Shown here: piece after piece, positions 1 to 64,000 of the stretch
Layout of the letters: each line of letters opens with the position of its first letter
Position numbering within the stretch: the stretch's first letter is position 1
Sequence record: PQ850613.1
Strand: one strand, 5' to 3'
Source: Escherichia phage KarlSchell_Bas89
DNA: 64,000 nt
Notes under the pieces: model-generated
Databases searched by the model: none
Told to the model about the DNA's origin: nothing
Seen by the model: only the letters and a program-made list of their open reading frames with translations
Program-made: the position numbers and the translations under genes

Positions 1-1542
1 ATGTCATTAGATAAAGAAATATATGAAGCTCTCACTGGAGATAAACTAACAGTAGAGGAAAAGAAGCATCTGTTAGGAATATTAAAAGAGCGAGATACAT
101 GGAGAAAGTATAACAAGATGTTAGCTTTCAAAGCATACGACTTTCAGAAGAAGTTTTATGCAGCAGGACTGAAGCATCGCTTTAGGTTCCTGTGCGCAGC
201 TAACCGTGTTGGTAAATCTTATAGCGAGGCATACGAGTTTGCTTGTCATGTCACAGGTCGCTACCCAACTTGGTGGACTGGATACAAATTTAAAAGACCT
301 ATCCTTGCATGGGCAGTCGGGATTACAGGGGATTCCACAAGAAAGGTTTTGCAAAAGGAATTGTTTGGCACACCTATTGGAAAAGATACAGATCTTATTG
401 GTACAGGTGTGATTCCTCGTGATGCTATTGTCATAGACACAATAGAACGAGATGGTAACAAGCTTCAGATCGTACAAATTAAACATCAAAATGAAAGGGG
501 AGAGTTTGACGGCCTGAGCACATTAGAATTCCGTTCAACCCAACAGGGTGAACATACATTGATGGGTGCTACAGTTGATTATATTTGGCTGGACGAAGAA
601 GATCCTTATGAAAGTATGGCAATCTTCTCTCAGTGTGTAACACGTACACTCACAACTAAAGGTTTAGTAACAATTACTGCTACACCAGAGAACGGTTTAA
701 CAGAGCTGGTGGACAAGTTTATGAAAGGTGAAGGTGATGCAGATACAGGTTCTCTGTATTTCCAGAATGCTTCTTGGTGGGATGCACATGTTGACTTAGG
801 TGGTCACATCTCAGACAAGGATATAAAGGATATGACCGAAGGTATTCCTGCTTGGCAGCTAGAGATGCGCTCCAAAGGTATGCCTCTGTTGGGTTCAGGT
901 TTGATTTATGATGTATCTGATGACGCAGTTAAGTGTGAACCATTCGATATCCCTGATACATGGAAACGTGTGTGTGCGGTTGATATTGGTATTGATCACC
1001 CTACTGCTGCTGTTTGGTCGGCTTACGACGCTAACACTGATACTATTTACATCTATGACTGCTATAAAGAAGGTGGTTACACTCCAGCTTATCATGCTCC
1101 GGCTATTAATGGTCGAGGACAGTGGATTCCGGTGGTGTTACCTCACGATGCTGACAACCTTGAGAAAGGTAGTGGTTCTTCAGTGGCCCAATTCTATAGG
1201 AATGCAGGGGTTAACGTACAATCTGAGACCTTCTACAACAAGATTGGAATGGATGGTAAAAAGAACTTCTTTGTAGAGCCGGGAATTACAGATATTCGTG
1301 AACGTATGATGTCAGGTCGATTCAAGATCTTTAATACTGCTTCCTGTGCTAAACTCTTTGAAGAAAAAGCACGATACCACCGTAAGGTTGGTAGGATTGT
1401 TAAAGAACATGATGACTTGATGGATGCGATGCGCTATTCTGCTTGTTCCGTAACACATAGAGGTCGTAGTAAACACGATGCTAGCTACGGAAGCTCGTCG
1501 CTTTATCAAGAAAATATTAACAGATGGAATTCGAGTTACTAA
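1..1542 (+). CDS. terL: terminase large subunit; true start may lie upstream of the window
   Basis: Walker A-like 'CAANRVGKS', Walker B-like 'VDYIWLDEED', RNaseH-like nuclease half 'CAVDIGIDHPTAAVW'; sits directly before the putative portal. Confidence 0.8.
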   Translation: MSLDKEIYEALTGDKLTVEEKKHLLGILKERDTWRKYNKMLAFKAYDFQKKFYAAGLKHRFRFLCAANRVGKSYSEAYEFACHVTGRYPTWWTGYKFKRPILAWAVGITGDSTRKVLQKELFGTPIGKDTDLIGTGVIPRDAIVIDTIERDGNKLQIVQIKHQNERGEFDGLSTLEFRSTQQGEHTLMGATVDYIWLDEEDPYESMAIFSQCVTRTLTTKGLVTITATPENGLTELVDKFMKGEGDADTGSLYFQNASWWDAHVDLGGHISDKDIKDMTEGIPAWQLEMRSKGMPLLGSGLIYDVSDDAVKCEPFDIPDTWKRVCAVDIGIDHPTAAVWSAYDANTDTIYIYDCYKEGGYTPAYHAPAINGRGQWIPVVLPHDADNLEKGSGSSVAQFYRNAGVNVQSETFYNKIGMDGKKNFFVEPGITDIRERMMSGRFKIFNTASCAKLFEEKARYHRKVGRIVKEHDDLMDAMRYSACSVTHRGRSKHDASYGSSSLYQENINRWNSSY

Positions 1543-1609
1543 ATTACAGGGGAGGCTAAGGTCTCCCTTTAGTAATTCCTTCCCAGCTATCAACCGAGGG
1601 AGAGATTAG

Positions 1610-3853
1610 ATGGCTAAGAAGAATTTTAGTGAAGATGTATTGGATGAACTGCGCGTTGACCTTCAACGTCGATTCAACTACGCTCAAGGCTACGTAGATA
1701 TCGCTGTAAAAGGCTATGCTCGCGAGGCTTGGGAATATTTTTATGGGAACCTTCCTGCTCCAGTTACAGCTGGTAGCTCTAGTTGGGTCGATCGTACAGT
1801 ATGGGAATCAGTAAACGGTACACTCCAAGATATCATCAACGTATTCTGTTCAGGTGATGAAGCAGTAACATTTGTAGCAGACAACCAAGCAGACAGCGAT
1901 GCAGCTGACGTAGCAACTAAGCTCGTTAACCAAATCCTGTTGCGTGATAATCCGGGATACAATGTTATTTCCTCAGCGGCACAAGAGTGTCTTGTCACTC
2001 GTAACTCTTTTATCAAATATTATTGGGATGAACAAACCTCCACTCAGACAGAAGAGGCAGAGGGCGTACCTCCAGAAGCACTTGCTGCATATGTGCAGGG
2101 ATTAGAGGCTGGTGGTCTTGAAGAGTTAGAAGTATTTACCACTGATAATGATGACGGCACAGTGGACGTCAAGGTTAACTACAAACAAACAGTAAAACGT
2201 GTGAAGGTTGAGTATGTTCCTTCCGAACAAATCTTTGTAGATGAACATGCAACCAGCTTTGCTGATGCACAATATTTCTGTCATCGTGTACGTCGTTCTA
2301 AAGAAGATCTCGTAGCTATGGGTTTCCCTAAAGATGAGATTGAAGCTTTTAACGATTGGACGGATACGATGGACACTACCCAATCAACTGTTGCTTGGTC
2401 ACGTACTGACTGGCGTCAGGATACAGATGCAGATATCGGTGTAGATACTGAAGATATCGCTTCTATGGTTTGGGTTTATGAACATTACATCCGTACTGGT
2501 GTACTGGATAAGAATAAAGAATCAAAACTCTATCAGGTTATCCAAGCAGGTGAGCATATTCTTACTTGTGAGGAAGTAACCAGTATTCCGTTCGTAACTT
2601 TCTGCCCGTACCCAATTCCGGGTTCATTTTATGGTCAGTCTGTCTATGACATTACGAAAGATATCCAAGATTTACGTACCGCACTAGTTCGTGGTTATAT
2701 TGATAACGTAAACAATGCTAACTATGGTCGTTATAAAGCGATTGTAGGGGCGTATGACCGTCGCTCTTTGCTAGACAACCGTCCGGGTGGAGTTGTTGAA
2801 ATGGAGCGTCAGGATGCGATTGATTTGTTCCCATACCACAATCTACCTCAGGGTATTGAGGGTCTGTTGGGAATGTCTGAAGAATTGAAAGAAACTCGTA
2901 CAGGTGTCACTAAGCTCGGAATGGGTATTAACCCTGATGTGTTTAAGAATGACAACGCCTATGCTACTGTAGGTTTGATGATGAATGCAGCTCAGAACCG
3001 CCTCCGTATGGTATGCCGTAACATTGCACACAATGGCATGGTTGAGTTAATGCGTGGAATCTACAACCTTATCAGAGAAAATGGTGAAACTCCTTTACAG
3101 GTTCAAACACCTCGTGGAATGGTTCAGGTAAATCCGAAACAGTTACCACCTCGTCATAATTTACAAGTTGTTGTAGCTATCTCTCCTAATGAGAAAGCAG
3201 AACGTGCACAGAAACTGATTAGTCTGAAACAGCTGATTGCTGCTGACCAACAGTTAGCACCTCTCTTTACTCTGGAGCAAGATCGTTACATGACTGCACA
3301 GATCTTTGAGTTGATGGGAATTAAGGATACTCATAAATACTTAATGCCTCTTGAACAATATCAGCCACCGCAGCCGTCTCCGATGGAAATTCTCCAGCTG
3401 GAAATGACTAAAGCTCAGGTTGAGAACGTACAGGCTTCTTCTCAGAAGATGATTGCTGATGCATTCGACCAGCGTGAACGTACTACATTTGAACAGCAGA
3501 AAGCTGCCGATGAGTTCAGTCTGAAGCAGGAAGAGTTGCAGTTCAAGCAAGAAAATGCAGCAGATGTAATGACCTTAGAGAATCGTAAGGAAGATAATAG
3601 TGCTACTCTGGAACAAGCTAAACACAAACTGTCTCTTCTTCAGCAGCAGGTTCGTCAGTATGAATCCGTACTGAAAGAACTACAGATGGTTATGGACCAT
3701 CAGGTTGACCAAGAGAAGATTGTTGCTCAAGCACAGGTTCAGGATAAGACTTTGGAACTCCAAAAGAAAGAGTCAAATGTAACTAAGAAAGACCAACAGA
3801 AGACTCTAAAAGATTCTAGGATTCCTAACAGGCGTCTTGGTAGTAAAAAATAA
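1610..3853 (+). CDS. putative portal protein (747 aa)
   Basis: Position between terminase and scaffold/capsid, size, Q/E-rich coiled-coil C-terminus; RBS GAGGGAGAG before ATG; no specific motif verified. Confidence 0.55.
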   Translation: MAKKNFSEDVLDELRVDLQRRFNYAQGYVDIAVKGYAREAWEYFYGNLPAPVTAGSSSWVDRTVWESVNGTLQDIINVFCSGDEAVTFVADNQADSDAADVATKLVNQILLRDNPGYNVISSAAQECLVTRNSFIKYYWDEQTSTQTEEAEGVPPEALAAYVQGLEAGGLEELEVFTTDNDDGTVDVKVNYKQTVKRVKVEYVPSEQIFVDEHATSFADAQYFCHRVRRSKEDLVAMGFPKDEIEAFNDWTDTMDTTQSTVAWSRTDWRQDTDADIGVDTEDIASMVWVYEHYIRTGVLDKNKESKLYQVIQAGEHILTCEEVTSIPFVTFCPYPIPGSFYGQSVYDITKDIQDLRTALVRGYIDNVNNANYGRYKAIVGAYDRRSLLDNRPGGVVEMERQDAIDLFPYHNLPQGIEGLLGMSEELKETRTGVTKLGMGINPDVFKNDNAYATVGLMMNAAQNRLRMVCRNIAHNGMVELMRGIYNLIRENGETPLQVQTPRGMVQVNPKQLPPRHNLQVVVAISPNEKAERAQKLISLKQLIAADQQLAPLFTLEQDRYMTAQIFELMGIKDTHKYLMPLEQYQPPQPSPMEILQLEMTKAQVENVQASSQKMIADAFDQRERTTFEQQKAADEFSLKQEELQFKQENAADVMTLENRKEDNSATLEQAKHKLSLLQQQVRQYESVLKELQMVMDHQVDQEKIVAQAQVQDKTLELQKKESNVTKKDQQKTLKDSRIPNRRLGSKK

Positions 3854-3862
3854 GGACACTGA

Positions 3863-4099
3863 ATGAATACACAACATCAATTCAATAAAGAGCATGCCGC
3901 CAGTTTGGCGGCTCTCAATCTTACAGGCAGTCTTGACGCAGCATTAGAGGCATTGAAAGAGAAACTCATGAAAGAAATCGTATCAACCGAGCCTCATGAG
4001 AACAAGAAACGCGAAGATTGTTATCAAAAGTATAAAATGGTGGGTAGCTTAAAAGAGGTCATAAAAGCTGCTATCAATAGTGCAGGAGATGTTTCATAA
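3863..4099 (+). CDS. hypothetical small head-module protein
   Basis: 78-aa ORF, stop overlaps next start (TAATG). Confidence 0.4.
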   Translation: MNTQHQFNKEHAASLAALNLTGSLDAALEALKEKLMKEIVSTEPHENKKREDCYQKYKMVGSLKEVIKAAINSAGDVS

Positions 4100-5181
4100 T
4101 GCCACAAGATAATTATATTGACCCGAACGATTTTAAATCTTTCCTCCAACTGGATGACCTGAAAGGTTCCTTCAAAGAAGAACTTGGTCGATTAGAATCT
4201 GAACAAGAGCCAGAAGTGGACATTGACGAAGACTTCCCTGAATCTCAGGCTGATGACTTCGACATTGACACCGACCTTCTCGGCAAAGGCGATACGCTAG
4301 CGTTCGAAGATGAAGATGGATGGGAAGATGAAGAAGAAACGGAAGACGAAGCAGATGAGACTGATGATGTTGTCGAGGATGACGAATCAGATGAGTCCAG
4401 TGATGCTGAACACGAAGAAACAGCTGACGAGGATGTAGACTACGAAGACGGCGACGTCTACGATGTTGACTACGAAACCGTTATCACTCTTCCGGATGGT
4501 CGTGAAATGACAATCGAAGAATTGTCTAACGGCTACTTAACTGGTTCAGCGATGACCGAACGAGAAGAAACTCTCCAACGTCATGTTGAAGCTTTTGAAG
4601 AACGTGTTGTAGGTTTGAAGGATGTATTAGATTTGGCGTCTCTGGAAGCAGACCGTGTAATTGAAGATTACAACGGCTTTGATTGGGACAAGCTCGCACA
4701 AGAAGATCCTCAGGCTTATGTAGAAAACAAACGTTTCTTAGAAAAATATGTAGCTCGTCGTCAGCAGCTGGAAGCAGCTCAGGCTAAGGCTAAACAGGAA
4801 GCGCAAGCTAAAGAAGAGGCTGTATTCCGCTCTAAGAGTGCTGAATGTGTTGCTATTCTGAAGCGTGAGATTCCTAATTGGGATGAGAATCTGTATCAGG
4901 GACTGATGCAATATGCAATTGATCTCGGTGCTACAGAGGAAGAAGTATTGCGGGAGAATCGTCCGTCTATCTTCTTGGCTTTACATAAAGCATACCAGTT
5001 TGATAAAGGTAAGCAACAGGTAATGGCTAAGATTAAACGTCCGGGTGCTCCACGAAAAGTCGTGAAGTCTGATGCTTCTAAAGCTCGTACTTCCGGTAAG
5101 CCAGACAACGCTAAGGTTGCCAAGGCATTTGCAGAGGGTCGTATTCGTCATGAAGATGCATTTAAGTATCTTGTAGATTAA
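4099..5181 (+). CDS. putative scaffolding protein (acidic)
   Basis: Very D/E-rich N-terminal half, coiled-coil character, located between portal and capsid. Confidence 0.5.
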   Translation: MPQDNYIDPNDFKSFLQLDDLKGSFKEELGRLESEQEPEVDIDEDFPESQADDFDIDTDLLGKGDTLAFEDEDGWEDEEETEDEADETDDVVEDDESDESSDAEHEETADEDVDYEDGDVYDVDYETVITLPDGREMTIEELSNGYLTGSAMTEREETLQRHVEAFEERVVGLKDVLDLASLEADRVIEDYNGFDWDKLAQEDPQAYVENKRFLEKYVARRQQLEAAQAKAKQEAQAKEEAVFRSKSAECVAILKREIPNWDENLYQGLMQYAIDLGATEEEVLRENRPSIFLALHKAYQFDKGKQQVMAKIKRPGAPRKVVKSDASKARTSGKPDNAKVAKAFAEGRIRHEDAFKYLVD

Positions 5182-5222
5182 TCGACAAATTTATTTTTTA
5201 ATAGTATAGGAGCTAACATAAC

Positions 5223-6296
5223 ATGGCAAATCCAACTTTATTTGTATCTTACGACCAGAACGGTAAAAAACTTTCCTTCGCTAACTGGATTTCTGTTCTG
5301 TCCCCGCAAGACACTCCGTTTGTGTCTATGACTGGTAAAGAGTCTATTAACCAGACTATTTTCAGCTGGCAGACCGACGCACTGGCAGCAGTTGATGCAT
5401 CTAACGCACACATCGAAGGCTCTCGTGCTGATGATGGCGAAATGCAGCCGACTGTAATCAAATCGAACGTTACTCAGATCCTGCGTAAAGTTGTTCGTGT
5501 ATCTGATACCGCTAACACCACCGCTAACTACGGTCGTGGTCGCGAACTGATGTATCAGCTGGAGAAGAAAGGTAAAGAGATCAAGCGTGACCTCGAAAAA
5601 ATCCTTCTGTCCGGTCAGGCTCGTACCGACGTGCTGGCTGACCAGTACCTGACTAACTCTGCAACTGATCCTGATCTGGTTGGTAAGAATGACACCAATG
5701 CAGCTCGTAAGACTGGTGCTTTCCAGTTCCTGTGTGCTCACGGCGGTCTGACCGGTGCTTCTGGTTCTCAGGTTGTTGATAAAACTAAGAACGGTCCTGC
5801 TGACCCGGATACTGGTGCAGTAACTGTTAAAGTTGCACAGAATGCTTCTAACCCGACCACTAACGTTGGTTTTGACGAAGCTGATATCTTTGATATGACT
5901 CTGCAACTGTACACTGCTGGTTCTGAAGCTGATATTATCATGATCAACCCTGCTCATGCTAAGATCTTTGCTGCTCTTCAGGAAAACTCTGTTGGTTCTC
6001 GTCAGCGTATCTTTGAGAACACCAAGCAGTTCATCTATGAAGTTAACAGCATCACTGACCCGCTGGGCCAGAGCTACAAAATCATCGTTAACCGTTGGAT
6101 GCCTACCGATGCAGTATACTTCTTCCGTAGTGCTGACTGGACTCAGATGGTCCTGCGTGCTCCGAAGCGTACTGAACTGGCTAAAGATGGTTCTTATGAG
6201 AAGTGGATGATTGAAATGGAAGTTGGTCTGCGTCACCGCAACCCTTATGCTTCTGGTGTTCTGTTCACTGCTGCGGGAAAGGTAGCGGCGGCGTAA
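5223..6296 (+). CDS. major capsid protein (short form, 357 aa)
   Basis: Strong RBS TAGGAG 8 nt upstream, position after scaffold, followed by a frameshift-accessible Ig-like extension as in T7 10A/10B. Confidence 0.65.
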   Translation: MANPTLFVSYDQNGKKLSFANWISVLSPQDTPFVSMTGKESINQTIFSWQTDALAAVDASNAHIEGSRADDGEMQPTVIKSNVTQILRKVVRVSDTANTTANYGRGRELMYQLEKKGKEIKRDLEKILLSGQARTDVLADQYLTNSATDPDLVGKNDTNAARKTGAFQFLCAHGGLTGASGSQVVDKTKNGPADPDTGAVTVKVAQNASNPTTNVGFDEADIFDMTLQLYTAGSEADIIMINPAHAKIFAALQENSVGSRQRIFENTKQFIYEVNSITDPLGQSYKIIVNRWMPTDAVYFFRSADWTQMVLRAPKRTELAKDGSYEKWMIEMEVGLRHRNPYASGVLFTAAGKVAAA

Positions 6297-7660
6297 CAGT
6301 AGATACCGTAACTGTTAGTCCTTCGTCGGTTGCAAGCCTTCCGACGGGGGCTACTCAGCAGTTTACAGCTACAGCAGAAATGAGCGACGGCTCCACAAGC
6401 ACAACCGGATTTAATTGGTCCGTTGAAGGCGGTGGGGCTGTTTCTGTTTCTGGGCTATATACTGCACCGAGTGCGTCGCAAGAAACCCCAGCAACTATTA
6501 CGGCAACTAAAGGTGGTAAGACAGGTACTTCTACAGTCCAATCTGTTTTTGAGCCCGCTACTATCGAAGCTAAAGCTAACATCACAGGTAAGATTGGTGG
6601 AAGTACTACAGCCTTTACTACAATGTTCACATCAACTAATTCTTCGGCAGAAGATTATTCTTTTGTTGTATCTCCAACATCAGCAGGAACTGTCAGTGCA
6701 GCAGGAGTTTTAACTTTGAGTAACAATGCAACAGGTACAGTTACTGTTAAAGCTACCCATAAAACTCAACCAGGAGTTGAAGCCACTGTAACCTTTACAG
6801 GTGTTGTTGCCAAAGCGGCTATTACTGGAAAAACAGTCACAGGTAAAATTGGGGGCGATACTGTTGCGTTTGCTGATCTATTTACAGCAACAAACTCTTC
6901 CGCATCCAATTACAACTTCGTAGCTAACCCTTCTGGAATGACTACCTCTATCAACACTAACACTGGACTTGTTACTTTATCGGCTAATGCTACAGGTGAT
7001 GTAACAATTACAACTACTCACAAAACTCAAACCTCAGTTACTGCTACAGGGACCATCAGTGGTGTAGTTCCTAAAGCCACTATCACAGGTAAATCTCTTA
7101 CCGGTAAAGTTGGGGGTGATGTGATTCCTTTCGCGGATATGTTCACCAGTAACAAACCAGCATCAGAATTCAACTACGTGTTGACTCCGACTGGTGATGT
7201 AGGTGAAATTAACACTACTACAGGTGCACTGACTCTCTTAGATGCTCCTACAGATGAGCTTATTAGTGTTAAAGCTACCCATAAAACTCAAACTTCTGTA
7301 ACGGCAACCGCTACAATCACAGCCACTCCGAAACTTACGGGCCTTGTTGCTTCTAATGTTTCTAATACTGTGGTCGTAGGTGCTCCAGAGAACCCTCTTG
7401 CTACAGACTCTATCACAATCACTGACTCCGCTCAACCGGGTGTAGTTCGTTTTGATGGTGTACCTCAGGGTTCGGTAGTTGGTGCTCTGTCTTATGACAC
7501 AGAAGGTACTGATGTAGGTTTGATGGAAGTTGATTTAACAGGTCAGGTGTTGACAATCACTTTATCAGCTCCGATTACCAGTGAAGATACTAAAATCTCA
7601 ATCAGAACTAACCCAGCCTCTACAATATTCCGTACTTATGTTGTCAAGTCTGGTGCATAA
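5223..7660 (+). CDS. predicted long capsid form via -1 programmed frameshift: capsid body fused to a ~459-aa Ig-like (Big_2-type) extension
   Basis: -1 frame is open from 6215 to 7660; slippery heptamer G_GGA_AAG at 6275-6281 in the capsid frame; a Big_2-like domain ('VTVSPSSVASLPTGATQQFTATAEMSDGS...') begins upstream of the ATG at 6380 and runs through it. Confidence 0.55.
6275..6281 (+). promoter_or_regulatory. candidate -1 ribosomal slippery site GGGAAAG (X_XXY_YYZ) near the capsid 3' end
   Basis: Heptamer is in register with capsid codons GCG-GGA-AAG; after slippage the reading continues GSGGVTVDTVTVSPSS... Confidence 0.5.
6557..7330 (+). repeat. three tandem ~83-aa Ig-like domain repeats within the capsid extension (coding repeats)
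   Basis: Repeated blocks 'ITGK..TGKIGGDTVAFADLFTATNSS..NY.FV...TG.VT..ATHKTQTSVTAT' starting near 6557, 6806 and 7069. Confidence 0.6.
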
Positions 7661-7664
7661 ACCT

Positions 7665-7700
7665 AAGCTGCCTTCGGGCGGCTTTTCTTGTTTTAAGACC
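7665..7700 (+). terminator. intrinsic terminator (GC stem, UUCG loop, U-tract)
   Basis: agctgcc-ttcg-ggcggct followed by tttcttgtttt. Confidence 0.6.
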
Positions 7701-7716
7701 TATACATGACCAAGTG

Positions 7717-7726
7717 TAATGTATAT
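7717..7726 (+). promoter_or_regulatory. recurrent promoter-like motif TAATGTATAT, 33 nt upstream of the 7759 gene
   Basis: Same 10-mer recurs upstream of other genes on both strands (24565, 34531, 34459 minus, 45655 minus). Confidence 0.4.
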
Positions 7727-7758
7727 TCTTTGTCTACATACAACTAGGAGGACAATCT

Positions 7759-8505
7759 ATGGCGATGCCAGACGTTCAGTACCCAATTAATACCTACGGA
7801 TGGCTTAAGAAGGCTGTGTCCCTCTGGGCTGACCGTGATGACCCTGAATTTGTTAATCAAATTCCAAACTTTATTAACTTTGCAGAAAAGGAAATCTATC
7901 GTAATTTACGTATTCCTCCTCTGGAAAAAGAAGTCTATTTAGATATTAAAGATGGTGTGGCTTTTATCCCACCAGATTACTTAGAAGCTCAGTGGATGAT
8001 GAGATCTAAAGATGGTTTAATCTTCCGTGTAACTTCTCTTGAAGAAGTGGATTGGCTTAAACGTAATAACTCAGTCAACCCTACTAATTGGAATCAGGGA
8101 GAAGTTGTCTTTGCTCGTTTGGGTAGTCGATTTATCTTCTATCCTGCAATTGAAGCAGATACTCCAGTTTACCCCGATGATGGCAGCCCTGAGATTCCAG
8201 CAGACAATGCGGTTATCCTCAGCTATTATGCTGACCCACCAGAATTTTGGGAAGACTCAGATACGAGTGCTATTCTTACTATAGCCCCAGAGCTTCTGTT
8301 ATATTTTGCTTTACGTCATGCTTCCTTGTTTGTTCAGGATGACAATGCAGTTCAGAAGTGGTCTGCTTTAGGTAAGGCTATTCTTGATGAAGTTGTTGAG
8401 CAGAGTAAGAAAGCAGAATACTCAGGTTCACCTTTAGTTATTCCTAACACGATTAGCCGTCTACATAGCTCTCGTGAAGTATATGGGATTCGTCGTTTTA
8501 GATAA
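7759..8505 (+). CDS. hypothetical virion protein (248 aa)
   Basis: RBS AGGAGG; located in the structural arm directly before the tail fiber genes. Confidence 0.4.
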   Translation: MAMPDVQYPINTYGWLKKAVSLWADRDDPEFVNQIPNFINFAEKEIYRNLRIPPLEKEVYLDIKDGVAFIPPDYLEAQWMMRSKDGLIFRVTSLEEVDWLKRNNSVNPTNWNQGEVVFARLGSRFIFYPAIEADTPVYPDDGSPEIPADNAVILSYYADPPEFWEDSDTSAILTIAPELLLYFALRHASLFVQDDNAVQKWSALGKAILDEVVEQSKKAEYSGSPLVIPNTISRLHSSREVYGIRRFR

Positions 8506-8514
8506 GGAGAGAAT

Positions 8515-11085
8515 ATGATCGTTTATAATAACCAAGCACCTTCGGCTGTTAACAACGTTGGTCAGTTTGGTGCAACAGAAGGCTCTATCGGAGCCTATAA
8601 ACAAGCTGCTGAATACGCAGCTGACTCTAAGTATTGGGCACTTTTAGCTGAGTCTAAATTTGGTACAGTTGATGACTTGATTGCTCAGGTTGAACTTCTG
8701 TATAAACAAGGTGTCCTGTTAAAAGAAGACATTGAAGATTTGAAACAAGACTTCATTGCACAAGATGCTCGTTTGATGAATCTTATTGCTCAAACTAACG
8801 CAGCTGTAGCTGATGCAAATAACGCAGTTGCTCTGATTAACCAGAAACTTGTAGAAGTTCAGCGCCAGTTGGATATTCTGTTGGGTATGACAGTCACCGT
8901 TACAACGCTTCCTCCGGGTTCTGAGGCCACTGGTTCATTTAACAACCAGACTGGTGAAATTAAACTTGGTATCCCTGAAGGGGAGAAAGGTGCAGATGGC
9001 TCTGTTACTGACCTATCTACTGCTCCTACTGGTACACCAGAGCTGGGAGATATAGGTTTCTATGTAGACAAAGATGATAACACTGTTCATAAAACCTCTC
9101 TTGAAGCTATTGCAAACCTGATCCCATCTGTTCGTTCTGTTTCTATTAACGATGGCCCTGCGCTTGATGGTGAAGTGGCTCTTACGATCAACAAAGGGAC
9201 AGTAGGTCTTGGGAACGTTTTGAACGTGGCTCAATATAGTCGACAAGAGATTAACGACAAGTTTGATAAAACAACTAAAACATACCAATCGAAAGCCGAA
9301 GCTGATTTAGATGCTCAATTTCGACAAGTGGGAGAGAAGGTTTTGGTGTGGGAAGCAACTAAATATGAATTCTATACTGTTGCAGCTAATAAGACACTCA
9401 CTCCAGTTAAAACGGAAGGCCGTATCCTGACTGTTAACTCTCGTGCCCCTGATTCAACAGGTAACATTGATATCACAATTCCAACAGGAAACCCCTCTTT
9501 GTATCTAGGTGAGATGGTGATGTTCCCTTATGACCCAGCTAAAACTGTTTCATATCCAGGAGTTCTTCCTGCGGATGGTCGTCTTGTTCCTAAAGCAAAC
9601 GCAGCAGACCTTGGACCCTCTTTAGTCAGTGGTCAATTGCCTGTAGTTTCTGAAACAGAGTGGCAAGCTGGTGCTCGTCAATATTTCTCTTGGGGTAAAT
9701 TGGCTGATGGTATTACTGATGCTGACTCTTCTAATTTCATTAACATAAGACTTCCTGATTGGACAGGTGGCGAGGCTATTCGCTCCCCTGACTCTGATAA
9801 AGATTCTCAATATGACGGCTCTGTACAAGCTCAGAAACCTTATGTTGTCACTGTAAATAATCAGGCTCCTGATGAGGTTACTGGTAATGTGAACATCTCC
9901 AGATCAATTTTAGGTGCTGCTTCTTCTGGGGCAAACTCTGACATTACATCTTTATCTGGACTCACAGCACCATTATCCATCTCTCAAGGCGGGACTGGAT
10001 CTACAACCGTAGACGGGATTCGTCATACTTTAAAAATAACCCCATTTACCAGTGAAAATAATCACGCATTTATCTTCTCCCCGAACCTGTTAAACAGGGT
10101 TGTATTAAGGGATGACGGATACTTTATCATACAAGAGAGAAGTGATACCTCATCTGATAGCTGGACACCTAATCCGGTGTCCATAGAAGCGGGTGGTACT
10201 GGAGCATCTACATCCAGTGGGGCACTTGCTAATCTCGGTTTAGGCCCTACAGCTACTCTCGACGTCATACCAGTTGCCAATGGTGGTACTGGAGCAACTG
10301 ATGCTGCTGGTGCTCGTTATAATTTAGGATTGGGAGGTGTTTCTACTCTTGATAACGTACCAATCGCCAGCGGTGGTACAGGTGCTGGGGATGCCGCTGG
10401 TGCCCGAAGCAACCTTGGAGCGCTGAGTAACACTCCAGCAAACACAGGTACAGGTGGTACTGGTGCGCGAGTCCAACATGCCACCGGAAGTGGCCTGTTT
10501 ACTTTAGACATGTTTAACTGCTACTGGTATATGCAGCCAGAGGATACTAACTTCTGGGTTGCCCACGGTGTGTCATATGCAGGATCTAGTGGCGAAGCCT
10601 CAGATTATGGTCGTATATCTTACGCAATAAAGATTGCAGACGGAACAACAAAATATGTCCATTGTCTTACAAACAAAAACACCATTACTGATACAGGCGG
10701 GTTTATCAAAGCGGCATCTCCGGTAGTTAACATTTATGCCAACGGTCAATATGAAACGAATGATGAATCTGAGGGGGTTAGTGTCATCCGGCAGGGTATT
10801 GGTGAATATCTGATTACCGGTTGCCTCGGTCTTAACTCTGATGCAAGATGGGGTGGGGTGGATGGGGGGTTTGAAATCCCAACAGATCGCAATAAGCAGC
10901 CTAGGATTTGGCTGGATTATGAGGTTAAAGAAGATGGTTCTATTTTAGTTAAAACCTATCACAGAACTCACTCAACCTCTCCAGTTTTTGCTAGAAATGA
11001 GATAGAAGGTTTTTCTGATGGGGACCCTATTGATATTCCAAGTGATGCTTTTATCTCAGTTCGTGTAGAGATGCCAGCTAAATAA
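8515..11085 (+). CDS. tail fiber protein with Gly-rich fiber repeats
   Basis: 856 aa; N-terminal coiled coil; three repeats of 'GGTGA.DAAGAR.NLGL' around 10190-10440. Confidence 0.55.
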   Translation: MIVYNNQAPSAVNNVGQFGATEGSIGAYKQAAEYAADSKYWALLAESKFGTVDDLIAQVELLYKQGVLLKEDIEDLKQDFIAQDARLMNLIAQTNAAVADANNAVALINQKLVEVQRQLDILLGMTVTVTTLPPGSEATGSFNNQTGEIKLGIPEGEKGADGSVTDLSTAPTGTPELGDIGFYVDKDDNTVHKTSLEAIANLIPSVRSVSINDGPALDGEVALTINKGTVGLGNVLNVAQYSRQEINDKFDKTTKTYQSKAEADLDAQFRQVGEKVLVWEATKYEFYTVAANKTLTPVKTEGRILTVNSRAPDSTGNIDITIPTGNPSLYLGEMVMFPYDPAKTVSYPGVLPADGRLVPKANAADLGPSLVSGQLPVVSETEWQAGARQYFSWGKLADGITDADSSNFINIRLPDWTGGEAIRSPDSDKDSQYDGSVQAQKPYVVTVNNQAPDEVTGNVNISRSILGAASSGANSDITSLSGLTAPLSISQGGTGSTTVDGIRHTLKITPFTSENNHAFIFSPNLLNRVVLRDDGYFIIQERSDTSSDSWTPNPVSIEAGGTGASTSSGALANLGLGPTATLDVIPVANGGTGATDAAGARYNLGLGGVSTLDNVPIASGGTGAGDAAGARSNLGALSNTPANTGTGGTGARVQHATGSGLFTLDMFNCYWYMQPEDTNFWVAHGVSYAGSSGEASDYGRISYAIKIADGTTKYVHCLTNKNTITDTGGFIKAASPVVNIYANGQYETNDESEGVSVIRQGIGEYLITGCLGLNSDARWGGVDGGFEIPTDRNKQPRIWLDYEVKEDGSILVKTYHRTHSTSPVFARNEIEGFSDGDPIDIPSDAFISVRVEMPAK

Positions 11086-11090
11086 CTAAT

Positions 11091-11113
11091 ATACGCTCCC
11101 CTCGGGGAGCTTT
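11091..11113 (+). terminator. weak hairpin or possible terminator
   Basis: gctccc-ctcg-gggagc stem followed by a short T run. Confidence 0.3.
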
Positions 11114-11125
11114 AAGGAGATTTTA

Positions 11126-13285
11126 ATGTCTAGAGAATTAATGCCCAAATCTGGCATAATGATGCCTCATGTTGTTATTAACCGAGATGCTGCGGTAGTG
11201 GGTGTTTCCACTATTGACGGTGTTGCTGGTGCTGTAGATTTAACAGGAAAGTATTTACAGAAAACGGATGCCGCTGATACATATCTAACCAAAACAGAAG
11301 GTGCTACAAAAACTTTTGTTACTGATGTAATTGAACCTATCATGACCGGTGCTTTGTTTAAAGATGACCCTGTTGTTGCAAATGATGTAGCTTTCCGTTC
11401 AGGTGGGGCTAATGGTGTAGAATCTGTGGATATGATCAAAGTCACTCCAGAGAACACTATTAAACTCGGTAGTTATGCATCTTCTGTTCAGGGTGTAGAG
11501 ATTCACTCAGCAGGTCGTCTTCAGGTTGTTGATCAGAGTGATAGTGGTGTAGAAACTAAATACCCTGTGTATTCTAAACGCTTCCGTCCTGAGATTGAAG
11601 ATTTACCTTTTGCTGCAATTGGTTCTTATGTTAAGGACTCTAAAGGTCGTACTGTCGGTGTAACTCGTACCGGTATCAACTCTGATATCAAACAGCTTAC
11701 ACAGAAAGTCACTTTTACTCAACCTGTAACCATAGCTGATGCTGTAGGCGATTATGATGCAGTAACATTGAGACAACTTCGTAACAGTGGTGGTGGTTCT
11801 GGTGGTCCTACCATGAGTGGTATCTCGAACTTTGGTATCGGTGATTTCCACCTACGTGACAGTCGTGCTTTTATCCCAGCCTTTGAAGTAGTGTCTGATG
11901 GTCAGCTTTTGAATCGTGCTGATTATCCAGATTTGTGGGCTTATGCTCAACTATTAACCCCTATTAGTGATTCTCTTTGGGTAGGAGACGTTACCCAAAG
12001 AGGTAGATACTCCACAGGCGATGGCACCACCACTTTCCGTGTCCCTGACCGAAATGGTATTCAGCTTAACTCCCTTGCAGCTCTTTATGGACGAGGTGAT
12101 GGGGGTGCTTCCTTAGCTAATGGTATGGTTTTTGACTCTGCCGCTCCTAACATCTACGGTGACATTGGTGGTGTTGTAGCCTATGGTCAGACTGGTGCTA
12201 TTATACGAGGTCAGGAAGAAACTCCACTAGCTCCACAACCAGTTACAGGAAACGGTGTATTAAAGGTAAGCTTGGATGCTTCCAAATCAAGTCCGATATA
12301 CGGTCGCAGTAACTCAGAAATCATGGGTCGTAACTTTGTTGGTGTTTGGACTATTCGCGCTCATGGTGGCTTTACCGCTGCTAACACTTCTTGGTCTGTT
12401 ATTGATAGTGACTCGACAGAGCCTGCATCCGGAACTGTTGTCAGGGGCGGTAGTGTCAAATCTGAGTATAAGATTGGTACAAACACGACGTATCAAGCGT
12501 ATCTTCAGGCATACGGAAAAATTGGTGGGTTAGCAAGTGACCGAGGTGCAGTTGTATCAAATGGGGTCCAAGAGTGGTTCTTTAATCAATCTGGGACTTT
12601 GTATTTACCCGACTCAGCGTCGCAAATCGGCACGACAAGGTCTGATGGCGCGTTACATATTGACGCATACGTCAGGTCGAGGGATATTGTTGTAAATCCA
12701 CTGAACGCTGTTGGAGTAGGAGCATCAGAAAGAAACGCCATCAGGATGACTAACTACGCGAATGTCCCAGAAGGAGGGTACGTAAATACTATTAGTGGAG
12801 ATTGGTATGACGGAAGTTGGTTACTTGGCGGAGTCAGAAGTGGCTCGACATTATTGGACCGTGCACAGCTTAACGTTTTTGATGGCGTTGGTAGTAGCGC
12901 CTCGTTTGCATTTAATTCTAATGGTGTAGCAAGCTGCCAAGAATGGAGAAGCACATCTGATGAACGGGTTAAAAGCAATATTGAGCGTATCAGTGATCCA
13001 CTCTCCAAGATGAGAAACATCAAGGGGGTTAAATGGGTTCTGGAAACCAATGGATCAATAGGATACGGATTCATCGCACAGGACGTAGAGAAGGATTTTC
13101 CTGAAGCTGTATCAGAAACAAAGGCTTCACCAGTCACTCTGCGAGATGGGTCAGTGTTGGATAACGTAAAGTCAGTTAACACCTCGGGCGTTGCTGCTGC
13201 GTTGCACCATGAAGCTATTCTTGAACTTATGAAGCAGGTTGAAGACCTCAAGAAAGAGGTGTCAGAGCTTAAGTCTAGTAAGTAA
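11126..13285 (+). CDS. tail fiber or spike with C-terminal intramolecular chaperone (peptidase S74-like) domain
   Basis: C-terminus '...ERVKSNIERISDPLSKMRNIKGVKWVLETNGSIGYGFIAQDVEKDFPEAV...' resembles the self-cleaving chaperone domain of endosialidase and T5 L-shaped fiber. Confidence 0.65.
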   Translation: MSRELMPKSGIMMPHVVINRDAAVVGVSTIDGVAGAVDLTGKYLQKTDAADTYLTKTEGATKTFVTDVIEPIMTGALFKDDPVVANDVAFRSGGANGVESVDMIKVTPENTIKLGSYASSVQGVEIHSAGRLQVVDQSDSGVETKYPVYSKRFRPEIEDLPFAAIGSYVKDSKGRTVGVTRTGINSDIKQLTQKVTFTQPVTIADAVGDYDAVTLRQLRNSGGGSGGPTMSGISNFGIGDFHLRDSRAFIPAFEVVSDGQLLNRADYPDLWAYAQLLTPISDSLWVGDVTQRGRYSTGDGTTTFRVPDRNGIQLNSLAALYGRGDGGASLANGMVFDSAAPNIYGDIGGVVAYGQTGAIIRGQEETPLAPQPVTGNGVLKVSLDASKSSPIYGRSNSEIMGRNFVGVWTIRAHGGFTAANTSWSVIDSDSTEPASGTVVRGGSVKSEYKIGTNTTYQAYLQAYGKIGGLASDRGAVVSNGVQEWFFNQSGTLYLPDSASQIGTTRSDGALHIDAYVRSRDIVVNPLNAVGVGASERNAIRMTNYANVPEGGYVNTISGDWYDGSWLLGGVRSGSTLLDRAQLNVFDGVGSSASFAFNSNGVASCQEWRSTSDERVKSNIERISDPLSKMRNIKGVKWVLETNGSIGYGFIAQDVEKDFPEAVSETKASPVTLRDGSVLDNVKSVNTSGVAAALHHEAILELMKQVEDLKKEVSELKSSK

Positions 13286-13379
13286 TCTAGTAGCCCCTTC
13301 GGGGGCTTTAGTAGTAAGTATGTTCAAGAAGTAATGAAACTACTATATCACAAAAGGAATACACATAGGAGATACGAAG

Positions 13380-13598
13380 ATGAAAATGATGAAACAAATC
13401 AGTTATGGGCTAGCTTGTGTTGCTACCGGTTTTGCTGTGTCAGTGGCTGTTCCTGTTAACGCAGTGCATCCTCTGGTAACACAACCCGCACCAATTGAGA
13501 AGTTAAGTGCATCATGTAAGCAGCGTACAATTCAAAATAATCTTGTAGTTATTTGTCCGGACTCTGATTCTAGTGCTCTGAGAAACATGCTTCAGTAA
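13380..13598 (+). CDS. small secreted protein (Sec-type signal peptide, 2 Cys)
   Basis: N-terminus MKMMKQ followed by a 20-aa hydrophobic stretch ending VNA; sits immediately upstream of the lysozyme gene. Confidence 0.45.
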   Translation: MKMMKQISYGLACVATGFAVSVAVPVNAVHPLVTQPAPIEKLSASCKQRTIQNNLVVICPDSDSSALRNMLQ

Positions 13599-13628
13599 CT
13601 TAGGGCTAACTGGAAAGGGAGGTGAAAA

Positions 13629-14120
13629 ATGGATAATGTCGCATTGCCACCGATACAACTGAGCTTAAGCCCAGAAGGGATGGAATTCATCATGAAGCAT
13701 GAAGGTATGAGAACTCGTGCTTACCAAGATTCCGCAGGTATCTGGACGATATGTGTTGGGGCTACGCGCGATATGAATGGGTATCCAGTTAGACAGGGAT
13801 TAACGTATTCTATAGAGGATTGTCTAGCTCTGCTAGATAGAGACACACAAGACTCTGTTCGTGCCACTCAGAAAAATATTAGGGTTCCTTTGTTAACCCA
13901 CGAGTTTGATGCTCTCACCTCTTTCAACTTTAACGTTGGTGGTGGGGCCTTATCAACTTCTAAACTTAGGAAAGTTATTAACGGAGATGTGAAGGGTGAT
14001 GTTTATTCTGAGTTCCTCCGTTGGGATAAAATTACAGTTAAAGGTAAGAAGATTAGCAGTCCGGGATTGAAGAATCGTAGAACTGCTGAAGCTGACCTTT
14101 ACACTGAAGGTAAATACTAA
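13629..14120 (+). CDS. lysozyme (GH24, T4/lambda-R-like muramidase), likely endolysin
   Basis: 'KHEGMRTRAYQDSAGIWTICVGAT' catalytic E..D..T spacing; 'FNVGGGAL' and 'GLKNRRTAEADLY' family motifs; no SAR or signal sequence. Confidence 0.85.
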   Translation: MDNVALPPIQLSLSPEGMEFIMKHEGMRTRAYQDSAGIWTICVGATRDMNGYPVRQGLTYSIEDCLALLDRDTQDSVRATQKNIRVPLLTHEFDALTSFNFNVGGGALSTSKLRKVINGDVKGDVYSEFLRWDKITVKGKKISSPGLKNRRTAEADLYTEGKY

Positions 14121-14131
14121 AAGGAGTTGTC

Positions 14132-14938
14132 ATGGCAGTAGAAACTAATGCTAACACAATTAATGACCTCAACCCCCTGTACCCTCGTGACAGGGACTAT
14201 CTTTACGAAGGGGCGGCTCAGATTCGCCTCGTTAAACAAGTATTGCAGAACACTTTTCCAAATGTAACAGAACCAGTTCAATTGGATTCAGATTCTCTCA
14301 ATATTCTGGCTAGCAAAGTTACCTTCACTGGCGACTCTATGGATGTTGGTGGGTTGATGATCAAGAATGCCACTCCGGGCACAGGTGACAGAGATGTTGT
14401 CACTAAAGGCCAGATGGAAGCTTTCATGCAGAACTGGATGGCTAACAAAGTATTCAGGATTGGTTCTTACTATATCACTGAAGAAGATATTAACCCCGGT
14501 GATAGTTCTTCTCTTGGTTTTGGCTCTTGGGCTAAAGTGACTGGTGTTATCATGGGTTCTGGTGTAGTAAACCCTGATGGTTCTGTTCCTAATGCTCAGC
14601 GTGTTGAATTCCAAGCAGGTGGTACAGGAGGTCGTGTGTTCAATACTATCCGTGCTGATAACTTGCCACTCACCACAATCAACGGCTCAAGCTTCCAAGT
14701 AAGTTCTTATACTCACCGACATAACATGCAATACTCTCGTGGTGATGCTAGCGGTCATAACAGCAATGATAACTGGCTATCTCCAGATGGTGCAGAGTTT
14801 ACGGATTACACCTCGGAAGATACTCACAGCCATACCATTACTGGTACAGCTTCATTTGGTCGTGATGATATTTCTCGTCAACCAATCAACACTTTACCAC
14901 CTTTCCGATCTGCACACATCTGGAGACGTATTAGCTAA
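14132..14938 (+). CDS. hypothetical tail-fiber-like structural protein
   Basis: 268 aa, G/S/T-rich beta-type composition; position in the tail module. Confidence 0.35.
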   Translation: MAVETNANTINDLNPLYPRDRDYLYEGAAQIRLVKQVLQNTFPNVTEPVQLDSDSLNILASKVTFTGDSMDVGGLMIKNATPGTGDRDVVTKGQMEAFMQNWMANKVFRIGSYYITEEDINPGDSSSLGFGSWAKVTGVIMGSGVVNPDGSVPNAQRVEFQAGGTGGRVFNTIRADNLPLTTINGSSFQVSSYTHRHNMQYSRGDASGHNSNDNWLSPDGAEFTDYTSEDTHSHTITGTASFGRDDISRQPINTLPPFRSAHIWRRIS

Positions 14939-14947
14939 GGAGGCAAT

Positions 14948-17900
14948 ATGGCGCTGTATCCAATAAAATCATTAGGGGCTATCGGTGTTATTGCTGATCA
15001 GGCACCAACTGATTTAGCACCTAACGCTTTCACCAACGCTATGAATGCTCGGTTTGTTGAGCAGAGAGTTTTTAAGACGGGGGGCAATGCCCCTCTTTCT
15101 TACGTGGAAGAAGACAAAGATCTGACCCCACTCTCTTTTGTCTCCATGCCTTTCGATTATTATAGCGCAGGAAATAGCTTCCTTGTAGTAGGTACAGATA
15201 AGAAGTTATATAAACTGACAGATGAAAGCTTAACCGATATCAGTCGTAAAGTTGCTACGGTAACTAAGAAAGCTTCTGCTATCATAAAAATTTATCCAGT
15301 GGTCTCAAGGATTGTTCCTAAAGAGAGCACTATCACAATGAACTTTAACCAGACAAAAGAGTTAGAAGTTCAGGTTTTTCCAGAGGATGCTAATAATGCC
15401 AATCTGACTTGGGAAGTAAGCAACCCCTCTTATGCCAGTATTGCAGTAAATCCTACAGATTCTAAAAAAGCCACCCTCACTACATTGTCTACAGAAGGAA
15501 CACTATCCATTACTGTTTCTACTGAAGACGAATCTGTGACAGCTCAAATCTCTGTTAACATCGTTGATGGTGATACCGGTATCTTCTTGAGCCAAGACAC
15601 AATCACAATTCGAAGAGGTGGTACAACAACTCTTACTGCTATCTCAGGTAAGACTCCTATCACTTGGGTTAGTAGCAACGGTGGTGCTTTGTCTGTGACA
15701 CCTAATGCCAATACACTAACTGCTGTTCTTAATGCTATAGGAGAAGGAACTTTTACTGTTACAGCTGATAACGGTTCTAAGTCTGCTACATGTACGGTTA
15801 ATGTGATACCTCAGATTGATTCTATTTCTTTGAGTCAGACAGATGTTCAGATGGATAGAGGAACTCAGTATGTTCTGACTGCGACAGTCAACCCTGCTGA
15901 TGCTCCTAATAAAGCAATCACTTGGACTTCTTCTAATCCGAATATTGCTACAGTATCAGGGACAAGCACAGAAGCTACAATTACTGGACTTCTGGCTGGG
16001 TTTACAGAGATTACAGCAGTAACAGAGGAAGGTAGTCGTTCAGCTGTTTGTACTGTTCGTGTCAACCTAGCAGGTAGAATGCTAAATACCAGAAGCCTAG
16101 CGATGGCTGCTAGTGCATCTCTAGTAGAAGAGTTCAAAGAGGAAGAAGAACCAGTTGTACAGAATGAAGAAATTGTTTACTTTATGTCTGACTCTATGGG
16201 AATTGATACCTCCGGAATGGCTGAAGGCAACAACTTCTTTGACTACTCTAACGTATTCGACATGGAAGGTTTTGCTCGTGCTGCGGAGAACTCAAGAGCT
16301 GCTCCTCTGACCAATGTGACACTAGATATTGTTGAAGCTTCTCTAGACGTAGGTGAAGAAATTGTCATAACTGCTACAGCAGCTCCAGAAGGGGATTACT
16401 CCTACCAGTGGGTTGTTGATAAAAGTGGTTATGTTTCTACTACCTCTACAACTGGAAGATCTTTGAAACTAACAGCTGTTCGTAAAGGTGAGATTAAAGT
16501 TACATGTACGGCGAGTCAGATGACTCAAAGAGACTACGACGCTTTTGATGATTACCCTTGGTATCATGCAGTAATCTCTAACTGTGCAGTAGCGACAACT
16601 CACTATGAAACTCCTCAGGTTAAAGAATTCGAATCTGAATACTTTACAGACCTTCCGGGATGGGGTGAACAGACAGTTGTTGATGGTGACGGAAACCCTT
16701 CTGTTCGTAAGTTTAACTGGAAGTGCGAAAGAGTTAGAGCTTTTAACAACAGGCTATTTGCTCTGAATATGAGAGAGTCTAACGCCTCTGGTGTTACCAC
16801 TCATTATCCTTTACGTCTTCGCTGGTCTAACTTTGCGAATGAGAACAAGGCTCCTACTTTGTGGGATGATTATGCTTACGACCGACTGACAACTTCTGAT
16901 CTTTCAGCGAATATTGTTGGACAGACTGAAGCTCTTGAGAATGGTTATGCAGGATATATTGATCTGGCTGACTCTAACGGAAGTTTGATTGATGTTCTCC
17001 CTTTGAAAGATTACTTATTTGTTTACACCGAGTTTGAAACCTACATTGGTTCTCCTACCAATAACACATACCAGCCTCTGATGTTTAAGAAGCTGTTTAA
17101 CGATTCAGGTATTCTTGCTCCTGAGTGTGTGGTTGAAGTGGAGGGTGGTCACTTTGTTGTAACACAGAACGATGTGATTCTTCATAACGGTGCATCTAAG
17201 AAATCTATTGCATCTAATCGTGTCAAGAACATGCTCATTAATGAAGTGTGTTTGGTAAATCCTCTAGCTACTAGAGTTCACTTGCATCAAGATAAGAAAG
17301 AAGTTTGGGTCATGTATGTTGGGCCGGGAGAGCCGAAAGAGAGTTTTGCTTGTACAAAGGCTGCGGTCTGGAATTACGAGTTTGACACTTGGTCTTTCCG
17401 TACTATCCCTTATGCTCAATGTATTGGTCTTGTTGATCCTCCGGTTCTCGAAAGAGGTCCAGTGTGGACTGACTTCCAAACTATCACTTGGGATGACCCT
17501 GCTATCGATAAACTGGTGTGGAGAAAAGATGCAACTAACTTCCGTCAGAGAATTACTATCGTAGGCTCTTTCTTAAGAGGTTTCTATCAAGTAGATGTTG
17601 GTGCTTTGGATTATTTCTACGATAGAGCTAATGACAGAGTAATAGAACGTCCTCTGGAAATGAGGTTAGAGAGAACGGGGATTGATTTTGATAACGTCAC
17701 TAACGAATGGAATCAAAAACATATCAACCGATTCAGACCTCAGACTACAGGTTCTGGTACGTATATCTTTGAAGCTGGAGGTAGTCAATTCTCTAATGAG
17801 TATGGTCACAACCACACAACTAAGAGTTATACGATTGGAGTTGATAGGCACGTAGCTGTGAGACTGAACCATCCATACCTATTCTATAATGTTATAGATA

Positions 17901-17968
17901 ATGATGTTAACAGTAACGCAGCCATAAATGGGCTGACAATAGAGTTTAATGTTGGCGGTCGAAGATAA
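14948..17968 (+). CDS. large virion protein with N-terminal Big_2-type Ig-like domains (1006 aa)
   Basis: At least three Big_2-like segments (e.g. 'ISLSQTDVQMDRGTQYVLTATVNPADAPNKAITWTSSNPNIATVSG'). Confidence 0.5.
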   Translation: MALYPIKSLGAIGVIADQAPTDLAPNAFTNAMNARFVEQRVFKTGGNAPLSYVEEDKDLTPLSFVSMPFDYYSAGNSFLVVGTDKKLYKLTDESLTDISRKVATVTKKASAIIKIYPVVSRIVPKESTITMNFNQTKELEVQVFPEDANNANLTWEVSNPSYASIAVNPTDSKKATLTTLSTEGTLSITVSTEDESVTAQISVNIVDGDTGIFLSQDTITIRRGGTTTLTAISGKTPITWVSSNGGALSVTPNANTLTAVLNAIGEGTFTVTADNGSKSATCTVNVIPQIDSISLSQTDVQMDRGTQYVLTATVNPADAPNKAITWTSSNPNIATVSGTSTEATITGLLAGFTEITAVTEEGSRSAVCTVRVNLAGRMLNTRSLAMAASASLVEEFKEEEEPVVQNEEIVYFMSDSMGIDTSGMAEGNNFFDYSNVFDMEGFARAAENSRAAPLTNVTLDIVEASLDVGEEIVITATAAPEGDYSYQWVVDKSGYVSTTSTTGRSLKLTAVRKGEIKVTCTASQMTQRDYDAFDDYPWYHAVISNCAVATTHYETPQVKEFESEYFTDLPGWGEQTVVDGDGNPSVRKFNWKCERVRAFNNRLFALNMRESNASGVTTHYPLRLRWSNFANENKAPTLWDDYAYDRLTTSDLSANIVGQTEALENGYAGYIDLADSNGSLIDVLPLKDYLFVYTEFETYIGSPTNNTYQPLMFKKLFNDSGILAPECVVEVEGGHFVVTQNDVILHNGASKKSIASNRVKNMLINEVCLVNPLATRVHLHQDKKEVWVMYVGPGEPKESFACTKAAVWNYEFDTWSFRTIPYAQCIGLVDPPVLERGPVWTDFQTITWDDPAIDKLVWRKDATNFRQRITIVGSFLRGFYQVDVGALDYFYDRANDRVIERPLEMRLERTGIDFDNVTNEWNQKHINRFRPQTTGSGTYIFEAGGSQFSNEYGHNHTTKSYTIGVDRHVAVRLNHPYLFYNVIDNDVNSNAAINGLTIEFNVGGRR

Positions 17969-17973
17969 CAACT

Positions 17974-18004
17974 AAGGGGCTTCGGCCCCTTTTCTTGTTT
18001 TTAA
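17974..18004 (+). terminator. intrinsic terminator
   Basis: aggggc-ttcg-gcccct stem with UUCG loop followed by tttcttgttttt. Confidence 0.65.
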
Positions 18005-18019
18005 ACTTTGGAGGTACTT

Positions 18020-18988
18020 ATGGGTGCTGGAGGTTTTCGTAAGAATACTGGACGCAACAACACCACACTTCCCTACAACGTTGGGTTTCTCAATAGGGTA
18101 GAGGATACGGAAACATATAACACTGCTGTCTATGATGAACTACAGAAAGTCAGTACAGCGACTAACCAAATGTTCCAAGCAATCGATGAGATTCATGATG
18201 AGATTGATGTTCGTATCAAAGCTCTTAACGCAATGAATCTCCAGTTCGATGAGCTTGAGAATCGAATTACTACAGAGATTGAAACAGCTATCGCAGATAT
18301 TCAAACCCAGATGGGCAACCTGTCTACGGAGGACATTTGGGATAACTCAACGAATCCTCCTACTAAGCTAGATGGTACGGTAGCTGGTATCAAGACTAGC
18401 ATTGAAGGTAATGATGTAAAGATTCAAACGGTTCAGGGGATTGTTAACGAGCAGGGAGAGGAGATTGCTTTAGTTCAAACAGAACTTTCTAACATTAATA
18501 GCAGTCTTTCTCAGTATATGAAGCTCACTGACTACGAAGCTACTTGGGGTGTTAATTCTAATGTTAATGGTCGATATGCTGGAGTTAAGTTAACTAACAA
18601 CGGGACGAACAGTGCTTTCCAAGTAACTGCTCAGAAGTTTATTGTCGGTGATGGCAGCTCTGGTAACACCCCTTTCGTCTTTGAGAATGGTAGGGCTAGA
18701 ATGGAGTTCGCTGATATAAAGAACGTCAACATCACAACTGCCATGATTGCTAATGCTCGTATCCAGTTTGCTCAGATTGATAACGTATGGATTCAAGATG
18801 GTCAGATTGCTAACCTAACTGCTAACAAGATTACTGCTGGTAGTATGTCCGGCTCTAACTGGAGACTTACTGTAGGTGGGGATTTTGTAATGGGCGGAAC
18901 AGGTGGGGCACAGCTTTGGATGAATGGAAACAGAATTGATTTCTATGATGGGAGTGGTGCTTTGAGAATTAGAATAGGGAGTTGGTGA
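18020..18988 (+). CDS. hypothetical structural protein with coiled coil; start trimmed to ATG 18020
   Basis: RBS GGAGG 6 nt before ATG 18020; the track start at 18008 is TTG. Confidence 0.45.
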   Translation: MGAGGFRKNTGRNNTTLPYNVGFLNRVEDTETYNTAVYDELQKVSTATNQMFQAIDEIHDEIDVRIKALNAMNLQFDELENRITTEIETAIADIQTQMGNLSTEDIWDNSTNPPTKLDGTVAGIKTSIEGNDVKIQTVQGIVNEQGEEIALVQTELSNINSSLSQYMKLTDYEATWGVNSNVNGRYAGVKLTNNGTNSAFQVTAQKFIVGDGSSGNTPFVFENGRARMEFADIKNVNITTAMIANARIQFAQIDNVWIQDGQIANLTANKITAGSMSGSNWRLTVGGDFVMGGTGGAQLWMNGNRIDFYDGSGALRIRIGSW

Positions 18989-18989
18989 T

Positions 18990-20021
18990 ATGGCATATGG
19001 AATTTGGGCACAACCTGTAGGGCCGGGGCCAGCTGCCCCTGCTCCTCTCTTTATAGATAGCGGGAGTACTTTCCCTCAGATAAAGAACACCATAAGCGGC
19101 AGTTTCAACTTTAACGGCGGTGGGAGATCTTTCCCTATTAGTGGGTGGGATGGTTCAGGTCAGATTGTTATTGTCCCAACAGGATCTCTTTGTTGGCAAT
19201 GGGAAGTTCCACCTAACCTAGTACCAGATGTTTATTGTGTAAACAATATCTACGTAGAGAACACCACATCGTTTCGTGTCAACCTTAATCAGAACCCCGG
19301 AAGCAACCCTCTTTTCGATTGCGGTTTTAACGTTTACCAAATCTGGCCCAGAGCTGATAGGAACTACGGTATAACCTTTTCTAATACAGCGGATTACTTC
19401 TCTATCTCTGATGCTGGAGTTGTTGGTCAGTGTGTTTGGGCTTGGCAAGGAACAATAAACAATGCTTTACAAATTCCAGATATCGGTGGATTCTATATGC
19501 CTAACGCTGTGGTTTTTGCTAACTGGTCTGATGGTGGTTTAGGTCTGTCTTACACTTCTGGTGACAGGGTTATACGTGTTTATCAAAACCGTCCATATAT
19601 TAACGGAAACACTAACGAAGGCGGTTCTGTCTTTGCTAGAGTTGCTGTGTTTTGTAATGGTGCTGGAGTTCCTGAGCACAATGGTGGTTTGAATATTTAC
19701 TCACCGGGAACTACACAGTGTGTGTTCTCGACAAATAGGACACCTTTTACCATCGACAATTTTATAGGTTCTGGTGGGGGTAACACTGGAATGGCTTACC
19801 CTATGATACCTCTTTCCTCTGGTATTGGGGCTATAAAGGGTCAAGGGAGTGGTTGGAGATATCAGCAGATGAGATCTCATACAATGTCCGGTTCTAGTGT
19901 AGGAACGGGTTATGGGAGATATCTTTTCCAGTGGGATCAGAATTACGATTTAGGGTCTGATACTGTGGTCAATTTATCTATACCTGTAATTAATGCAGCT
20001 AAAGTTTTTGCTGGTTTATAA
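18990..20021 (+). CDS. hypothetical structural protein (343 aa)
   Basis: Stop-start coupled with the upstream gene. Confidence 0.4.
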   Translation: MAYGIWAQPVGPGPAAPAPLFIDSGSTFPQIKNTISGSFNFNGGGRSFPISGWDGSGQIVIVPTGSLCWQWEVPPNLVPDVYCVNNIYVENTTSFRVNLNQNPGSNPLFDCGFNVYQIWPRADRNYGITFSNTADYFSISDAGVVGQCVWAWQGTINNALQIPDIGGFYMPNAVVFANWSDGGLGLSYTSGDRVIRVYQNRPYINGNTNEGGSVFARVAVFCNGAGVPEHNGGLNIYSPGTTQCVFSTNRTPFTIDNFIGSGGGNTGMAYPMIPLSSGIGAIKGQGSGWRYQQMRSHTMSGSSVGTGYGRYLFQWDQNYDLGSDTVVNLSIPVINAAKVFAGL

Positions 20022-20033
20022 CAAGGAGAGATT

Positions 20034-20828
20034 ATGGATAAGATTTTAGGAGTTTCAGAACTAGACCCACTGGTTCAACAAGCTGCTAAGAAGTATGGTA
20101 TTCCTGCTGCTCTTGTTCATGCGGTTATTCAGAGGGAGTCTAGTGGCAAACCCTCTGCTGCTTCAGGAACAGGTCCGGTAGGGTTAATGCAAATTAGTAA
20201 AGGCTTGGCTAAAGATTATGGTTACAAATTAGAAGATCGTCTAGACCCAGCTAAGAATATCGACATGGGTGCTAGGTATATCAGGGACAACTTAAAAGCT
20301 TTTAATGGCGATGTAAGAAAGGCAATGGTAGGTTATTCAGAAGGGACTGGTGGTGCTAAGCAAATGTTTGCTGGTAAGAGAGGGTTTACTCCTCAAGCAT
20401 TAGATTCTATGAACAACAAACACTTCCTCCCTTTCTTCAACCCTAACGATGCAGCAAGACAGACAGCAAACCCTGTAGGAGCTTTACAGGAGGCTCAAGT
20501 GGCAGATCAATACAACCCATCAACAATAACTCGTGAGGGTGCTGCAAACGCTCCTACACAGGCTGAGGTGATGGCTAGTAAGACAGGTGCTCTTGGTGGG
20601 AAACCTGCTGAGTTCTACACTGAAGAAGTACAAGGTCAAGACCAACAAAGGCCTCAGAACTTTGGTAATGCTGCTCTAGCTGCTGCTGCAATGTTAGCTG
20701 GTAAAGTTCCTAACTCACAGACTGTTCAAAGAGCGCATGCACCTACTGGAGCTTCCTCTAATTACAGTCCTCAAACTCAAGCGGTGCTCAGACGTTTAGC
20801 AAGCATCGGTACAGACATTTACAGGTAA
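20034..20828 (+). CDS. virion-associated lytic transglycosylase (SLT domain)
   Basis: 'ESSGKPSAASGTGPVGLMQI' matches the SLT catalytic-Glu motif. Confidence 0.7.
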   Translation: MDKILGVSELDPLVQQAAKKYGIPAALVHAVIQRESSGKPSAASGTGPVGLMQISKGLAKDYGYKLEDRLDPAKNIDMGARYIRDNLKAFNGDVRKAMVGYSEGTGGAKQMFAGKRGFTPQALDSMNNKHFLPFFNPNDAARQTANPVGALQEAQVADQYNPSTITREGAANAPTQAEVMASKTGALGGKPAEFYTEEVQGQDQQRPQNFGNAALAAAAMLAGKVPNSQTVQRAHAPTGASSNYSPQTQAVLRRLASIGTDIYR

Positions 20829-20837
20829 GGAGGTTCT

Positions 20838-21884
20838 ATGTCTCTCTTCGGTTCTTCGGCTAAATCTAAAGTTACAGTAGCGCCTTCTTCTCAAGTAGAT
20901 GCTCTGTTACGTCAGATTGTTTCCAATGCTCAAGGAATGAATAACGGTCAATTTGTTGGTCGTGAAATGGCAGGATTCAATCAGAATCAAAGTGCTGCGC
21001 TCTCAGGTTTGGCTAACTCTGATGTGCAGAAACAACTAGCTGCTCTTTATACCCCTCGTACTCAGCAAGGTTTAGACCAAATGAACACTCTGGCCCAGCG
21101 GTATCAGAGTATGGCAAACGGTGGTGGTGTTACTGGTCAAGCTGTTAATGATTACAGCAAAGCTCTTAATAACTCAGCTCTTGCACAAGCAACAGGTAAA
21201 GCTGCTTCTAATGTATCACTTGGTAATGGCTCTGATTCTGGTTCACTCCGTCGTGCTAGTGCTCAAGGTGCTGCTCTGGCTAGTGCAAACACTAACCTCT
21301 CTCGTAGTATAGATGGTAAGAACATGGGGATTAATAACCTCCAGAACAATGAAGCTTTCCAACGTGGAATCCTAGGTGCTCAGACAGGTCTAGCTGGTCA
21401 GAATCTTAATCTGGGTGCTCAAGGTGTTCAGGCTACTCAACAAGCTATTCAGAATCAGCTCTTGGCTGGCAATCTGCAACAACAGCAAGATCAGGCTCGA
21501 GCTAACCTTAATTGGGAGAATGCTATTGGTAATCAACAGTTCGGTTGGAATCAACTCAACAATCAGCTTAATGTACTTAACTCAGTAAGTCCTATGGCTG
21601 GGTACACAATCAAGAATGCACAGCCCGGTGTTAGCCAAGGACAGCAACTGCTTGGTGCAGGTATGACTGGACTAGGTATTGCAGGTCGCTTAGGTGCTTT
21701 CACTCCTAATACTCAAACTCAGAATGCTTGGAACTCTTACAATGCTTCTGGTGGACAATCCGGTATGGCTGGTCCTATGATTGGTGGGTCTAACCTTTCT
21801 AATCAACAGAGTCAAAACAACTGGCTATCTACCGCAGGTAATAATATTTTAGGTGGTGTTCTTGGAGCATTCGGGGCTAACTAA
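20838..21884 (+). CDS. Q/N/G/A-rich low-complexity virion protein
   Basis: Starts MSLFGSS; strongly biased composition. Confidence 0.4.
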   Translation: MSLFGSSAKSKVTVAPSSQVDALLRQIVSNAQGMNNGQFVGREMAGFNQNQSAALSGLANSDVQKQLAALYTPRTQQGLDQMNTLAQRYQSMANGGGVTGQAVNDYSKALNNSALAQATGKAASNVSLGNGSDSGSLRRASAQGAALASANTNLSRSIDGKNMGINNLQNNEAFQRGILGAQTGLAGQNLNLGAQGVQATQQAIQNQLLAGNLQQQQDQARANLNWENAIGNQQFGWNQLNNQLNVLNSVSPMAGYTIKNAQPGVSQGQQLLGAGMTGLGIAGRLGAFTPNTQTQNAWNSYNASGGQSGMAGPMIGGSNLSNQQSQNNWLSTAGNNILGGVLGAFGAN

Positions 21885-21896
21885 GGAGAAAACTTT

Positions 21897-22865
21897 ATGG
21901 CTTTATTTGGCAGCGGGGGTGGTTCTACTACCTCCAAAATGACAAGACCTGACTACATTCAGAGTTACATTGATCAATTAGTTAATCAAGTAAACAACAC
22001 TAGTTCAGGCGATTATGTTTATCGAGAGAACGTAGGATTTAATAACAACCAGAACCAAGCTCTTAATGATCTTGCTCAATCTGGTGCCCTAGGTGCTCTC
22101 TCTTCTCAATATATGGATGCAGCTGGTCAAGGGTTAGGTTATATGGATAACGCCTACCAAGGCTTTAATAACCTCTCAGGACAGGGGCCTATCTCAGCAG
22201 AACAGGTTGGTGCTCTTGCTGGTGAACTCTACGACGATTCCGCTGTACAAGCAGCTATCAATGCTAACAATGAACAAACTCAACAGAGTCTGGCACGTCA
22301 TGCTCTTCCTCAGCTGGCTCAGCAGTATGCTGGTCAACAAGGTTCTGGTGCTCGTATGGCTAAATCTTTTGCTCAGGGTGACGCTCTGAATCAGATGCAG
22401 AACACAGCAACCAATATTACTAATAGCGCTTATGACTCAGCTCTAGGACAAGCTCAGAACATCCTCTCTGGAAATAGACAGAACCAAGCAGCTGCTTTAA
22501 GTGGACTATCTAACATTGGTAGTAATATGGCTGGCTTAGGTCAACAAGGTGCTCAGCTATCACAACAGCAACTAGCTAATCAATGGGGTGCTGGTTTGCA
22601 GCAACAGCAACAGCAACAAGCTGGTTTGGATAATGCTTATCAGAATGCTCAGAACGCAGCTAATTGGGGATGGCAAGACATTAATAACCAACTAGGTGCA
22701 GCAGGTGTCCTCAATGGCGCTCTCGGAACAACTACAACTACTAAAACAACTGGAGGTGGTGGTGGTTTCCTTGGTGGAGCAGCAAGCGGTGCAGCAGCTG
22801 GTTCAGCGTTTGGCCCTTGGGGTGCATTAGCTGGCGGTGTTATTGGTGGCTTAGCCTCTACCTAA
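21897..22865 (+). CDS. Q/N/G/A-rich low-complexity virion protein, paralog of the upstream gene
   Basis: Starts MALFGSG; same composition; ends with a Gly-rich hydrophobic tail. Confidence 0.4.
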   Translation: MALFGSGGGSTTSKMTRPDYIQSYIDQLVNQVNNTSSGDYVYRENVGFNNNQNQALNDLAQSGALGALSSQYMDAAGQGLGYMDNAYQGFNNLSGQGPISAEQVGALAGELYDDSAVQAAINANNEQTQQSLARHALPQLAQQYAGQQGSGARMAKSFAQGDALNQMQNTATNITNSAYDSALGQAQNILSGNRQNQAAALSGLSNIGSNMAGLGQQGAQLSQQQLANQWGAGLQQQQQQQAGLDNAYQNAQNAANWGWQDINNQLGAAGVLNGALGTTTTTKTTGGGGGFLGGAASGAAAGSAFGPWGALAGGVIGGLAST

Positions 22866-22879
22866 CTAGGAGATTAATT

Positions 22880-24544
22880 ATGCAACAAACTTCATATGCG
22901 TACCTCCGTAGTCGAGACCCACGCAATCAGATTTATGGTGTAAATCAGGGAGGGGTGCAAGCCTCTCCTTATATTCCTCGTCCTGCTTACCCACAAGCAG
23001 ATATGTCTGTTTATACCCGTCCTAGTATGGCTCCTGCTGGATTAGCTGGGCTGGTTTCTCAGGCTAATGAAGATCAAGAAGCAATGCTTGGTCCAAACAA
23101 ACAAGTTGTTCAGGGTGCTAACATCCAACCTGATATCCCCAACGAAACTCCTGTAGCAGCCTCTCAGTCAGCTTCTCCGTTTGTTAACGATGAAAGCATG
23201 GTTGCTGCTGGCCTTTCTCCAGAAACTGCTTCTCAAGAGTTCTCAGACCCTCTACCGGTAAGTGCTCCTCCTAAACCGTTGGAACCTACTGATACAGAGT
23301 TTACTCAAGACCAAGTTAAACAGGCACAACAGGTTATGTCAACCCTTTCTTCCGGTTTACCTGAAGCTGAAGGTATGGCAGGTGCTTCTCGTAGCGCTGA
23401 CCAAGAACGTGTTAACAAAGATTTAATGGAAGTGGCTAAGGCTAAGAACCCGATGGAAGAGTGGGGTAAGTTACAGAAACAACCTTTCTATCAGAACTCT
23501 AGCTTCTATACAGGTTTGATGGGTGTAGGTCTTTCTATTATGTCAGGTAAGTCTCCTATTGAAGCTTTCCAGATTGGCTCTGGTATGGCTGCACAGGATG
23601 AAACTAAGAATCAGCTTGAAGCTAACCGTGAATCTCTGATTGAACAGGGTTATTCTCCAGACTCAGTTGCTGCTGCAATTGCTACTGGTGATCCTTCTGC
23701 TCTGAAGATGCGTCAGATTAGCCCTCAAGAGAAACTTGCTTTGTCTGCTATTGAAGATGAAAGAGCTAACCGTGAATGGGACAGACGCCAACAGATTAGT
23801 GAACAGTCTATGAGTCGTAGGATGGATGCAACTCGCCAAGCTGCTGAACAACGTGTACAAGAACAGTTTGCTCGTCAGAAAGAGTTGATTGGGTATCGTG
23901 ATCAAGTAAAAGCTGATCGTGCTGAGAAAGCTGCTCAGAGTTTTAATTTTAATCCGAAAGAAGTTCGTCTTGCTCAGAACACAGCTGAAGGTACAGTTGC
24001 TAAGCAGTGGGCAGAGAAAGGTGGTCTGTTTAACCAGTCTCATAAAGACTTGGATTTGGCAGATCAGGCAGTTAAAGATAAAGACTATCAGACAGCTCGT
24101 TCTGCTTACATGCAGGCTATCATGAACTCCGCAAGGGCTGAAATCGGTGCTACTCGTTCTCTGACCGAAGAAGACTTACGTCACTTTGCAGAAGACCCAT
24201 CAATCTTTGTTAAGGTTGGTAATACTTGGTCTCTGAAAGGTGGGTATCGTCCTACTGATGCTGCTCTTGCTTATGCTCGTAAACAGGCAACCGTTGGTGC
24301 TACTTCAGCGATGAAGGGTGTTAAGGATGCTAAGAAAGCAACCATCGAAGCTTACGTTGGTTCTGGTATGGATAAGAAACGTGCTACTGCACTTGTTAAC
24401 CGTGCTATACCTTCTGGTGGTTTCTATGACCCATTAGGTACATTTGAATCACAAGCTGAGGAAGAGGTTGGTGGTGCTGCTACTAATCCACGTCTGAATG
24501 GTGCTCTTTCAGCTTCTGAAGACACTAGCTGGTTTACTCAATAA
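22880..24544 (+). CDS. hypothetical virion protein; start trimmed to ATG 22880
   Basis: RBS TAGGAG before ATG 22880; the track start at 22817 is TTG and overlaps the upstream gene. Confidence 0.4.
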   Translation: MQQTSYAYLRSRDPRNQIYGVNQGGVQASPYIPRPAYPQADMSVYTRPSMAPAGLAGLVSQANEDQEAMLGPNKQVVQGANIQPDIPNETPVAASQSASPFVNDESMVAAGLSPETASQEFSDPLPVSAPPKPLEPTDTEFTQDQVKQAQQVMSTLSSGLPEAEGMAGASRSADQERVNKDLMEVAKAKNPMEEWGKLQKQPFYQNSSFYTGLMGVGLSIMSGKSPIEAFQIGSGMAAQDETKNQLEANRESLIEQGYSPDSVAAAIATGDPSALKMRQISPQEKLALSAIEDERANREWDRRQQISEQSMSRRMDATRQAAEQRVQEQFARQKELIGYRDQVKADRAEKAAQSFNFNPKEVRLAQNTAEGTVAKQWAEKGGLFNQSHKDLDLADQAVKDKDYQTARSAYMQAIMNSARAEIGATRSLTEEDLRHFAEDPSIFVKVGNTWSLKGGYRPTDAALAYARKQATVGATSAMKGVKDAKKATIEAYVGSGMDKKRATALVNRAIPSGGFYDPLGTFESQAEEEVGGAATNPRLNGALSASEDTSWFTQ

Positions 24545-24564
24545 GACCTAAGTCCTGCCTTCTA

Positions 24565-24574
24565 TAATGTATAT
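24565..24574 (+). promoter_or_regulatory. promoter-like motif TAATGTATAT, 36 nt upstream of the 24610 gene
   Basis: Identical 10-mer to 7717 and 34531. Confidence 0.4.
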
Positions 24575-24609
24575 AGGGGGTAGGACATTTTTATTTATAA
24601 GGAGACGTT

Positions 24610-27600
24610 ATGGCTAACATTAAATCTTGGGAAGAAGCATCGAAAAGCCCCAAGTATATGAATGCAACTCCTGAGCAACAGGCTCAGTTGAGAGAGCAAT
24701 ACAAAGCGGCAGGTGGTACAATCCCTGAAGATAAGCCAGTACAACCACAACAAGAAGAGCGTGGCTTAGTTGGTGAGTTCGCTCAGGGCGTATCTAATGC
24801 TATCGAATCTGGTGGAGCTAATATTGCAGCTAGTACCGCTCGTGGTTTAGGTGGTCTGGTTGAAATGGGTGAGAACGTTCTCGGTTCCCAAACAAGCTAT
24901 GGTAAAAGAATTCAAGATAACGCAAAACAAGTATTAGAAAAGCGTATGGCTGGTATCGAGGATGGCTTTGGTAAGACTGCTGGGCAGTATGCTGGAGTGG
25001 CTGCTGATATCGGTTTGACAGTTGCTAACCCTGCTTTGGCTGCTGGTGTTATTGCGGGACGTGAAGCAGGGCGTGCTTATGCAGACCAGACTCCAGAAGA
25101 GGGAGAAGATAAGTCAGTGTTAGATGCTGCTCTTGTTGGTGGTGCTAACTTTGCAGCTCAGAAGATTCTTCCGGGTTTCACAGGAACAGCTGAGTCTACT
25201 TTAGGTCGTATTGGTCAGAGTGCTGCTTCTAACGCAGTGGCTGGTGCTAAGGGTGGTGCTCTCGTAGGTGCTGCTGAAGCTCAGAATAAGTATGGTGATG
25301 ACACTACACTTGCCAATGTACTAGAAGGTGCAATTGATGAAGGTGTTGCTGGTGCTGCTTACGGCGGTGCTATTGGTGGTGTTCATGGTGCGATCAGTCG
25401 TCCTAGTCCTCAAGTATTTGATAAGACTCCTGAGAACGTTAAGACTGATATCTCCGCTGAAGATGAAGCGATTCGTAATGCTAAAAATGCTGATGAACTC
25501 CGTGAAGCTTATTCTCAAGCTGATACTGCTAACACAGCTTCCGCTCTTAACCTGCTAGACCAGAATGATTTCCGTATTACAGATGCCGTGGCTATGGATT
25601 CTCCTGCTGCTCAACGTATCCTTAATACAGACCAGACTCGTGCTGAGAAAGCTGCTTCCTCTCTTACAGAGCGTTCTAACATCCCAGGTCTCAATCCTCT
25701 TGCTTCTCCAAGTAAGGTTAAGGGTAAAGCTTTTGCAGATAACGAACATAACCAGAAGCAAGCTGTAGCAATGAAAGATGCAATGGCTGACTACACTAAA
25801 GACAACACCAAGGCTCTTAATGATGTTCTTGATAATCTAGACAGAGAGTTGAATGACCTTCGTGTCCGTGGTGACTTTACTGGTAGCGCTATTGACATTA
25901 AGAATCAGACTCGTAATGATCGTGATTTCATTGATGCTTACAAGAACTTCTACACTGAAGCAAACAGATTCAAAGCTCGTGATGGTGAAGACTTTAATAA
26001 CTTTGTAGAGAAAGCTACCGAGCTACAGAAACTTGCTGATAATGTTTCTCCAGAGATGAAGAAAGCTATTGGTGGTTTGAAGAAACTGAAAGGTATGCCT
26101 GAAGGTTTCAACCCTATCCAAGATGCCTTTACTCTGAATAACACAGCTAAATTAATGAGTAACCAAGACCGTGGTTGGACAACCCTGACAGATGATGGTT
26201 TCCGTGAAGCCTCTTCTCCAAGTTTTGTTATGAACACCCTTGGTGCTGCTAAGTATGCTCTGAACCGCTTCTCTTCAGAGAGGGCTAGGTCTCAACGTGC
26301 TCGACAGCAGGATTCAAACAGTGAAGCAATTCGCTCTTTGGCTCGTGGTGATTTAGAGGTTGCTCGTGCTCGAAGTGCAGCAGCAAAAGCACGCGAAGAA
26401 ATGGAAGCCGAACCGGTTGTTGATGACGTTCAATTTAAGACGCAAGCTGATGACCAAAATCAGGCTGGTTCTGAACCCTCTTCTCCAGCTACTGTGACGG
26501 AAGATTTCTCTCCTTCTCCAGCTCCTTTAACTGCTCGTGATTTGGTTGCTCAAAGACGTGCTATTCGACAGGCGGAACAACGCCGTGCAGAGGAGGAAGC
26601 ACAAGCTGCTCAGAATGCTCCAGTTGAACCAGAAGCTCCAGCAGAAACTTTGCCTACGCGTAACCCTCTTGAGGAACGTAGAGTGCAAGAAGCTGAGATG
26701 GAACAACAGCGTGCAGCAGAAGAGGCTGCTAAAGCTCCTGAGACGTCCGTAGAAGAGCCTACAGCTAAAGCTGAGCCGTTACCTGCTCGTGCTCCTAAAG
26801 CTCCTAAGGAAGCTGCTCCTGAGGTTAAACCGGCTACTGGTGTAGAACGTCTTGCTGCTATGTCAACAGCTGCTCGTCAGGCTACTAAAAACCGTGCTGA
26901 ACGTTTTGCTCGTTCTTTGTATACTGCTGGTGCTAAAGCCAAAGCTACTGCGGAAAACTTCTTGGCTTATAAAGGAGACCCGAAAGAGCTGATGCGTCGT
27001 ATCCGTCAGGAAGACCAAGCGAACAATGCTGCTCGTCATGAAGAGATGGCTCGTAACCAACTAGCTTCTCAGCAAGGTATTGCAGCTGCTAAATCTAACC
27101 GAGTTCGTTCTGCATTCTCCGATTGGGTTAAAGAGCGTGGATTACCTTCTGAAATCGCCTCTAAAGCCCTACGTGCTGAAGAACGTGGATTGGATGGTAA
27201 CGTATCAAGCCTAGACTCTTTGAAGCGCAGAGCTGAGCGTATGTATCAGAAAGAGCGTGATGATGAGTTTGATAGGCTGTATCGTGAAGCTCTGGAAGAA
27301 AACAAAGCTTTTGATAAGAAAGATGCACCTAAGCTGAAAGATCAGAAGGCTGAGTTCCAGTCAGAGATTGATTCTCTACTTGAGAACGAACCTCTCCGTC
27401 CTGCTCAGAAAGATGCAATGCGTAAGATGATGAGTGATTTTGTTGATGGGAAGTTTAAAGCGGCTGAGAAAGCTGGAAGGGAAGAAGCTTTAGAGGTTGG
27501 TCAAATGAAGGATTTGTGGGATGGGTTTATTAATACCTACAATCGTGAAGTTGGCATGTTCAATAAAGCTAACAAGAACTCTCAGTATGAGGCAGCAGCT

Positions 27601-29031
27601 AAACATCTACAGGCTCGTGAAGAGCGTCTTACCTCTTTACGTAACAGAGCAGAAGCTCGTGCTCAAGCGAAAGCTACAGCAGAAGCTGAACGTCAGTCAC
27701 TCGAAGCTATTGCTGGTCAGAAGACTGAGATAGAGAAGATGTTTGATGAGTTACCTAAACCTGTCCGCGAGGCTCAGGAAAGCCGTACTCTGAAACAGCT
27801 TGCAGCTCACCACGATAAGAACTCCCCTGTTCCTCCAGAACGTTTCCGTAGTATTATCGAACGTATCCATAACGCAGAGTCCGACTACCTTGATCGTAAG
27901 CGTCGTCTCACTGATGCAGAGGAAGATGCTCGTGAAGCTAAGTGGAACAAGATGTATGAACAAGCAGAGGAGATGAACCGTAAATTCGATATAGATGCTC
28001 GCGTGTCCCGTGATAAGAGCCTCAAAGAAGCTCAGGAGCGACAGAATGATCTCATGGCAGTACAACGCCAACGTGATGACATTCACAGCCGTCTGGTGCG
28101 TTCTATCGAAGATAAGGGCATCCCTAAAGCTGATGCTGAAGCATTTGCTGGTTCTTATATGGATAACCGTTATGCTCTTCTTGAAAAACCTATGACCCCT
28201 ACCGAGCATCAGAATGCTCGTGCACGTATTGAGTCCGATGTAGAGAAGTTTGCTAAGAAGTATGAAAGCTTGTCTCCTATCGAGAAAGACGTGGTTAAGA
28301 TTACTGGTGATGTGGAAGGTAAACTGGATGGGTTGGATGCTGAGACTATGAAGGCAGTTGAGGAAGCTAGGAAGGTTGACTCTGATATTAAGAAACTTCA
28401 GGATGAAGAGTTGGAAATGGAGAAAGTCCGTTCAGCTTTACCTGATGATGAAAAGTCTCAGGCAAATTCCGACATTCTGGAAAGCATTAAAAAGCAAGAA
28501 GATGAGTTTGCAGGAAAGGTTGAGAAGGCATTCTTGGAAGGCAAGGACTTGAAGGAATTGGCTAGTGTTGCAGAGGTTCTGGATAGGGTTCATGGTGCTG
28601 ACAAGGCTGGGAACAACCGTAGATTTGTTCGTGCTCTACAGACTGCTGCTGACAACAAGAATAAGTATGGTGATAATCCGGTAGCTTGGTTTAGTGCTGA
28701 TGATTACTCTGCTATTGCTAAACTTGGTGCTGCATCAGCGGGCGGTAACAAATCGAGAGCGTTGGAGAAGATCTTTGGTTCTACAGCAGATCAAGCTAAG
28801 GCTAAGCTTTTGGGGAGAGATGATGTAGCGAAGATTAGACGTGTGATTGAAGCGAATCCTGAAGTCAAGATTCCTTCTTACAAGACTACTACTCGTCAAG
28901 AGTATTTACAGTTCTTGGAGAAGTATAATGATGAAGGAGTGTTGAAAGTCAAACGTGGTTCTCTGTCTGACAGATTAGAAAGGAATAAGCGTCAAGCTAA
29001 ACTCCGTGTTAGAGTTCGCTCGAAAGAGTAA
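24610..29031 (+). CDS. large coiled-coil virion protein (1473 aa); internal/ejection protein or tape-measure-like
   Basis: Gly/Ala-rich hydrophobic N-terminal segments followed by >1000 aa of A/E/K/R-rich helix; no RNAP motifs. Confidence 0.45.
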   Translation: MANIKSWEEASKSPKYMNATPEQQAQLREQYKAAGGTIPEDKPVQPQQEERGLVGEFAQGVSNAIESGGANIAASTARGLGGLVEMGENVLGSQTSYGKRIQDNAKQVLEKRMAGIEDGFGKTAGQYAGVAADIGLTVANPALAAGVIAGREAGRAYADQTPEEGEDKSVLDAALVGGANFAAQKILPGFTGTAESTLGRIGQSAASNAVAGAKGGALVGAAEAQNKYGDDTTLANVLEGAIDEGVAGAAYGGAIGGVHGAISRPSPQVFDKTPENVKTDISAEDEAIRNAKNADELREAYSQADTANTASALNLLDQNDFRITDAVAMDSPAAQRILNTDQTRAEKAASSLTERSNIPGLNPLASPSKVKGKAFADNEHNQKQAVAMKDAMADYTKDNTKALNDVLDNLDRELNDLRVRGDFTGSAIDIKNQTRNDRDFIDAYKNFYTEANRFKARDGEDFNNFVEKATELQKLADNVSPEMKKAIGGLKKLKGMPEGFNPIQDAFTLNNTAKLMSNQDRGWTTLTDDGFREASSPSFVMNTLGAAKYALNRFSSERARSQRARQQDSNSEAIRSLARGDLEVARARSAAAKAREEMEAEPVVDDVQFKTQADDQNQAGSEPSSPATVTEDFSPSPAPLTARDLVAQRRAIRQAEQRRAEEEAQAAQNAPVEPEAPAETLPTRNPLEERRVQEAEMEQQRAAEEAAKAPETSVEEPTAKAEPLPARAPKAPKEAAPEVKPATGVERLAAMSTAARQATKNRAERFARSLYTAGAKAKATAENFLAYKGDPKELMRRIRQEDQANNAARHEEMARNQLASQQGIAAAKSNRVRSAFSDWVKERGLPSEIASKALRAEERGLDGNVSSLDSLKRRAERMYQKERDDEFDRLYREALEENKAFDKKDAPKLKDQKAEFQSEIDSLLENEPLRPAQKDAMRKMMSDFVDGKFKAAEKAGREEALEVGQMKDLWDGFINTYNREVGMFNKANKNSQYEAAAKHLQAREERLTSLRNRAEARAQAKATAEAERQSLEAIAGQKTEIEKMFDELPKPVREAQESRTLKQLAAHHDKNSPVPPERFRSIIERIHNAESDYLDRKRRLTDAEEDAREAKWNKMYEQAEEMNRKFDIDARVSRDKSLKEAQERQNDLMAVQRQRDDIHSRLVRSIEDKGIPKADAEAFAGSYMDNRYALLEKPMTPTEHQNARARIESDVEKFAKKYESLSPIEKDVVKITGDVEGKLDGLDAETMKAVEEARKVDSDIKKLQDEELEMEKVRSALPDDEKSQANSDILESIKKQEDEFAGKVEKAFLEGKDLKELASVAEVLDRVHGADKAGNNRRFVRALQTAADNKNKYGDNPVAWFSADDYSAIAKLGAASAGGNKSRALEKIFGSTADQAKAKLLGRDDVAKIRRVIEANPEVKIPSYKTTTRQEYLQFLEKYNDEGVLKVKRGSLSDRLERNKRQAKLRVRVRSKE

Positions 29032-29037
29032 ACAAGA

Positions 29038-29070
29038 AAAGCCCCAACCGAAAGGAAGGGGCTTTATTTT
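29038..29070. terminator. bidirectional intrinsic terminator between the convergent arms
   Basis: gcccc..cc-GAAA-gg..ggggc hairpin flanked by T-runs on both strands. Confidence 0.65.
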
Positions 29071-29099
29071 TATCTAAGTTTTAGAAACCATCAAATTCG

Positions 29100-29603
29100 T
29101 CAATCTTTTTTAAACTCTCCATGATATTCCTCTCTTTTACTCTTAAGCCATCTATGTAAATATAAGATATCGTATGAAGATTTCGTGTAAGATTTACCTG
29201 ATATGTAAATTCGAGCCTGGTAGTATCCCGGATTCTTTCCTCCATGAGAGTTGTCATGAATACCTTTAGGTAAAGAATCTCTTTTACTGCTCCAACCTCT
29301 AGTATTCCTAGCACTTTCCTTCGCATTACAAAGTCTAAGATTTTCTATTGTATTGTTGTCTAGGTTATTATCTATGTGGTCTACTAAAAACCCTTCTGGG
29401 ATAGGTCCATTATGGTACTCCCAAACCAACCGGTGAGCTTTAATTCTTCCAGAGTTTTTGGTGTTGATTTCCCAATAACCTTTCTTGTTTTTCGTACCTA
29501 CCACGCTTCCTATTTTTACAAAAGGGGCTGGTTTACTCTTCCAGAGAAATCCAGAAGGGGATTCAGAGGAGTATAGAAAATGGGTCCACTTTTCTTCACT
29601 CAT
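29100..29603 (-). CDS. HNH homing endonuclease
   Basis: 'HRLVWEYHNGPIPEGFLVDHIDNNLDNNTIENLR' HNH_3-type motif. Confidence 0.8.
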   Translation of the reverse strand: MSEEKWTHFLYSSESPSGFLWKSKPAPFVKIGSVVGTKNKKGYWEINTKNSGRIKAHRLVWEYHNGPIPEGFLVDHIDNNLDNNTIENLRLCNAKESARNTRGWSSKRDSLPKGIHDNSHGGKNPGYYQARIYISGKSYTKSSYDILYLHRWLKSKREEYHGEFKKD

Positions 29604-29611
29604 ACACTCTC

Positions 29612-29866
29612 CTAGATTAAGTCGTAATACTGGATAATACCTTTCAGAGCAAAGTCACGAATCTGGTCTTTCTCTGTATCATAGGCTGTCATAATCCAGC
29701 AAGGATTCCCGTCATTGTGATAAACGGAAACACCAACTGAAGTTCGGATAGGAATAACGGCGCGGTCTGCAACCTCACCTCTCCAATTACGATAGCGAAA
29801 GCGAAGAATTTGTTTCGTAGAGACTGGAGCATCAGTTGTTTCCTTTTTTAAATTGTTTTCTAGCAT
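29612..29866 (-). CDS. hypothetical protein (start uncertain)
   Basis: ORF in coding orientation; first ATG overlaps the upstream HNH gene. Confidence 0.3.
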   Translation of the reverse strand: MLENNLKKETTDAPVSTKQILRFRYRNWRGEVADRAVIPIRTSVGVSVYHNDGNPCWIMTAYDTEKDQIRDFALKGIIQYYDLI

Positions 29867-30233
29867 TATTTTCTTCTTGAGTTTTAGTCTTGTGACAAGG
29901 TTCTTTACAAAGCACTTGGAATCCATGCTTCTCAACAAGTGCCCTCTGAATAATTTCATCCCAAGTAGCTTCATGGTCAATAGGAACCAGAGGCTCTATA
30001 TGGTCAATAGCCATTTCTTTAACAGGGTGATCATTGCCACACATAGCACATTGATAGTGCATTGCCAGCTTCCCTGTCTTGGGGTTTATCTTTCGTTCTG
30101 TTTGAGCATCTTTAAGAGCATCGAACATAGGCTTCCACTTCCTAGTCAGAGAGCGAATCCCTGACTTGATGAAGGAGTTATATCGAGCTTCTGTCCAAGT
30201 GCCGCTACAGCGAGTCTTCTCAACCTTCGCCAT
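29832..30233 (-). CDS. HNH endonuclease (classic Cys/His HNH)
   Basis: 'CAMCGNDHPVKEMAIDHIEPL...QVLCKEPCHKTK'. Confidence 0.75.
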   Translation of the reverse strand: MAKVEKTRCSGTWTEARYNSFIKSGIRSLTRKWKPMFDALKDAQTERKINPKTGKLAMHYQCAMCGNDHPVKEMAIDHIEPLVPIDHEATWDEIIQRALVEKHGFQVLCKEPCHKTKTQEENNARKQFKKGNN

Positions 30234-30406
30234 AACCTACATCCATATCATCCTCCTGCCAAACTCTTTTATTAACACGGTGACTAACCTTGTCAGCTTT
30301 AGGGATACGACCAGTGCGTTGATCAAACAGTTGGTGTTTAATCTTCTGATCTTTACGAGTTTCACGGTTAGGTGCAGTTTCATCATAAGTACGGTAGTTG
30401 AATTTA

Positions 30407-31255
30407 TTACCCATTATCAATATCCTTATTCCAAATTTTATCAAGCCATGACCACTCGAAGAGGTCTTCTGGTGTTTGACCTACGAATAGGAGACGAGCA
30501 TTCTCAAGCATCTTTTCTTCCCATTCTGTATCAAACTTCTTATAATATTCCATTCGCACTATATGATAAAGAGTCCACTTATCACTTACACCTTGTAAAA
30601 GGTTAATAGCAGCTTTCTTTCCAATCCCTTGACGACGGAGTTGTAACTTACCTCCCCACATGACTTCTTCACGCTCGCCACAACCGGGAATGTTGTCTGT
30701 GCCATCACCAATAAGCATTTGATAAAAGAAGTTTTGCCAAGCAACCTCATCTGATACGTAGTGAGGAGGAACCTCTTTCTGCCTTTCTCCACATGCCCAC
30801 CGATAATGCCATCCGGGGGTTATCAATAAATCTTTGTCTCGTGTGCAGATGATAGTGTTCTTGTCAGTTCGCTGCCTTTCTGCTAATGCATCGTCAGCCT
30901 CTCTTCCATAAACACCTACATACTCGTAGTTATTTTTAATGTAATCACCAACGTTCTGCCAGTGGAAAGGTCTTTCTCCCGGAGGTCGGTTGGCTTTGTA
31001 CCCTTGCTGCTTTGCTACATCAAAACGGAAGTTACCGCCTTCGCTGAAGTAGAAGATTGTCTTTCGGCAACCAGCGCGAGCAATGATTGTATCAATTTTA
31101 TTTTGAAGTCGTTCAATTAGAAATCCATAATCTACTGGTGTACGTCCTGTATCTAGGAAAGGATGCTCCTGAGTCAGAGCACCCACTTCGTATCGGAGAA
31201 CATCAGCATCAACCAAAGCTACTTCAGGATACTTAACATCTTCCATAAACATCAT
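30407..31255 (-). CDS. 5'-3' exonuclease / flap endonuclease
   Basis: 'GYKANRP' and 'DGTDNIPG' motifs typical of the FEN / 5'-3' exo family; track start is TTG. Confidence 0.75.
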   Translation of the reverse strand: MMFMEDVKYPEVALVDADVLRYEVGALTQEHPFLDTGRTPVDYGFLIERLQNKIDTIIARAGCRKTIFYFSEGGNFRFDVAKQQGYKANRPPGERPFHWQNVGDYIKNNYEYVGVYGREADDALAERQRTDKNTIICTRDKDLLITPGWHYRWACGERQKEVPPHYVSDEVAWQNFFYQMLIGDGTDNIPGCGEREEVMWGGKLQLRRQGIGKKAAINLLQGVSDKWTLYHIVRMEYYKKFDTEWEEKMLENARLLFVGQTPEDLFEWSWLDKIWNKDIDNG

Positions 31256-31847
31256 CCCGAGTTTGAGCAATAATCCAATCCAAATAATATCGAGCTTCCG
31301 AAATAGTCCGATTATTATATAATGTGCAAGTTTCTAACTGATTTCCTTCAATATAATTCCTAGAATCTCCAGAAAAATCACATCCCTCTCTTTTGACTTG
31401 AACTACTACTACATTGAAAGACTTCTCTAACTCTCTTACCTCTGCTTCAAACCCACCGTCCGTAAACAGGATAACATCATTATGATTCCTCCCTTCTGCA
31501 TTGATGCTGTTTACTGCTTGGATTCCCATATAGTTCTCACCAAACATAGGTTTTAAGTAATCTTCACTTGTGGAAATCATTAAATCCCTAACAGATCTCC
31601 CTCCCCATTCAGGTCTAGCCTTTTCTTTCCAGTCTCGGTCTTTATACAACTCCAGAAAATCCTCCAACTGCAAACCTAATGCTGCGGAGGCTACTTTGTA
31701 CATAGGCTCTTTAAATGATTTAGCATAACGGGAATAAGACGCAATGTGGGATTTTAGTAACCACTCCTCAGCTATCGTGTCTTTACCACAACCCGGAGGC
31801 CCATTGAGAATTACTACTAAAGGTTTAGACTTATCAGTCATTTCCAA
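31233..31847 (-). CDS. P-loop nucleotide kinase (dNMP-kinase-like)
   Basis: Walker A 'GPPGCGKDT'; ~200 aa. Confidence 0.55.
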   Translation of the reverse strand: MEMTDKSKPLVVILNGPPGCGKDTIAEEWLLKSHIASYSRYAKSFKEPMYKVASAALGLQLEDFLELYKDRDWKEKARPEWGGRSVRDLMISTSEDYLKPMFGENYMGIQAVNSINAEGRNHNDVILFTDGGFEAEVRELEKSFNVVVVQVKREGCDFSGDSRNYIEGNQLETCTLYNNRTISEARYYLDWIIAQTRDDVYGRC

Positions 31848-32230
31848 TCTCCAATGATTTCCATATCTAGTTTGTCTCCTTTCTTTGTAAGGAGTATTGC
31901 TGGTTTATCTTTACTTTTCATGTACTCAAACATGTGCAGAGAGCCTCTTGACTCTCCATCCCAGAAGACTATTGCTGAGTCAGCATATTCTCCCATGTCT
32001 ACGTTTCTAAGGATACCAGCTTTCTTTCCTAAGGTTGTCCAAGACGGGATAAACCTTTTAATACCAAGGCCGTTATGCTTAGCAATAACCTCTCCATGAG
32101 AGTCTGGCCCTTTTGCTCCCCCTGATACAACTTCAGTGAAGAGCTTAGGTATACCTTTCGGGAGTAAATCCCACATCTGAATAAAAGAAGGCCAGTCAAT
32201 AGACCGGCTTCCTGCTATAATCACTTTCAT
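31838..32230 (-). CDS. Rossmann-type nucleotide-binding protein (DprA/LOG/SLOG-like)
   Basis: 'IIAGSRS...VVSGGAKGPD' motif. Confidence 0.35.
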   Translation of the reverse strand: MKVIIAGSRSIDWPSFIQMWDLLPKGIPKLFTEVVSGGAKGPDSHGEVIAKHNGLGIKRFIPSWTTLGKKAGILRNVDMGEYADSAIVFWDGESRGSLHMFEYMKSKDKPAILLTKKGDKLDMEIIGDWK

Positions 32231-32231
32231 A

Positions 32232-32873
32232 TTAAGACCCTTGGAATTCTTCCTTGTCGAAGTGCTTCTCTACCACATACTCATACAGATCTTTATACTC
32301 TGCATAACGACGATAGAATGTCCCATGTGAGATGCCTAATTCTTTCTGAATGGAATCGTGAGGGATACCTAAGAAGAGCATTGAGAACATGCTTGCAAGC
32401 TTCTGTGTATCCATTGTATCACTCAAATCTTGGAAGAAGTAGAAGATACGAGACTCCATGAAAGGGTCCCCAACTGAGTCATGCTTATTAACTGCATATT
32501 CCAGAGGGCCTTCTGAGTAAATGTCAGGGTTGTTAAACATATCTGCTTCTGGAATAGCATAGATACGTCGATCACCAACTGTCTGTCGATTGGAACGGAT
32601 AGACCAGATGATATTCTTCACACGATAAGTCATGTGCTCAATCTCTACTTCACCTTCTAGTAGAAGTTCTTCTTGCTTGGAGTAGATGAAACGCCAAACA
32701 TTAAGCAACACCTCTTGAGCTACATCCTCTGCTTCATGATAGTCACGAATGTCGTACATAAAGAATTTGTGAACCACTTTCCAGTTCACCTTATAGAACT
32801 CATCGAAGGTTGGGAAGTATTTGATTGGAATACCGTGAATACGATACCGAGTAGGTGTTGTTTTCTTAGCCAC
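32232..32873 (-). CDS. phage-encoded sigma-factor-like protein (ECF/sigma-70 regions 2 and 4)
   Basis: Region-2-like '[14 protein letters not shown]' and region-4 HTH-like '[23 protein letters not shown]'; GTG start with AAGGA RBS. Confidence 0.5.
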
Positions 32874-32903
32874 AAGTTATCCTTAACTTTGTCGGTTTTA
32901 ATT

Positions 32904-33110
32904 TTATACACTGATCAAGTAAATAGCTGTTTCAGGGTTTGGTGTGTTTTGTTGTGGTGTGCCGGAGATACGAATCCACTCATCATTTTCTGGTTCGTAA
33001 TACAACCAAGCATCTGTGAATTTGAAAGTTCTTCCAAACACTTTATTATCATGTTCCCAAATTACGTGAACATTCCTAGTATCAGGTAGAACTGATTGCG
33101 CTCTAATCAT
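32904..33110 (-). CDS. hypothetical protein
   Basis: 68-aa ORF in coding orientation. Confidence 0.3.
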   Translation of the reverse strand: MIRAQSVLPDTRNVHVIWEHDNKVFGRTFKFTDAWLYYEPENDEWIRISGTPQQNTPNPETAIYLISV

Positions 33111-33367
33111 TGAATACCTCTTTCTTTCAGAGCTTCTAACAACCCATTGTGGTTAGCAGCACACTCTGGGTACTGGTCTTGATACCACTCTAGTGTCGTT
33201 AATATTGCAACACCTTGTGGACTTTTTAGCATCGGCAAATCTACACGACACTTAGTTTTTAGATTTGTTGGTAATGGCATTAACTGCCTGCTGTTGTCGC
33301 TCGTTGAACAGCTTGACGTACTCATCACTAGCGCAAACATTATAAAAAACTGGCTTAGTCTTTTCAT
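33107..33367 (-). CDS. candidate o-spanin (Rz1-like lipoprotein), overlapped with the i-spanin in another frame
   Basis: 'MKRLSQFFIMFALVMSTSSC' signal with lipobox-like TSSC; Pro-containing mature part; imperfect lipobox. Confidence 0.35.
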   Translation of the reverse strand: MKRLSQFFIMFALVMSTSSCSTSDNSRQLMPLPTNLKTKCRVDLPMLKSPQGVAILTTLEWYQDQYPECAANHNGLLEALKERGIQ

Positions 33368-33626
33368 AGTGCATCTCTTTGTAAACTGTCTCAGTGTTCT
33401 TCTTCCAGTCTGATAGACCATTGAGAACTCTCATAGCAACATCATCAGCTGCTTTGTTTCTCTCTATCTCTAATTCTTGCTGATGTTTCTCTTTGTCCAG
33501 ATTATTACTATCTGTTTGATATTCGTTAAACTTCATACCACCAAAGAATACAAGAGCTGAAAAGATGATGAACCCTAAGTTATCACTTAACGTGTTTTGC
33601 ATATTATCTCCAACGAAAAAAGCCAC
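33252..33626 (-). CDS. candidate i-spanin (Rz-like)
   Basis: N-terminal TMD 'GFIIFSALVFFGG' followed by a charged coiled-coil periplasmic domain. Confidence 0.4.
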   Translation of the reverse strand: MAFFVGDNMQNTLSDNLGFIIFSALVFFGGMKFNEYQTDSNNLDKEKHQQELEIERNKAADDVAMRVLNGLSDWKKNTETVYKEMHYEKTKPVFYNVCASDEYVKLFNERQQQAVNAITNKSKN

Positions 33627-33640
33627 CCGAAGGTGGCTAA
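33611..33640 (-). terminator. intrinsic terminator on the minus strand
   Basis: Minus-strand agccacc-ttcg-ggtggc followed by tttttt. Confidence 0.6.
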
Positions 33641-33660
33641 ACTGTTACAAGGAGAGATAC

Positions 33661-34401
33661 TTAGAATGGAGATTCGTCTTCTTCAAAAGTAGACTCAGGC
33701 TCACGATCAATAGTAGGGATAGAAGCAACCGGCTCTTTCTGCTCGTTCTCAGAAGCCTTAGTGACTTCACGACCAGCGAGAGGAATGTTCTTAGCGTCAT
33801 TAGCTTGGGTAAGCAGGTTACGCTGGAATGGGAAGATTACCTGATAAGCAGCTACGTTATCATCTGTTTCAGCATACGGTTCGAAGAAGACCAGAGGACT
33901 GCGAGCAGCAGCAACAGCTTCACGATACTTGGTAGGAATCGGAGTAATCTGTTTGATAGAGTTCTTAACTTCACCAGCTTTGTTGGTGTAAGAGTTGATT
34001 AGAACGTTTACAGGCTGACCTAACAGCATTTCTTTAAACCAAGCCAAATCACCTTTCAGTGCTTGGATGCTAGGGTCAACCATCTTAATTAGGTTGAGAA
34101 TACCAGAGTTCTTAGCTCGTGGGTTTACATCGAAGCTCTTAAACTGACATGCAGGGCGCGGGTCAAGAGCATTGCCTTCAGAGTCCTTACCGGTTGCATC
34201 AACACCAATCAGCTCAAACGCCAAGTCCATACGGAAAGCTGGGTTCTTAGGAGTAACTGCTTTAGTCTTAGGGTCAACCCAAGGGTCACGATTGTGAACA
34301 CCAAGACCAACAACACGAACGATACGAGCTTCGTACTCACCATCAGGGATTACGTCGTAGTTGGATTTACGGGAAACGGACATAGTTGGGATAGAAGACA
34401 T
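33661..34401 (-). CDS. single-stranded DNA-binding protein (T7 gp2.5-like)
   Basis: Acidic C-terminal tail ending in aromatic F ('EEDESPF'); size; placement in the T7-like replication set. Confidence 0.5.
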   Translation of the reverse strand: MSSIPTMSVSRKSNYDVIPDGEYEARIVRVVGLGVHNRDPWVDPKTKAVTPKNPAFRMDLAFELIGVDATGKDSEGNALDPRPACQFKSFDVNPRAKNSGILNLIKMVDPSIQALKGDLAWFKEMLLGQPVNVLINSYTNKAGEVKNSIKQITPIPTKYREAVAAARSPLVFFEPYAETDDNVAAYQVIFPFQRNLLTQANDAKNIPLAGREVTKASENEQKEPVASIPTIDREPESTFEEDESPF

Positions 34402-34458
34402 ATTTTAATTTCCTTATTTAATTTAAGATTGTTGCTCACTTTGAGCGGTTATGTATAG

Positions 34459-34467
34459 TATACATTA
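34459..34467 (-). promoter_or_regulatory. promoter-like motif TAATGTATA on the minus strand, ~58 nt upstream of the SSB gene
   Basis: Plus-strand tatacatta; 9 of 10 match to the recurrent 10-mer. Confidence 0.4.
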
Positions 34468-34530
34468 CACCTATACCGATAAGGGTGCTATATAGTATAA
34501 GCAGTAGTGGTAGTAGATATTGACTACTAG

Positions 34531-34540
34531 TAATGTATAT
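34531..34540 (+). promoter_or_regulatory. promoter-like motif TAATGTATAT on the plus strand inside a minus-strand gene arm
   Basis: Exact 10-mer, preceded by TTGACT at 34520; no plus-strand CDS lies downstream. Confidence 0.3.
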
Positions 34541-34946
34541 ATTGTATAGATGATAATTCTATTGCAGGCTTGTATATTGGGCAATTCTCAGAATCCCTTG
34601 CAAGTACCGAAGGGCAGGAGACACCTGCGAGATAAAAATAGAGAATTAAGGAATCCTTGATTTAGGTTGTAGGGACTCCTAGGGACTTTGATTCTCTATT
34701 TAAAAGAAATATTAATTACTTACTACCTAAATAGTTAACTAACTTACTTAAAACCTTTTCAATAAGAATTGCTAAAAGGATAATTCCTAAGAAAGCTAAT
34801 AAGAGAAAGGCATAAGTTACCATTCCATCATTCCTTTTAATCTAGATTCTTCTACTATTCGCTGATAGAGTAAGTTAGACTCAGCTTGATCTTTTAACAT
34901 TTTACTGTATTGATCTCTGAGACTATCTTTATAAACAACAGGTGGT

Positions 34947-35453
34947 TTAAATAGTGATGATACTTTGTTCTTTTCTTCTTTCATCAAAAGTCTTCCTAAT
35001 CTCTTGCAGAGATACAGCTTTAAAGTTGATTTGTTCCATCGAGGTACAGAAGTATCTCCAATCATCAATCACATGATTGTGAGTATGAGCATAGATGTTG
35101 AACTTCCCTCTCATTTCATCAGCGTGAATGGGAATGTGAGTCACCCAAAACTCTTTGTACTTGAAGTCACCTGATACAGTTCTGAACACTTTCATAATCT
35201 GTGGTAACAAATCCAGTCTGTCATGATTCCCTAAGACAAGATGCTTCTCGCCTTTAATCTCATAGATGATATCCAGTGCATATGGTTCAAACACCCAATC
35301 ACCAGTGAAGAAAGTCTTATCTCGTTTAGTCACATGGTCAAACGCTGAAAGAACTGCTTTATCGTGCTCTTCAATACTACCAAACTGTTTACGAAACTTG
35401 CAGATATTACGATGACCTAAGTGACCATCTCCTGCGAAATATACTTCAGCCAT
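34947..35453 (-). CDS. calcineurin-like metallophosphatase
   Basis: 'GDGHLGH' and 'LGNHD' metallophosphoesterase motifs. Confidence 0.7.
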   Translation of the reverse strand: MAEVYFAGDGHLGHRNICKFRKQFGSIEEHDKAVLSAFDHVTKRDKTFFTGDWVFEPYALDIIYEIKGEKHLVLGNHDRLDLLPQIMKVFRTVSGDFKYKEFWVTHIPIHADEMRGKFNIYAHTHNHVIDDWRYFCTSMEQINFKAVSLQEIRKTFDERRKEQSIITI

Positions 35454-35462
35454 AAAGACCTC

Positions 35463-35945
35463 TTAGATAGTTAATTTGTGATCTTCCTCCGCTCTGTTTC
35501 TGACAGAGACGGCTTCCTCTAGGGTTGAGAAAGTTCCTAGGTATTTAGTTTTACCTTTAATGTGTATGTTGGCTATGTACTTCCCTCTTGAATTGAGGTA
35601 CACACCCTTAGCCCCTGAGGTGTTGTTAGAATTCAAACCCTTATTCCAAGAGTTATTCTCGTTGTTAACCTCTCTAAGGTTGCCTATGGAATCATTGGAA
35701 GGATTTCGATCAATGTGGTCTATTTGATCTTTAGGTAAAACGCCATTAGCAAAATACCAAATGATATGGTATCTGTAAATAGCTCTTCCTTTCAATCGAA
35801 TAAACACTCTTCCATCCTTTTTTGAAGTTCCTGCCTCATCACCTCGCCTGCATTTTGTTCCGTTGTGAATTCTCCAGAACACTTTCCCAGATGATAAATC
35901 ACAAACAAAGAACTCATCCAGAAGATCTTCTATCATATCATGCAA
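35463..35945 (-). CDS. HNH homing endonuclease with AP2-like domain
   Basis: 'YRYHIIWYFANGVLPKDQIDHIDRNPSNDSIGNLR' plus 'KGVYLNSRGKYIANIHIKGKTKYLGTFSTLEEA'. Confidence 0.8.
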   Translation of the reverse strand: MHDMIEDLLDEFFVCDLSSGKVFWRIHNGTKCRRGDEAGTSKKDGRVFIRLKGRAIYRYHIIWYFANGVLPKDQIDHIDRNPSNDSIGNLREVNNENNSWNKGLNSNNTSGAKGVYLNSRGKYIANIHIKGKTKYLGTFSTLEEAVSVRNRAEEDHKLTI

Positions 35946-36154
35946 CCATCACACACGAAATCCCCACTCAGGGATTCTTGTAATAAACGACTTTGTTCAT
36001 CAGAGACTAACTGATTAACAACTTTCTGTAACTCTAACAGTTGATCAAAATCTATATATTGTCCTTCCTCAAGAACGTTAGTTTCAATCCCCCATAAAGG
36101 TGACGGCATGTTTCCACTTGCATTAAAAATCATCGTATGTTTCCTTATGTCCAA
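35933..36154 (-). CDS. hypothetical protein
   Basis: 73-aa ORF in coding orientation. Confidence 0.3.
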   Translation of the reverse strand: MDIRKHTMIFNASGNMPSPLWGIETNVLEEGQYIDFDQLLELQKVVNQLVSDEQSRLLQESLSGDFVCDGCMI

Positions 36155-36467
36155 GATTTAGCTTTTACTTCAACGTAGGTTTTAACTTCACCTTTCAGAA
36201 CCTCTTGAGAAGCGATAGCGCTTTCTTCAGAGTGGTGTACAACGGTAATTACTTTCTTTCCAATCTTATAAGTATGAACCCAAATCATTTAACTTCCTCA
36301 ATATCAACTAATTCGAAACTCCCTATTTCTTCAAGCTGGATAATCTTTTCAACCTTCTCAACAGCTTTAATAGGGTTCTCTTCTTCTACAACCTTACACC
36401 CCGACACCACGAGACTGCCTGTCCCACGAAGGTATAGATTTAACTTATAGATCACTTTGTAATATTT

Positions 36468-36646
36468 CACCTTGATAAGACCCTTCCCCAATCTTTGATG
36501 TAACAGCGACCATCAATCCACTTGGTCTCTGATTTAAATTCTTGAGAGATTCTTGTTTCACAGTCTTCTTTACTGTAGTCACCAAGCATCTCCATAACAC
36601 AAATAAACAGAGCTATACCAATGGCCCACAAGATTAACTTCTTCAT
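36468..36646 (-). CDS. small membrane protein (59 aa, below the track cutoff)
   Basis: ATGA start-stop overlap with the upstream HAD-like gene; N-terminal TMD 'LILWAIGIALFICVM'. Confidence 0.3.
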
Positions 36647-37035
36647 CGAATCACCAAAGGCTCATCAGAGTACACAGGAGCGGCTATTTCTACAGGAGGT
36701 GCTGCTTTAAGGTCATTAAGTCTTACACCCTTTAGCATCCCATCTAGGTGGTCCATTTTAGGGATTCCAACAGGGAAGTCATCAATCCAGATATCTACAA
36801 AGAAACCTAGTTGACGACATACATCATCCTTCTGTACACCATTACAAAAGATAACAGGAATCTGTAAGGTCTCTGCATCATAGAGAATGTCTACGTTGTC
36901 ATACCCGTTAGGCTCTGAGAATCGGAAAGTTACAAATCGAACATCGTGCCCATTTGCTTTCATTAAACCAATCACGTCTCTCCACAAGCGTCTATCCGCT
37001 GTGTATGTATCATCATAATCTAAACCAATGTTCAT
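36643..37035 (-). CDS. HAD-like phosphatase / nucleotidase
   Basis: N-terminal DxDxT motif 'LDYDDT'. Confidence 0.45.
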   Translation of the reverse strand: MNIGLDYDDTYTADRRLWRDVIGLMKANGHDVRFVTFRFSEPNGYDNVDILYDAETLQIPVIFCNGVQKDDVCRQLGFFVDIWIDDFPVGIPKMDHLDGMLKGVRLNDLKAAPPVEIAAPVYSDEPLVIR

Positions 37036-37051
37036 ATCTAATCCTTAGACA

Positions 37052-37081
37052 AGAAAAGCCGCCCGAAGGCAGCTCTTTATT
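37052..37081 (-). terminator. intrinsic terminator on the minus strand; same 25-nt element as the plus-strand terminator at 7665
   Basis: Minus-strand agctgcc-ttcg-ggcggct followed by tttcttg. Confidence 0.6.
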
Positions 37082-37279
37082 TTATGCTTCTTGTTCTTCT
37101 GGCTCTTCAGCGTTCAACTGTTCCAGTCGATCATTCTCAATACTAAGATCAATAACTACACCAGTAAGTTCTACTACAGCCTGACGCAGTGCGTCTTTAC
37201 CCATCGAGTTAACTTGGGTCAGGAAGAATGCTTTACCTTCTTCGGTGGATAGGGTTTCTTTAAGTTCAATAGGGGTCAT
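37082..37279 (-). CDS. hypothetical protein
   Basis: 65-aa ORF in coding orientation. Confidence 0.3.
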   Translation of the reverse strand: MTPIELKETLSTEEGKAFFLTQVNSMGKDALRQAVVELTGVVIDLSIENDRLEQLNAEEPEEQEA

Positions 37280-37626
37280 TTATTATCTCTCATAAATTCG
37301 GGTTACTGTACCACCCGCAGCTTCTACTTGAGCTACGAATGAATCACGCTCTTCATCTGTATAAACCAGCTCATTCAGGAAGATCCCTTCAGAGTCTTGG
37401 TACAAGATGTTCCACTTAGGCAGGGGCTTACGAATCAAGTCCATCACTCTTTATCCTCCCGTTCTTTCCACAGTTGGGCTAGTTCTAAATAATACTCAGC
37501 TTCGTCAGTGCGTCCTTGTTCTTTACAGATGCTATGCTGACGGAAGCACCAATCTGAAGGTTGCTCTTCCACTTCCTTGTCTCCTTGAGAAGTAATCAAT
37601 AAGACTACTTCATTTGTTTTTCCAAT

Positions 37627-37818
37627 TCACTCTGCCATTTGAGGAATCTCTAGATGCTTTATAGAGAAGTTTTTATTTGGGAAAGTCTTTATTAGCCAAG
37701 CTGCTTCTTGGATAGCTTTGTTTTCTTTCTCGTAAATACAAAGCCGAGCATCCAAGGAAACAATTCTCCCGGTTTCGCTGACGATTACCCATGTTTTATA
37801 GGTATAAGTAGGGGTCAT
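37627..37818 (-). CDS. hypothetical protein
   Basis: 63-aa ORF in coding orientation. Confidence 0.3.
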   Translation of the reverse strand: MTPTYTYKTWVIVSETGRIVSLDARLCIYEKENKAIQEAAWLIKTFPNKNFSIKHLEIPQMAE

Positions 37819-37834
37819 TGATAATCCTTTTGAA

Positions 37835-38316
37835 TCAATGTGTGTGATTCCAATTTAATCCAATCTGACAGTCAGATGCCAGAGGGCATTCCATCTTGAG
37901 ATACTCACCAGCTTTCTTAACACAAAGCTCTGTAAGCTCTTTTAGCTTTTGTGCATCATTACGGTGAACAGAGAACTGCCCTTCATCGTGCATGTCAATA
38001 ACCTTCGCACAACGAACACCATCACGCTCAATCCACTTGTTAAGGAAAAGCATGGCATACTTCATAACAATCGCACCAGCACTCTGTAAGAGAGTATTCA
38101 GTGCTTTATGAACCATTACCTTGCCTGTTGCATCACGTCTCATTGTAATACGACGACCATCAACACCCAAGATATAACCTTGAGCTGCTTTCTCTGTCAT
38201 ACGCTCAATAAGAATTGCAATACAAGGATTCTCTGCCAAGAAACGTGCTCTCATTACTGCACCTTCTTCAGAGCCTCCACCAACGATAGAACCGAGCTTA
38301 GCATCACCTGCCCCAT
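37835..38316 (-). CDS. DNA polymerase (family A, T7 gp5-like) exon 2: C-terminal palm with motif C
   Basis: 'GAGDAKLGSIVGG', 'HKALNTLLQSAGAIVMK' and 'DMHDEGQF' match family-A motif B (second half) and motif C; frame is open upstream of the track ATG to 38323. Confidence 0.75.
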
Positions 38317-39096
38317 CAATAGTTCAAGCAAAGGCGCTACTCTTTGCTCCGTTCTCTTATGAACTGCTTACAGTTTCCTGTAAGATCGGACTATATCTTC
38401 ATCTCCACCTTTACGTGCTGAGAGACAGGCGCTTCCGTAACACTTGTTACGTACTCCCTTCCGGGATAGTCTCTGAACTTTCCGTGACACAAACTTTTCT
38501 ACATAGATCAATGAACTGAGCATCAGATAGTTTACCTTTTGCATTATTCACTTCCCAAGTTACCCATTGGACATTTCCAATTTCGTAACCTTTCGAATTA
38601 TCCTTCCTATCTAAAGAAAGTTTATTCGGGTGTCCGCTGACGAAAGATAGTGAATCCCCTGTCAAGGCACATTTGTAGTTTTGCTGAGAAAGAAGCTCGA
38701 ATAAATAGTCTTGAGTAATCGTGAACTCAAAACCCCTTTCTCTAGCTCTGTGATGGGAGTTGTGATATCTCTCACGAACCGCTCCACCCCAAGTTTGTCG
38801 ATATTGTCCCATAGCAGCAGATGCTGCACTTCTGTTTCGACGTCTCCACTCATTTGAAGCAATGCGAGCACAATTTTTACATTGACATTGCTTTCCATCT
38901 TTACTCTTAGATGAATTATGGAAACTGTCGAGTGGCTTTTCTTCGCCACAGCTTGAACATATCTTTGTCATAAACACCTCCTTGTGTTGATGTTTATGTC
39001 ACGGCTTAGCTGCTGATTGGCATATCTTTCGACTTAGCTTTCCAGCAATTCACCTGTTTTGCTTCTGCACATTTCTATGCAGTGAACCAATTATTT
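38317..39096 (-). other. group I-type intron (780 nt) in the DNA polymerase gene, carrying a homing endonuclease ORF
   Basis: 5' exon ends in U (39097); candidate guide GGUU in the intron pairs with exon AACU (U-G at splice site); intron ends in G (38317); splicing rejoins FIYAF-NYGAGD and the joined exons total 1845 nt. Confidence 0.6.
38447..38971 (-). CDS. intron-encoded HNH-type homing endonuclease with N-terminal zinc ribbon
   Basis: Own RBS AAGGAG before ATG 38971; 'CSSCGEE...CQCKNC' zinc ribbon; C-terminal 'SLDRKDNSKGYEIGNVQWVTWEVNNAKG' HNH-like. Confidence 0.6.
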   Translation of the reverse strand: MTKICSSCGEEKPLDSFHNSSKSKDGKQCQCKNCARIASNEWRRRNRSAASAAMGQYRQTWGGAVRERYHNSHHRARERGFEFTITQDYLFELLSQQNYKCALTGDSLSFVSGHPNKLSLDRKDNSKGYEIGNVQWVTWEVNNAKGKLSDAQFIDLCRKVCVTESSETIPEGST

Positions 39097-40459
39097 AGTT
39101 AAAGGCATATATAAATGTCTTCGCATTGTCACGAGTAGGAAGACCAGCAAGTCTCTGGTTGTGGGAGTGGATATCACCTTCTAATAAAATGTCACGATAC
39201 ATAACAGCAGAAGCTAAACCACGTTCAGCCAATGCTTTCTTACCAGCGTTACCTTCTGCAATGGCTTCAGCAAGCATGTCTCTACACTCTTTAATGAGGT
39301 AGTGAGCAAGCATACGAAGCTCTAATCCAGAACCGTCATAACCTAAGAAGAGTTCTCTACCAGCTGGTACATAATATTTATACAGACCTACCGGTTTGTC
39401 TTTCTTTCCGGGTTTTCCACGTTCGTAGATAACGTTTGTATTTTTTCGTAAGTAACACCCATCAGGGATATTGTTGGTAATGATGAAAGGATAGTTATGA
39501 CTATCATCTGTGGAGTAGTTAGATTGAAATAAACTCCTACACTCGTGACCAAACAAACCGCGAGAAGGAATATTAACAACAATGCGATGTTTAAAACGAA
39601 ATGTCGGAGTAGCGCAGCTATTAGCTTCCGCTGAGAGTTTACCATCTGGACGTTCCTTATCAATCAGTCCATTAATCAAGCCTAGTCTGTGAGCCGCTAC
39701 AACACGTCTCTTAAGCAGACTTCCCACTTTACCTAGATCACCCTCAAGACCTTCTTCAAGAGTCTCTTCGAGGTTTGTAGGAGCTGTGGGCCACTTGTTT
39801 GAAGTAGCTAATGCTCTCTTAATTTCATCAAAGGTTACAGGTTTCTTCCTGTTAGGGTTCAAACCTAAACCAAAGACATAAGCCTTCATGTAGTTGACAG
39901 TTTTGTGACGGAAGTGCTTATCCAAGAACTTCTTGATATCAGCATCAACCATCTGAGCTGTCTGTCGCTCTTTCTCATTGCCACGCATCCAAGAGTTGTA
40001 CCATTCTTGATACGTTCCACACTTACGCATGGCTCGCTTAATCTCAAATGTGTTCCAAGGCTTCTTAGATGTATTAAATTCTGGAGGAAGAAAACCTTCA
40101 TCCATCAGTGCTTCTTTAACTCGTGCATCCTTTGATGGGTCAAAGTCAACATACTCAACACAAGTAAAAGCTCCACCAATATCTTCTCTCTTTAACCCTA
40201 CTCTGTCGCAATATAATTGAGGCCACTTCTGAAGAGCACCAGTCTTCTTAAAGGGTTTCATGTAAGTAGAGCCATCAACCCTCATCTTAGGTAACAGAGG
40301 AATTAATTCTCTGTCGATGTTAACGATAATCTCTCTGAGAAGGTGAACATACCACCGTGCATTCCTCCGATTAAAGTTGACACCACTCTTCGCTTGCTTT
40401 GAAATTATATCAGCGACAGTCATCTCCGTTAAGAACGGAAGTACATCAGGGTTCTCCAT
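39097..40459 (-). CDS. DNA polymerase (family A, T7 gp5-like) exon 1: polymerase domain through the first half of motif B, no exonuclease domain
   Basis: Motif A 'LGYDGSGLELRMLAHY'; motif B start 'RDNAKTFIYAF'; RBS AAGGAGAGG before ATG 40459. Confidence 0.75.
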
Positions 40460-40474
40460 CACCCTCTCCTTTTA

Positions 40475-40852
40475 TTATCGGTATAGTAAATCTGTAAATG
40501 CTTGATTATCTGCTATTACATCCAAAGCCTCATCCGTGCTAGGAGTTTCAGCTTCTTCTACTTGGTACACAACCTCACGCACACGGAAAGCTCTTGCAGG
40601 AACCCTAAAGCCAGCATGTCTCTCCATAACATCTTTCTGAACCTGTGCAAGTTTCATACCCCACACTTCTTCATAAAGCTCTGGATGTTTATTACTAATA
40701 ACTACATATTGGCGATGTACGGATTTCGACTCTCTGACCTTAGCTAGTAACTCATTAAACAGGTCTAACTCTTCTTCAGAGAGTGCATCCACAATATCTT
40801 CCCACTTCTCTACACAGAAGCGGTGGGCATGTCTGATAGGTAATGGCATCAT
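40475..40852 (-). CDS. hypothetical protein
   Basis: 125-aa ORF in coding orientation. Confidence 0.35.
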   Translation of the reverse strand: MMPLPIRHAHRFCVEKWEDIVDALSEEELDLFNELLAKVRESKSVHRQYVVISNKHPELYEEVWGMKLAQVQKDVMERHAGFRVPARAFRVREVVYQVEEAETPSTDEALDVIADNQAFTDLLYR

Positions 40853-41107
40853 TTACCCCTTAGGGAAAGGAAGAAGATTTTCTACTGCAACACGATAAAC
40901 TTTTTCTACGTTTTTGTTTTTATAGGAGATAAACTTGCCATCAGCACCACGAAGAATTACATTAGTGCGAGCAGTCTTCGGGTTCTGGGAAATCTGACCA
41001 GCAATGATAGACGCATTAATCGCATTATCAGCGAAGTTAGCAAACTTCCACTTAACCAGTTTATTGGAAATTGAATCGATGATAGTTACAGTTTTTACGA
41101 TAGACAT
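40853..41107 (-). CDS. hypothetical protein
   Basis: 84-aa ORF, adjacent to the upstream stop. Confidence 0.35.
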   Translation of the reverse strand: MSIVKTVTIIDSISNKLVKWKFANFADNAINASIIAGQISQNPKTARTNVILRGADGKFISYKNKNVEKVYRVAVENLLPFPKG

Positions 41108-41166
41108 ATTTTATTACCTAAAGGGTTTGTATAAAAGAAAAGGCCACCCAAGCGGGTAGCCTCTGA

Positions 41167-41661
41167 TTAACTAGAGCTTAAAGCGTGTCTGATAGCTGTA
41201 TGGCTTACACCAAACATCCTACCTAAAGCTCTTGTTCCAAACTGAGCAGAACCTTTGACATAAAGGTTTTTAACTCTTTTAACATCCTCTGTATTAAGTT
41301 TCATTCTAGGGTTTATGTTCCTGTGATGGCCTACATTAAGACCTGTATCAAAAGAATGTTGAACATTCTCAGAAGCATCTGCCCACTCTAGATTCTCAAT
41401 ACGATTATCACTTTTTACACCATTCTTATGATTTATCTGAGGTTTGTTTTCAGGGTTAGGTATGAAAAAGGTTGCTATCAACCTATGAGCTTTCCATGAC
41501 CTCCCTTCAAAATAAACCCTAATATAACCTTTAGTGTCTAAGTGGCCAGCCTCTTTACCCGGATGGCTCTTATTCCACTTAAAACCTTTTGAAGATGACT
41601 CTGTGTAAAACAGACGACCAGAATCTCTATCATAAGAGAGGTAGTCGGATATAGGAATCAC
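41167..41661 (-). CDS. HNH homing endonuclease
   Basis: 'HRLIATFFIPNPENKPQINHKNGVKSDNRIENLEWADASEN'. Confidence 0.8.
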   Translation of the reverse strand: MIPISDYLSYDRDSGRLFYTESSSKGFKWNKSHPGKEAGHLDTKGYIRVYFEGRSWKAHRLIATFFIPNPENKPQINHKNGVKSDNRIENLEWADASENVQHSFDTGLNVGHHRNINPRMKLNTEDVKRVKNLYVKGSAQFGTRALGRMFGVSHTAIRHALSSS

Positions 41662-41969
41662 TGACTCAGCGCCCCCTTCCTTCCACCATTTGATTTTCCA
41701 GCTCGATCTCCACTTTTGCCGCCAGCTGAACGATTGCTGCTGACTGTCTCAACACGTAAATTGCTTGACGCATTAGAGCCTCCTGATTTAATGGCTCGTT
41801 TGTGTCCGACATCTTTACCTTTGAGTGCAGATTTTCCAACGCGTTTCTCAACGATGCGACGTGCACGGTGGCGCTGAGCATCTCCGCTCTTACTTCCAAC
41901 TCCCGTTTCACCTCTTGCGATGGCTGTACGTCTTTCTTGTGCATAATCTCTTTTAGCCTTATCAGTCAT
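41658..41969 (-). CDS. hypothetical basic protein (frame choice uncertain)
   Basis: K/R/G/S-rich; overlaps an alternative-frame ORF 41666-41944 on the same strand. Confidence 0.3.
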   Translation of the reverse strand: MTDKAKRDYAQERRTAIARGETGVGSKSGDAQRHRARRIVEKRVGKSALKGKDVGHKRAIKSGGSNASSNLRVETVSSNRSAGGKSGDRAGKSNGGRKGALSQ

Positions 41970-42027
41970 TTACAACTCCTTAATATATCAGTGTACACTA
42001 AGGAGTATACATTATGAGAGGGTAGCT

Positions 42028-42768
42028 TTAGTTGCCACCCTTCTCCATAGCTTTAACGATTGCTTTACAGAAACCAGAACGAACAATGTCATCCGAGTCG
42101 CCATCAACAATATCAGCGAACTCGTACAGATCATGCTCATCAATGAACTCGGTAGCCCAAGTAAGACCACTCTCCCGACCTTTCATATCGTGCTGGTTAG
42201 TGTCACCCATGCAGAACAGCTGGGATGTTTCACCCAAGCGGGTCATGATAGAGAATGCTTCATCTTTGGTTGTATTCTGGAACTCATCCACAATAACAAT
42301 GGCATCATTGAAAGAGCGACCACGGAGGTATTCCAGAGGCACAAACTCAATATTCCCATTACCAAGCTGGCATTCATAAAAACCTTTACCATATCGCTGA
42401 GTAATCACATCAACAATAGGCATCAGGTATGGTTCGAACTTATCACGAAGCCCACCCGGAAGTAACCCAAGAGAATTACCCATGCCAACAGAGGGTCGGC
42501 TAATGATAATCTTTTGAATCTTACCACTCTTCAGTGCATCAATGACAGTAGAGGTGATGACGAATGTCTTACCACAGCCCGCAGGAGCGTCTGTGAACAC
42601 CACTTGTTTAGTCTTGATAGCATTGAGTAGCTCAGATTGAAACTGATTCTGAGGGACCACTGGCTTCGCTAAAACAACCTCTTCATACTCACGCTTACCT
42701 TTCTTGGTGACTAAGGCTTCACGACGTAAATCTTTACGAGATTCTCTACGGGACTGTCTACGGCTCAT
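42028..42768 (-). CDS. phoH: PhoH-like ATPase
   Basis: Walker A 'DAPAGCGKT' and Walker B 'IVIVDEFQN'. Confidence 0.8.
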   Translation of the reverse strand: MSRRQSRRESRKDLRREALVTKKGKREYEEVVLAKPVVPQNQFQSELLNAIKTKQVVFTDAPAGCGKTFVITSTVIDALKSGKIQKIIISRPSVGMGNSLGLLPGGLRDKFEPYLMPIVDVITQRYGKGFYECQLGNGNIEFVPLEYLRGRSFNDAIVIVDEFQNTTKDEAFSIMTRLGETSQLFCMGDTNQHDMKGRESGLTWATEFIDEHDLYEFADIVDGDSDDIVRSGFCKAIVKAMEKGGN

Positions 42769-42950
42769 TTGCGCTCTCCTAGCTCTTCGTAATTAAATAC
42801 AGAGGTTCGACAATCTTTACATATTGTTGTATAGACTCGAACATTAATGAACTTCTTGTTCTTCCCTTTGGTGGGTGAGCCTTTAGCAAGCTCACTGATA
42901 ACTTTAGAACTTAAGTTTAGGTTTGTGCCTTCACATTTAGAGCACTTCAC
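42765..42950 (-). CDS. small zinc-ribbon protein
   Basis: 'CSKCEG...CKDC' pair of CxxC. Confidence 0.35.
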   Translation of the reverse strand: MKCSKCEGTNLNLSSKVISELAKGSPTKGKNKKFINVRVYTTICKDCRTSVFNYEELGERK

Positions 42951-43113
42951 TCAGGCTCACCAACAGTAACTTCCAAAACAACTTGAGAGATGATGTTGTT
43001 GATCTGTTTGATTTGCTCATAAGTCAGTTGCATACCTTTCATTTTCCGAGGGGCATTACTTCGTGCTCTTCGCTGACGATAAAAATTGTTCTTTTTGACA
43101 GAGTGTAAGCTAC

Positions 43114-43344
43114 TCATTTTAAATCCACCAACTCAAGATTCCACCAAACATCTTCCATTCTCGGCGAACGCCCACCGAATGAGTCGTCGCAGTTCTTGTT
43201 GTTTAGGGTGTAATCGATAGAGTAACAAGGCACACCTTCATCTTCTAGCTGCTTTCGAGTCGGTTTATCTTGGAACACAGCTTCGAAGTATGAACCATCT
43301 TGATCATATTCATTTATTTCACGAGTTAGAACCCATACTTTCAT
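43114..43344 (-). CDS. hypothetical protein
   Basis: 76-aa ORF in coding orientation. Confidence 0.3.
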   Translation of the reverse strand: MKVWVLTREINEYDQDGSYFEAVFQDKPTRKQLEDEGVPCYSIDYTLNNKNCDDSFGGRSPRMEDVWWNLELVDLK

Positions 43345-43562
43345 TTCACAACCTTAAACTTAAATGTTGTTGGGTGGTAGTAGTGTAACCTGTTTATTGT
43401 GTGCTTAGTCTCATGATACAGAACACAAGAGTGGCACATTGAATGGTGCAAACAGGTTACTGGATTACGTTTGAAATTGGCAATAAGCTTCCGCTTGTTA
43501 CAGAAGCTACATGTTTTGTGTAAGTCCATTAACTCTCCAGAGTTTTCCTTAGAGCTGACCAA
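43341..43562 (-). CDS. hypothetical Cys/His-rich protein
   Basis: 73-aa ORF with 'CSFC...CLHHSMCHSC'. Confidence 0.3.
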   Translation of the reverse strand: MVSSKENSGELMDLHKTCSFCNKRKLIANFKRNPVTCLHHSMCHSCVLYHETKHTINRLHYYHPTTFKFKVVK

Positions 43563-44185
43563 GAAATTGGGTAGAGTTTAGCCATCTCTTCATCTAATGA
43601 CTGAGCAAACAGTCGAACTTCATACTGAGCATGGGATGATAGTCGTTGACGACACAATTCAAACCAGCCATACAAGCTACCAGTCCAGACCCACTCAGTA
43701 ATCATTCCCTGAGGAAGAACAAAGCGAGCTTGCTCTGGTGCAATAAATTCAATTAGCTTATCATACGCTGCCAGTGAAGCTTCGTATGCATTATTGATCA
43801 GCATTAATGCTTCGGCTCGTTCTCCGTTGACAAGCTGTGTCCCTGAACCTGCATGGAGGTCCGAAGGTCTCGCAAAAATCTCTTTAGGGATGAAGACTTC
43901 AACTGCTCCATCTTTATACCGCCGGGACATTTCGTTCCACGAGAACCCAATTTGGTGTTTTCCAAGCTGTCTCGCAATTGCGATAGGTGCTTTGCATCGG
44001 AAACTGACTTGTGGGTGTCGGAATGGCGTAACATGCTTCTCTCTTGCGAGAAAGTTGATGAGACGTTCATCGCGATCATTTAAATCACCTTCGCGGGTTA
44101 CGCCAAAGGAAACTCGAGCTGCGTTTACTACGCTACGATCACTTCCCATAGCTTCGATTAATGTTGCTTGTAATTGTTCATTCAT
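43529..44185 (-). CDS. thyX: ThyX-family (flavin-dependent thymidylate synthase-like) protein, divergent
   Basis: Region 'HVTPFRHPQVSF...RQLGKHQIGFSWNEMSRRY' aligns by eye to the ThyX RHR-x7-S block, but reads KHQ where RHR is expected. Confidence 0.5.
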   Translation of the reverse strand: MNEQLQATLIEAMGSDRSVVNAARVSFGVTREGDLNDRDERLINFLAREKHVTPFRHPQVSFRCKAPIAIARQLGKHQIGFSWNEMSRRYKDGAVEVFIPKEIFARPSDLHAGSGTQLVNGERAEALMLINNAYEASLAAYDKLIEFIAPEQARFVLPQGMITEWVWTGSLYGWFELCRQRLSSHAQYEVRLFAQSLDEEMAKLYPISWSALRKTLES

Positions 44186-44204
44186 CCGTGAATTTCCTTA
44201 TTTC

Positions 44205-44480
44205 TTATTTAATATCCAAAGCTGTTACTAAGAAAGCTTTCAGGTTTGCTTCAGTCTGCATACCAGATAAGCTATAATGTGCTCCGCTGTTACGATTAGG
44301 CACAATGAAAGCAGGAATGCTTCGTACACCGTACTCGATAGCTCGCTCACGACCGTTGCCTTCGAGGATATTAACCTCTTCAACTTCTAGGTTAAGCTCT
44401 TCAGCTAATTTGTTGAGGGTAGGAGCCATTGCTTTGCAAGGGGCACATTGATTACTATAAAACTTAATAATTTTGTTCAT
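44205..44480 (-). CDS. thioredoxin-like protein
   Basis: CxxC active site 'CAPC' in a ~90-aa thioredoxin-fold-sized protein. Confidence 0.65.
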   Translation of the reverse strand: MNKIIKFYSNQCAPCKAMAPTLNKLAEELNLEVEEVNILEGNGRERAIEYGVRSIPAFIVPNRNSGAHYSLSGMQTEANLKAFLVTALDIK

Positions 44481-44487
44481 AAAAACC

Positions 44488-44742
44488 TTAAGCAGTGATC
44501 AGGTGGAGGGTAAATGGGATGACCACAGAGATAATAACCCAAGCAACAGATGCGATTTGGATTTCATTCTTCTTGTCCGGTGTCTCTTCAATAAGTTTCT
44601 TGCTGCCATAATAAACACCGCCGCCAATGAGAAGTGCCCAAATACTCCAAATGGTTGCTGATAACATATTCAATTCCTTATAAACAAGTTCGCCCCACCT
44701 CGGATTAGGAGACAGGGCGGAGGTTTTAGTATGAGACGTCAC
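44488..44742 (-). CDS. small two-TMD membrane protein
   Basis: Two hydrophobic segments 'LSATIWSIWALLIGGGVYY' and 'IASVAWVIISVVIPFTL'. Confidence 0.4.
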   Translation of the reverse strand: MTSHTKTSALSPNPRWGELVYKELNMLSATIWSIWALLIGGGVYYGSKKLIEETPDKKNEIQIASVAWVIISVVIPFTLHLITA

Positions 44743-45310
44743 TGGAGTGTGACATGTTACTTTTAACGAAGTAGCAATACTTGCCTAACCCTTCGTTGAT
44801 TTCTTGGAGCATGCTCTGGTCAACTGGATACTCGCTCAAACATCCATCGAACTCATCCATTTTGTCAATCATGCACATTAAAGACATGCACATATCAGAG
44901 AGCATACCATCCATATCTAGGTCTGCATTTCCTTCAGAGAACCAAGAGTGTGACAAGTAGTTAGAAGCAGTTGCATCCACCTTAATACAGTGGAAACGCA
45001 TACGTTCAGCTATCCGATCACCTGTCTCACGAGCATAATCTTCCAGCTCATCAAACATTCCATGAACACCCTGAAACCCTGCACCAGATACGTTCCAGTG
45101 ATAATTCTTAGCTTTGATATGCAAGAGTTCTAAGTTAGCTTGAATACCGCATAGAATGTGTTCTAGGCTGTTTCCACTAATCATCCCTTGCATACGCTCT
45201 AAACGGGAGATAGAAGAGTCTGTTTCACGTAATACATCACGGAAAGAAGTCTCTTTTGTTAGAGTTGGTAAGTCGAAAACATTGTGATTAGACATTAGGA
45301 TTTTCTCCAT
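44726..45310 (-). CDS. Dps/ferritin-like protein
   Basis: 'HWNVSGAGFQGVHGMFDELEDYARETGDRIAERM' matches the Dps ferroxidase-site signature. Confidence 0.6.
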   Translation of the reverse strand: MEKILMSNHNVFDLPTLTKETSFRDVLRETDSSISRLERMQGMISGNSLEHILCGIQANLELLHIKAKNYHWNVSGAGFQGVHGMFDELEDYARETGDRIAERMRFHCIKVDATASNYLSHSWFSEGNADLDMDGMLSDMCMSLMCMIDKMDEFDGCLSEYPVDQSMLQEINEGLGKYCYFVKSNMSHSSDVSY

Positions 45311-45617
45311 CAAGTTCTACTGAGTTCGCAACATTGCGTTCCAGATTTGAGATTACCTGTTGGGTGATAACGATGCAGTTCTGTGGGTCAACTGACTTAG
45401 AACGTCCCATCTCAGGGTCATACACCTTAACACGTTTTGCTGTAGAACCAGTTACCTGTAACACCTTGAGAAGATAACCCTGATTCCCGATAGACCATGC
45501 AACAACATCACGATTCTTGATGAATCGACCAAGCATATCACGATGGTAGAACTGCTGCATAACCTTTGATTTATTAATCTCTTCGGCTGGCGGAGCCACT
45601 TTACTCAAATCTAACAT
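45288..45617 (-). CDS. hypothetical protein
   Basis: 109-aa ORF; promoter-like motif upstream. Confidence 0.35.
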   Translation of the reverse strand: MLDLSKVAPPAEEINKSKVMQQFYHRDMLGRFIKNRDVVAWSIGNQGYLLKVLQVTGSTAKRVKVYDPEMGRSKSVDPQNCIVITQQVISNLERNVANSVELDGENPNV

Positions 45618-45654
45618 TTCACTCTCTCCTGTTTAATACAATATTCTTATACTG

Positions 45655-45664
45655 TATATACATT
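45655..45664 (-). promoter_or_regulatory. promoter-like motif AAATGTATATA on the minus strand, ~38 nt upstream of the 45617 gene
   Basis: Plus-strand tatatacattt; 9 of 10 match to TAATGTATAT. Confidence 0.35.
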
Positions 45665-45689
45665 TGAGAGTGATCATATCTACTACCAA

Positions 45690-45902
45690 TTAGTAGTAAA
45701 CATATCCAGAGATATATGAGCCTTTATCCCCACTAAACTCAAACCATCGATGCATGTCAGCACGTTTAACCGTACCGACTAGAGCTTTCATATTCTTCTT
45801 AGCAATACGAGCCTCTTTACGAGTGTTAAACAGTTTGATATTATCTTTACCTAGATGGTGTCCATCTTCCCAAACAACACGAACAGCCCACATCTTTTTC
45901 AT
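45690..45902 (-). CDS. small basic protein, tandem paralog 3 of 3
   Basis: Shares 'K.W.VRV...R.EAR..KK...G.YISG.V.Y' with the two upstream ORFs. Confidence 0.45.
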   Translation of the reverse strand: MKKMWAVRVVWEDGHHLGKDNIKLFNTRKEARIAKKNMKALVGTVKRADMHRWFEFSGDKGSYISGYVYY

Positions 45903-46117
45903 TAGTAATGCACCTTTCCGCTGATATAAATACGGCCTGAGGTATACTCATAGCCCTTGAGAATCTTGACAGAGGTAAGATATCCAGTGTGTAATTCACT
46001 GAACGATTTCTTAAGCCTACGTGCGCCTTCTCGTGTTTTCTGGTAGGTCATGGTCACACCCCCACTTGTCCACTCTGTTCTAACTAACCAAACTCTTTTC
46101 ATAAGACCTGCTCTCAT
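45902..46117 (-). CDS. small basic protein, tandem paralog 2 of 3
   Basis: Same family pattern; stop-start overlaps on both sides. Confidence 0.45.
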   Translation of the reverse strand: MRAGLMKRVWLVRTEWTSGGVTMTYQKTREGARRLKKSFSELHTGYLTSVKILKGYEYTSGRIYISGKVHY

Positions 46118-46314
46118 TAGTAGTACACCTTGCTGCCAGCCATGAAAGCCCCTGTCGAGCTTATAATAACCTTACTGATAGTAACTTTCTTATGCCGGAA
46201 GTATGTCTTCCAGCCCTTTTTACAGATTCGAGCTTCTTGTCGAGTCTTACAAAAGTCAGCCAAAGACAGCTCTTGGGTTTTGTTATCATAAACACGAACA
46301 CACCACTTTTTCAT
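46117..46314 (-). CDS. small basic protein, tandem paralog 1 of 3
   Basis: Same family pattern; ends in YY. Confidence 0.45.
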   Translation of the reverse strand: MKKWCVRVYDNKTQELSLADFCKTRQEARICKKGWKTYFRHKKVTISKVIISSTGAFMAGSKVYY

Positions 46315-46839
46315 TTATCTTTCATCCACATTAAAGGAGAGATGGAGTCTGCTTCTCATAGACTTAGCTAAAAGTTTTGCCTCTTCGAGAGTTTTCACTC
46401 CATATACAGACTCACGTTTACCATCTTTTTGAACAGAGACACAGAACGTCCCACCTTTCTCTTGGTAGACATTCTTAATCCCTAGCTTGTTATCAACTCT
46501 GGTCTTAGCATTCTGACTATTTTCAGAGTGAGAACACTTTCTCAGGTTAATTTCTTCTAGATTCCCTCTGTTACCATCAGCGTGATCTATTTGATATTCA
46601 TCCGATAAATCCTCACCAGTATAAAGAACAAAAAGAATCCTATGATTATGGACACGAACTCCTCCTAAGGGAATTTGGTAATATCCATCTTTTGTGAGTT
46701 TTCCAGCAGGTTTCCCTGCTATATCATTAGCAAATTTACTAGGCTTCCTTTTCCAAGAAAGCCCTGACGGGGATGACATGTCTATGTTAAAAAGATCAAA
46801 CACTTCATCATAGCATATCAGCATGGTTTGTTCCACCAA
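46315..46839 (-). CDS. HNH homing endonuclease with AP2-like domain
   Basis: 'HNHRILFVLYTGEDLSDEYQIDHADGNRGNLEEINLR' plus 'GIKNVYQEKGGTFCVSVQKDGKRESVYGVKTLEEA'. Confidence 0.8.
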   Translation of the reverse strand: MVEQTMLICYDEVFDLFNIDMSSPSGLSWKRKPSKFANDIAGKPAGKLTKDGYYQIPLGGVRVHNHRILFVLYTGEDLSDEYQIDHADGNRGNLEEINLRKCSHSENSQNAKTRVDNKLGIKNVYQEKGGTFCVSVQKDGKRESVYGVKTLEEAKLLAKSMRSRLHLSFNVDER

Positions 46840-47362
46840 AAGCTTTTGTTGGCCCTTGTTGGTTATTGTATGAACCTTTAGTTGCGTAACTATCTTCTTC
46901 AGAGGAGGAGTGTTTAAAGAACTCCATTTGACCGATACGCATTCCCGGCTTAATTAGCAAAGAGTGATGCTGTAGGACGTTCTTGAATTCCATAGTAAGT
47001 TGGCTCCCATGCCACCCACCGTCAGCATGACCAGCGTGCATGTGCTCTAAGAAGCAACGACCAACAGTGGACCGTAACATGAAGTCACAACTAATATTAT
47101 CTGGCAGGTTGAATGTCTCCACTGTATGAGCCAAGAAGCACTCACCCGGTTTGATAACTAAACCTTCTTCTGGAATCATAACCTCGTTGAAGTTAGGAGA
47201 CTCTTTAGCGGAGATATCAACAACCCCATTAGCTGCTCCTTCCATCAGAACACGGTCTCCAATACGAACATCAATACTGGAGGAGTTAACAGCTGAGTGA
47301 GGTGCATCAATAACACCATCATCGATTAGTTTATGTAATTCCGGACTTCCTAATAAACTCAT
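46808..47362 (-). CDS. dcd: dCTP deaminase (dUTPase superfamily)
   Basis: Collinear with E. coli Dcd by eye: 'IDVRIG', 'KPGECFLAHTVE', 'AGHADGGWHGSQLTMEF', 'IKPGMRIGQMEF'. Confidence 0.8.
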   Translation of the reverse strand: MSLLGSPELHKLIDDGVIDAPHSAVNSSSIDVRIGDRVLMEGAANGVVDISAKESPNFNEVMIPEEGLVIKPGECFLAHTVETFNLPDNISCDFMLRSTVGRCFLEHMHAGHADGGWHGSQLTMEFKNVLQHHSLLIKPGMRIGQMEFFKHSSSEEDSYATKGSYNNQQGPTKAFGGTNHADML

Positions 47363-47376
47363 TCTTATTCCTTGTA

Positions 47377-48657
47377 TTAATCTGCGATACTATCGCTTTC
47401 ATCAACCCAGACTGTACCATTAACCTGTCTTAGACGACGAGCTGACGCTTCGTTAATAGAGTTAACCCCTGCTGTGCGAGGGTTTGTGTACCAAGGTCGA
47501 GCTATGGTGCCCTCTCGAATCACTTGGTTCGTTTCGACATGCCATCTGTTTGATACCATGTTGGCTTCAAAGTTACCACCCGCTCCACCACTGATAGGCA
47601 CAGCTTGAGCTGGTTGGTTTACTCGGTTAGTTCCTGCCCCAAAGGATGCTGCAAATTCAGACATACGTGCATCAAATGCAGAACGAACACGCTGAGTAGG
47701 TGATATATCATTTCGTGTATCTACTGCACGAGGCATAGCCCAAGTATCATCTGTTGAGATATCAGGGGTAGGCTCTTGCTCTAGAGGTTGAAGATTAGCT
47801 GTCCATTGACTGTTCAGTATACGATAGAAATCTGCACCATAACCACTTCGGATAACATCTTCTCTGATACCAAAAAAGCGACTAATATCTCCACCGATTC
47901 GGGCCAACTTATCGTTGTATGTAGATACAGATACCCCACTTTCTGTTACTAAGTCAGAAACACGACTTGTTGTAAGTGGTGAGTTATTCCAACAATAATA
48001 GTCAGTAATGTGGCCGTCATACCCAAAGTATGCAACCTCTGCATCAGGCCATTTCTTGTGGACATATGCCACTTCGCGAGTAGAACAAACAGGGATTGCG
48101 CCTGTTTCAGTCATTGCATAGAAGCCGTCAGAAGAGAACCAAAGTGAGTCTAGTGCTAAGAATCCACGACACACACTTGGGAAAGTAGCAGCCAGCGCCC
48201 CAAGTGAGGTGGGTTCGTTGAACATTAACTGAACCTTTGCACCCTGATAATCAATCTCTAGGATATCTACAAAATTCAAAGAAGACCCAGGGGCATATTG
48301 ACTATTACTTCGTCCAATATCCTGCTCAACAAGAAGAGATCTTGTTTCAACACCATGAGCCTCTGCCCACTCTTTGAAATCTTCAAGGAACAAGCGAGCC
48401 TTAGCTCGCCACATCGACCGATCAGTTACGGATTGTCTCGGCAATCCGCCCTCTGTAGTGATGAGGAAGATATCAATGTCATGGGGCTCACGCGTCTGGA
48501 AGATTGCATCCCTAACAGCACCACCTGCAATGATAGGGTACACACCATCAGGGATTAAACGGTTTGCAATCAACTCGTTAATTAACGTAAGACCAGACAT
48601 AAGCTGCGGACTGTCATCAATCCGACGACGAATTAGTGCATTAGGGATATTATACAT
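47377..48657 (-). CDS. pol-beta-superfamily nucleotidyltransferase (CCA-adding / poly(A) polymerase-like head) with a long unknown C-terminal region
   Basis: 'IIAGGAVRDAIF...PHDIDIF' matches the GGxVRD...DxD nucleotidyltransferase signature; directly abuts the exonuclease gene. Confidence 0.5.
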   Translation of the reverse strand: MYNIPNALIRRRIDDSPQLMSGLTLINELIANRLIPDGVYPIIAGGAVRDAIFQTREPHDIDIFLITTEGGLPRQSVTDRSMWRAKARLFLEDFKEWAEAHGVETRSLLVEQDIGRSNSQYAPGSSLNFVDILEIDYQGAKVQLMFNEPTSLGALAATFPSVCRGFLALDSLWFSSDGFYAMTETGAIPVCSTREVAYVHKKWPDAEVAYFGYDGHITDYYCWNNSPLTTSRVSDLVTESGVSVSTYNDKLARIGGDISRFFGIREDVIRSGYGADFYRILNSQWTANLQPLEQEPTPDISTDDTWAMPRAVDTRNDISPTQRVRSAFDARMSEFAASFGAGTNRVNQPAQAVPISGGAGGNFEANMVSNRWHVETNQVIREGTIARPWYTNPRTAGVNSINEASARRLRQVNGTVWVDESDSIAD

Positions 48658-49206
48658 TTACATTTTCCAATATAAAGATGGGGGGTCATTTGGGTCAAAG
48701 TTTGCAATATGACAAAGATATTTATAAACCTTAACCGTTAAGTTTACATCCTGTTCACAATAAGTAAACATGTCCTCTGTAAAGGCATCCCATGCTTCTT
48801 CCTGTTCACCGTAATCACCCTTAAGCTCTTCTAAGAACTCACCCCATTGCTTTAAGCCATGACCTCTTGGGCCATGTCTAGGGTCGCCTTTCGGATACTC
48901 AGGACTGTCACCAATACGGTCAGGTTTAAGATACCGACTCAGACATAAAGTGTCTAGGACGTTGAATTTGTAATCAATCAAATCAGGGTACATCTTCTTC
49001 AGAGCACATAAGTCGAAGTCAATAACGTTATGACCTACAACAACATCAGCCTCTGTAAGTTTCTTGATACCCTCTTCAATCTGGTGAGGACGAAATCCCC
49101 ACCGTTCACCAGTTGCTATATCAAAGATAAAGATACACCATACGTTTGTGATATCGTCGTACAGTGCATCACTCTCAATATCAAATGCGTAGACTTTCTT
49201 TACCAC
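48658..49206 (-). CDS. 3'-5' exonuclease (DnaQ-like; homolog of the T7 gp5 N-terminal exo domain) as a separate gene
   Basis: Exo I 'FDIESD', Exo II '[16 protein letters not shown]', 'YCEQDVNLT'; 182 aa; GTG start with GGAG RBS. Confidence 0.75.
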
Positions 49207-50990
49207 GGGCTTTTCTCTCCATCTTGAGCAAGAAGTGATGCTGCATCCTCTCCATTTGTCAGCGAGAATGGATTTTCTTCATCAATTTCATGTTCTTCAC
49301 GCTCAAGCAGTCGTCCCGTCTCTCCTACATATTTCGTATAGCACACCCCTGTTTGTCCATAGTTACGCTCTTTGAGGAGTCGTATAATGGAGAGGTTCTT
49401 AGCCAGACCATCTGCTTGTTTGTCACGTTCAAAACCGATGATACATTGACACCAACGCATAAGAGAACGAGAGCCAGTAAACTGTACCTCTCGAACCTGA
49501 CCACCTTCTTCATGAGGTGCACCACCTGCCGGAGCATTGAGGTGAGATAATACGAATGCTGTGAAGTTTAATTCTTGACACATACCAGCAAGCTCGGAAG
49601 CAATCTTACTGATTTCAGTGTTAATCTCTGAAGGTGTTAAATGAGACACCAGAGCGGTAATATTATCAAGGATGATAAACTTACACTGGTTTTCAACAAC
49701 CCAGAAACGGATACACTGTTTAATGTCGGCCCATTCATTCTGACCAAAGTTATCATAGAGGAAGAATTTATCTGCATATCGAAGAGCTTCGTTACGCAAT
49801 GTATCTTCATCATACTCAACATCAGGTCTGTGGAAAGGGATAGATGCTGACTTACCTGCAATGTTCTTAACGGACATTCCGACCTTCTCTTCCAAGAAGA
49901 ATCCACCACCATTAAAACCATGCTCAAGACAAAGCCAAGCAACCAGTTCATGTGCAATCAGTGTTTTACCAGAGCCTACACCGCCACCAATTGCTACCAT
50001 CTCTCCCCAACGAATACCGTAGGTCATCTCATTAAGAGTCTTCCACGGATATGGGATACCCCACTCTGCTTTCTTCAGAGCATCATCTAAGCAATCAAAA
50101 ACAGTTACAGCACCAGCTGGAGATTCACGCTTCGCTGAATATTTAAGAATGTTAAACAACTCCTGACCACGACCAGAGAGAAGCATATCATTCGCATCTT
50201 TAAGTTCTTTCTCAACACCATTGTACTGGAAAGAACCTTTAGGAATACGAGCAAACTTCACATGTGGGAACAGAGCACGCCCTTTGGTAAGAGCAATCTC
50301 ACCAGCATCATCGTTGTCCATACAGAGGACAACCTCTTCAAAACCATTCAAGAACTCACGGTTGCGAGATAGAACGGAAGAGATTGACCCTGCACCGAAT
50401 GGTAAAGAGACACACGCTGGTTTAATGTTTGTTGCATTTGTAAAAGCTGTAAGAACGTGGAAGCCAGACATACAAGACAAGGGGTCTTCAAAGATGAAGA
50501 GCTTCTTATTGTACACATCTCCACGTTTAGCCTGTGCCATACCAAACAAATCAGCTTCTTTCACACTACCGATGTAATAAAACTTTTTACTATCGAGCAG
50601 TTTAACCTCATAACCGACAATGTTTCCATCACGTTCACGAGGGAAGAAGTAACTATCCGGTGTCTGACCATCAGTTTGACTGAGACCTATACGACACTCA
50701 AAACGCTCTGATACAGCTTTAGGGATTAATCGACGAGTGAGTTCTCCTTGAGGTAACTCCAAGCAATCATCCAAGACTTCTCGAAGTTCTTCAGGGGACA
50801 GCTCTTTCTTTTCATTTGGTGTAGGTGTCGTGCCTTTCTCAAAGACTTCGTAATTACCACACCGGTTGCAACTTCCAAAAGTTTCTTCAGTTTCTTCGTT
50901 ATGAAACAGAATCATATGATTGCCGGTCTTGTCCCTACCATGTGACTGGCATTCTTTACAAGCGCAATCTCCAATAATCTTTTTAGACAT
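49200..50990 (-). CDS. primase-helicase (T7 gp4-like); start trimmed to ATG 50990
   Basis: Zinc ribbon '[10 protein letters not shown]...CNRCG'; helicase Walker A 'GGGVGSGKT'; 'IILDNITA'; 'HLNAPAGG'. Confidence 0.85.
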
Positions 50991-51474
50991 ATAATCTCCA
51001 TCCGTGAGTTTGTTTATATTCTCCGCTATATAACCTGTAAAGGGCGGCAGAATCAACACCAGAAAGCCTTGAAAGCTGTCTTATACTATCACCTGAAACA
51101 ATTTCCCCATTACTAGAGACGATCGACATACTCTTACCAAAAGAATATATCTGATTGTACTCAGAAGTGCACCACTCTAGATTCTCTACCAGATTATTAT
51201 CTGGCTGTTCATCTATATGATTAACTTGAGGTAAGTTTTCAGGGTTAGGAAGGAAAGCTATAGCTACTAATCTGTGTACACTTCTAGTACATTTAACACC
51301 TTCAGAGTTTGTCATTCTCACGTAAAGATATTTACGACTATAATGTAGAGACTTGATAGCTGGCTCTGTGGGAGGTTTTCTCCCACGTCCAGTAATTCTC
51401 CAAGATCTTATACGTCCAAAGGATGAAACCTCATACCCCGGAAAATCTGTAATTGGTTTCCATTCTTCTGACAT
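50983..51474 (-). CDS. HNH homing endonuclease
   Basis: 'HRLVAIAFLPNPENLPQVNHIDEQPDNNLVENLEW'. Confidence 0.8.
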   Translation of the reverse strand: MSEEWKPITDFPGYEVSSFGRIRSWRITGRGRKPPTEPAIKSLHYSRKYLYVRMTNSEGVKCTRSVHRLVAIAFLPNPENLPQVNHIDEQPDNNLVENLEWCTSEYNQIYSFGKSMSIVSSNGEIVSGDSIRQLSRLSGVDSAALYRLYSGEYKQTHGWRLYV

Positions 51475-51511
51475 GCTCTATCCTCCTTGGATTCTCCTTG
51501 AGCAAACTACC

Positions 51512-51721
51512 TTACTTATAAAAACTTCGAATCATGTCCCAGATTTCTTCCTGCTGGACCCTAAAGAAAGCTAAACGTGTCGATGTACGTTCAATAAATT
51601 CTTCACTATGCTTTTCTCTATCTAGCATACTGACAAGCTTTTCATATTTATTGATCTTCCATCGCATTTTTAAATAGTCTGATTCTAGTGTCCTTAACCT
51701 CTGACACTCAATCAAATCCAT
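51512..51721 (-). CDS. hypothetical protein
   Basis: 69-aa ORF abutting the AIG2-like gene. Confidence 0.3.
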   Translation of the reverse strand: MDLIECQRLRTLESDYLKMRWKINKYEKLVSMLDREKHSEEFIERTSTRLAFFRVQQEEIWDMIRSFYK

Positions 51722-52140
51722 CAGTTATCCTCTGACAGATAAAGAGACCAGTCACCAGATTCAACCAGTTCATCTTGCTCTTCATCAATGTGATAAATCC
51801 AAGCAGTGACAGTTTCACCACTATCCAGAACCACTTCGATAGGTGTACGCTTATAGAAAGTGTGTGGGTTGTCATTACCACGATGCCCTTCCAGCATGTC
51901 ATAAGCACCCTCAACACCGTCCATGTCAGTTTTAAACACTTCAACACGAACAGGTTTACCGTTACTGCTGTGTTCCAGAGAAACACTTGGGAAGTATGAA
52001 CCACCGTAGCGGTACAGGTTGTAGTTTTCTTTAGTGAAACCTTCACCAATCGATTCAGCACCTGCACGAGCATTCACTCGGAAGTTAGCCTGACCAGTAC
52101 GAAGAGAACCATAAGTTGCTACATAAATTACTTCTGACAT
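51721..52140 (-). CDS. gamma-glutamyl cyclotransferase-like (AIG2/GGCT fold) protein
   Basis: N-terminal 'YVATYGSLRTGQANF' matches the GGCT/AIG2 'YGSL' motif; ~140 aa. Confidence 0.6.
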   Translation of the reverse strand: MSEVIYVATYGSLRTGQANFRVNARAGAESIGEGFTKENYNLYRYGGSYFPSVSLEHSSNGKPVRVEVFKTDMDGVEGAYDMLEGHRGNDNPHTFYKRTPIEVVLDSGETVTAWIYHIDEEQDELVESGDWSLYLSEDN

Positions 52141-52211
52141 TTTAAATACCTTTGTTCATTGTTTAGTTAATCCGAACTAGCCTCCTCTTTCGAAGAAGCT
52201 AGAGCAGATTG

Positions 52212-52394
52212 CTATGCTGTGAAGTTTTTGATTACACCGCAAATAACATCTGTTTCAAACGTACCCACCAGAACATCGTCTCGGTAGAAGTTAATCGCCT
52301 TACCATCTCGGTTAAAGTGATCTGCTTCAATGAGCATAGATTGTACCTGACCATCTGGAGTGGAGGTTCGAAAGATGACGTTATACTGACTCAT
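52212..52394 (-). CDS. hypothetical protein
   Basis: 60-aa ORF inside the cluster. Confidence 0.3.
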   Translation of the reverse strand: MSQYNVIFRTSTPDGQVQSMLIEADHFNRDGKAINFYRDDVLVGTFETDVICGVIKNFTA

Positions 52395-52633
52395 AAAGAA
52401 GTTACTCCCTTATCTTCTTGGGCGATAGAGATGATACGACTCACACACTGCATTGAGTACTCATCACCACGCTTTAGGAACGTTACGATAGCAGAGAATT
52501 GATTACCAATCATCCGCTCATTTGTAATACCGAACTCTTTGCAGAGTTCTTTCAGTTTGCTACGAGAACCAATAATCAGAGGTTCTTTTTCTTCAGTCAT
52601 TCCACGACTAATCAAATCTTCAATAGACAACAT
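52391..52633 (-). CDS. hypothetical protein
   Basis: 80-aa ORF, stop-start coupled. Confidence 0.3.
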   Translation of the reverse strand: MLSIEDLISRGMTEEKEPLIIGSRSKLKELCKEFGITNERMIGNQFSAIVTFLKRGDEYSMQCVSRIISIAQEDKGVTSL

Positions 52634-52656
52634 AATTCCATTCCTTGGGGGTTTAA

Positions 52657-53874
52657 TTAAAAGTTTACTGCTTCACCATCAACGGTAGTTACTGATGCAA
52701 GACGACGAACACGGCCAATCTGTTCACGACTGATTGGAGTATTCCAACCAGAGCGATAGAAGTTGCGACCACAGAAGAACACAACAACATTAGAAGCAAT
52801 CCGTCCGTAGTTACGATCAGGGTGATTGATGTTAGCAAGATAATAACCACGGGTCAAGTTTGCATTTTCGTTGATATGCCGAGCATTTGGTGCAGTTGTT
52901 TCAGCTTGCATCATTTCAGGAACATCTTCTACGATAGGCTCAACCGTAGGTTCATCACCAGCTAAAGCAAAGTTCTCATCAGCAGCCTCTTCTGCATCAT
53001 CTTCCAGCTCCACAGTTTCCTGAATAACTGGCAGAGGGTATGCTACACGATACTCAGGGTTTTGACCACGGAGAGATTCAACATACTGCAAGAAGTTGTG
53101 CTGGTAAGTTTCCAGAGTTGTACCAGTCAGGCCCGGAGCGGTATTAACTTCTAACACCCACGCTTCCTCACCTTTACTGATAAGATCAACAGCACCAAAG
53201 TTAAGACCGAGTGCTTGTACTGCTTTGTGCGCTTGAATTAGAACCTGATCAGGTGGTGAATCATTAAAAGAGTTGGAATAAACCCAACCAGTGTGGTGAT
53301 TACGAACATCTTCACGATAGTCAGGGTTATCACGATACCCATTACGACGAATCTTCTTCTGGACGTAAGTAATAACACCTTCAAAAACATGCACACGCCA
53401 TTCACGACGTGGACCAGTGATTGCTTTTGTATACAGAGGAGCCTCAGCAACACCCTCACGAGGAAGACGAACAGTGATGCCTTCACCAGAGTGACCATTA
53501 AGTACACCACGTTCGTAAACAATACTGTTTTGGTTCCAGTTAAGTGCTTCATCTCGGTTAGTGGTATACTCAACAGTCTTGACTTCCGCAAGACGCATGG
53601 CATTGAAAGCTGCAACCTTGTTAGCCGCACGATTCAATGCTGCTACGTTGTTCAGAACCGTTGCACCTTCGAAGAAGGATTCTTGATAACGACGGTTTCC
53701 ATAGTTGATAATCACGTCACCAGAACGAGCACGGAATCGGCTGGTTCCATCAGACAGAAGAGTCATTGCGTTGGCATTGATTCGGTTGTCACGGAGATGT
53801 TGATTCAAGCTGGATACCAGAGCATTAACAGAATCAGAAGGGCCATAAGGGAGAACACGGATACGAGTAGTCAT
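52657..53874 (-). CDS. ATP-grasp ligase (RimK/GshB-like)
   Basis: 'FGAVDLISKGEEAWVLEVNTAPGLTG' matches the ATP-grasp C-terminal motif; acidic linker region. Confidence 0.7.
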   Translation of the reverse strand: MTTRIRVLPYGPSDSVNALVSSLNQHLRDNRINANAMTLLSDGTSRFRARSGDVIINYGNRRYQESFFEGATVLNNVAALNRAANKVAAFNAMRLAEVKTVEYTTNRDEALNWNQNSIVYERGVLNGHSGEGITVRLPREGVAEAPLYTKAITGPRREWRVHVFEGVITYVQKKIRRNGYRDNPDYREDVRNHHTGWVYSNSFNDSPPDQVLIQAHKAVQALGLNFGAVDLISKGEEAWVLEVNTAPGLTGTTLETYQHNFLQYVESLRGQNPEYRVAYPLPVIQETVELEDDAEEAADENFALAGDEPTVEPIVEDVPEMMQAETTAPNARHINENANLTRGYYLANINHPDRNYGRIASNVVVFFCGRNFYRSGWNTPISREQIGRVRRLASVTTVDGEAVNF

Positions 53875-53876
53875 TT

Positions 53877-54110
53877 TTAGATACCTTTAAGTTTAAGAAT
53901 TTCGTTGCGAGTACGTTGGATACGTTCTTCAAGAGTGTGATAATCAAAGATGCACATCTCTTCTGCTTCATCAGAAGGTGCATCCATTAAACCCATAGCA
54001 ATCGGATACACCTTTCGCTGTTCCGTTGTCATGCCCTGTAGCCGGAGTCGTTGATACTCCAGCAGGGTAATTTTCGGCTTGTTAGTTTCCTTGCTTGACA
54101 TGAGGCTCAA
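53877..54110 (-). CDS. hypothetical protein
   Basis: 77-aa ORF. Confidence 0.3.
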   Translation of the reverse strand: MSLMSSKETNKPKITLLEYQRLRLQGMTTEQRKVYPIAMGLMDAPSDEAEEMCIFDYHTLEERIQRTRNEILKLKGI

Positions 54111-54315
54111 CCTTGATACCTTTCAGTTTCACATAGTCAGCCAGCACGTTGTTAATAACTGTTGGGAAAGGAATCTCAACAGGTGCATTAACTAACCCAC
54201 CAATACCCTCTTGCATCCACTTCTGGATTGCACGAAGGTTATCACATCCTGTGCTTGTCATTGGAATACGGCGAGTGGTTACAACGTTATCCAACATCAT
54301 CTTACGAATTTCCAA
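54082..54315 (-). CDS. hypothetical protein
   Basis: 77-aa ORF. Confidence 0.3.
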   Translation of the reverse strand: MEIRKMMLDNVVTTRRIPMTSTGCDNLRAIQKWMQEGIGGLVNAPVEIPFPTVINNVLADYVKLKGIKVEPHVKQGN

Positions 54316-54811
54316 GGTACACCTCTACATTTTCATTTAGTTTAGCAAAAGATTTGTGATGAATAGGAGCTGCTTTATTGTAAGCATTTGCTGCATCTTC
54401 CTCGGTAGAAAACCTACCAAGATACAGAAGCTTACCATCAACTCGAATCCTCGCTTCCCATTTACCAGAATTGAAGTATATTCCTTTATACTTGGTATTT
54501 TTACCATTCATAACAGAACAGTTTCTACTATTTCCTGCTGCATCAGCTTCTCTAAGATTTTCGGGATGCTGATCATCTCGGATACCATTGATATGGTCTA
54601 CATATTTAGGAAGGTATCCATTATACATAAAGAAAGCTACCCTATGTGCTAGGTATGTCTTTCTTTTGAATCCGATTTGAATATACCCGCTATCTTTGTT
54701 TAGGCTTCCAGCAAAATCTCCAACTTGTTTCATCGGGGTAGGTTGTTTCCAATAGAGACTCCCCTCTTTATGTTCCAACCTAGATGCAAGCTCTATTAGT
54801 GTTTCATCCAC
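54302..54811 (-). CDS. HNH homing endonuclease with AP2-like domain, inserted inside the ligase cluster
   Basis: 'HRVAFFMYNGYLPKYVDHINGIRDDQHPENLR' plus 'KGIYFNSGKWEARIRVDGKLLYLGRFSTEEDAANAYN'. Confidence 0.8.
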   Translation of the reverse strand: MDETLIELASRLEHKEGSLYWKQPTPMKQVGDFAGSLNKDSGYIQIGFKRKTYLAHRVAFFMYNGYLPKYVDHINGIRDDQHPENLREADAAGNSRNCSVMNGKNTKYKGIYFNSGKWEARIRVDGKLLYLGRFSTEEDAANAYNKAAPIHHKSFAKLNENVEVYLGNS

Positions 54812-54821
54812 TCTACACCTC

Positions 54822-56840
54822 TTAATTATGACCTTTACAGTGCACTGAATCGCACACCACTTGATTGGTATTGTTTAGTGTGCAGAGTTCTGCATCACGC
54901 CACGGAATCTTTTTAAAACAGACTGCACAAAACCCAAGAGTAGACCAGAGGGCTTTTGTGAAGGTTGCTGATCGGTTTCCATCGAAGGACGCAACTGTTC
55001 TGGTAATTGAGACTTTTGACTCACGAAAGGTTTCCGCTGCTGGAGCGGGTTCCTCCTTTGGGGTAGTCACTGCAATAGCATAAACACCACCCCAACGCTT
55101 CTCAATGTAAGCACCGAACACATCTTCCAGAGTGATTTCACTCTTACGTTTGGTTGAGGATTCCATGACAATCATGTTGTCCAGAATCTTTTGATCAACA
55201 CGAAGAGCTACTTCAGGACGTCGAGCACTTGTTGTATCAACATACTTGGTCCAAACATAACCCTCTTTCAGAGTGACTTGAGTTGCTTGCTTCTTTGCTT
55301 TATTAGCACAGATTTTACAAACATCGTCACTACGAAGTTTACTGAACTCTTCATCAAATTCAAAGTCAGACTTCACTTCGCCGCACACTGAACAAACGCC
55401 GATAGGAATCTCATCCTCTTCAACGTCTTCCACTTGCTTCTGGATAGAGTCAAAACAAGCTTTATGCCAATATGCTTGGTATGCGAAGATCGCACTTGGT
55501 GCTTCTTTCCAGTCGATGTGCTTATCACAGCCACCACAATCACCGTGGGAATGGGCTTCCCAGAACTTACGAGTGATAGTCACCCCATTCTTGCTGACAA
55601 AACTATCCTCTGCGTCAAAAGGGATATCATCATCGAAATCAGCAGTAGTGCTTTCCGGCTCCTTTTTCGACAAATCAAAGAAGTGACCAGAGATTAACAC
55701 CAGACGAATCATGCTATTAACTTCAGAGATACAGCCAACCGTACCACGGTAAACCATATGCTTGTTCTTAAGAGCAGCTTCATAATCAGTTTGCAGGATG
55801 TTATGAACATCACCCTCAATATACTCTTGAGCTTTGTCATCATAAATATAACCAACCATCTTACCGCGATCGGTATCTTTATAACAAACAAACTCATGAG
55901 GAATAATATCAACCTGCATATCACGACGGATATCAACACCTTTGTCAGAGGCGATCTTGTTTTGTTTCAAGATTGCTTCACGACGACGTACATCACCTGC
56001 GGTTACGCCGGGCTTTCTTTGCTCGTCGCTGTTCCCGTTTAAGTAACTTTTTACTACGCTTGAGTGGTTGTTGCTGTAGCTGTTCGAGTAATAACTGCCC
56101 CAACGCGTTGCTACCGTAAAAACCGGGAGTTCATGTACGACCTCCTCTACCAAAGTCATCTTGTTGTCAGAAACATCAAAGATGTACTCTGTACCGACCT
56201 TACACTCAAAGTGCTCATCAATTCGGTTCTTGTGGCTCTTAGAACGCTGAAGAATCCACATCAACATCGCTTCTTCTGAAGCACCAAACCATGAAGTTCC
56301 CAGACGGGCCAGATGGAATGGACGCTCATCGTTGCGAATGATGTGAAGACGGTTATCACTTGCATCATGCCAGATCAGAGTGAATGCACCATCCAACTTC
56401 TGAATAGTCTCTGCTGCACCAATCTTGTTAATAGAGTGGCAGATATTCTCACTATCAACTTCAAAAGCCTTACTGTCAGGCAGGAGGTCTTGATCAACTA
56501 GGGTTCCGTTATGAACCAGAGTGATGTTTCCGTGAGAGAATGGGTGAGCGTTACGTGAGTTAATAGCGCCTTTCGTAGCATGTCGGCTGTGACCAACAAT
56601 CCATGAAGGAGGCACTGTGTAATTAGTAAGGCCAGTTGTCAGCTCGGTGTACTCTTTCTGTAACATGAAAGCATAGGAAGGCAGTGCTTCTTTATAAGAG
56701 AACACAGATCTTTCGCTTTTACGCTGACCGAAAATACCAGTTGAGTGTTGACCACGAAATACACCAGCGTAGAGAAGCTGGTTGTAAATATCTAAGTCAT
56801 AACTTGAGAGGCTTCCACCTGCTAATACGATACCACAAAT
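54822..56840 (-). CDS. class-II (Ntn) glutamine amidotransferase-domain protein with a long Cys-rich C-terminal region; predicted AUU start directly before the catalytic Cys
   Basis: In-frame 'CGIVLAGG...RGQHSTG...GHSRHATKGAINSRNAHPF...LVHNGTL' lies upstream of the track GTG start; frame reads TAG-AAA-ATT-TGT with SD AGGTGGA 7 nt before ATT. Confidence 0.65.
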   Translation of the reverse strand: MCGIVLAGGSLSSYDLDIYNQLLYAGVFRGQHSTGIFGQRKSERSVFSYKEALPSYAFMLQKEYTELTTGLTNYTVPPSWIVGHSRHATKGAINSRNAHPFSHGNITLVHNGTLVDQDLLPDSKAFEVDSENICHSINKIGAAETIQKLDGAFTLIWHDASDNRLHIIRNDERPFHLARLGTSWFGASEEAMLMWILQRSKSHKNRIDEHFECKVGTEYIFDVSDNKMTLVEEVVHELPVFTVATRWGSYYSNSYSNNHSSVVKSYLNGNSDEQRKPGVTAGDVRRREAILKQNKIASDKGVDIRRDMQVDIIPHEFVCYKDTDRGKMVGYIYDDKAQEYIEGDVHNILQTDYEAALKNKHMVYRGTVGCISEVNSMIRLVLISGHFFDLSKKEPESTTADFDDDIPFDAEDSFVSKNGVTITRKFWEAHSHGDCGGCDKHIDWKEAPSAIFAYQAYWHKACFDSIQKQVEDVEEDEIPIGVCSVCGEVKSDFEFDEEFSKLRSDDVCKICANKAKKQATQVTLKEGYVWTKYVDTTSARRPEVALRVDQKILDNMIVMESSTKRKSEITLEDVFGAYIEKRWGGVYAIAVTTPKEEPAPAAETFRESKVSITRTVASFDGNRSATFTKALWSTLGFCAVCFKKIPWRDAELCTLNNTNQVVCDSVHCKGHN

Positions 56841-56914
56841 TTTCTAATCCACCTGAAGGGTAAACCCTTTCATCTAATTAACCTTTAGTTGTGCCCCTTT
56901 CGAGGCACCCATTG

Positions 56915-58015
56915 TTACAGCAGTCGTTCTAACTGAATTTCCAAGTGATCTGGAATATACTCAGTGACGTTGTTATCGGAGACGCCAGATTCACGCATCA
57001 TGTTGAGCATGTTACGAATCTGCCCTTCTGTTGCTTCACGAGCTTCGCTGATCTCTGATTCATAGAGGGACATAATCTCGTCATGAACATCTGGAGCGTT
57101 ACCTCGAACATATCCGAGGAAGCCGTAGAAGTCAGACATATCACGAAGAGATACAACTACGGACCCACTATTATCAAGAGTTTGTAAACGAATACGCCCA
57201 ACCTGACGTACAGAACGGTTACGACAGAACAGGATATCACGAGCCAGACGATAACCACTATCAAGATCTTCGTGTCTTGGTGAATAATCCAGAGGTAGGT
57301 GAGGTAGCATAGGTTCAAAACGAACCCTGTTAAGCATCTCAACAAACTCTTCATTGTCAAGCTCTGCATTCTCAACTGCTAATTTCTTGAGAACCAAGAA
57401 GCGATTTACCAGATTTAACAGCTGACCTTTCTTCCACTTAGGCTCTGAGATACGGAACTCAACAGAACCGAACTGAGCCAGAGGAAGTAGATTAAGTGAT
57501 GTATACTTATCCCAACGATCAACAATATGTCGGAAGAAGTTCTCACCTTCGTAGTTAAACGCTTCAGAGGCATTCATTACTTGAGCCTGAACCACTGCAA
57601 ACGCAGGACAGAAATTACTACGGTAACGGTGATAACCAGAGCACTTAAACATCAATGCTTCATAGAAAGTCCACCCAAGGATAACTTTCTTAACGATGTT
57701 GCTATCAGCATCTCGCATATCCATATGAACGTGAGTGGAACAGCGCCAAGTCCCTTCTGCTTCGGACTCCATCACTGCCTCACTCAGATTGTTGATAGCG
57801 TCAAACAGTTCTACACCATTGTAAGGGCGAGAACAGACCATTTCACATCCGTTGCGAAGCGAGCCGTCCTCTGTACATTCCCACATATCTGCTTCGATAT
57901 GATCGTCACCTTCAAGCTCCAGCTCAATACCAATACCACATTGGAATGCGATACTCGGATGTTCTTCACTCAGACGATTACTACGGTATCCAAAAGCTTG
58001 CGCTACAGTTGTCAT
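56915..58015 (-). CDS. carboxylate-amine ligase (glutamine-synthetase fold, GCS2/YbdK-like)
   Basis: N-terminal 'GIGIELELEGDD' resembles the GCS2 'GVELE' motif; 'STHVHMDM'; 366 aa. Confidence 0.5.
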   Translation of the reverse strand: MTTVAQAFGYRSNRLSEEHPSIAFQCGIGIELELEGDDHIEADMWECTEDGSLRNGCEMVCSRPYNGVELFDAINNLSEAVMESEAEGTWRCSTHVHMDMRDADSNIVKKVILGWTFYEALMFKCSGYHRYRSNFCPAFAVVQAQVMNASEAFNYEGENFFRHIVDRWDKYTSLNLLPLAQFGSVEFRISEPKWKKGQLLNLVNRFLVLKKLAVENAELDNEEFVEMLNRVRFEPMLPHLPLDYSPRHEDLDSGYRLARDILFCRNRSVRQVGRIRLQTLDNSGSVVVSLRDMSDFYGFLGYVRGNAPDVHDEIMSLYESEISEAREATEGQIRNMLNMMRESGVSDNNVTEYIPDHLEIQLERLL

Positions 58016-58626
58016 AACGACTCCACTAACTCCACAGTGTATTGGTTAAAATCACTTTCAATATGCTTGAACTTGTCAAGCAGTTGTACGGTCTGACGAC
58101 CACGGCTGTCATATCCAGCCCTAAGAAGCACACGACCAACATGTGCACCTTTATAATAAATAAGACCATCAGAAGGGTTGATGAAGATGAATCGAGTCAA
58201 CAAACCTTCAAAGGATGGATTAAACAGGTTATAAACCATCTCACCGGAGATGTTACGACCCAGAGAAGTTACACCACGGAGTTTGTTACCCATTAGACCC
58301 TTAGCTCGCTGACGAACTGGATTGATATGGGTCCAACTTACCATGTTACGACCGTGTTGAAGATAACCAACATCAGGGGATTCCAGAATCAGGTTAGGGT
58401 TGAACACCCCAATCTGAACTGTTGTACGGTTAAACCCTGAGTCTGTTTTAATCCAACGCTCTGCTTCGAACATCAAAGCCATCTCTGCTTCATGAGAGAA
58501 GTCATCACGAGAGAACTCACCTTGTTGGAATACGTTCATAACAAACAGTGGGATATTTAGGTTCCCACGTCTTTCAGCAATCCATGTCCCACAATAGTAA
58601 TGAGAGAAGTCAGTTACTAAGCTCAC
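58012..58626 (-). CDS. hypothetical protein, translationally coupled within the cluster
   Basis: ATGA overlap with the upstream ligase gene; no recognised motif. Confidence 0.35.
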   Translation of the reverse strand: MSLVTDFSHYYCGTWIAERRGNLNIPLFVMNVFQQGEFSRDDFSHEAEMALMFEAERWIKTDSGFNRTTVQIGVFNPNLILESPDVGYLQHGRNMVSWTHINPVRQRAKGLMGNKLRGVTSLGRNISGEMVYNLFNPSFEGLLTRFIFINPSDGLIYYKGAHVGRVLLRAGYDSRGRQTVQLLDKFKHIESDFNQYTVELVESL

Positions 58627-58635
58627 GATAACCCC

Positions 58636-59445
58636 TTACGCTACCTGTAAACGTTTCAAGAACACACCTGCTTCACGAACATCATTGGTGTTGATGATCT
58701 GGTGCAGCTTTTCAATCGGAAGGCGAGAGTGGAGGCTCATCAAGAACTCCATGTCGCTGTTTTGTACAACCTTGTCAACTTGATCATACACAAATTGACG
58801 ATCTTCTTTCTTGCCAATCCAGAAGTTCGACAGAGATCGATACTCAATACCGTAAGGTTTGTAACGGATTGCGGATGCTTTACCGTACAGCTCTTTACGA
58901 CGAGTATCACCGTCCATCAGAACAGCAGGCAATGACAGGAAGTAATCACACAGAACGCCCAGCATCATCTGAACCTTCTTATTCACATCCAGAGAGCCAG
59001 TGACACCAATGTGCACATGACCACCTGCTGTACGCAAGCCCTTGTTCTCTGAAGTTGGAGAAGCATTCTTTTGACCGGTGAATGCGTTGAAGTCTGGAGT
59101 ACAACCAAACACGAAAGCGGACGGATGGAATGATTCCAATTCTTCTTTAGAGAAGATATGAGAGCTTACACCCAGAGCCGCTTCCATGTCCTGTTTCTTC
59201 AGCACTTCATTGGTAAGATCAATACCGCGCTGAACGTTGTCATTAAACGCTTCAAAACCTTGTTGTGGGTTGATATCAAACTCAGCCAGCACGTTGTCTT
59301 CTTGGAGACGTACATCCTTAGCCAGATCGATTTTATTTTCTTTAGAACAACCCAGCTTGCCAGCAACAGAGGTGATGATGCCAGAAGAAGTACGAACAAA
59401 CATCTCTGGGTCCGTCCCAATTAAAAATACACGTTTAGTAGTCAT
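58636..59445 (-). CDS. possible second amidoligase-like protein
   Basis: 'GGHVHIGV' HxH-type motif and ~270-aa size; weak by-eye resemblance only. Confidence 0.3.
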   Translation of the reverse strand: MTTKRVFLIGTDPEMFVRTSSGIITSVAGKLGCSKENKIDLAKDVRLQEDNVLAEFDINPQQGFEAFNDNVQRGIDLTNEVLKKQDMEAALGVSSHIFSKEELESFHPSAFVFGCTPDFNAFTGQKNASPTSENKGLRTAGGHVHIGVTGSLDVNKKVQMMLGVLCDYFLSLPAVLMDGDTRRKELYGKASAIRYKPYGIEYRSLSNFWIGKKEDRQFVYDQVDKVVQNSDMEFLMSLHSRLPIEKLHQIINTNDVREAGVFLKRLQVA

Positions 59446-59912
59446 GCTTTAGTCCAACCTTTATGAGATAGATAGTTTTTAAACCTGCCACTGTGAACAG
59501 CTCCCATGTGGCCGGGATGTAAGTTGTTATTTCTACAGAAGTCTTTGAGGTTATATATTTTAACAACCCTTCCTTCTGGAGATTTAAACTTCCAAAATCT
59601 AGCATTCCCTTTCACAGCATTATCTTTGCTGGATAGAAGTTGGAAATTGGTGAGACGGTTATTAGTTTTATCACCATCTATGTGGTCAACTGTCATGCCC
59701 TCAGGTATCGGGCCTATAAACAACTCCCACAAGAGCCTGTGTACCAGAAAATTTCTTGTAATCTTTTCCGGAGCTTGAATGGCAACAAACCTTAAATAGC
59801 CATCTTTATCAGGGAATGTTTTCCTACATTTCCCTGTTTTTGCATTAATGATTCTACCGTTTTCAAATACCCGAAAAGTAGAAACACCAACTACTAACTC
59901 TCTGTAGTCCAT
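59442..59912 (-). CDS. HNH homing endonuclease
   Basis: 'HRLLWELFIGPIPEGMTVDHIDGDKTNNRLTNFQLL'. Confidence 0.75.
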   Translation of the reverse strand: MDYRELVVGVSTFRVFENGRIINAKTGKCRKTFPDKDGYLRFVAIQAPEKITRNFLVHRLLWELFIGPIPEGMTVDHIDGDKTNNRLTNFQLLSSKDNAVKGNARFWKFKSPEGRVVKIYNLKDFCRNNNLHPGHMGAVHSGRFKNYLSHKGWTKA

Positions 59913-59939
59913 AAGAAACTGCCAATTAAAAAGATGCGC

Positions 59940-60869
59940 TTAGTCATTATAGTATTCCACCAATTCTTTAAAGAGGGATATGATTGTTTCTTTGTTGCTC
60001 TCCATATTAGAGCCGCAACGACTTTCAATACGTTCTAAGAAACCATTTACATTGATGTTAGAAATCTTTTCATCAAGAGATGAACGTTTCCAACCAGTGC
60101 TCATAGACCAAACTCTCAAAAAGGTACTCATTGAAGAGTACATCTCTGCGTTTTGGTTTCGACGACGAGCAATACGACGAAGGGCTGCACGGTCATGGTT
60201 TCGGATATACCCTGATGTGTTATCACCTTCTCCGACTTTGTTTTGCAACCAAACGTCGGTTGAAAACTCATCTGTATCGCAAATGATCGGAAGAAATGCA
60301 AATGCTGGTAAATCATGCGGTAAATAGATAGATGTTGATTCGTCAGTGGAGTCATTAACTCTGTCAAAGTTAAGCTCCCCAAAGAAATCCTTACTTACCC
60401 CAGCAAGAGCTAGAGCTAATCCAACACGACGACGGAATAGCCATTCTTCTCTATCATCAACTCCCTCTGAAAGAAAATCCATAGATTCGTACTCGCAATC
60501 GAGATAACTACGGAAAGTCATTAGTCCTGTAAAAACTTTATCTGCTGCGTGTTCGCGAAGATCAACCTCTACGCTATTAGCAGAAGTGATCGTGAACATG
60601 TCTTTGTACATAGAACAAGAGTTCAGTACGTCAGCAGTATCCAACAAATGGGACTCAATCTCATCCATGTTGCAGTGGGGCCAGTAGTTAATCTTACCCA
60701 TGTGCGCTGTGAAGTTATCCAAGCTGGTTCGAGTACTTAGGCCGTTAACATCACGAGTGCTGAAGTTGTGCATAGAGTTGTGGATACCAAAACAAACTCG
60801 GCTCGTAAAACTCTGCTCACCCACCATGTCACTAACTTCTACAGGAGCTAATGTTGTGGAAATTGCCAT
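59940..60869 (-). CDS. hypothetical protein (309 aa)
   Basis: ORF with ATG start in operon context; no recognised motif. Confidence 0.4.
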   Translation of the reverse strand: MAISTTLAPVEVSDMVGEQSFTSRVCFGIHNSMHNFSTRDVNGLSTRTSLDNFTAHMGKINYWPHCNMDEIESHLLDTADVLNSCSMYKDMFTITSANSVEVDLREHAADKVFTGLMTFRSYLDCEYESMDFLSEGVDDREEWLFRRRVGLALALAGVSKDFFGELNFDRVNDSTDESTSIYLPHDLPAFAFLPIICDTDEFSTDVWLQNKVGEGDNTSGYIRNHDRAALRRIARRRNQNAEMYSSMSTFLRVWSMSTGWKRSSLDEKISNINVNGFLERIESRCGSNMESNKETIISLFKELVEYYND

Positions 60870-60881
60870 TGTCTTTAACCT

Positions 60882-62075
60882 TTAATTTCCTAAGAAAAGT
60901 TTCGTGAGAATTGAATCCCACTCCGTACTAGGCAGTACATCAAAACTGCTATTATTTGACAGATTCGACTGTTGAAAGTGGCGAATCATTGTGTAAGTAT
61001 TAACACGGTCATTGCCAAATCGAGTATACAACAACTCATTTCGAGTCTTGTCTGATAGGGAAATAGCTTTGGCAAAAGCTACAATCAGCATAGGCTCTTT
61101 GAGGGCACGATCTTGAAGGGCTTCCGGTTGAAGGATAGGTAAGAACATTGAGTTGTTTACATACAGCTCATGCTCTTCGTGTCCGGGAACGTCATACCAA
61201 ACACTCTGGTAGTCTTCATCACGAAAATGCCCTTCACCAGCCATGTATGACGGTTGACGCCACACAGTCTGGCGAGGTTCTGCCATATTAGCTCCGATGC
61301 CCACTGTGTATAGTGTTACAGGGAACAGACAGTTGTCGTATTCATTACCAGTAAAGGCAACTCGTACTTCACCAAACAGGTTCTCTTTTGCGTTAATCAA
61401 TCGAGAATAAGCAAGAGCTTGTAACGGAGACCAGTTATCCATGTAGAGCTTATCAAGGAAAGTCCACACATTTGCTTGTTCGTCTTCTTGATAGAACAGA
61501 CGGTTCACCATAAGATAGAACAGGCAACGATCAGCAGGAACTGGCTCAGACACATCTTCTGTTACCACACCCATAAAACCTTTTTCATGCCAAACAAGAC
61601 ATGAAGGACGATCTTTATCCATGAAAGCTTCAAGCTCTTCCATAACTGACTTGACAGTTACATCAGGTCGTTCACGATATTCAGCCCAAAGCTCAACTGC
61701 GTTCTTAGGCTTTTCATCCCCTACATCAGCGTAATAGAAAGCATATTGGAAGGAGATGATGTTGTTGCTCCCATCCTTTCCACGCATAGGGATATGGGTT
61801 CCAGAGTTCCAGATAATACGAATATCTTCCATTGACATTAAACTGCTTAGGAGTTCATCGCTGCCAGAGCTTTGCATCAAGCTATAGCTGCTATCCCAAA
61901 CATGGACATACTGCGTCCAGCCTTCATTGGCTTCGTAGGTAATGGGGTCGTAATAATCACTATCTTCGTCACAATCATCACCACCGTGGTAGTTGCTGTG
62001 CTGAAGAAAGCCATAGCAAGGAGGCCAGACTGTTACTACATTGTCCTGCTTATCCTGCAATGTTACTGGAAACAT
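60882..62075 (-). CDS. hypothetical protein (397 aa)
   Basis: ORF with ATG start; acidic N-terminal segment; no recognised motif. Confidence 0.4.
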   Translation of the reverse strand: MFPVTLQDKQDNVVTVWPPCYGFLQHSNYHGGDDCDEDSDYYDPITYEANEGWTQYVHVWDSSYSLMQSSGSDELLSSLMSMEDIRIIWNSGTHIPMRGKDGSNNIISFQYAFYYADVGDEKPKNAVELWAEYRERPDVTVKSVMEELEAFMDKDRPSCLVWHEKGFMGVVTEDVSEPVPADRCLFYLMVNRLFYQEDEQANVWTFLDKLYMDNWSPLQALAYSRLINAKENLFGEVRVAFTGNEYDNCLFPVTLYTVGIGANMAEPRQTVWRQPSYMAGEGHFRDEDYQSVWYDVPGHEEHELYVNNSMFLPILQPEALQDRALKEPMLIVAFAKAISLSDKTRNELLYTRFGNDRVNTYTMIRHFQQSNLSNNSSFDVLPSTEWDSILTKLFLGN

Positions 62076-62086
62076 TTTGAAACCTC

Positions 62087-62449
62087 TTATTGTTGTTTGA
62101 TCAACTCAACGGACTTACGGATGTAAAGAATATCACGGAAGTTACGGTAGTTGTTCATGAATTGATGCTTCTGGAACTCCGCTTCAAGCAGAGATTCTTT
62201 GGCACTTTCATAACTCTTACGGGCAAGATACACAACCCGCTCTGGTAATACGTTTGCACGACGGATGATATACTTGTGAGCTTTCATATTGCTCTGCTCA
62301 CGAGATATCTTACTTTTCGCTACCGTAATGCCATTTGCAAGCCAAACAAGCTCTTGCTCAAGCTCTTCGTTGGACATTCCACCGAGGTTTGATGCAACCT
62401 TGTTCAGAGTTTCAATGTTAACGTTGCCCTTGATGGGACGTGTATTCAT
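62087..62449 (-). CDS. hypothetical protein
   Basis: 120-aa ORF with ATG start. Confidence 0.35.
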   Translation of the reverse strand: MNTRPIKGNVNIETLNKVASNLGGMSNEELEQELVWLANGITVAKSKISREQSNMKAHKYIIRRANVLPERVVYLARKSYESAKESLLEAEFQKHQFMNNYRNFRDILYIRKSVELIKQQ

Positions 62450-62623
62450 ACCTACTCCTGTTGTTTACACTCACCAACAACCCACTGATAAGATGTGGAT
62501 TGACCTGAAAAGAAACACTGAATAAATCCAGACGTTCTCTGCGTTACCAGTGCTAGTGCACATATCACTACCGCTGCTGCTAGCAGTTTCATATCTAATT
62601 TAGACATATTTCCTCTCTTTGAA

Positions 62624-62655
62624 TTTAAAAAAGGACTCTCCGAAAAGAGTCAAGC
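62624..62655 (-). terminator. intrinsic terminator on the minus strand
   Basis: Minus-strand gactctt-ttcg-gagagtc followed by cttttttaaa. Confidence 0.5.
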
Positions 62656-62843
62656 TTTAAACCCAAAAAAGATATTACCCAATATCTGTGGATAACCTGC
62701 TCTTAAAATATCTATCCGACGGATGTTCGAGGATTGTTCCTCTCCCTAGCATCGGCCCCATACGGGAAATATATTAAGATTAGGTTAGTTGAGTCAGAAT
62801 AACTCACATAGCCCTCCGAAGAAGGCTATAGGCGTTACTACAA

Positions 62844-63062
62844 CTAAAAATCACCTGATTTTACAAAATCATCACTAAGAATTTCGTCAATCTCTTTGCT
62901 AGTCAAATCTTTCCTGAACCAGCAACAAGGAACATTCACCCATTGACCAGAGTCGTTCTCTACAGAGCATAGATTCCCTGTCTTACTCTTGCATTTATAG
63001 GATTTTCCTTTATCTAGACGGTAGTGTAATCTGTAAACGACAGACACGAGTGTTATCATCAC
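62844..63062 (-). CDS. hypothetical Cys-rich protein
   Basis: 72-aa ORF. Confidence 0.3.
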   Translation of the reverse strand: MMITLVSVVYRLHYRLDKGKSYKCKSKTGNLCSVENDSGQWVNVPCCWFRKDLTSKEIDEILSDDFVKSGDF

Positions 63063-63292
63063 TCACCTTTCTTAGCACGATCTTTGGCAGTTTTACCAGT
63101 GCGGATACGATGGGAAACGTTAACCAGAGTGCCACCATCAACTACGGTAACGCTCTTGTTTTTAGCCAGATCAAACACAGTCTTTTCTGTGCCACCCAAG
63201 CGAATTTGCTTAGGCTCACTGAAGGTTTGGGTTGATTTGGATTGGAACTGGAACGGTTGACGGATTGCATCGATTGCACTTACTTTAGACAT
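63059..63292 (-). CDS. hypothetical protein
   Basis: 77-aa ORF. Confidence 0.3.
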   Translation of the reverse strand: MSKVSAIDAIRQPFQFQSKSTQTFSEPKQIRLGGTEKTVFDLAKNKSVTVVDGGTLVNVSHRIRTGKTAKDRAKKGE

Positions 63293-63523
63293 ATGGGAAA
63301 TTCCTTAAAAAGTTATGGCTGCGTAGAGGGAATTCCCTACGCAAATTGGGCCGCCCACAGAGAGGCGTCATAGTACTAAAAGGAGGAGAGAAGAGGGCTT
63401 ATTTAGTTACCTTTTTCTGTCCGTTTATGAACCAGATAATTGAACCGTCAGGCTGCCGTTGACCGAAGCCTTTCTGGTTAATCATATCGTCATAAGAATA
63501 TGCTTTACGTCTCATTTGTTTTC

Positions 63524-63772
63524 CTACGAAGTTAGGATGATTTCAGCCTTAATATACTTCTCACCAACAACCATATCACCAGACACAGGACGAACCTCTC
63601 CAGTGCCTAGGTTAACAGCTCCAGCAGGTTGACAACCCATGCTCTTAGCTGTCAGCATGTAAATCTTTTGAAGATGGCACTCTTGGAGAGTGAACACATC
63701 TGACATATTTAGATCTTTAACACGGAGGACTGTTTCCTCTTTGCTCTTAACTTTAATATGGATAGTGCTCAT
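63524..63772 (-). CDS. hypothetical protein
   Basis: 82-aa ORF; ATG 63772 preceded by AGGAG. Confidence 0.35.
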   Translation of the reverse strand: MSTIHIKVKSKEETVLRVKDLNMSDVFTLQECHLQKIYMLTAKSMGCQPAGAVNLGTGEVRPVSGDMVVGEKYIKAEIILTS

Positions 63773-63775
63773 GAT

Positions 63776-64000
63776 TACTCCTGAACCACTGACATACGAA
63801 TCACTTCAACTGGGGCATCACTTTTCATAACACCCAGCACACCAGTCAGAAGGTTAACCGTAGTAATCCAACCCTCTTCTACAGAGATCTTGTTGGACAC
63901 GTTATTGACACGCATGTAATACTGAGGTGATGCTGTACCCCGCTGAACTACGAAAGGGTTTCCGGGGATGATTGTATCCAGTGGATACGTGTTATCTTTA
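63776..64000 (-). CDS. hypothetical protein, 5' end outside the window
   Basis: Open minus-strand frame running to the window edge, ending '...MSVVQE' with stop at 63776. Confidence 0.35.

Follow-up and report, generated by a model that had tools for sequence, protein, structure and literature searches.

The capsid gene in the phage DNA analysed here (the window, 64,000 nucleotides of Escherichia phage KarlSchell_Bas89, PQ850613.1) very probably yields two proteins from one start codon, through a -1 ribosomal frameshift at the slippery heptamer GGGAAAG close to its 3' end, with an Ig-like extension carried by the long form. Most ribosomes would translate positions 5223-6296 only, giving the 357-aa capsid protein, and a minority, we infer, would slip, with tRNA-Gly and tRNA-Lys on G_GGA_AAG re-pairing on GGG_AAA, and then read the -1 frame to position 7660. 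The resulting 812-aa protein would consist of an HK97-fold body, a Gly/Ser linker and five serial beta-sandwich domains (Big_2, three repeats and a C-terminal domain). It probably co-assembles in small numbers into the prolate head, where the Ig-like string would be displayed outside and most likely adhere weakly to carbohydrates of the cell surface or the environment. That both forms would be present in virions is carried over, by analogy, from published work on relatives. The evidence supports the frameshift reading, but this has already been published for the phage group, and because two capsid forms are in the literature the present analysis rediscovers a known feature. The details that are possibly new are a conserved hairpin with a few compensatory changes, and the alternation of frameshift and gene duplication among relatives.

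The slippery site and the -1 frame

The phage is a phiEco32-like coliphage (Gordonclarkvirinae, EP335-like). The short product of its capsid gene (39.1 kDa, C-terminus ...FTAAGKVAAA, then stop) matches the Pfam family PF17236 SU10_MCP (E=1e-76), and is 99.7% identical to the EP335 capsid protein and 91-99.7% identical to capsid proteins of the Kuravirus group. In the capsid frame the heptamer is read GCG-GGA-AAG, which fits the pattern X_XXY_YYZ and agrees with the register given in the preliminary description; it is the only in-register heptamer of this pattern within the capsid gene. The sequence G_GGA_AAG is rated ‘highly shift-prone’ in E. coli (review PMC5009743). Twelve bases lie between the heptamer and the capsid stop codon (TAA, 6294-6296), and the distance of 13 nt given earlier holds when counted from the last base of the one to the first base of the other.

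The -1 frame is open over 6215-7660, between a TGA (6212-6214) and a TAA (7658-7660), and contains no ATG, GTG or TTG upstream of its first start codon, ATG 6380, which lies 99 nt 3' of the heptamer. The ORF called from this ATG is, as had been proposed, the continuation of a frame open since 6215 that overlaps the capsid 3' end. GGGAAAG occurs in eight copies on the two strands of the window, of which only the capsid-site copy has long open stretches on both sides (353 zero-frame codons before and 459 open -1 codons after it; for the other seven the maxima are 32 and 139). The heptamer is in register in 19 of 19 distinct Gordonclarkvirinae junctions, 9-15 nt ahead of the stop, and is also present in Privateer-type phages (56% capsid identity), adjoining the stop in Privateer and vB_CsaP_009. 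The locus combines several parts of a canonical -1 frameshift cassette, namely an in-register heptamer, an overlapping long -1 ORF lacking a credible start, and conservation. A sequencing error in the window was rejected, the same frame arrangement being found in dozens of independent genomes.

Table 1. Features of the capsid locus (positions in the window)
Feature	Position	Strand	Basis
Major capsid protein gene, short form	5223..6296	+	ORF list; SU10_MCP family, HK97-fold
Slippery heptamer G_GGA_AAG, capsid-frame register	6275..6281	+	sequence; invariant in 19 distinct related junctions
-1 frame extension, 459 codons + stop	6281..7660	+	translation
Gly/Ser-rich linker GSGGVT, capsid body to first Ig domain	6281..6298	+	peptide alignment GKG(S/G)GG...VTVD
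7-bp A/U-rich hairpin UAACAGU/ACUGUUA, candidate proximal stimulator	6294..6317	+	RNA fold
Big_2 Ig-like domain	6299..6550	+	Pfam PF02368 E=2e-8; AlphaFold strands over residues 7-90
Irregular conserved 20-bp hairpin, arms 6308-6329 and 6341-6366	6308..6366	+	RNAalifold
ATG picked by gene callers; internal Met of Big_2 domain	6380..6382	+	no Shine-Dalgarno; not conserved
Three tandem beta-sandwich repeats, ~83 aa each	6560..7327	+	repeat boundaries; AlphaFold pLDDT mostly >90
C-terminal beta-sandwich domain, extension residues 354-457	7340..7651	+	AlphaFold; only some relatives
Intrinsic terminator closing the capsid + extension transcription unit	7665..7694	+	terminator scan: 8-bp stem, then T-run

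The extension and other explanations of its frame

Translation across the site reproduces the slip junction ...AAGK-GSGGVTVD... put forward in the preliminary description and gives a predicted long form of 84.6 kDa, the extension of which has homologues in at least 30 phage and metagenome proteins. The AlphaFold model of the extension has a pLDDT of 92.3, lower (72) across the first 10 residues. The Big_2 match covers extension residues 7-81 (model positions 2-72, nt 6299-6523), and the claim that this domain starts before ATG 6380 is borne out by both the Pfam match and the AlphaFold strands, which place its beginning at nt 6299, 27 codons upstream. Foldseek searches with the repeats (extension residues 94-176, 180-263 and 268-349) returned matches to tandem-Ig arrays, and repeat copy number is variable among the relatives, whose extensions span 178-545 aa and differ in repeat-motif counts. 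Paul, Bas86, EP335 and Bas87 carry the SEDTK...KSGA tail, which phiEco32-type phages lack. Because the slip codon encodes Lys, trypsin cleaves at the junction, and the computed tryptic peptide past it is 77 aa long (GSGG...TATK); the predicted chymotrypsin junction peptide of the long form is TAAGKGSGGVTVDTVTVSPSSVASLPTGATQQF.

The start codon picked by gene callers implies an independent gene, whose free 426-aa (42.7 kDa) Ig-like decoration protein, with the predicted N-terminus MSDGST..., would bind the capsid non-covalently, the heptamer being incidental. In Bas86, EP335 and SGF2, the nearest relatives, automated gene calling gives exactly this ORF, the corresponding 426-aa product is found in protein databases (P0001), and a structural paper on SU10 (PMC9509320) considered that gp10 might be a minor capsid protein in its own right. 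We nevertheless consider such a gene improbable. The Shine-Dalgarno duplex energy at ATG 6380 is +1.2 kcal/mol, compared with -5.9 to -10.2 at five neighbouring starts, a value equalled or bettered by 91% of the ATG triplets in the window. Its Met, extension residue 34, is aligned with K or L in phiEco32-type and Bas87-type phages, which together with the missing Shine-Dalgarno sequence marks it as an internal residue and not a start. Across relatives the -1 ORF has its first in-frame start codon anywhere from +8 to +128 nt past the capsid stop and the first ATG from +86 to +605 nt, while Privateer-type extensions contain no ATG; a conserved start codon with its own ribosome-binding site, of the kind that serves a free decoration protein such as T4 Hoc, was not seen among them. 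Translation from 6380 would also not yield complete domains, since Big_2 loses 27 residues (model positions 2 to ~28), including strands 7-14, 19-21 and nearly all of 25-34. The 83-nt stretch from the capsid stop to this ATG has 7/27, 6/28 and 20/28 variable columns at -1-frame codon positions 1, 2 and 3, a periodicity that is consistent with purifying selection and shows that it evolves as coding sequence in the -1 frame. In-frame capsid-Ig fusions carried by relatives likewise argue against a separate protein.

The coding periodicity ahead of ATG 6380 also counts against the very improbable case of a decaying remnant, in which too few ribosomes shift to have an effect, or the long form is left out of the virion, as apparently in the sequenced SU10 stock. 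In the deposited SU10 sequence, a 1-nt indel closes the -1 frame 13 codons past the heptamer (an interruption also treated in PMC9965538), and the cryo-EM structure of the SU10 head lacks density for the extension (PMC9509320), indicating that the phage can do without the long form, at least under laboratory conditions; furthermore, the TH34 extension stops inside the C-terminal domain. A flexible, low-copy tag would, however, be averaged out in the SU10 reconstruction. In the window, by contrast, the -1 frame runs uninterrupted over 459 codons with a confidently modelled fold, and the extension is 99% identical to P0001 from an independent 77-kb contig. Slippage of RNA polymerase during transcription, rather than of the ribosome, would yield the same -1 frame product, but is extremely improbable here and was rejected because the longest homopolymers at the site are A3 or G3. 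Known cases need runs of ~7 or more A or T (PMC5009743; also general knowledge), and what is conserved is the X_XXY_YYZ register with respect to the capsid frame, which is relevant to ribosomes only.

Candidate stimulatory RNA structures

For the ribosomal frameshift at GGGAAAG, the search for a downstream stimulatory structure suggested in the preliminary description gave a weak 7-bp hairpin and a conserved 20-bp hairpin, but no stable structure at the usual stimulator distance of 5-9 nt. No strong, closely spaced downstream structure was detected (z against shuffles -0.1 to -1.3, and -0.1 to -1.0 in four single-sequence folding windows), and no upstream SD-like motif at the usual distance from the heptamer was seen on reading positions 6255-6274. 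The 7-bp hairpin begins 12 nt past the heptamer (9 nt in phiEco32-type phages), with the capsid stop codon as its first three bases, and its energy is no better than that of shuffles. Its stem is nearly invariant among relatives, which leaves no variation for a covariation test.

The 20-bp hairpin begins 26 nt past the heptamer in the window and 19-26 nt past it across relatives. In an alignment of 19 sequences, 98.4% of cells are paired, compared with 26-51% in slid controls, and three pairs are changed on both sides (G-C, U-A and A-U), one of them at a synonymous Ser codon position. The hairpin is also part of the MFE structure of the window (z -1.3) and of phiEco32 (z -1.7). Scans of IMG/VR and metagenomes brought the covariation sample to 19 distinct junctions in ~5 haplotype classes, and because only a handful of these are new variants the covariation evidence remains suggestive. 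The two hairpins overlap and are thus mutually exclusive, and the 20-bp hairpin might compete with its proximal neighbour for the ACUGUUA segment. Tentatively, and with considerable doubt, the 20-bp hairpin could act as a distal element, specific to this lineage, that controls the ratio of long to short capsid protein, and more broadly the SU10_MCP clade may be selected for a fixed minority of Ig-tagged subunits. A further hairpin, which encloses the heptamer (CUGCUGC/GUAGCGG) and was proposed for SU10 by Mirzaei et al., also forms in the window, but was not counted as a stimulator because it melts before the ribosome reaches the site and varies among relatives.

Related phages and known recoding systems

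The GenBank record of phage Paul contains a joined CDS with the note ‘Frameshift at GGGAAAG’, citing work on phiEco32 (PMID 18294652), the two capsid forms of which are known here through this note and through the Privateer and SU10 papers. In SU10, capsid forms of 38.5 and 55.4 kDa were found by mass spectrometry (PMC4281155), and in Privateer two bands were seen and the minor form was detected in virions by mass spectrometry (PMC7881722); the capsid frameshift has also been described group-wide (PMC9965538). The published mass-spectrometric support in these relatives consists of peptides from both parts of the protein together with band sizes, apparently with no junction peptide.

The closest published systems are gp11 / gp11-12 of phiEco32 and gp9 / gp9+10 of SU10 (Kuravirus), which share with the window the SU10_MCP family, the heptamer and its register a few codons before the stop. 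Capsid proteins of phiEco32-type phages are 91-94% identical to that of the window, in a comparison that covers phages other than SU10 itself. Gene order is also common to both, and peptide alignment from the heptamer onwards shows that phiEco32 gp12 has the same Gly-rich linker and a Big_2 first domain, but the phiEco32 extension is 178 aa long, compared with the 459 aa that include three repeats and a C-terminal domain here, and its spacer between heptamer and stop is 9 instead of 12 nt. For Paul and YF01, long isoforms of 894 and 892 aa have been annotated or described as arising by frameshift at GGGAAAG. Their junction is nearly identical to the one found here, and they share the repeats and the C-terminal domain, but the extension is 545 aa long, and these phages belong to the genus Kuravirus, whereas the window is nearest to EP335 (Nieuwekanaalvirus) and Bas86. 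The Proteus phage Privateer also combines a -1 frameshift at GGGAAAG with the 3' end of a SU10_MCP capsid gene and an Ig-like extension (I-set + Big_2), but differs in its distant capsid, its lack of a spacer before the stop, and the domains of its extension, which are unrelated in sequence.

The T7/T3 gene 10A/10B system resembles the window in being a -1 frameshift at the end of a podovirus capsid gene that produces a minor, longer, co-assembling subunit, but its capsid belongs to a different sequence family and its extension is much shorter. The slippery sequence of T7/T3 gene 10 also differs from GGGAAAG. The same heptamer G_GGA_AAG is used in E. coli by the lambda G/GT tail assembly chaperone, which differs from the present case in being a tail chaperone rather than a capsid protein, one that does not end up in the virion and has no Ig domain. 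In phi29, gp8 carries a C-terminal BIG2 domain as an in-frame capsid-Ig fusion. Such fusions likewise have an Ig-like domain covalently attached at the C-terminus of an HK97-fold capsid protein, but involve no recoding, the long form having its own gene or every subunit bearing the domain. Slippage has been put at ~10% for T7/T3 gene 10 and ~3.5% for lambda G/GT (both quoted in PMC9965538), and the T3 10B extension is Ig-like while that of T7 is not (PMC5009743). With 715 capsid subunits, as in the SU10 head, slippage of 3-10% would correspond to roughly 20-70 long subunits. The analogy with T7 10A/10B has already been drawn in published papers on the phiEco32 group.

Some relatives lack the heptamer and contain a second capsid paralogue with an Ig-like extension fused in frame, suggesting that the capsid-Ig fusion is a selected architecture. 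For example, the BUCT695 paralogue consists of SU10_MCP residues 10-309 followed by Big_2 at 321-397, and the same pattern is found in ECO319P1, APT65 and the metagenomic protein P0035 (on L043). Lahexavirus-like phages have an apparently non-canonical heptamer G_GUA_AAG, accompanied by a GC hairpin, for which our literature search found no relevant report of frameshifting. The SU10_MCP clade may meet a need for an Ig tag interchangeably, by frameshifting at GGGAAAG, at the apparently non-canonical G_GUA_AAG, or by duplication and in-frame fusion. Frameshift and duplicated capsid gene provide a natural example of two genetic routes to a mixed capsid, in agreement with general proposals of Fraser et al. 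and Atkins et al.

A covalent Ig string on a minority of capsid subunits would bear on virion proteomics and cryo-EM of prolate phages, on engineering (cf. C-terminal capsid display in T7), and on ideas that capsid Ig domains mediate weak surface adherence. The reading is chiefly of value for annotation: in the records of EP335, Bas86 and SGF2, the closest public genomes, the place of an 812-aa long capsid form is still taken by a truncated ‘Ig domain containing protein’ or ‘hypothetical protein’ that begins at the internal Met. The surrounding genes follow a common plan (portal, small ORF, scaffold, capsid with extension, adaptor, tail fibre), with the window ORFs at 3863, 4099, 5223, 6380, 7759 and 8515 arranged as in the annotations of Paul, Bas86, phiEco32 and EP335, and a terminator is annotated at the equivalent place in the Paul, Privateer and SU10 records.

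The probable frameshift junction and its gene setting

A -1 frameshift at the slippery heptamer GGGAAAG (6275-6281) very probably produces a fusion of the capsid protein with an Ig-like extension, and the support for this interpretation begins with the window itself, in which everything set out in the preliminary description is present. The heptamer lies in register in the capsid frame (G_GGA_AAG), whose product ends ...FTAAGKVAAA ahead of the stop TAA at 6294-6296. ATG 6380 falls in the -1 frame, which opens at 6215, past TGA 6212-6214, and contains no ATG, GTG or TTG from there up to 6380. Slippage would give the anticipated junction ...AAGK-GSGGVTVD... and a long form of 812 aa (84.6 kDa), next to a short form of 357 aa (39.1 kDa). 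GGGAAAG occurs eight times in the 64-kb window, and only the copy at 6275-6281 is flanked by two long open frames, with 353 zero-frame codons upstream and 459 -1 codons downstream.

The junction lies in a block of head genes from a phiEco32-like prolate podophage (Gordonclarkvirinae), and the ORF order of this block matches the annotations of Paul, Bas86, phiEco32 and EP335. Over 5223-7660 the DNA is 96% identical to EP335, 94% to Bas86, and 86-91% to about 90 other coliphages. The capsid protein, a member of SU10_MCP (Pfam, E=1e-76), shares 99.7% identity with its EP335 counterpart. In Bas86 an inserted HNH endonuclease gene (L002, the Bas86 locus, 4024-4536) separates the Ig ORF from the adaptor gene, and this insertion is missing from the window (7661-7758), EP335 and phiEco32.

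Coordinates of the head-gene ORFs, extension domains and alternative heptamers (extension residues counted from 6281 onward)
Feature	Nucleotides	Extension residues	Source or locus
Small ORF	3863		ORF list
Scaffold	4099-5181		ORF list
Capsid	5223-6296		ORF list
Ig ORF as called	6380-7660		ORF list
Adaptor-like	7759-8505		ORF list
Tail fibre	8515-11085		ORF list
Big_2		7-90	Window
Three ~83-aa repeats	6560-7327	94-176, 180-263, 268-349	Window
C-terminal domain		354-457	Window
G_GTA_AAG	~4912-4918		L009-L012 (Lahexavirus-like)
G_GTA_AAG	3412-3418		L017 (Aeromonas phage LAh_9)

Probable translation upstream of ATG 6380 and the Ig-like extension

Four independent lines of evidence indicate that the stretch before ATG 6380 is translated: the Big_2 domain and fold, the missing Shine-Dalgarno sequence, codon periodicity, and the lack of conservation of the Met. 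As had been proposed, Big_2 (PF02368) starts before the ATG, with model position 2 aligning at extension residue 7 (nt 6299) and the Met at residue 34; likewise, in the AlphaFold model (mean pLDDT 92.3) two beta-strands (7-14 and 19-21) and almost the whole of a third (25-34) precede the Met. No Shine-Dalgarno sequence was found at ATG 6380, where the anti-SD duplex energy is +1.2 kcal/mol, compared with -5.9 to -10.2 at five neighbouring gene starts, and 91% of the ATG triplets in the window score at least as well. In the 83 nt from capsid stop to ATG, alignment of 19 distinct junctions gave 20/28 variable -1-frame columns at third codon positions, next to 7/27 at first and 6/28 at second positions; such third-position variation is, as judged from the alignment, the signature of a coding sequence. 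The Met aligns with Lys in phiEco32, KBNP1711, ECBP2, ES17 and Bas92, and with Leu in Bas87. Among relatives, distances past the capsid stop range from +8 to +128 nt for the first in-frame start codon of the -1 ORF and from +86 to +605 nt for its first ATG. The closest public genomes (EP335, Bas86 and SGF2) still annotate the truncated ORF.

The extension model (AlphaFold2, 33-sequence alignment) is all-beta, with five beta-sandwich domains predicted in series. Its Foldseek matches in the PDB are tandem-Ig arrays, including cadherins, S-layer proteins, LigA Big_2 repeats, RTX adhesin repeats and the Ig-like domains of the SU10 nozzle protein. This predicted architecture, together with general knowledge of phage Ig-like domains, suggests surface display and an adhesive role. 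The extension is modular, with the C-terminal domain present or absent among relatives, and its length runs from 178 aa (phiEco32-type phages) through 372 (EP335) and 459 (the window and Bas86) to 545 (Paul). In the extensions of the related loci L001-L034, the copy number of the ~83-aa repeat differs even among otherwise close relatives.

Conservation of the shift site and candidate stimulatory structures

The capsid frameshift is an already known feature of phiEco32-like phages. In the GenBank record of Paul a joined CDS is annotated 'Frameshift at GGGAAAG', and the annotation extends the frameshift to the PhiEco32 major capsid protein product (PMID: 18294652). Mirzaei et al. reported the same site in SU10, listing 38.5- and 55.4-kDa forms with mass spectrometry (PMC4281155). 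For Privateer, two bands and mass-spectrometry detection were described in a paper that mentions observation of both forms in phiEco32 and SU10 (PMC7881722). The paper on YF01 reports two isoforms in 'YF01 and other group phages', likening them to those of T3, T7 and lambda (PMC9965538). G_GGA_AAG is highly shift-prone in E. coli, and phage structural proteins gain Ig-like extensions via frameshifting or in frame, as reviewed by Atkins et al. (PMC5009743). The frameshift interpretation and its T7 10A/10B analogy are therefore correct, but already in print for this lineage; residual interest lies in a distal conserved hairpin, in the G_GUA_AAG of Lahexavirus-like phages, and in the alternation of frameshift and duplication across the SU10_MCP clade.

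GGGAAAG is in register in all 19 distinct Gordonclarkvirinae junctions, which come from public phages and from contigs of IMG/VR and metagenomes, at 9, 12 or 15 nt ahead of the capsid stop, with a -1 ORF of 172-540 codons past that stop. In Privateer and vB_CsaP_009 capsid identity is down to 56% and the extension sequences are unrelated, but both phages nevertheless keep GGGAAAG, with an ATG-free -1 ORF of 168 codons. In these two phages (L016 / L027, 3448-3457) the capsid stop TAA abuts the heptamer, and in Privateer-type phages a predicted hairpin begins 6 nt past it, a different layout of the same frameshift device.

Deposited SU10 calls for caution. Compared with phiEco32, its sequence (L044, KM044272, 1091-1140) carries a 1-nt indel about 20 nt past GGGAAAG. 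The indel closes the -1 frame after 13 codons and leaves two stops ahead of the Ig ORF, which lies in the zero frame, an interruption likewise noted by the YF01 authors (PMC9965538). The indel conflicts with the 55.4-kDa fusion of the 2014 proteomics, but fits the 2022 cryo-EM, in which extension density was not seen (PMC9509320). It may be a sequencing error or laboratory mutation, and at most indicates that a phage can lose the long form, without implying its absence elsewhere.

The suggested search for a downstream stimulatory structure did not yield a textbook stimulator, but did yield a conserved, suggestive candidate hairpin. Single-sequence folds are no more stable than shuffles (z -0.1 to -1.3). 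An A/U-rich 7-bp hairpin (6294-6317) lies 12 nt past the heptamer (9 nt in phiEco32-type phages), and is nearly invariant. RNAalifold predicted an irregular 20-bp hairpin (6308-6329 with 6341-6366), which reuses the ACUGUUA segment. Across 19 sequences, 98.4% of its pair cells hold standard pairs, versus 26-51% with partners slid 1-3 columns, and both sides are altered in three pairs, one of which occurs as G-C, U-A or A-U and joins a synonymous Ser third position to the second position of a variable P/E/Q/L codon. Its covariation score exceeds all 500 shuffles, but is only suggestive because the sequences form ~5 haplotype classes and the shuffles are blind to relatedness. Stimulators usually lie 5-9 nt downstream. 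The long hairpin begins at 19-26 nt, and any role in frameshifting would thus be unconventional. UAACAG (6294-6300, overlapping the capsid stop) is complementary to both upstream CUGUU (6261-6266) and downstream CUGUUA (6311-6317), so more than one hairpin can form at the site. Each of the three segments shows little or no variation across the 19 sequences.

Relatives with gene duplication or another heptamer

Relatives lacking the shift site and the -1 extension contain an additional capsid paralogue whose C-terminus continues in frame into an extension. The paralogue comprises SU10_MCP residues 10-309 and Big_2 321-397 in BUCT695 (L020:3549-4778), and SU10_MCP with a partial Big_2 match in ECO319P1 (L018:3511-4593). 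In APT65 (L019:569-4760) a long capsid gene (428 aa) comes after three short ones. On metagenomic contig L043 (996-3503) a short gene (315 aa) precedes that of P0035 (501 aa), whose tail is homologous to the repeat and C-terminal domains of the window. Gene duplication seems to replace frameshifting as the route to a minority long capsid subunit. Given these in-frame fusions, what appears to be selected is that some of the capsid subunits bear a covalently attached Ig-like module, with frameshifting as one route. The shift-site-free relatives contain two to four tandem SU10_MCP genes, the last with the in-frame extension.

Lahexavirus-like phages contain a non-canonical G_GTA_AAG a few nt ahead of the capsid stop, and no report of a frameshift there was found in the literature searched. 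Their -1 ORF is ATG-free in L009-L011 and has no ATG near its 5' end in L012 and L017; its predicted product contains two Big_2 domains in the former and an I-set Ig domain in the latter. In L009-L011 a GC-rich 6-bp tetraloop hairpin begins 6 nt past the heptamer. The LAh_9 annotation presents the -1 ORF as a 'tail protein' begun at an internal GTG.

Follow-up and report, generated by a model that had tools for sequence, protein, structure and literature searches.

Genome context and features of the locus

The minus strand of the window, i.e. of the whole stretch of 64,000 nucleotides of phage DNA that was analysed, contains at positions 32232-32873 a gene whose GTG start codon is preceded by AAGGA and whose product is the ortholog of gp36, the sigma factor of phage phiEco32. 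An ortholog of phiEco32 gp79 is encoded further along on the same strand, and six sites with a short promoter-like motif are distributed over the window, five of them ahead of genes and one in the spacer between the orthologs of genes 40 and 41. The coordinates of all these features are collected in Table 1.

Table 1. Position of the sigma factor gene, its partner gene and the predicted promoters and non-coding elements in the window. Bits refer to the two-block weight matrix; identities are those of the encoded protein to its phiEco32 counterpart.
Feature	Position	Strand	Description	Bits	Gene downstream
Sigma factor gene, phiEco32 gp36 ortholog	32232-32873	-	213 aa, GTG start		
gp79 ortholog	52391-52633	-	80 aa; PDB chain 9m7y_G, E=4.2e-36, residues 1-79		
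Predicted late promoter, P13 ortholog	7694-7725	+	TAAGAC-N17-TAATGTATA	22.3	gp13 ortholog, 7759-8505 (80%)
Predicted late promoter, P26 ortholog	24542-24573	+	TAAGAC-N17-TAATGTATA	22.3	gp26 ortholog, 24610-29031 (81%)
Predicted middle promoter, P40 ortholog	34459-34490	-	TAGCAC-N17-TAATGTATA	22.0	gp40 ortholog, 33661-34401 (84%)
Predicted middle promoter, P58 ortholog	42006-42037	-	TGGCAA-N17-TAATGTATA	17.6	gp58 ortholog, 41658-41969 (86%)
Predicted middle promoter, P68 ortholog	45657-45688	-	TGGTAG-N17-AAATGTATA	20.1	gp68 ortholog, 45288-45617 (94%)
Upstream blocks of the window promoters	7694-7699, 24542-24547, 34485-34490, 42032-42037, 45683-45688				
Additional promoter-like site	34508-34539	+	TGGTAG-N17-TAATGTATA; on par with the best known sites	22.1	
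Candidate non-coding transcript	34546-34705	+	Putative, downstream of the site at 34508-34539		
5' hairpin	34546-34562	+	Begins at the predicted +1		
Almost invariant 3' part	34611-34705	+	About 95 nt, conserved across three genera		
Long hairpin	34636-34701	+	Within the 3' part of about 95 nt		

By its sequence, the window is assigned to a phiEco32-like coliphage of the subfamily Gordonclarkvirinae. A 5-kb stretch around the sigma gene shows 97.8% nucleotide identity to Escherichia phage EP335, 95.7% to KBNP1711 and approximately 80-84% to the phiEco32-type (Kuravirus) phages. EP335, the nearest record, is classified within the Gordonclarkvirinae in the genus Nieuwekanaalvirus. The ATG at position 1 of the window opens an open reading frame (ORF) of 513 aa for the large subunit of the terminase, which is the ortholog of phiEco32 gene 7 and has exactly the same length. 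Likewise, as in phiEco32, the plus strand carries the genes of the first 29 kb or so and the minus strand those beyond. In the GenBank entries MG748548 (EP335) and KF981730 (KBNP1711), both the sigma gene and the gp40 ortholog are labelled merely 'hypothetical protein', while a name for the sigma factor is given in the RefSeq version of KBNP1711.

The gene at 32232-32873 and its partner

An earlier note on this DNA, made from the sequence alone, had described segments in the encoded protein that resemble sigma region 2 and the helix-turn-helix (HTH) of region 4. This is a fair description, and the corresponding Pfam matches are weak: Sigma70_r2 was found with E=0.0031 and 17.7 bits, below the curated cut-off of 24, and covers residues 34-62 only, HTH_23 matched residues 169-193 very weakly (E=0.13), and neither Sigma70_r4 nor r4_2 was matched in the Pfam search of this ORF. 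Since the matches are sub-threshold or marginal, the description is accurate, yet on its own it would be insufficient to establish a sigma factor. In PHROG, the protein matches family 1740, 'RNA polymerase sigma factor', with E=8.7e-46, and the PDB chain 9m7y_F, which is phiEco32 gp36, aligns over residues 1-212 with E=4.5e-121 and approximately 83% identity. In tblastn searches, phiEco32 gene 36 was matched at 83.5% identity and the EP335 copy at 99.5%, and the protein was present in 98 phage records, all of them from Escherichia or Shigella phages. The solved phiEco32 ortholog has a sigma-2-like fold and a compact sigma-4-like fold as determined by cryo-EM (Xu et al. 2025, PMC12276001), and the sub-threshold Pfam match taken together with the solved sigma-2-like fold therefore suggests that the kinship with the sigma-70 family is structural and distant. 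In agreement with this, Lavysh et al. described gp36 as being without sequence homology to region 4 (PMC8948821). The 'ECF' label that gp36 carries in GenBank has no support at the sequence level.

The residues named by Xu et al. 2025 (PMC12276001) as contacts were checked by pairwise alignment of the two proteins. Those that touch the clamp helices (D44, E47, E49, D50, E54) and those that read the -10 element (E79, H80, Y83, R84, W90, S91, S94, N95) are identical in the sigma factor of the window, 13/13 of them at the same positions as in gp36. Identical as well, with their position shifted by +1, are the -35 residues Y186 and R187, the residues M138, I142, F166, L167 and F204 that contact the flap-tip helix, and the gp79-contacting residues F146, M164, L167 and I169; the shift in the C-terminal numbering is due to a one-residue insertion in the linker. 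It is mostly in this linker that the two proteins have diverged, as identity to gp36 is 68% in the linker, 84% in the N-terminal domain and 89% in the C-terminal domain.

The partner protein is likewise encoded in the window (Table 1), and the published contact residues of gp79 are either the same in its ortholog or conservatively altered (L6 to I, V10 to I, W36 to F). In phiEco32, gp79 inhibits the sigma-70 holoenzyme and co-activates the gp36 holoenzyme, and it raised the activity of P26 and P68 three- to four-fold in vitro (PMC12276001).

The surroundings of the sigma gene are not entirely those of phiEco32. Gene 37 (macro domain), which lies upstream of the sigma gene in phiEco32, is absent from the window, and its place is taken by a 68-aa ORF at 32904-33110 on the minus strand, which has no aligned phiEco32 counterpart. 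Moreover, phiEco32 gene 36 is fronted by a visible sigma-70-type promoter, TGGACA-N18-TATAAT, and no equivalent of it could be recognised ahead of the sigma gene of the window in the region 32874-33110.

Distribution of the motif in the window

The earlier note had further proposed that a motif of 9-10 nt recurs upstream of genes on both strands, to be checked by a genome-wide scan. The outcome of such a scan depends on how the motif is written. The 10-mer TAATGTATAT occurs exactly at 7717, 24565 and 34531, always on the plus strand, and with one mismatch on the minus strand at 34458-34467 and 42005-42014 (both TAATGTATAC) and at 45656-45665 (AAATGTATAT). With one mismatch allowed, this 10-mer is not enriched in the window, as 8 copies were found versus 4.7 expected and 10 of 100 shuffled sequences reached 8; nor is the 7-mer AATGTAT, with 12 copies versus 10.1 expected. 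The exact 9-mer TAATGTATA, however, was found 5 times versus 0.45 expected, a number that was reached in none of the 100 shuffles. Its copies lie at 7717 (+), 24565 (+), 34459-34467 (-), 34531 (+) and 42006-42014 (-), and together with the variant AAATGTATA at 45657-45665 (-) there are six sites in total, all of which fall in the approximately 6% of the window that is non-coding by a crude gene map. Among the positions listed in the earlier note, those at 7717, 24565 and 34459 were recovered, while 45655 was slightly off (the copy is at 45656-45665); the promoter of gene 58 at 42006-42014 (-) had been missed and the extra copy at 34531 (+) was not listed.

The sites were also scored with a two-block weight matrix, for which only the six promoter sequences of phiEco32 were used. 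A matrix that included the 17 spacer positions turned out to be over-fitted to orthologous spacers and ranked the P58 site beneath random sites; therefore, the two-block matrix was used instead. With it, the six sites scored 17.6-22.3 bits and the next best site in the window 13.3 bits, while the best site per shuffled window (n=100) reached at most 19.1 bits, with a 95th percentile of 17.7. It is only the exact 9-mer and this two-block matrix that separate signal from noise. A further sequence, TAATGTGTAT at 35558 (+), was considered as a promoter. With a score of 10.0 bits, under the shuffle maxima, and a position within coding sequence, it was taken as a chance occurrence.

Promoters predicted ahead of five genes

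In phiEco32, six gp36-dependent promoters have been mapped experimentally, ahead of genes 6, 13, 26, 40, 58 and 68 (PMC8948821, PMC4331800, PMC4281155). Their consensus is tAATGTAtA, with AATGTA centred at -11.5 and the start of transcription 6-8 bp downstream (PMC8948821, PMC12276001). In the window, a site was found ahead of the orthologs of genes 13, 26, 40, 58 and 68, the region of gene 6 with its promoter P6 being outside the window. Each promoter region can be aligned with its phiEco32 counterpart (P13, P26, P40, P58 and P68) base by base. The motif's first T precedes the ATG start codon by 42, 45, 66, 45 and 48 nt, respectively, compared to 42, 47, 68, 45 and 48 nt in phiEco32, so that each distance is within 2 nt of its counterpart. 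The 9-mers of phiEco32 are located at 9101 (+), 26014 (+), 36632 (-), 42937 (-) and 46862 (-), the last one being AAATGTATA, and P6 has TAATGTAGA at 1677 (+). Four of the five gene-proximal sites of the window have the exact TAATGTATA and one has AAATGTATA, the same as their phiEco32 counterparts. P68, to which the latter belongs, is the promoter used in the cryo-EM structure (PMC12276001).

Some of these sites have neighbouring elements. A terminator-like hairpin is present at 7665-7684, just 5' of the P13-type promoter. Behind the gp40 ortholog, there is a strong terminator-like hairpin at 33621-33638 on the minus strand, AGCCACCTTCGGGTGGCT followed by a T-run. The gp40 ortholog, bounded by this hairpin and its own gp36-type promoter, makes up a unit of a single gene. 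Its product of 246 aa ends with an acidic tail (...EEDESPF), which we take to resemble the C-terminal tails of single-stranded DNA-binding proteins. The -10 element of P40 is one half of a near-perfect palindrome, TTATGTATA-G-TATACATTA, at 34449-34467, which is also found in phiEco32 at 36622-36640.

A second block, T-R-R-N-A at -38 to -34, is common to all copies of the gp36-type promoter. The hexamer that contains it stands exactly 17 nt 5' of the motif in each of the five window promoters (Table 1), that of the P58-type site, TGGCAA, being weaker (2.2 bits). In phiEco32, the hexamers differ at P40 (TAGTAC) and P58 (TAGCAG), and P6 has TGGGAG. T(-38) and A(-34) do not vary, and position -37 is a purine throughout, over 11 aligned promoter sequences; since these include non-independent orthologous pairs, they effectively represent six promoters and the extra site. 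The block fits the contacts seen by cryo-EM on P68, where R187 reaches G(-37) at N7 and Y186 reaches the T that faces A(-34), and mutating bases at -37/-34 abolished activity (PMC12276001). Papers before 2025 had termed the gp36 promoters single-element (PMC8948821). The proposal of the motif as a promoter element is supported, but the element is not strictly a single one, since the upstream block belongs to it.

Predicted mode of action and alternative readings

The gene at 32232-32873 on the minus strand almost certainly encodes a gp36-type sigma factor, with the five gene-proximal TAATGTATA-type sites as its middle and late promoters. The homology of the protein, the conservation of its contact residues, the enrichment of the motif and the orthologous positions of the promoters were observed here directly, while binding to RNA polymerase (RNAP), starts at 6-8 nt downstream of the motif and the timing of expression are expected by analogy with the approximately 83% identical phiEco32 ortholog. 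That the motif may be the element read by the phage sigma factor, as the earlier note had suggested, is supported by the five sites ahead of the same genes as in phiEco32. The precedent it named, that phiEco32-like phages encode their own sigma factor with a similar consensus, also holds, given the likeness of the protein to gp36 and the published consensus. In phiEco32, experiments and cryo-EM have established that gp36 directs the E. coli RNAP to middle and late promoters of the tAATGTAtA type (PMC8948821, PMC12276001).

If the window phage behaves as phiEco32 does, its sigma factor would take the place of sigma-70 on the core of the host RNAP. The N-terminal sigma-2-like domain, seated on the clamp helices, would read A(-14)A(-13)T(-12)G(-11) and open the DNA from -11, and the C-terminal sigma-4-like domain, on the flap-tip helix, would touch -37 and -34 of a sharply bent duplex. 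The gp79 ortholog would enter the RNA exit channel and displace region 4 of sigma-70, and then dock on the phage sigma factor's C-terminal domain and clamp it. As a result, host and early transcription would be turned off and middle and late transcription increased, with the late structural genes probably driven from 7759 (gp13 ortholog) and 24610 (gp26 ortholog), and the middle ones from 34401 (gp40 ortholog), 41969 (gp58 ortholog) and 45617 (gp68 ortholog).

Two other readings of the motif sites were weighed. The motif is AT-rich and includes TATA, and the SU10 genome paper reported sigma-70-like promoters with a poor -35 at the positions of middle promoters and suggested a dual recognition, in which these may also be read by the sigma-70 holoenzyme (PMC4281155). 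It is nevertheless very improbable that the sites represent normal sigma-70 promoters of the host, or -10 element variants, and are not read by the phage protein. A scan with the sigma-70 consensus returned no promoter where the P13 site lies, and on the minus strand no hit coincided with the P40 motif. At -11 there is an invariant G, which is contacted by E79 and H80 of gp36 (PMC12276001) and foreign to TATAAT, and the -38 to -34 block with its fixed 17-nt spacing agrees with the gp36 contacts and not with TTGACA. Moreover, the gp36 holoenzyme of phiEco32 uses the six promoters in vitro and gp79 blocks transcription by sigma-70 (PMC8948821, PMC12276001). The motif might alternatively be the operator of another DNA-binding protein of the phage, such as a repressor or a replication protein, instead of a promoter. 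The palindrome that encloses the P40 motif would fit an operator, as would the perfect 10-nt inverted repeat, 61 nt apart, that the P40 copy forms with the plus-strand copy. We consider this extremely unlikely, because the other four sites are non-palindromic, the five sites are always oriented with the downstream gene and gp36 itself has been seen on the motif sequence by cryo-EM (PMC12276001).

The reading as a gp36-type sigma factor with its own promoters places the window next to the gp36/gp79 system of phiEco32 (Xu et al. 2025, NAR, PDB 9m7y and 9m7z; Pavlova et al. 2012, J Mol Biol 416:389, as cited in later papers). The window has in common with it the sigma factor, gp79, the promoter core with the T-R-R-N-A block, the positions of the promoters and the contact residues. 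In contrast, the window phage belongs to a different genus (the EP335/KBNP1711 lineage), its sigma linker has diverged, and both gene 37 and a visible sigma-70-type promoter ahead of the sigma gene are missing. For KBNP1711, the same six promoter sequences had already been predicted, namely TAATGTAgA, four times TAATGTATA, and aAATGTATA (Lavysh et al. 2022, Viruses 14:555, Table S3, PMC8948821). Salmonella phage 7-11 is a distant relative, whose gp47 is likewise a phage sigma factor acting on the host RNAP with promoters at similar genome positions (PMC8948821). However, gp47 is only about 15% identical to gp36, phage 7-11 has neither a gp79 homolog nor a middle class of genes, and its late promoters, GTAAtg-N16-aCTA, are clearly bipartite (PMC8948821), while the motif of the window is of the phiEco32 type. 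A likeness to AsiA/MotA of T4 has also been drawn (PMC12276001), as in both cases a small protein removes or remodels region 4 of sigma-70 and a second protein provides a new promoter specificity, which leads to a rapid switch from early to middle transcription. T4 differs in that it keeps sigma-70 and adds an activator, whereas in the phiEco32 type sigma-70 is replaced, and there is no sequence relationship between the two.

The sigma factor and its promoter system were thus already published and have been re-derived here from the raw sequence. The interpretation is correct but known, since the phiEco32 promoters have been mapped and six are listed for KBNP1711 (Table S3). Taken by itself, this main finding matters little, because the switch is known genetically, biochemically and structurally and has been predicted for a phage with 95.7% identity. 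Its practical worth lies in annotation, with a function for a gene that is still a 'hypothetical protein' in the GenBank entries of EP335 and KBNP1711 and with five promoters precisely placed.

A reverse-facing copy of the motif and the conserved stretch behind it

While five of the sites lie upstream of genes, the plus-strand copy at 34531 is upstream of no gene. The site to which it belongs (Table 1) lies in a spacer of 314 nt that separates the gene 40 and gene 41 orthologs. There it stands with its back to P40, from which it diverges, and is aimed against the surrounding genes of the minus strand. The same site is present in phiEco32 at 36704 (+), and the exact two-block pattern was found in 17 out of 17 fetched loci that hold the region. 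When 11 phages from three genera were aligned, neither the two blocks nor the distance between them varied, while the sequence of the spacer did. The site is absent from the six published promoters (PMC8948821 with its Table S3, PMC4331800; Pavlova et al. 2012 as reported by the papers that cite it), and Table S3, which gives promoters of KBNP1711 only ahead of genes, does not include the plus-strand copy in the spacer between genes 40 and 41 (PMC8948821). A literature search found neither an antisense or non-coding RNA nor a mapping of start sites in phiEco32 or Kuravirus.

With AATGTA at -14 to -9, the predicted start of this site is A34546, which is the first base of a hairpin, ATAGA...TCTAT. 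In seven distinct sequences of this 5' hairpin, 97.6% of the cells are paired, versus 29-52% in slid controls; two pairs are altered on both sides (UA/GC and CG/UA/AU) and one alternates between G-C and G-U. The middle part of the stretch exists in two versions, type A in the window, phiEco32 and SU7, and type B in ECBP2, MN05 and ES17. The 3' part, with two direct TAGGGACT repeats 10 nt apart, is almost invariant. In the bin 34601-34700, identity to phiEco32 is 99%, compared to 69-93% in the neighbouring 100-nt bins, and the best-conserved non-coding block within the 3.8 kb compared with phiEco32 is the one after the plus-strand site. The few differences among relatives are located in predicted loops or yield a G-U pair on the plus strand. 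The stretch 34546-34705 has stop codons in all frames, and the only ATG near the start, a putative one at 34551, reads CTG in phiEco32 and is missing from the other relatives.

No credible match was obtained in an Rfam search of 34300-34900, nor any match of 34546-34715 in 5,426 E. coli genomes by blastn, and the stretch 34546-34705 had no match outside the phiEco32-like phage group. Scanning IMG/VR with an invariant 18-mer gave five loci only, one of them a metagenome contig, and revealed no wider diversity. Folding z-scores of the whole region are unremarkable, at about -1.6 on both strands; therefore, the structural case is built on the covariation of the 5' hairpin and the placement of the substitutions rather than on energy.

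We speculate that gp36 has a seventh promoter, so far undescribed, at the plus-strand site, from which a non-coding RNA antisense to the strand of the middle genes would be made. To this we give an even chance, given the lack of a terminator on the plus strand, a U-run on the minus strand and the ordinary folding of the region. The alternative is that the copy is not a working promoter but a by-product of the P40 region and that the block downstream serves the minus strand, which appears to us a serious possibility of a little less than even probability. The site might be, for example, a second place of binding for RNAP with gp36, where the DNA is bent, read-through from upstream is blocked or the holoenzyme is buffered. 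Between gene 41 and P40, the block could act in termination or processing, as the long hairpin, when read on the minus strand (34701-34636), has UUUUUAU after it. It is in line with this that neither an intrinsic terminator nor a gene was found on the plus strand downstream of the site and that published work names only six promoters (PMC8948821, PMC4331800). On the other hand, the hairpin at the exact predicted +1 has two compensatory pairs and stays paired through G-U, which corresponds to C-A mismatches on the minus strand, and an A-to-G change in XT32 gives a G-U pair in the long hairpin on the plus strand only (pair 105-147). The fold of the plus strand is also more stable than that of the minus strand (-42.6 versus -35.2 kcal/mol), and approximately 95 invariant bases are more than a terminator would need.

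If the site is indeed a promoter, the predicted plus-strand RNA may be a small or antisense RNA of the phage, made in the middle and late phases, or a primer transcript of a replication origin. The primary origin of T7 consists of phage-specific promoters followed by an AT-rich region, and it is this analogy that suggests an origin here, as the promoter-like site is followed by an AT-rich stretch after 34611-34705. The site also adjoins the gene for gp40, the SSB-like protein. The new lead of this analysis is therefore the conserved reverse-facing copy of the promoter together with the conserved non-coding block behind it, which could reveal a non-coding RNA or the replication origin of this group of phages.

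Follow-up and report, generated by a model that had tools for sequence, protein, structure and literature searches.

The window, a 64,000-nucleotide stretch of Escherichia phage KarlSchell_Bas89 (PQ850613.1), encodes a T7-like family A DNA polymerase, and its sequence supports a layout in which proofreading is encoded ~8 kb away from the polymerase function, on a gene of its own. The source is a phiEco32-like podophage (Gordonclarkvirinae) with 96–97% DNA identity to KBNP1711 and EP335. The split between exonuclease (Exo) and polymerase (Pol) is real, yet it was previously described for the phiEco32-like group. Overall, the region is probably a standard phiEco32-like replication module with a split gp5-type polymerase, a predicted self-splicing intron and an Exo that would proofread in trans (Table 1).

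Table 1. Positions in the window of the split polymerase genes, the intron and neighbouring genes
Feature	Position	Strand	Evidence
Pol exon 2: remainder of motif B (YGAGD...), fingers, motif C (MHDEGQ), stop codon	37835..38316	-	Pfam DNA_pol_A on 139-aa ORF
Predicted group I intron, 780 nt	38317..39096	-	Rfam RF00028 half-matches; exact insertion relative to EP335
Intron endonuclease ORF, 174 aa from ATG	38447..38971	-	PHROG 1035; RBS and ATG
Pol exon 1: residues 1–454 and first base of codon 455	39097..40459	-	EP335 DNA alignment, splice reconstruction, hhalign
Exo-pol spacer, 8.2 kb, 20 ORFs	40463..48657	-	ORF list, Pfam/PHROG matches, KBNP1711 and EP335 annotation
HNH_3 endonuclease gene, in spacer	41167-41661		
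Phage thioredoxin gene, in spacer	44205-44480		
HNH_3 endonuclease gene, in spacer	46315-46839		
Stand-alone 3'-5' proofreading exonuclease, 182 aa, GTG start	48658..49206	-	Pfam PF01612, PHROG, phmmer, motif alignment
T7 gp4-like primase-helicase gene	49200..51059	-	Pfam DnaB_C and Toprim_2; KBNP1711 annotation as DNA primase/helicase

The exonuclease and polymerase proteins

Exo scores 26.6 bits against Pfam DNA_pol_A_exo1 (cut-off 23.6), matches PHROG families named 'DNA polymerase exonuclease subunit', and aligns to residues 4–182 of T7 gp5 (phmmer, E 6e-9), the only solved structure related to it. It is a DEDDy (DnaQ-like) 3'-5' exonuclease in which all of the motifs sought are present (Exo I, DxE; Exo II, Nx3[FY]D; Exo III, Yx3D). 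The catalytic positions are invariant in an alignment with T7, LUZ24 gp25 and GAP52: D9-I-E11 of Exo I corresponds to T7 D5/E7, D65 of Exo II (H59-N60..F64-D65) aligns with T7 D65, and Y149..D153 of Exo III corresponds to T7 Y170/D174. Exo is 39% identical to the fused exonuclease domains of marine T7-like phages and 35% identical to the free exonuclease of LUZ24. Taken alone, these levels would be compatible with a fused gene that underwent fission as well as with fusion in the T7 lineage.

Pol, as obtained by splice reconstruction, consists of 614 amino acids and matches the Pol of EP335, which has no intron, save for a few substitutions. It scores 84.5 bits against Pfam DNA_pol_A and contains each of the family A motifs tested (A, D..LE; B, R...K...Y...YG; C, HDE), as T7 gene 5 polymerase does (K522/Y526/Y530 and HDE equivalents). 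In 37 homologs D375/E380 of motif A, R443/K447/Y451/Y455-G456 of motif B and H564-D565-E566 of motif C are invariant. With a Pol family profile, residues 8–614 align to gp5 213–704 only (hhalign probability 100, E 2.7e-52). Nothing in Pol matches gp5 1–212 by hhalign, and the first 303 amino acids have no Pfam match even at E<=10. T7 polymerase is also the top Foldseek PDB match of an AF2 model (pLDDT 89) made from an 87%-identical homolog standing in for the window's own Pol, although this output carries no residue ranges and cannot alone settle the question of the N-terminus. A vestigial exonuclease domain at that end is ruled out by the hhalign start at gp5 213, the lack of a Pfam match and the long helices with which the model opens. 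A hidden domain behind the extra length of Pol (614 aa versus ~490 in T7) is likewise ruled out, as internal insertions account for the difference. Relative to T7, the extra segments lie at ~144–205, 320–365 and 386–415, whereas the thioredoxin-binding segment, which aligns to gp5 262–338, is ~20 residues shorter.

Together, Exo and Pol tile gp5, and the break falls in the linker between the two domains. Among solved structures T7 gp5 is the best relative for each half, which argues that both come from a single gp5-type lineage and against an unrelated DnaQ protein having been recruited. An ancestral gp5-type polymerase, in T7 a single 704-aa chain, would here be encoded as two proteins cut in this linker. 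A sequence-only reading of the window had anticipated much of this arrangement. Its 182-aa DnaQ-like exonuclease resembling the gp5 domain is borne out, with Exo III in addition to the Exo I and Exo II motifs it named, and no intact exonuclease domain is found in the first ~250 amino acids of the polymerase, which it had described as lacking one. It was also right to place the exonuclease beside the primase-helicase, ~8 kb and ~20 genes from the polymerase. The polymerase ORF that it credited with motifs A, B and C is correct as to the motifs, all of which occur in spliced Pol, but not as to the ORF, because the gene is split by a predicted intron.

Gene order and probable proofreading in trans

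The exonuclease gene directly follows the primase-helicase gene, and the pol gene, lacking an exonuclease domain, lies further downstream on the same strand. The stop codon of the primase-helicase gene, which encodes a C-terminal acidic tail (...DGEKSPW), overlaps the exonuclease start by 7 nt (GTGGTAA), and Exo would be translated from this overlapping start codon. Both the layout and the overlap are shared with KBNP1711, GAP52 and LUZ24. The order primase-helicase, exo and pol follows that of T7 genes 4 and 5. In addition to the thioredoxin and the two HNH_3 endonucleases, the spacer encodes a nucleotidyltransferase, a dCTP deaminase, a Dps/ferritin-like protein, ThyX and PhoH.

By analogy, the most likely arrangement is a non-covalent complex of Exo with Pol in which Exo proofreads in trans. 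This would rebuild a gp5-like enzyme within a T7-like replisome; the phage thioredoxin is possibly part of the same assembly. E. coli Pol III provides a precedent of this kind, in that a separate DnaQ-type proofreading subunit (epsilon) is bound to the polymerase (alpha). That polymerase belongs to an unrelated family (C), and the analogy is one of mechanism only. It is unlikely, though the best of the alternatives, that Exo is instead an independent nuclease (for repair, recombination or host DNA breakdown) or one attached to the primase-helicase, with Pol replicating without proofreading. In four divergent phages the gene to which exo is translationally coupled is that of the primase-helicase and not pol, and in the phiEco32-like clade an Exo-Pol complex is a prediction from analogy. 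However, synteny with T7 genes 4 and 5 accounts for the position of exo beside the primase-helicase gene. The only solved relative of Exo is the exonuclease domain of gp5, on which Exo ends where Pol begins, and the clade has kept every catalytic residue. In S-SBP1, which also has a split T7-like PolA, AF2 predicts that the separate exonuclease and polymerase still form a complex, and this model superposes on an unsplit polymerase (PMC10201439).

The insertion in motif B

Positions 37835–40462 contain a 455-aa ORF, which has the first half of motif B in addition to motif A, then an insertion of 780 nt that holds the endonuclease ORF (174/176 aa), and then a 139-aa ORF with motif C. Exon 1 encodes motif A (YDGSGLELR) as well as the thumb, its half of motif B reads RDNAKTFIYAFN, and the insertion bisects motif B between ...KTFIYAFN and YGAGD.... 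Removal of 38317–39096 exactly restores the reading frame of EP335. The boundaries are AACU/AAAU and ...CUAUUG/AUGG (slashes mark the splice junctions). A full-length copy occurs only in KBNP1711 (GenBank and RefSeq record) among 50,697 phage records.

The sequence of the insertion points to a group I intron, for which self-splicing is predicted. Pol would then be made only once the intron is removed from the pre-mRNA, rejoining motif B. It is very improbable that the insertion is a free-standing endonuclease cassette without splicing, leaving Pol as two reassembling polypeptides (455 + ~139 aa). KBNP1711 is given two separate polymerase CDSs in GenBank and RefSeq, and both half-matches to Rfam RF00028 (48.1 and 34.7 bits) do not reach the gathering score (50 bits), because an ORF of ~500 nt splits the ribozyme core. 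Against such a cassette, the matches to the group I core have E-values of 1e-10 and 1e-6. The terminal U of the 5' exon pairs with a G in P1 in the covariance-model alignment, and the last base of the intron is G. In Staphylococcus phage K-like phages, introns share ~80% identity with the 3' core. The cut also lies inside a codon (T/AT), and without splicing 20 residues between the ORFs would be lost, including Y455-G456 of motif B. Finally, the equivalent insertion in LUZ24, 12 nt upstream in the codon of T7 Y526 rather than Y530, has been demonstrated to splice in vivo (PMC10914365).

The ORF within the predicted intron begins after P6 and extends into the P7 region. Its ATG is preceded by AAGGAGGT, and an upstream GTG at 38977 would give 176 aa. 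It matches PHROG 1035 'endonuclease VII' (E 4e-44), and its homologs in 263 phage records are annotated as endonucleases. No Pfam match is better than E 0.1, and Pfam, NCBIfam and PDB sequence searches gave nothing usable. With respect to the HNH and Endo VII-motif (DHHRN) families, Pfam HNH and Endonuclease_7 are not matched, PHROG 1035 being the only link, and a DHDH...R...N motif is absent by eye (the sequence reads LDRKDN...GNV...NN). The LUZ24 intron, which also interrupts motif B, contains in contrast an endonuclease of the DHHRN/Endo VII type (PMC6083498). The window's ORF would be a homing endonuclease, spreading the intron into intronless alleles such as that of EP335.

Further group I introns are found in other phage PolA genes (SPO1/SP82/Bastille, Pf-WMP3, phiL7 and phiI/W31). 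These lie at E. coli Pol I positions 674, 676 and 881, whereas that of the window lies in motif B at what we take to be the codon of Y766, equating Klenow F762/Y766 with T7 Y526/Y530. Like the intron predicted for the window, they are of the self-splicing type, are placed in a highly conserved coding stretch and carry an endonuclease ORF that starts near P6a (PMC3428280). It is conceivable, though somewhat short of an even chance, that the ~17 nt encoding motif B (K-T-F-I-Y-A-F-x-Y) form a multi-site intron hotspot in the clade of polymerases without an exonuclease domain. This tentative reading involves at least three insertion points (codons of T7 F524, Y526 and Y530), each in several divergent phages and with different endonuclease ORFs. 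The site in the Y530 codon and the endonuclease without a Pfam match may be previously undescribed. If the hotspot is real, the clade would offer a natural setting in which to study shifts of a few codons in the target sites of introns and homing endonucleases.

Age of the split and related phages

The sequence-only reading took the many homing endonucleases nearby to suggest fission or modular exchange. The replication cluster has at least six endonuclease ORFs, of which two lie in the spacer, but a recent split caused by them is extremely improbable, because each of their genes is a clean ~470–550 nt indel relative to KBNP1711 or EP335 (>95% identical), GAP52 and LUZ24 have the split with the same breakpoint and gene neighbours, and all full-length Pol homologs down to 30% identity lack the exonuclease domain (545–615 aa). 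Pol is 47% identical to that of GAP52 and ~40% to that of LUZ24 over the full length. Since the split is shared with these distant phages while genomes >95% identical differ in whether they carry the intron and the free-standing HNH genes, the split long predates the endonucleases, and that suggestion does not hold.

The closest known systems are the phiEco32/Kuravirus-like phages (KBNP1711, EP335, YF01 and SU10), which belong to the same group and have 78–97% DNA identity to the window. They too have a stand-alone exo beside the primase-helicase gene and a 614-aa Pol without exonuclease domain ~8 kb away. However, in most of them, such as EP335, the pol gene is uninterrupted, and the window's genome has a set of free-standing HNH genes of its own. 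The Pseudomonas phage LUZ24 (Bruynoghevirus) differs in its spacer of only 2.3 kb. In the S-SBP1-like cyanophages (Czernecki et al., NAR 2023, PMC10201439), as in the window, the two functions are on separate genes with an inter-domain break, and the thioredoxin-binding region is shortened. Their genes are adjacent and arose through a recent +1 frameshift, whereas in the window the split is old and 8 kb lie between the genes.

As a discovery, the split matters little, since separate exonuclease and polymerase genes were noted in LUZ24 and phiEco32 in 2008–2012 and in Kuravirus-like phages and S-SBP1-like cyanophages in 2023. It is stated for the LUZ24 group and phiEco32 in PMC3517423, which credits the 2008 phiEco32 paper, and for all Kuravirus-like phages in PMC9965538. 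Annotations reflect it as well: RefSeq uses "DNA polymerase exonuclease subunit", and LUZ24 has "DNA polymerase part I/II/III". The practical value lies in annotation: pipelines break the polymerase of this phage into two or three fragments, the exo gene of EP335 is given a start that is too late, and the intron deserves an annotation. For the biology of the group, the clade is a good case for repeated invasion of motif B by introns and for predicted proofreading in trans by a family A polymerase.

Exonuclease and polymerase

The stand-alone 3'-5' exonuclease (Exo) clears the curated Pfam cut-off for DNA_pol_A_exo1, and the PHROG families it matches already bear the name "DNA polymerase exonuclease subunit". 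Among solved structures its only relatives are T7 gp5 chains, with gp5 residues 4–182 aligned (E 6e-9). The DEDDy residues D9/E11, H59-N60..D65 and Y149..D153 (corresponding to T7 D5/E7, D65 and Y170/D174) are invariant when Exo is aligned with T7 gp5, LUZ24 gp25, GAP52_067, KBNP1711 and EP335. The T7 gp5-like exonuclease proposed in the sequence-only reading is thus borne out. Exo's start codon, GTG, overlaps the primase-helicase stop codon (GTGGTAA), and GGAGAG lies just upstream. The RefSeq start of the EP335 exo gene (L002 20376–20924) is placed late, giving 169 aa, and would cut off Exo I; the sequence upstream is intact and encodes the same 13-residue N-terminal start.

The same reading of a family A polymerase (Pol) lacking an exonuclease domain also holds. 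A profile built from 36 homologs of Pol aligns with T7 gp5 213–704 (hhalign probability 100, E 2.7e-52), and no Pfam family matches the first 303 residues even at E<=10. An 87%-identical homolog, modelled with AlphaFold2 (pLDDT 89), begins in long helices; the PDB folds that best match the model are T7 polymerase structures. Pol owes its extra length to internal insertions relative to gp5 (hhalign). Exo aligns up to gp5 residue ~199 and Pol starts at ~205–213, so the pair tiles gp5 and the break falls in the linker between its two domains.

In Pol the counterpart of T7's thioredoxin-binding region is kept but is ~20 residues shorter by hhalign. The phage's thioredoxin gene, with a CAPC active site, sits within the exo-pol spacer (44205–44480). 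The primase-helicase C-terminus (49200–49290) is an acidic tail with a terminal aromatic residue (...DGEKSPW), reminiscent of the tail with which T7 gp4 contacts gp5. Phage thioredoxin has been proposed as a processivity factor (PMC7881722).

An intron in motif B

The polymerase was first read as one ORF with motifs A, B and C, which is true of the joined product but not of the DNA. The region 37835–40462 consists of three ORFs (455, 176 and 139 aa), and DNA alignment with the uninterrupted EP335 pol gene reveals a single 780-nt insertion that splits motif B. When 39097 is joined to 38316, the product is a 614-aa protein equal to EP335 Pol but for a few substitutions. Rfam finds a group I core as two halves flanking an internal ORF (48.1 and 34.7 bits, E 1e-10 and 1e-6, both slightly below the gathering score). 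The terminal U of the 5' exon pairs with G in P1, the last intron base is G, and the 3' core shares ~80% identity with introns found in Staphylococcus phage K-like phages. By these sequence features the insertion is identified as a group I intron. The cut falls within the codon of the second motif B tyrosine (KTFIYAFN/YGAGD; T7 Y530), so an unspliced message would give a dead enzyme. Of the two closest relatives, KBNP1711 has the intron and EP335 does not.

The intron ORF matches PHROG 1035, "endonuclease VII" (E 4e-44), with no match in Pfam or PDB. In its C-terminal half it is similar to proteins of T4-like Klebsiella phages that are annotated 'Srd anti-sigma factor' (PHROG 1400). The copy in KBNP1711 gives a two-part match and has a shorter annotation, and may therefore be damaged.

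Within the exo-less Pol clade, introns interrupt motif B codons at three positions in a stretch of ~17 nt: L004 and BUCT695 have one at TT/T of the F codon (T7 F524), LUZ24 and L003 at T/AT of the Y526 codon, and the window and KBNP1711 at T/AT of the Y530 codon (slashes mark insertion sites). Twenty-one of the best 120 homologs of exon 1 end inside motif B. In L003, a metagenomic relative with a 78% identical Pol, a second insertion, which contains an HNH_3 ORF, separates H from DE of motif C (...VVDMH/DEGQF...), leaving the pol gene in three pieces. The reported site of the phiI/W31 introns is the same as that of this motif C insertion.

Coordinates of exo, introns and endonuclease ORFs (L004, L005 and L007 belong to the exo-less Pol clade)
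Feature	Genome	Position	Strand	Remark
Exo	window	48658–49206	-	182-aa ORF
Motif B intron	window	38317–39096
Intron endonuclease ORF	window	38447–38971	-	ATG at 38971, AAGGAGGT upstream
Motif B intron	L003	5349–6054
Motif C insertion	L003	6055–7146
Motif B intron	L004	5308–5998
Motif B intron	L005	5353–5965
Motif B intron	L007	9971–10639
HNH_3 ORF	window	29100–29603		free-standing; absent from same place in KBNP1711 and/or EP335
HNH_3 ORF	window	35463–35945		as preceding
HNH_3 ORF	window	41167–41661		as preceding
HNH_3 ORF	window	46315–46839		as preceding
HNH_3 ORF	window	50983–51474		free-standing; absent from same place in EP335, the one relative compared

Genomic context and mobile endonucleases

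From ~52 kb down to ~29.6 kb every window gene is on the minus strand, and there is nearly no intergenic space. The region is 96% identical to KBNP1711 (99% of a 3.5-kb query covered) and 97% to EP335; more distant matches are the remaining phiEco32-like podophages (subfamily Gordonclarkvirinae). Relative to KBNP1711 and EP335, the window contains clean insertions of ~470–550 nt, each with an HNH_3 ORF. Conversely, one HNH_3 ORF, located between the thyX and thioredoxin genes, is present in EP335 and missing from the window. This distribution marks the homing endonucleases as recently acquired passengers.

Immediately following exo, a 426-aa ORF (47377–48657) matches only PHROG 12715, 'nucleotidyltransferase', and nothing in Pfam or NCBIfam. 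Three tandem small ORFs (45690–46314; 70, 71 and 65 aa) are apparent paralogs by eye, sharing W-x-VR close to the N-terminus, a central R-x-EAR-x-x-KK and a C-terminal G-x-V-x-Y. A FEN-like 5'-3' exonuclease gene (30407–31270) has weak, below-cut-off matches to Pfam 5_3_exonuc_N and 5_3_exonuc, and its KBNP1711 counterpart is annotated 'exonuclease'. As it is separate from exo and pol, the three Pol I-type activities are all on different genes.

Conservation of the split

None of the best 120 Pol homologs listed, which reach down to 30% identity, has an exonuclease domain; full-length homologs are 545–615 aa. GAP52 (Grimontviridae; Pol 47% identical) shares the window's layout, with an overlap between exo and the primase-helicase gene and with pol 8.5 kb further downstream. 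LUZ24, with a Pol ~40% identical over its full length, is annotated in the order primase/helicase, "DNA polymerase part I" (overlapping primase/helicase), eight small genes, "part II", "endonuclease" and "part III". T7 genes 4 and 5 are collinear with the order primase-helicase, exo, pol. On these comparisons the layout is old and conserved. The arrangement is already known. An exo/pol split has also been described in S-SBP1-like cyanophages, with a preserved exo-pol complex predicted (PMC10201439, NAR 2023). The LUZ24 intron splices in vivo (PMC10914365).

The separation of the two genes noted in the sequence-only reading is real, with two corrections. One is the pol intron. The other concerns the homing endonucleases, suggested there as signs of fission or modular exchange: they come and go among close relatives, and since LUZ24 shares the split, the window's endonucleases and intron cannot account for it.

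Self-splicing of the intron would yield Pol, and the intron endonuclease would drive homing into intronless alleles. Exo, probably translated together with the primase-helicase, would bind Pol and proofread in trans within a T7-like replisome.

Follow-up and report, generated by a model that had tools for sequence, protein, structure and literature searches.

The window, that is, the whole stretch of 64,000 nucleotides analyzed here, carries on its minus strand a family-A DNA polymerase gene that is interrupted by 780 nt. Its polymerase region shares 98.3% identity with that of Escherichia phage KBNP1711 (Gordonclarkvirinae, Nieuwekanaalvirus) and 98% with that of phage EP335, and the window therefore comes from a phiEco32-like podophage. 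Read along the minus strand, the locus presents the following features, each given with the evidence that places it.

40459 to 39097, minus strand: DNA polymerase exon 1 (ORF list; collinear with the polymerase CDS of EP335 in start and length)
39096 to 38317, minus strand: group I intron of 780 nt (empty site of EP335; Rfam half-hits; identical ORF-less core scoring 100.8 bits)
39102 to 39083, minus strand: helix P1 (Rfam alignment on the identical core; pair list)
39082 to 39065, minus strand: helix P2, a 7-bp hairpin with a GAAA tetraloop (MFE fold)
39057 to 38992, minus strand: 5' half of the core, with the 5' strand of P3, P4, P5, P6, and the 5' strand of P6a (Rfam alignment, pair list, and MFE fold)
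38986 to 38511, minus strand: block of 476 nt in the terminal loop of P6a (missing from the otherwise identical intron of phage LAMP; holds most of the ORF)
38983 to 38977, minus strand: Shine-Dalgarno sequence AAGGAGG (sequence)
38971 to 38447, minus strand: intron ORF of 174 amino acids plus stop (ORF list, homologue alignment, and predicted structure)
38494 to 38317, minus strand: 3' half of the core, from the 3' strand of P6a to the terminal G (Rfam half-hit, alignment, covariation, and MFE fold)
38316 to 37835, minus strand: DNA polymerase exon 2 (matches T7 DNA polymerase residues 496 to 702 across the junction)

Exon 1 opens with the ATG at 40459 and ends ...TTT AAC T, thus encoding residues 1 to 454 and the first base of a tyrosine codon. 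It reads ...RDNAKTFIYAFN up to a TAA that spans the 5' splice site (AAC U|AA), and the terminus of the exon 1 ORF on the minus strand reads ...LPTRDNAKTFIYAFN, then TAA. Exon 2 starts AT GGG GCA GGT... and extends through the stop codon (37835 to 37837); its frame is open ahead of the first ATG, where it reads GAGDAKLGSIVGG. Joining U39097 to A38316 gives AAC TAT GGG GCA, which restores motif B as FNYGAG, and the combined exons have a length divisible by 3 (1363 + 482 = 1845 nt, or 615 codons including the stop). Excision of the 780 nt therefore restores the tyrosine codon TAT and a polymerase of 614 amino acids, equal in length to that of EP335, with a predicted ligated exon junction of ...TTTAACTATGGGGCAGG.... 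The preliminary description of this DNA had given the insert and its boundaries exactly (39097|39096 and 38317|38316), together with the end of the upstream ORF, the open downstream frame, the restored motif, and the divisible length, and it proved right on each of these points.

The comparison with EP335, which lacks the intron, gives the same boundaries. This phage has an uninterrupted polymerase CDS of 1845 nt that reads TTC AAC TAC GGA GCA GGT (FNYGAG) at this position, and in a pairwise BLAST alignment the window exceeds it by exactly 780 bases at the junction. The empty target sequence of the EP335 type is ...TTCAACTACGGAGCAGGT.... A single placement of the boundaries gives both an exon 1 that ends in U and an insert that ends in G, namely, U39097 / 39096-38317 / A38316.

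A search of solved structures gave a gap-free alignment of the junction region with T7 DNA polymerase (LPTRDNAKTFIYAFNYGAGDAKLG versus LPTRDNAKTFIYGFLYGAGDEKIG), with the R, K, Y, and Y of motif B facing R518, K522, Y526, and Y530 of the T7 enzyme. The split codon is that of the tyrosine aligned with T7 Y530, and it is the equivalent of Tyr766 of Escherichia coli Pol I by the Klenow-chain offset in the same search. It is from these T7 and Klenow alignments that the intron is placed, as had been proposed, inside motif B of a family-A polymerase, where it splits the codon of the last conserved tyrosine between bases 1 and 2.

The evidence supports the view that the insert is a group I intron bearing an endonuclease ORF, with an architecture of the subgroup IA2 type. 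The insert starts AAAUAAUUGG and ends CUAUUG, with omega-G at 38317. When the 476-nt block (38986 to 38511) is removed, the window intron becomes the ORF-less intron of LAMP, with 324 of 324 bases identical, flanks included. This 304-nt LAMP intron scores 100.8 bits (E value of 4.9e-26) on the Rfam model RF00028, twice the gathering threshold, so that the covariance-model search suggested in the preliminary description gives a positive result when the ORF loop is left out (threshold, 50 bits). In the window itself, the ORF in P6a splits the model into a 5' half at 39106 to 38809 (34.7 bits; E value of 3.7e-5) and a 3' half at 38624 to 38367 (48.1 bits; E value of 3.7e-9). Each half alone thus stays below 50 bits, and Rfam returns no hits for the whole window at the gathering threshold. 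At an E value of ≤0.01, these two halves are the sole Rfam hits on both strands of the 64 kb, and both lie on the correct strand within the insert, which excludes chance.

All helices from P1 to P9.2 can be drawn in the intron core. P1 is formed by the exon bases UUAACU (39102 to 39097) and the intron guide UUGGUUCA (39090 to 39083), at intron positions 9 to 14 (G9 G10 U11 U12. A14). The preliminary description had also claimed that the last U of the exon can pair with the G of a GGUU guide and that the intron ends in G. The P1 pair list contains this U.G wobble, between U39097 and G9, and the final G is G38317, at a boundary that the empty site of EP335 fixes independently. In the 5' half of the core, the 5' strands of P3 and P6a lie at 39057 to 39051 and 39004 to 38992, and the loop of P5 is GAAA. 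The 3' half runs through the 3' strand of P6a (38494 to 38482), the 5' strand of P7 (38473 to 38467), P7.1 (38466 to 38455), a GUA linker (38454 to 38452), P7.2 (38451 to 38436), the 3' strand of P3 (38431 to 38425), P8 (38423 to 38402), the 3' strand of P7 (38393 to 38388), P9 (38384 to 38367), P9.1 (38364 to 38351), and P9.2 (38349 to 38326) to the terminal G at 38317. P3 is ACAGGUG/CGCCUGU, P6a is a stem of 13 bp, P7 has 6 bp with a bulged A, and the loop of P9 is GAAA; P10 is weak, with about 2 bp. Introns of subgroup IA2 are recognized by P7.1 and P7.2 between P7 and the 3' strand of P3, joined by G-U-A (PMC3428280). The window intron has this arrangement at 38466 to 38436, where P7.1 and P7.2 are linked by GUA as UCCC[GGAA]GGGA - GUA - CGUAAC[AAGU]GUUACG.

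The unconstrained MFE fold of the 304-nt core has an energy of −95.3 kcal/mol (z = −5.7 versus shuffles) and recovers P2, P3, P4, P5, P6a, P7.1, P7.2, P8, P9, P9.1, and P9.2. Covariation was assessed over four distinct relatives, which are the window intron, two variants of it from metagenomes, and a related intron in a ribonucleotide reductase gene. In these four sequences, 96.1% of the cells in the 91 pairs drawn are standard pairs, and 20 pairs are changed on both sides, compared with 0 to 4 when the 3' partners are slid by 1 to 3 columns. Compensatory changes occur in P2, P3, P7.2, P8, P9, and P9.2, with three covarying pairs in P7.2 and with pair 4 of P2 being C-G, U-A, or A-U across three relatives; P4, P7, and P7.1 are invariant among the four sequences and thus uninformative. 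The conserved core helices P3 to P8, with the P3/P7 pseudoknot, are therefore present with covariation support from four sequences. The Rfam drawing of P3, P5, and P8 was mismatched and was set aside for direct pairings, which are backed by the MFE fold and by covariation. A full-length MAFFT alignment of the introns misplaced the 5' half of the LAMP intron, and a core-only alignment was used in its place.

The same order of genes could arise from a split gene, in which a free-standing endonuclease gene lies between two polymerase halves that are made as separate polypeptides and assemble without RNA splicing. The KBNP1711 record is annotated in this way, with two polymerase CDSs and an endonuclease between them, and split polymerase genes with nuclease genes between their halves are known in other phages. 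In the window, however, the break divides a codon (T|AT) midway through the motif B helix, and exon 2 has neither a start codon nor a ribosome-binding site at the junction, its first ATG being located 20 codons downstream, so that a start there would drop GAGDAKLGSIVGG. Moreover, the noncoding parts that flank the ORF make up a complete group I core under covariation, and LAMP retains this core without any ORF. An origin of the polymerase from two unspliced polypeptides is thus highly improbable, and the intron reading is preferred.

The distribution of the intron is patchy. Among 86 phage records that match the polymerase, the insert is found in 3, which are KBNP1711 (in its GenBank and RefSeq copies) and LAMP, and the other 83 align in two pieces around an empty site. 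KBNP1711 (NC_023593) has the same insert at the same site with 99.5% identity, and its record lists the polymerase as two genes. In LAMP (MG673519, Kuravirus), an identical ribozyme core occupies this site, 476 nt of the ORF have been lost, and the polymerase is recorded as a joined CDS. Compared with these two, the window copy holds an intact ORF of 174 amino acids. The ORF of KBNP1711 (L001, alignment column ∼232) is frameshifted by one extra A in an A-run, CAATGT(A)AAAAATTG, and RefSeq calls a 150-amino-acid “endonuclease” there; this frameshift is either a real decay or a homopolymer sequencing error. The same intron also occurs at the same codon in seven metagenomic contigs, with ORFs 83 to 85% identical to that of the window. 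Several stages in the life cycle of a homing intron are thus captured within one phage subfamily, as follows: empty (EP335 and about 80 others), with an intact ORF (window), with a frameshifted ORF (KBNP1711 record), and with a deleted ORF (LAMP).

The exon sequences next to the intron differ from the rest of the gene. The window and EP335 are 97.8% identical overall and 80 to 90% identical within ±30 nt of the site, and 9 of the 40 exon differences (in 1845 positions) lie within 30 nt of the junction. The polymerase genes of the window and LAMP are about 80% identical as a whole, with about 75 to 83% identity over most of their length and about 97% from −84 to +22, and their intron cores are identical. 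Mobile introns are recognized by patchy presence in close relatives and by co-conversion of exon flanks, both of which are seen here, indicating, on the strength of these sequence comparisons, a probable mobility by homing. The co-conversion tract fits a pattern in which the intron and short exon flanks would move together by break-repair between phages of different genera.

These copies also bear on whether the intron has decayed and no longer splices, in which case the polymerase would be a pseudogene or the genome defective. The frameshifted ORF copy of KBNP1711 shows that parts of the element can decay, but two phages from different genera share an identical ribozyme core, which scores twice the Rfam threshold, every helix is kept, with compensatory changes in the diverged copies, and the exons are intact and in frame. 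The carriers KBNP1711 and LAMP are isolated phages with named host strains, and the polymerase is presumably essential, which leaves a dead intron with very little credence. An intein or another protein-level intervening sequence, which would likewise target a conserved polymerase motif and carry a homing endonuclease, is excluded by the TAA at the junction in the frame of exon 1 and the further stops after it, as the preliminary description had argued, and also by the endonuclease ORF being in its own frame with its own Shine-Dalgarno site, and by the match of the sequence to an RNA covariance model.

Given the boundaries, ribozyme core, covariation, patchy distribution, and co-conversion tracts observed here, the locus very probably holds a functional group I intron with a homing-type endonuclease, both mobile and self-splicing, in the family-A polymerase gene of a phiEco32-like podophage. 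We infer from its anatomy that the intron splices in vivo as follows. The pre-mRNA would fold so that the last six bases of the exon, UUAACU, lie on the internal guide of the intron, with the 5' splice site marked by the U.G wobble. This site would be attacked by a free guanosine held in P7; the terminal G of the intron (38317) would then enter the G site, and the freed exon 1 would attack the 3' splice site. T and AT would thereby be rejoined into the tyrosine codon of motif B, giving the full polymerase of 614 amino acids. On unspliced RNA, translation would terminate at the UAA across the 5' splice site, leaving a product that stops short of the end of motif B and has no motif C. The P6a-loop ORF would be translated from its own Shine-Dalgarno site into a predicted ββα-metal nuclease of 174 amino acids. 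If this protein has the activity and specificity of a homing endonuclease, it would, in a mixed infection, cleave or nick polymerase alleles that lack the intron, close to the insertion site; repair by recombination would then copy the intron along with short flanking stretches of exon.

The intron ORF is equipped with a ribosome-binding site, as had been claimed, with AAGGAGG 6 nt upstream of the ATG at 38971, and it ends in the TAA at 38449 to 38447. Its last ∼20 codons overlap the 3' strands of P6a and P6, the 5' strand of P7, P7.1, and the beginning of P7.2. Distant homologues outside this intron retain the segment ...FIDLCRKV but not the tail VCVTESSETIPEGST, which is modeled as disordered; the frame of the ORF probably just continues into the ribozyme core until it meets a stop codon. 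The codons for DLCRKV persist in the P6a loop of LAMP, and the LAMP intron is therefore likely to be a deletion derivative of an ORF-bearing intron and not an ORF-less ancestor.

The product of this ORF features an N-terminal CxxC...CxxC and a C-terminal ββα-metal-like domain with CALTG...SLDRKDNSKGY...NVQWV...VNNAKG. Its predicted fold contains the β-hairpin and helix of the solved HNH and EndoVII nucleases, with PacI as the nearest structure. Of the earlier description of an HNH ORF, the part that stands is the predicted fold, which belongs to the HNH/ββα-metal superfamily; the part that does not stand is the motif itself, as there is no Pfam HNH match and an arginine occupies the position of the catalytic histidine. 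Searches of the intron ORF against Pfam (E value of ≤0.1) and NCBIfam (E value of ≤1) matched no family, including HNH, HNH_3, and Endonuclease_7, and only 1 of 10 distant homologues touched HNH/HNH_5, with E values of ∼0.002 to 0.004. In PHROGs, the best-supported relation is to family 1035 (“endonuclease VII”; 1.2e-43), with weaker matches to families labeled HNH endonuclease. A match to SdbC in a PDB sequence search (E value of 1.3) was discarded as a chance hit. Relatives of the ORF are found in about 474 phage records at ∼30 to 37% identity, mostly labeled “endonuclease” or “hypothetical.”

The motif common to the 10 homologues is CALTG...S-[LIV]-D-R-x-D-x-x-x-G-Y...N-V-Q...V-N-x-x-K, preceded by the N-terminal CxxC...CxxC. 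Within it, Arg122 (in S-[LIV]-D-R-x-D) is invariant in all 10 and stands at the position of the general-base histidine of HNH and EndoVII enzymes. HNH nucleases carry the catalytic histidine at the end of the first β strand, and the intron ORF lacks it, having the motif SLDRKD...GY...N...N..K. Compared with PacI and other HNH, EndoVII, and DHHRN nucleases, the ORF thus misses the histidine of DH or DHDH and presents Arg122 instead. The DHHRN or Endo VII-motif homing endonucleases (F-CphI family) have a central DHDH, flanking CX2-4C and CX2C, and a conserved arginine and asparagine (PMC6083498). When the intron ORF was considered as a member of this group, the aligned segment was LDRKD, with flanks CALTG and VTWEVN and without DHDH or the flanking CX2C pairs, and membership was rejected.

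The ORF product is therefore best described from its modeled fold as a putative ββα-metal protein that failed the HNH and DHHRN tests at the sequence level, and for which the name “HNH” is only loosely right. The model suggests that the product may well be a nuclease. It could also be inactive or have another role (maturase or DNA binder, for instance), because it has neither the canonical catalytic histidine nor a curated HNH or EndoVII match. If it is an active site-specific nuclease, its general base would be noncanonical. PacI offers a possible precedent for an active site without this histidine, and an endonuclease family that dispenses with it may, if active, supply a sequence-specific nickase.

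Related introns and ORFs are found elsewhere. An IMG/VR contig (L012, 4160 to 4870, minus strand) has a ribonucleotide reductase gene split by an intron of the IA2 type (83.4 bits on RF00028), with the same P7-P7.1 sequence as the window intron. Its ORF belongs to the same His-less family and is placed after P9, in contrast to the P6a location in the window, which suggests that ORFs of this family move independently of the ribozyme. In a diverged phiEco32-like polymerase gene (L008, 2177 to 3659; also L009 and L010), motif B contains apparent twin tandem introns. In all three contigs, a micro-exon of 17 nt, TATCTACGCATTTAACT, separates an upstream intron candidate from the main intron. In L008, this candidate is located five codons upstream of the main site, starts after AAG ACG TT (AAGACGTT), and holds an ORF of 161 amino acids with a BLASTP E value of 6e-10 to the window ORF; its score on RF00028 is only 17.8 bits (E value of 0.049).

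The T7-like Acinetobacter phage vB_Ab_1137_KEN_01 (L018; PP841126) has, at 1986 to 2646, two polymerase CDSs with an “HNH endonuclease” between them. This arrangement is consistent with a group I intron at FA|NQYG, whose position is three codons upstream of the window site. The intron matches the 3' half of RF00028 with 32.5 bits (E value of 2.3e-6) and has a 3' core 75% identical to that of the window. The sites in the window, in L008, and in the Acinetobacter phage show that, across different phages, motif B has been interrupted at three or more closely spaced positions, with three distinct insertion points within six codons. It can be proposed only tentatively, and with somewhat more doubt than confidence, that the ORF represents an uncharacterized clade of His-less ββα-metal homing endonucleases found in introns of different genes and that motif B is a multisite intron hotspot.

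Introns in phage family-A polymerase genes have been reported at site 674 (SPO1, SP82, Bastille, and Pf-WMP3) and at site 676 (phiL7) (PMC3428280). The same source places the introns of PhiI and W31 at site 881, in motif C, in E. coli numbering (PMC3428280). The window intron shares with those of Pf-WMP3 (I-PfoP3I), SPO1/SP82 (I-HmuI/II), Bastille (I-BasI), and phiL7 its IA2 type and its location in a phage family-A polymerase gene (PMC3428280; PMC11878797). These introns are self-splicing and encode nicking endonucleases of the HNH superfamily, and they have in common with the window intron stop codons at or near the intron 5' end and a highly conserved polymerase target (PMC3428280; PMC11878797). 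The location of the ORF in P6a has also been reported for Pf-WMP3 (PMC3428280). Unlike these introns, at sites 674 and 676, the window intron lies at 766, and its ORF has no sequence relation to theirs that is detectable at the Pfam level.

The introns of PhiI and W31 resemble the window intron in several respects. They are likewise found in podophages of enterobacteria and in a family-A polymerase gene, belong to IA2 with P7.1 and P7.2, and have an ORF in P6a with its own ribosome-binding site, a U.G pair at the 5' splice site, and a final G. Three differences set them apart: their insertion site is 881 in motif C, whereas the window intron interrupts the Tyr766-equivalent codon in motif B; their endonucleases have a canonical HNH motif, which the window ORF lacks; and their hosts are T7-like phages, whereas the window phage belongs to the Gordonclarkvirinae. 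Introns at both positions occur together in a metagenomic phage contig of 75.9 kb (L004, 3990 to 4592; also L005), which has the motif B intron and a second intron in motif C. This second intron lies between histidine and aspartate, ATG CAT | GAT GAA, which is the position reported for PhiI and W31, and carries an HNH_3 ORF.

The window intron adds the Tyr766-equivalent site in motif B to sites 674, 676, and 881 of phage family-A polymerases (PMC3428280). A search of the openly accessible literature found no description of this intron or of its insertion site, and we could not find site 766 described before, as judged from these searches and from the sites in one 2012 paper (PMC3428280). The element itself is already in GenBank, in KBNP1711 and, as a joined CDS, in LAMP; its anatomy is otherwise textbook, and its endonuclease is atypical. 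It leaves the knowledge of how group I introns work unchanged. The practical gain is for annotation: the records of carriers list a “split” polymerase plus a stray endonuclease gene, as in KBNP1711, and gene callers will truncate the polymerase.

The surroundings of the polymerase gene show further differences from related phages. Just downstream of the gene, a stretch of about 377 nt that contains a 104-amino-acid hypothetical gene in KBNP1711 and EP335 is missing from the window (37822 to 37835, compared with 4165 to 4543 of KBNP1711). Upstream of the polymerase, the window has an ORF of 164 amino acids at 41167 to 41661 on the minus strand, with a Pfam HNH_3 match of 4.7e-11, within a block of about 490 nt (∼41185 to 41670) that is missing from the otherwise collinear KBNP1711, EP335, LAMP, and contig L004. 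This ORF looks like a free-standing homing-endonuclease gene inserted there. A second free-standing ORF, of 160 amino acids and with an HNH_3 domain (8.3e-10), is located at 35463 to 35945 on the minus strand.
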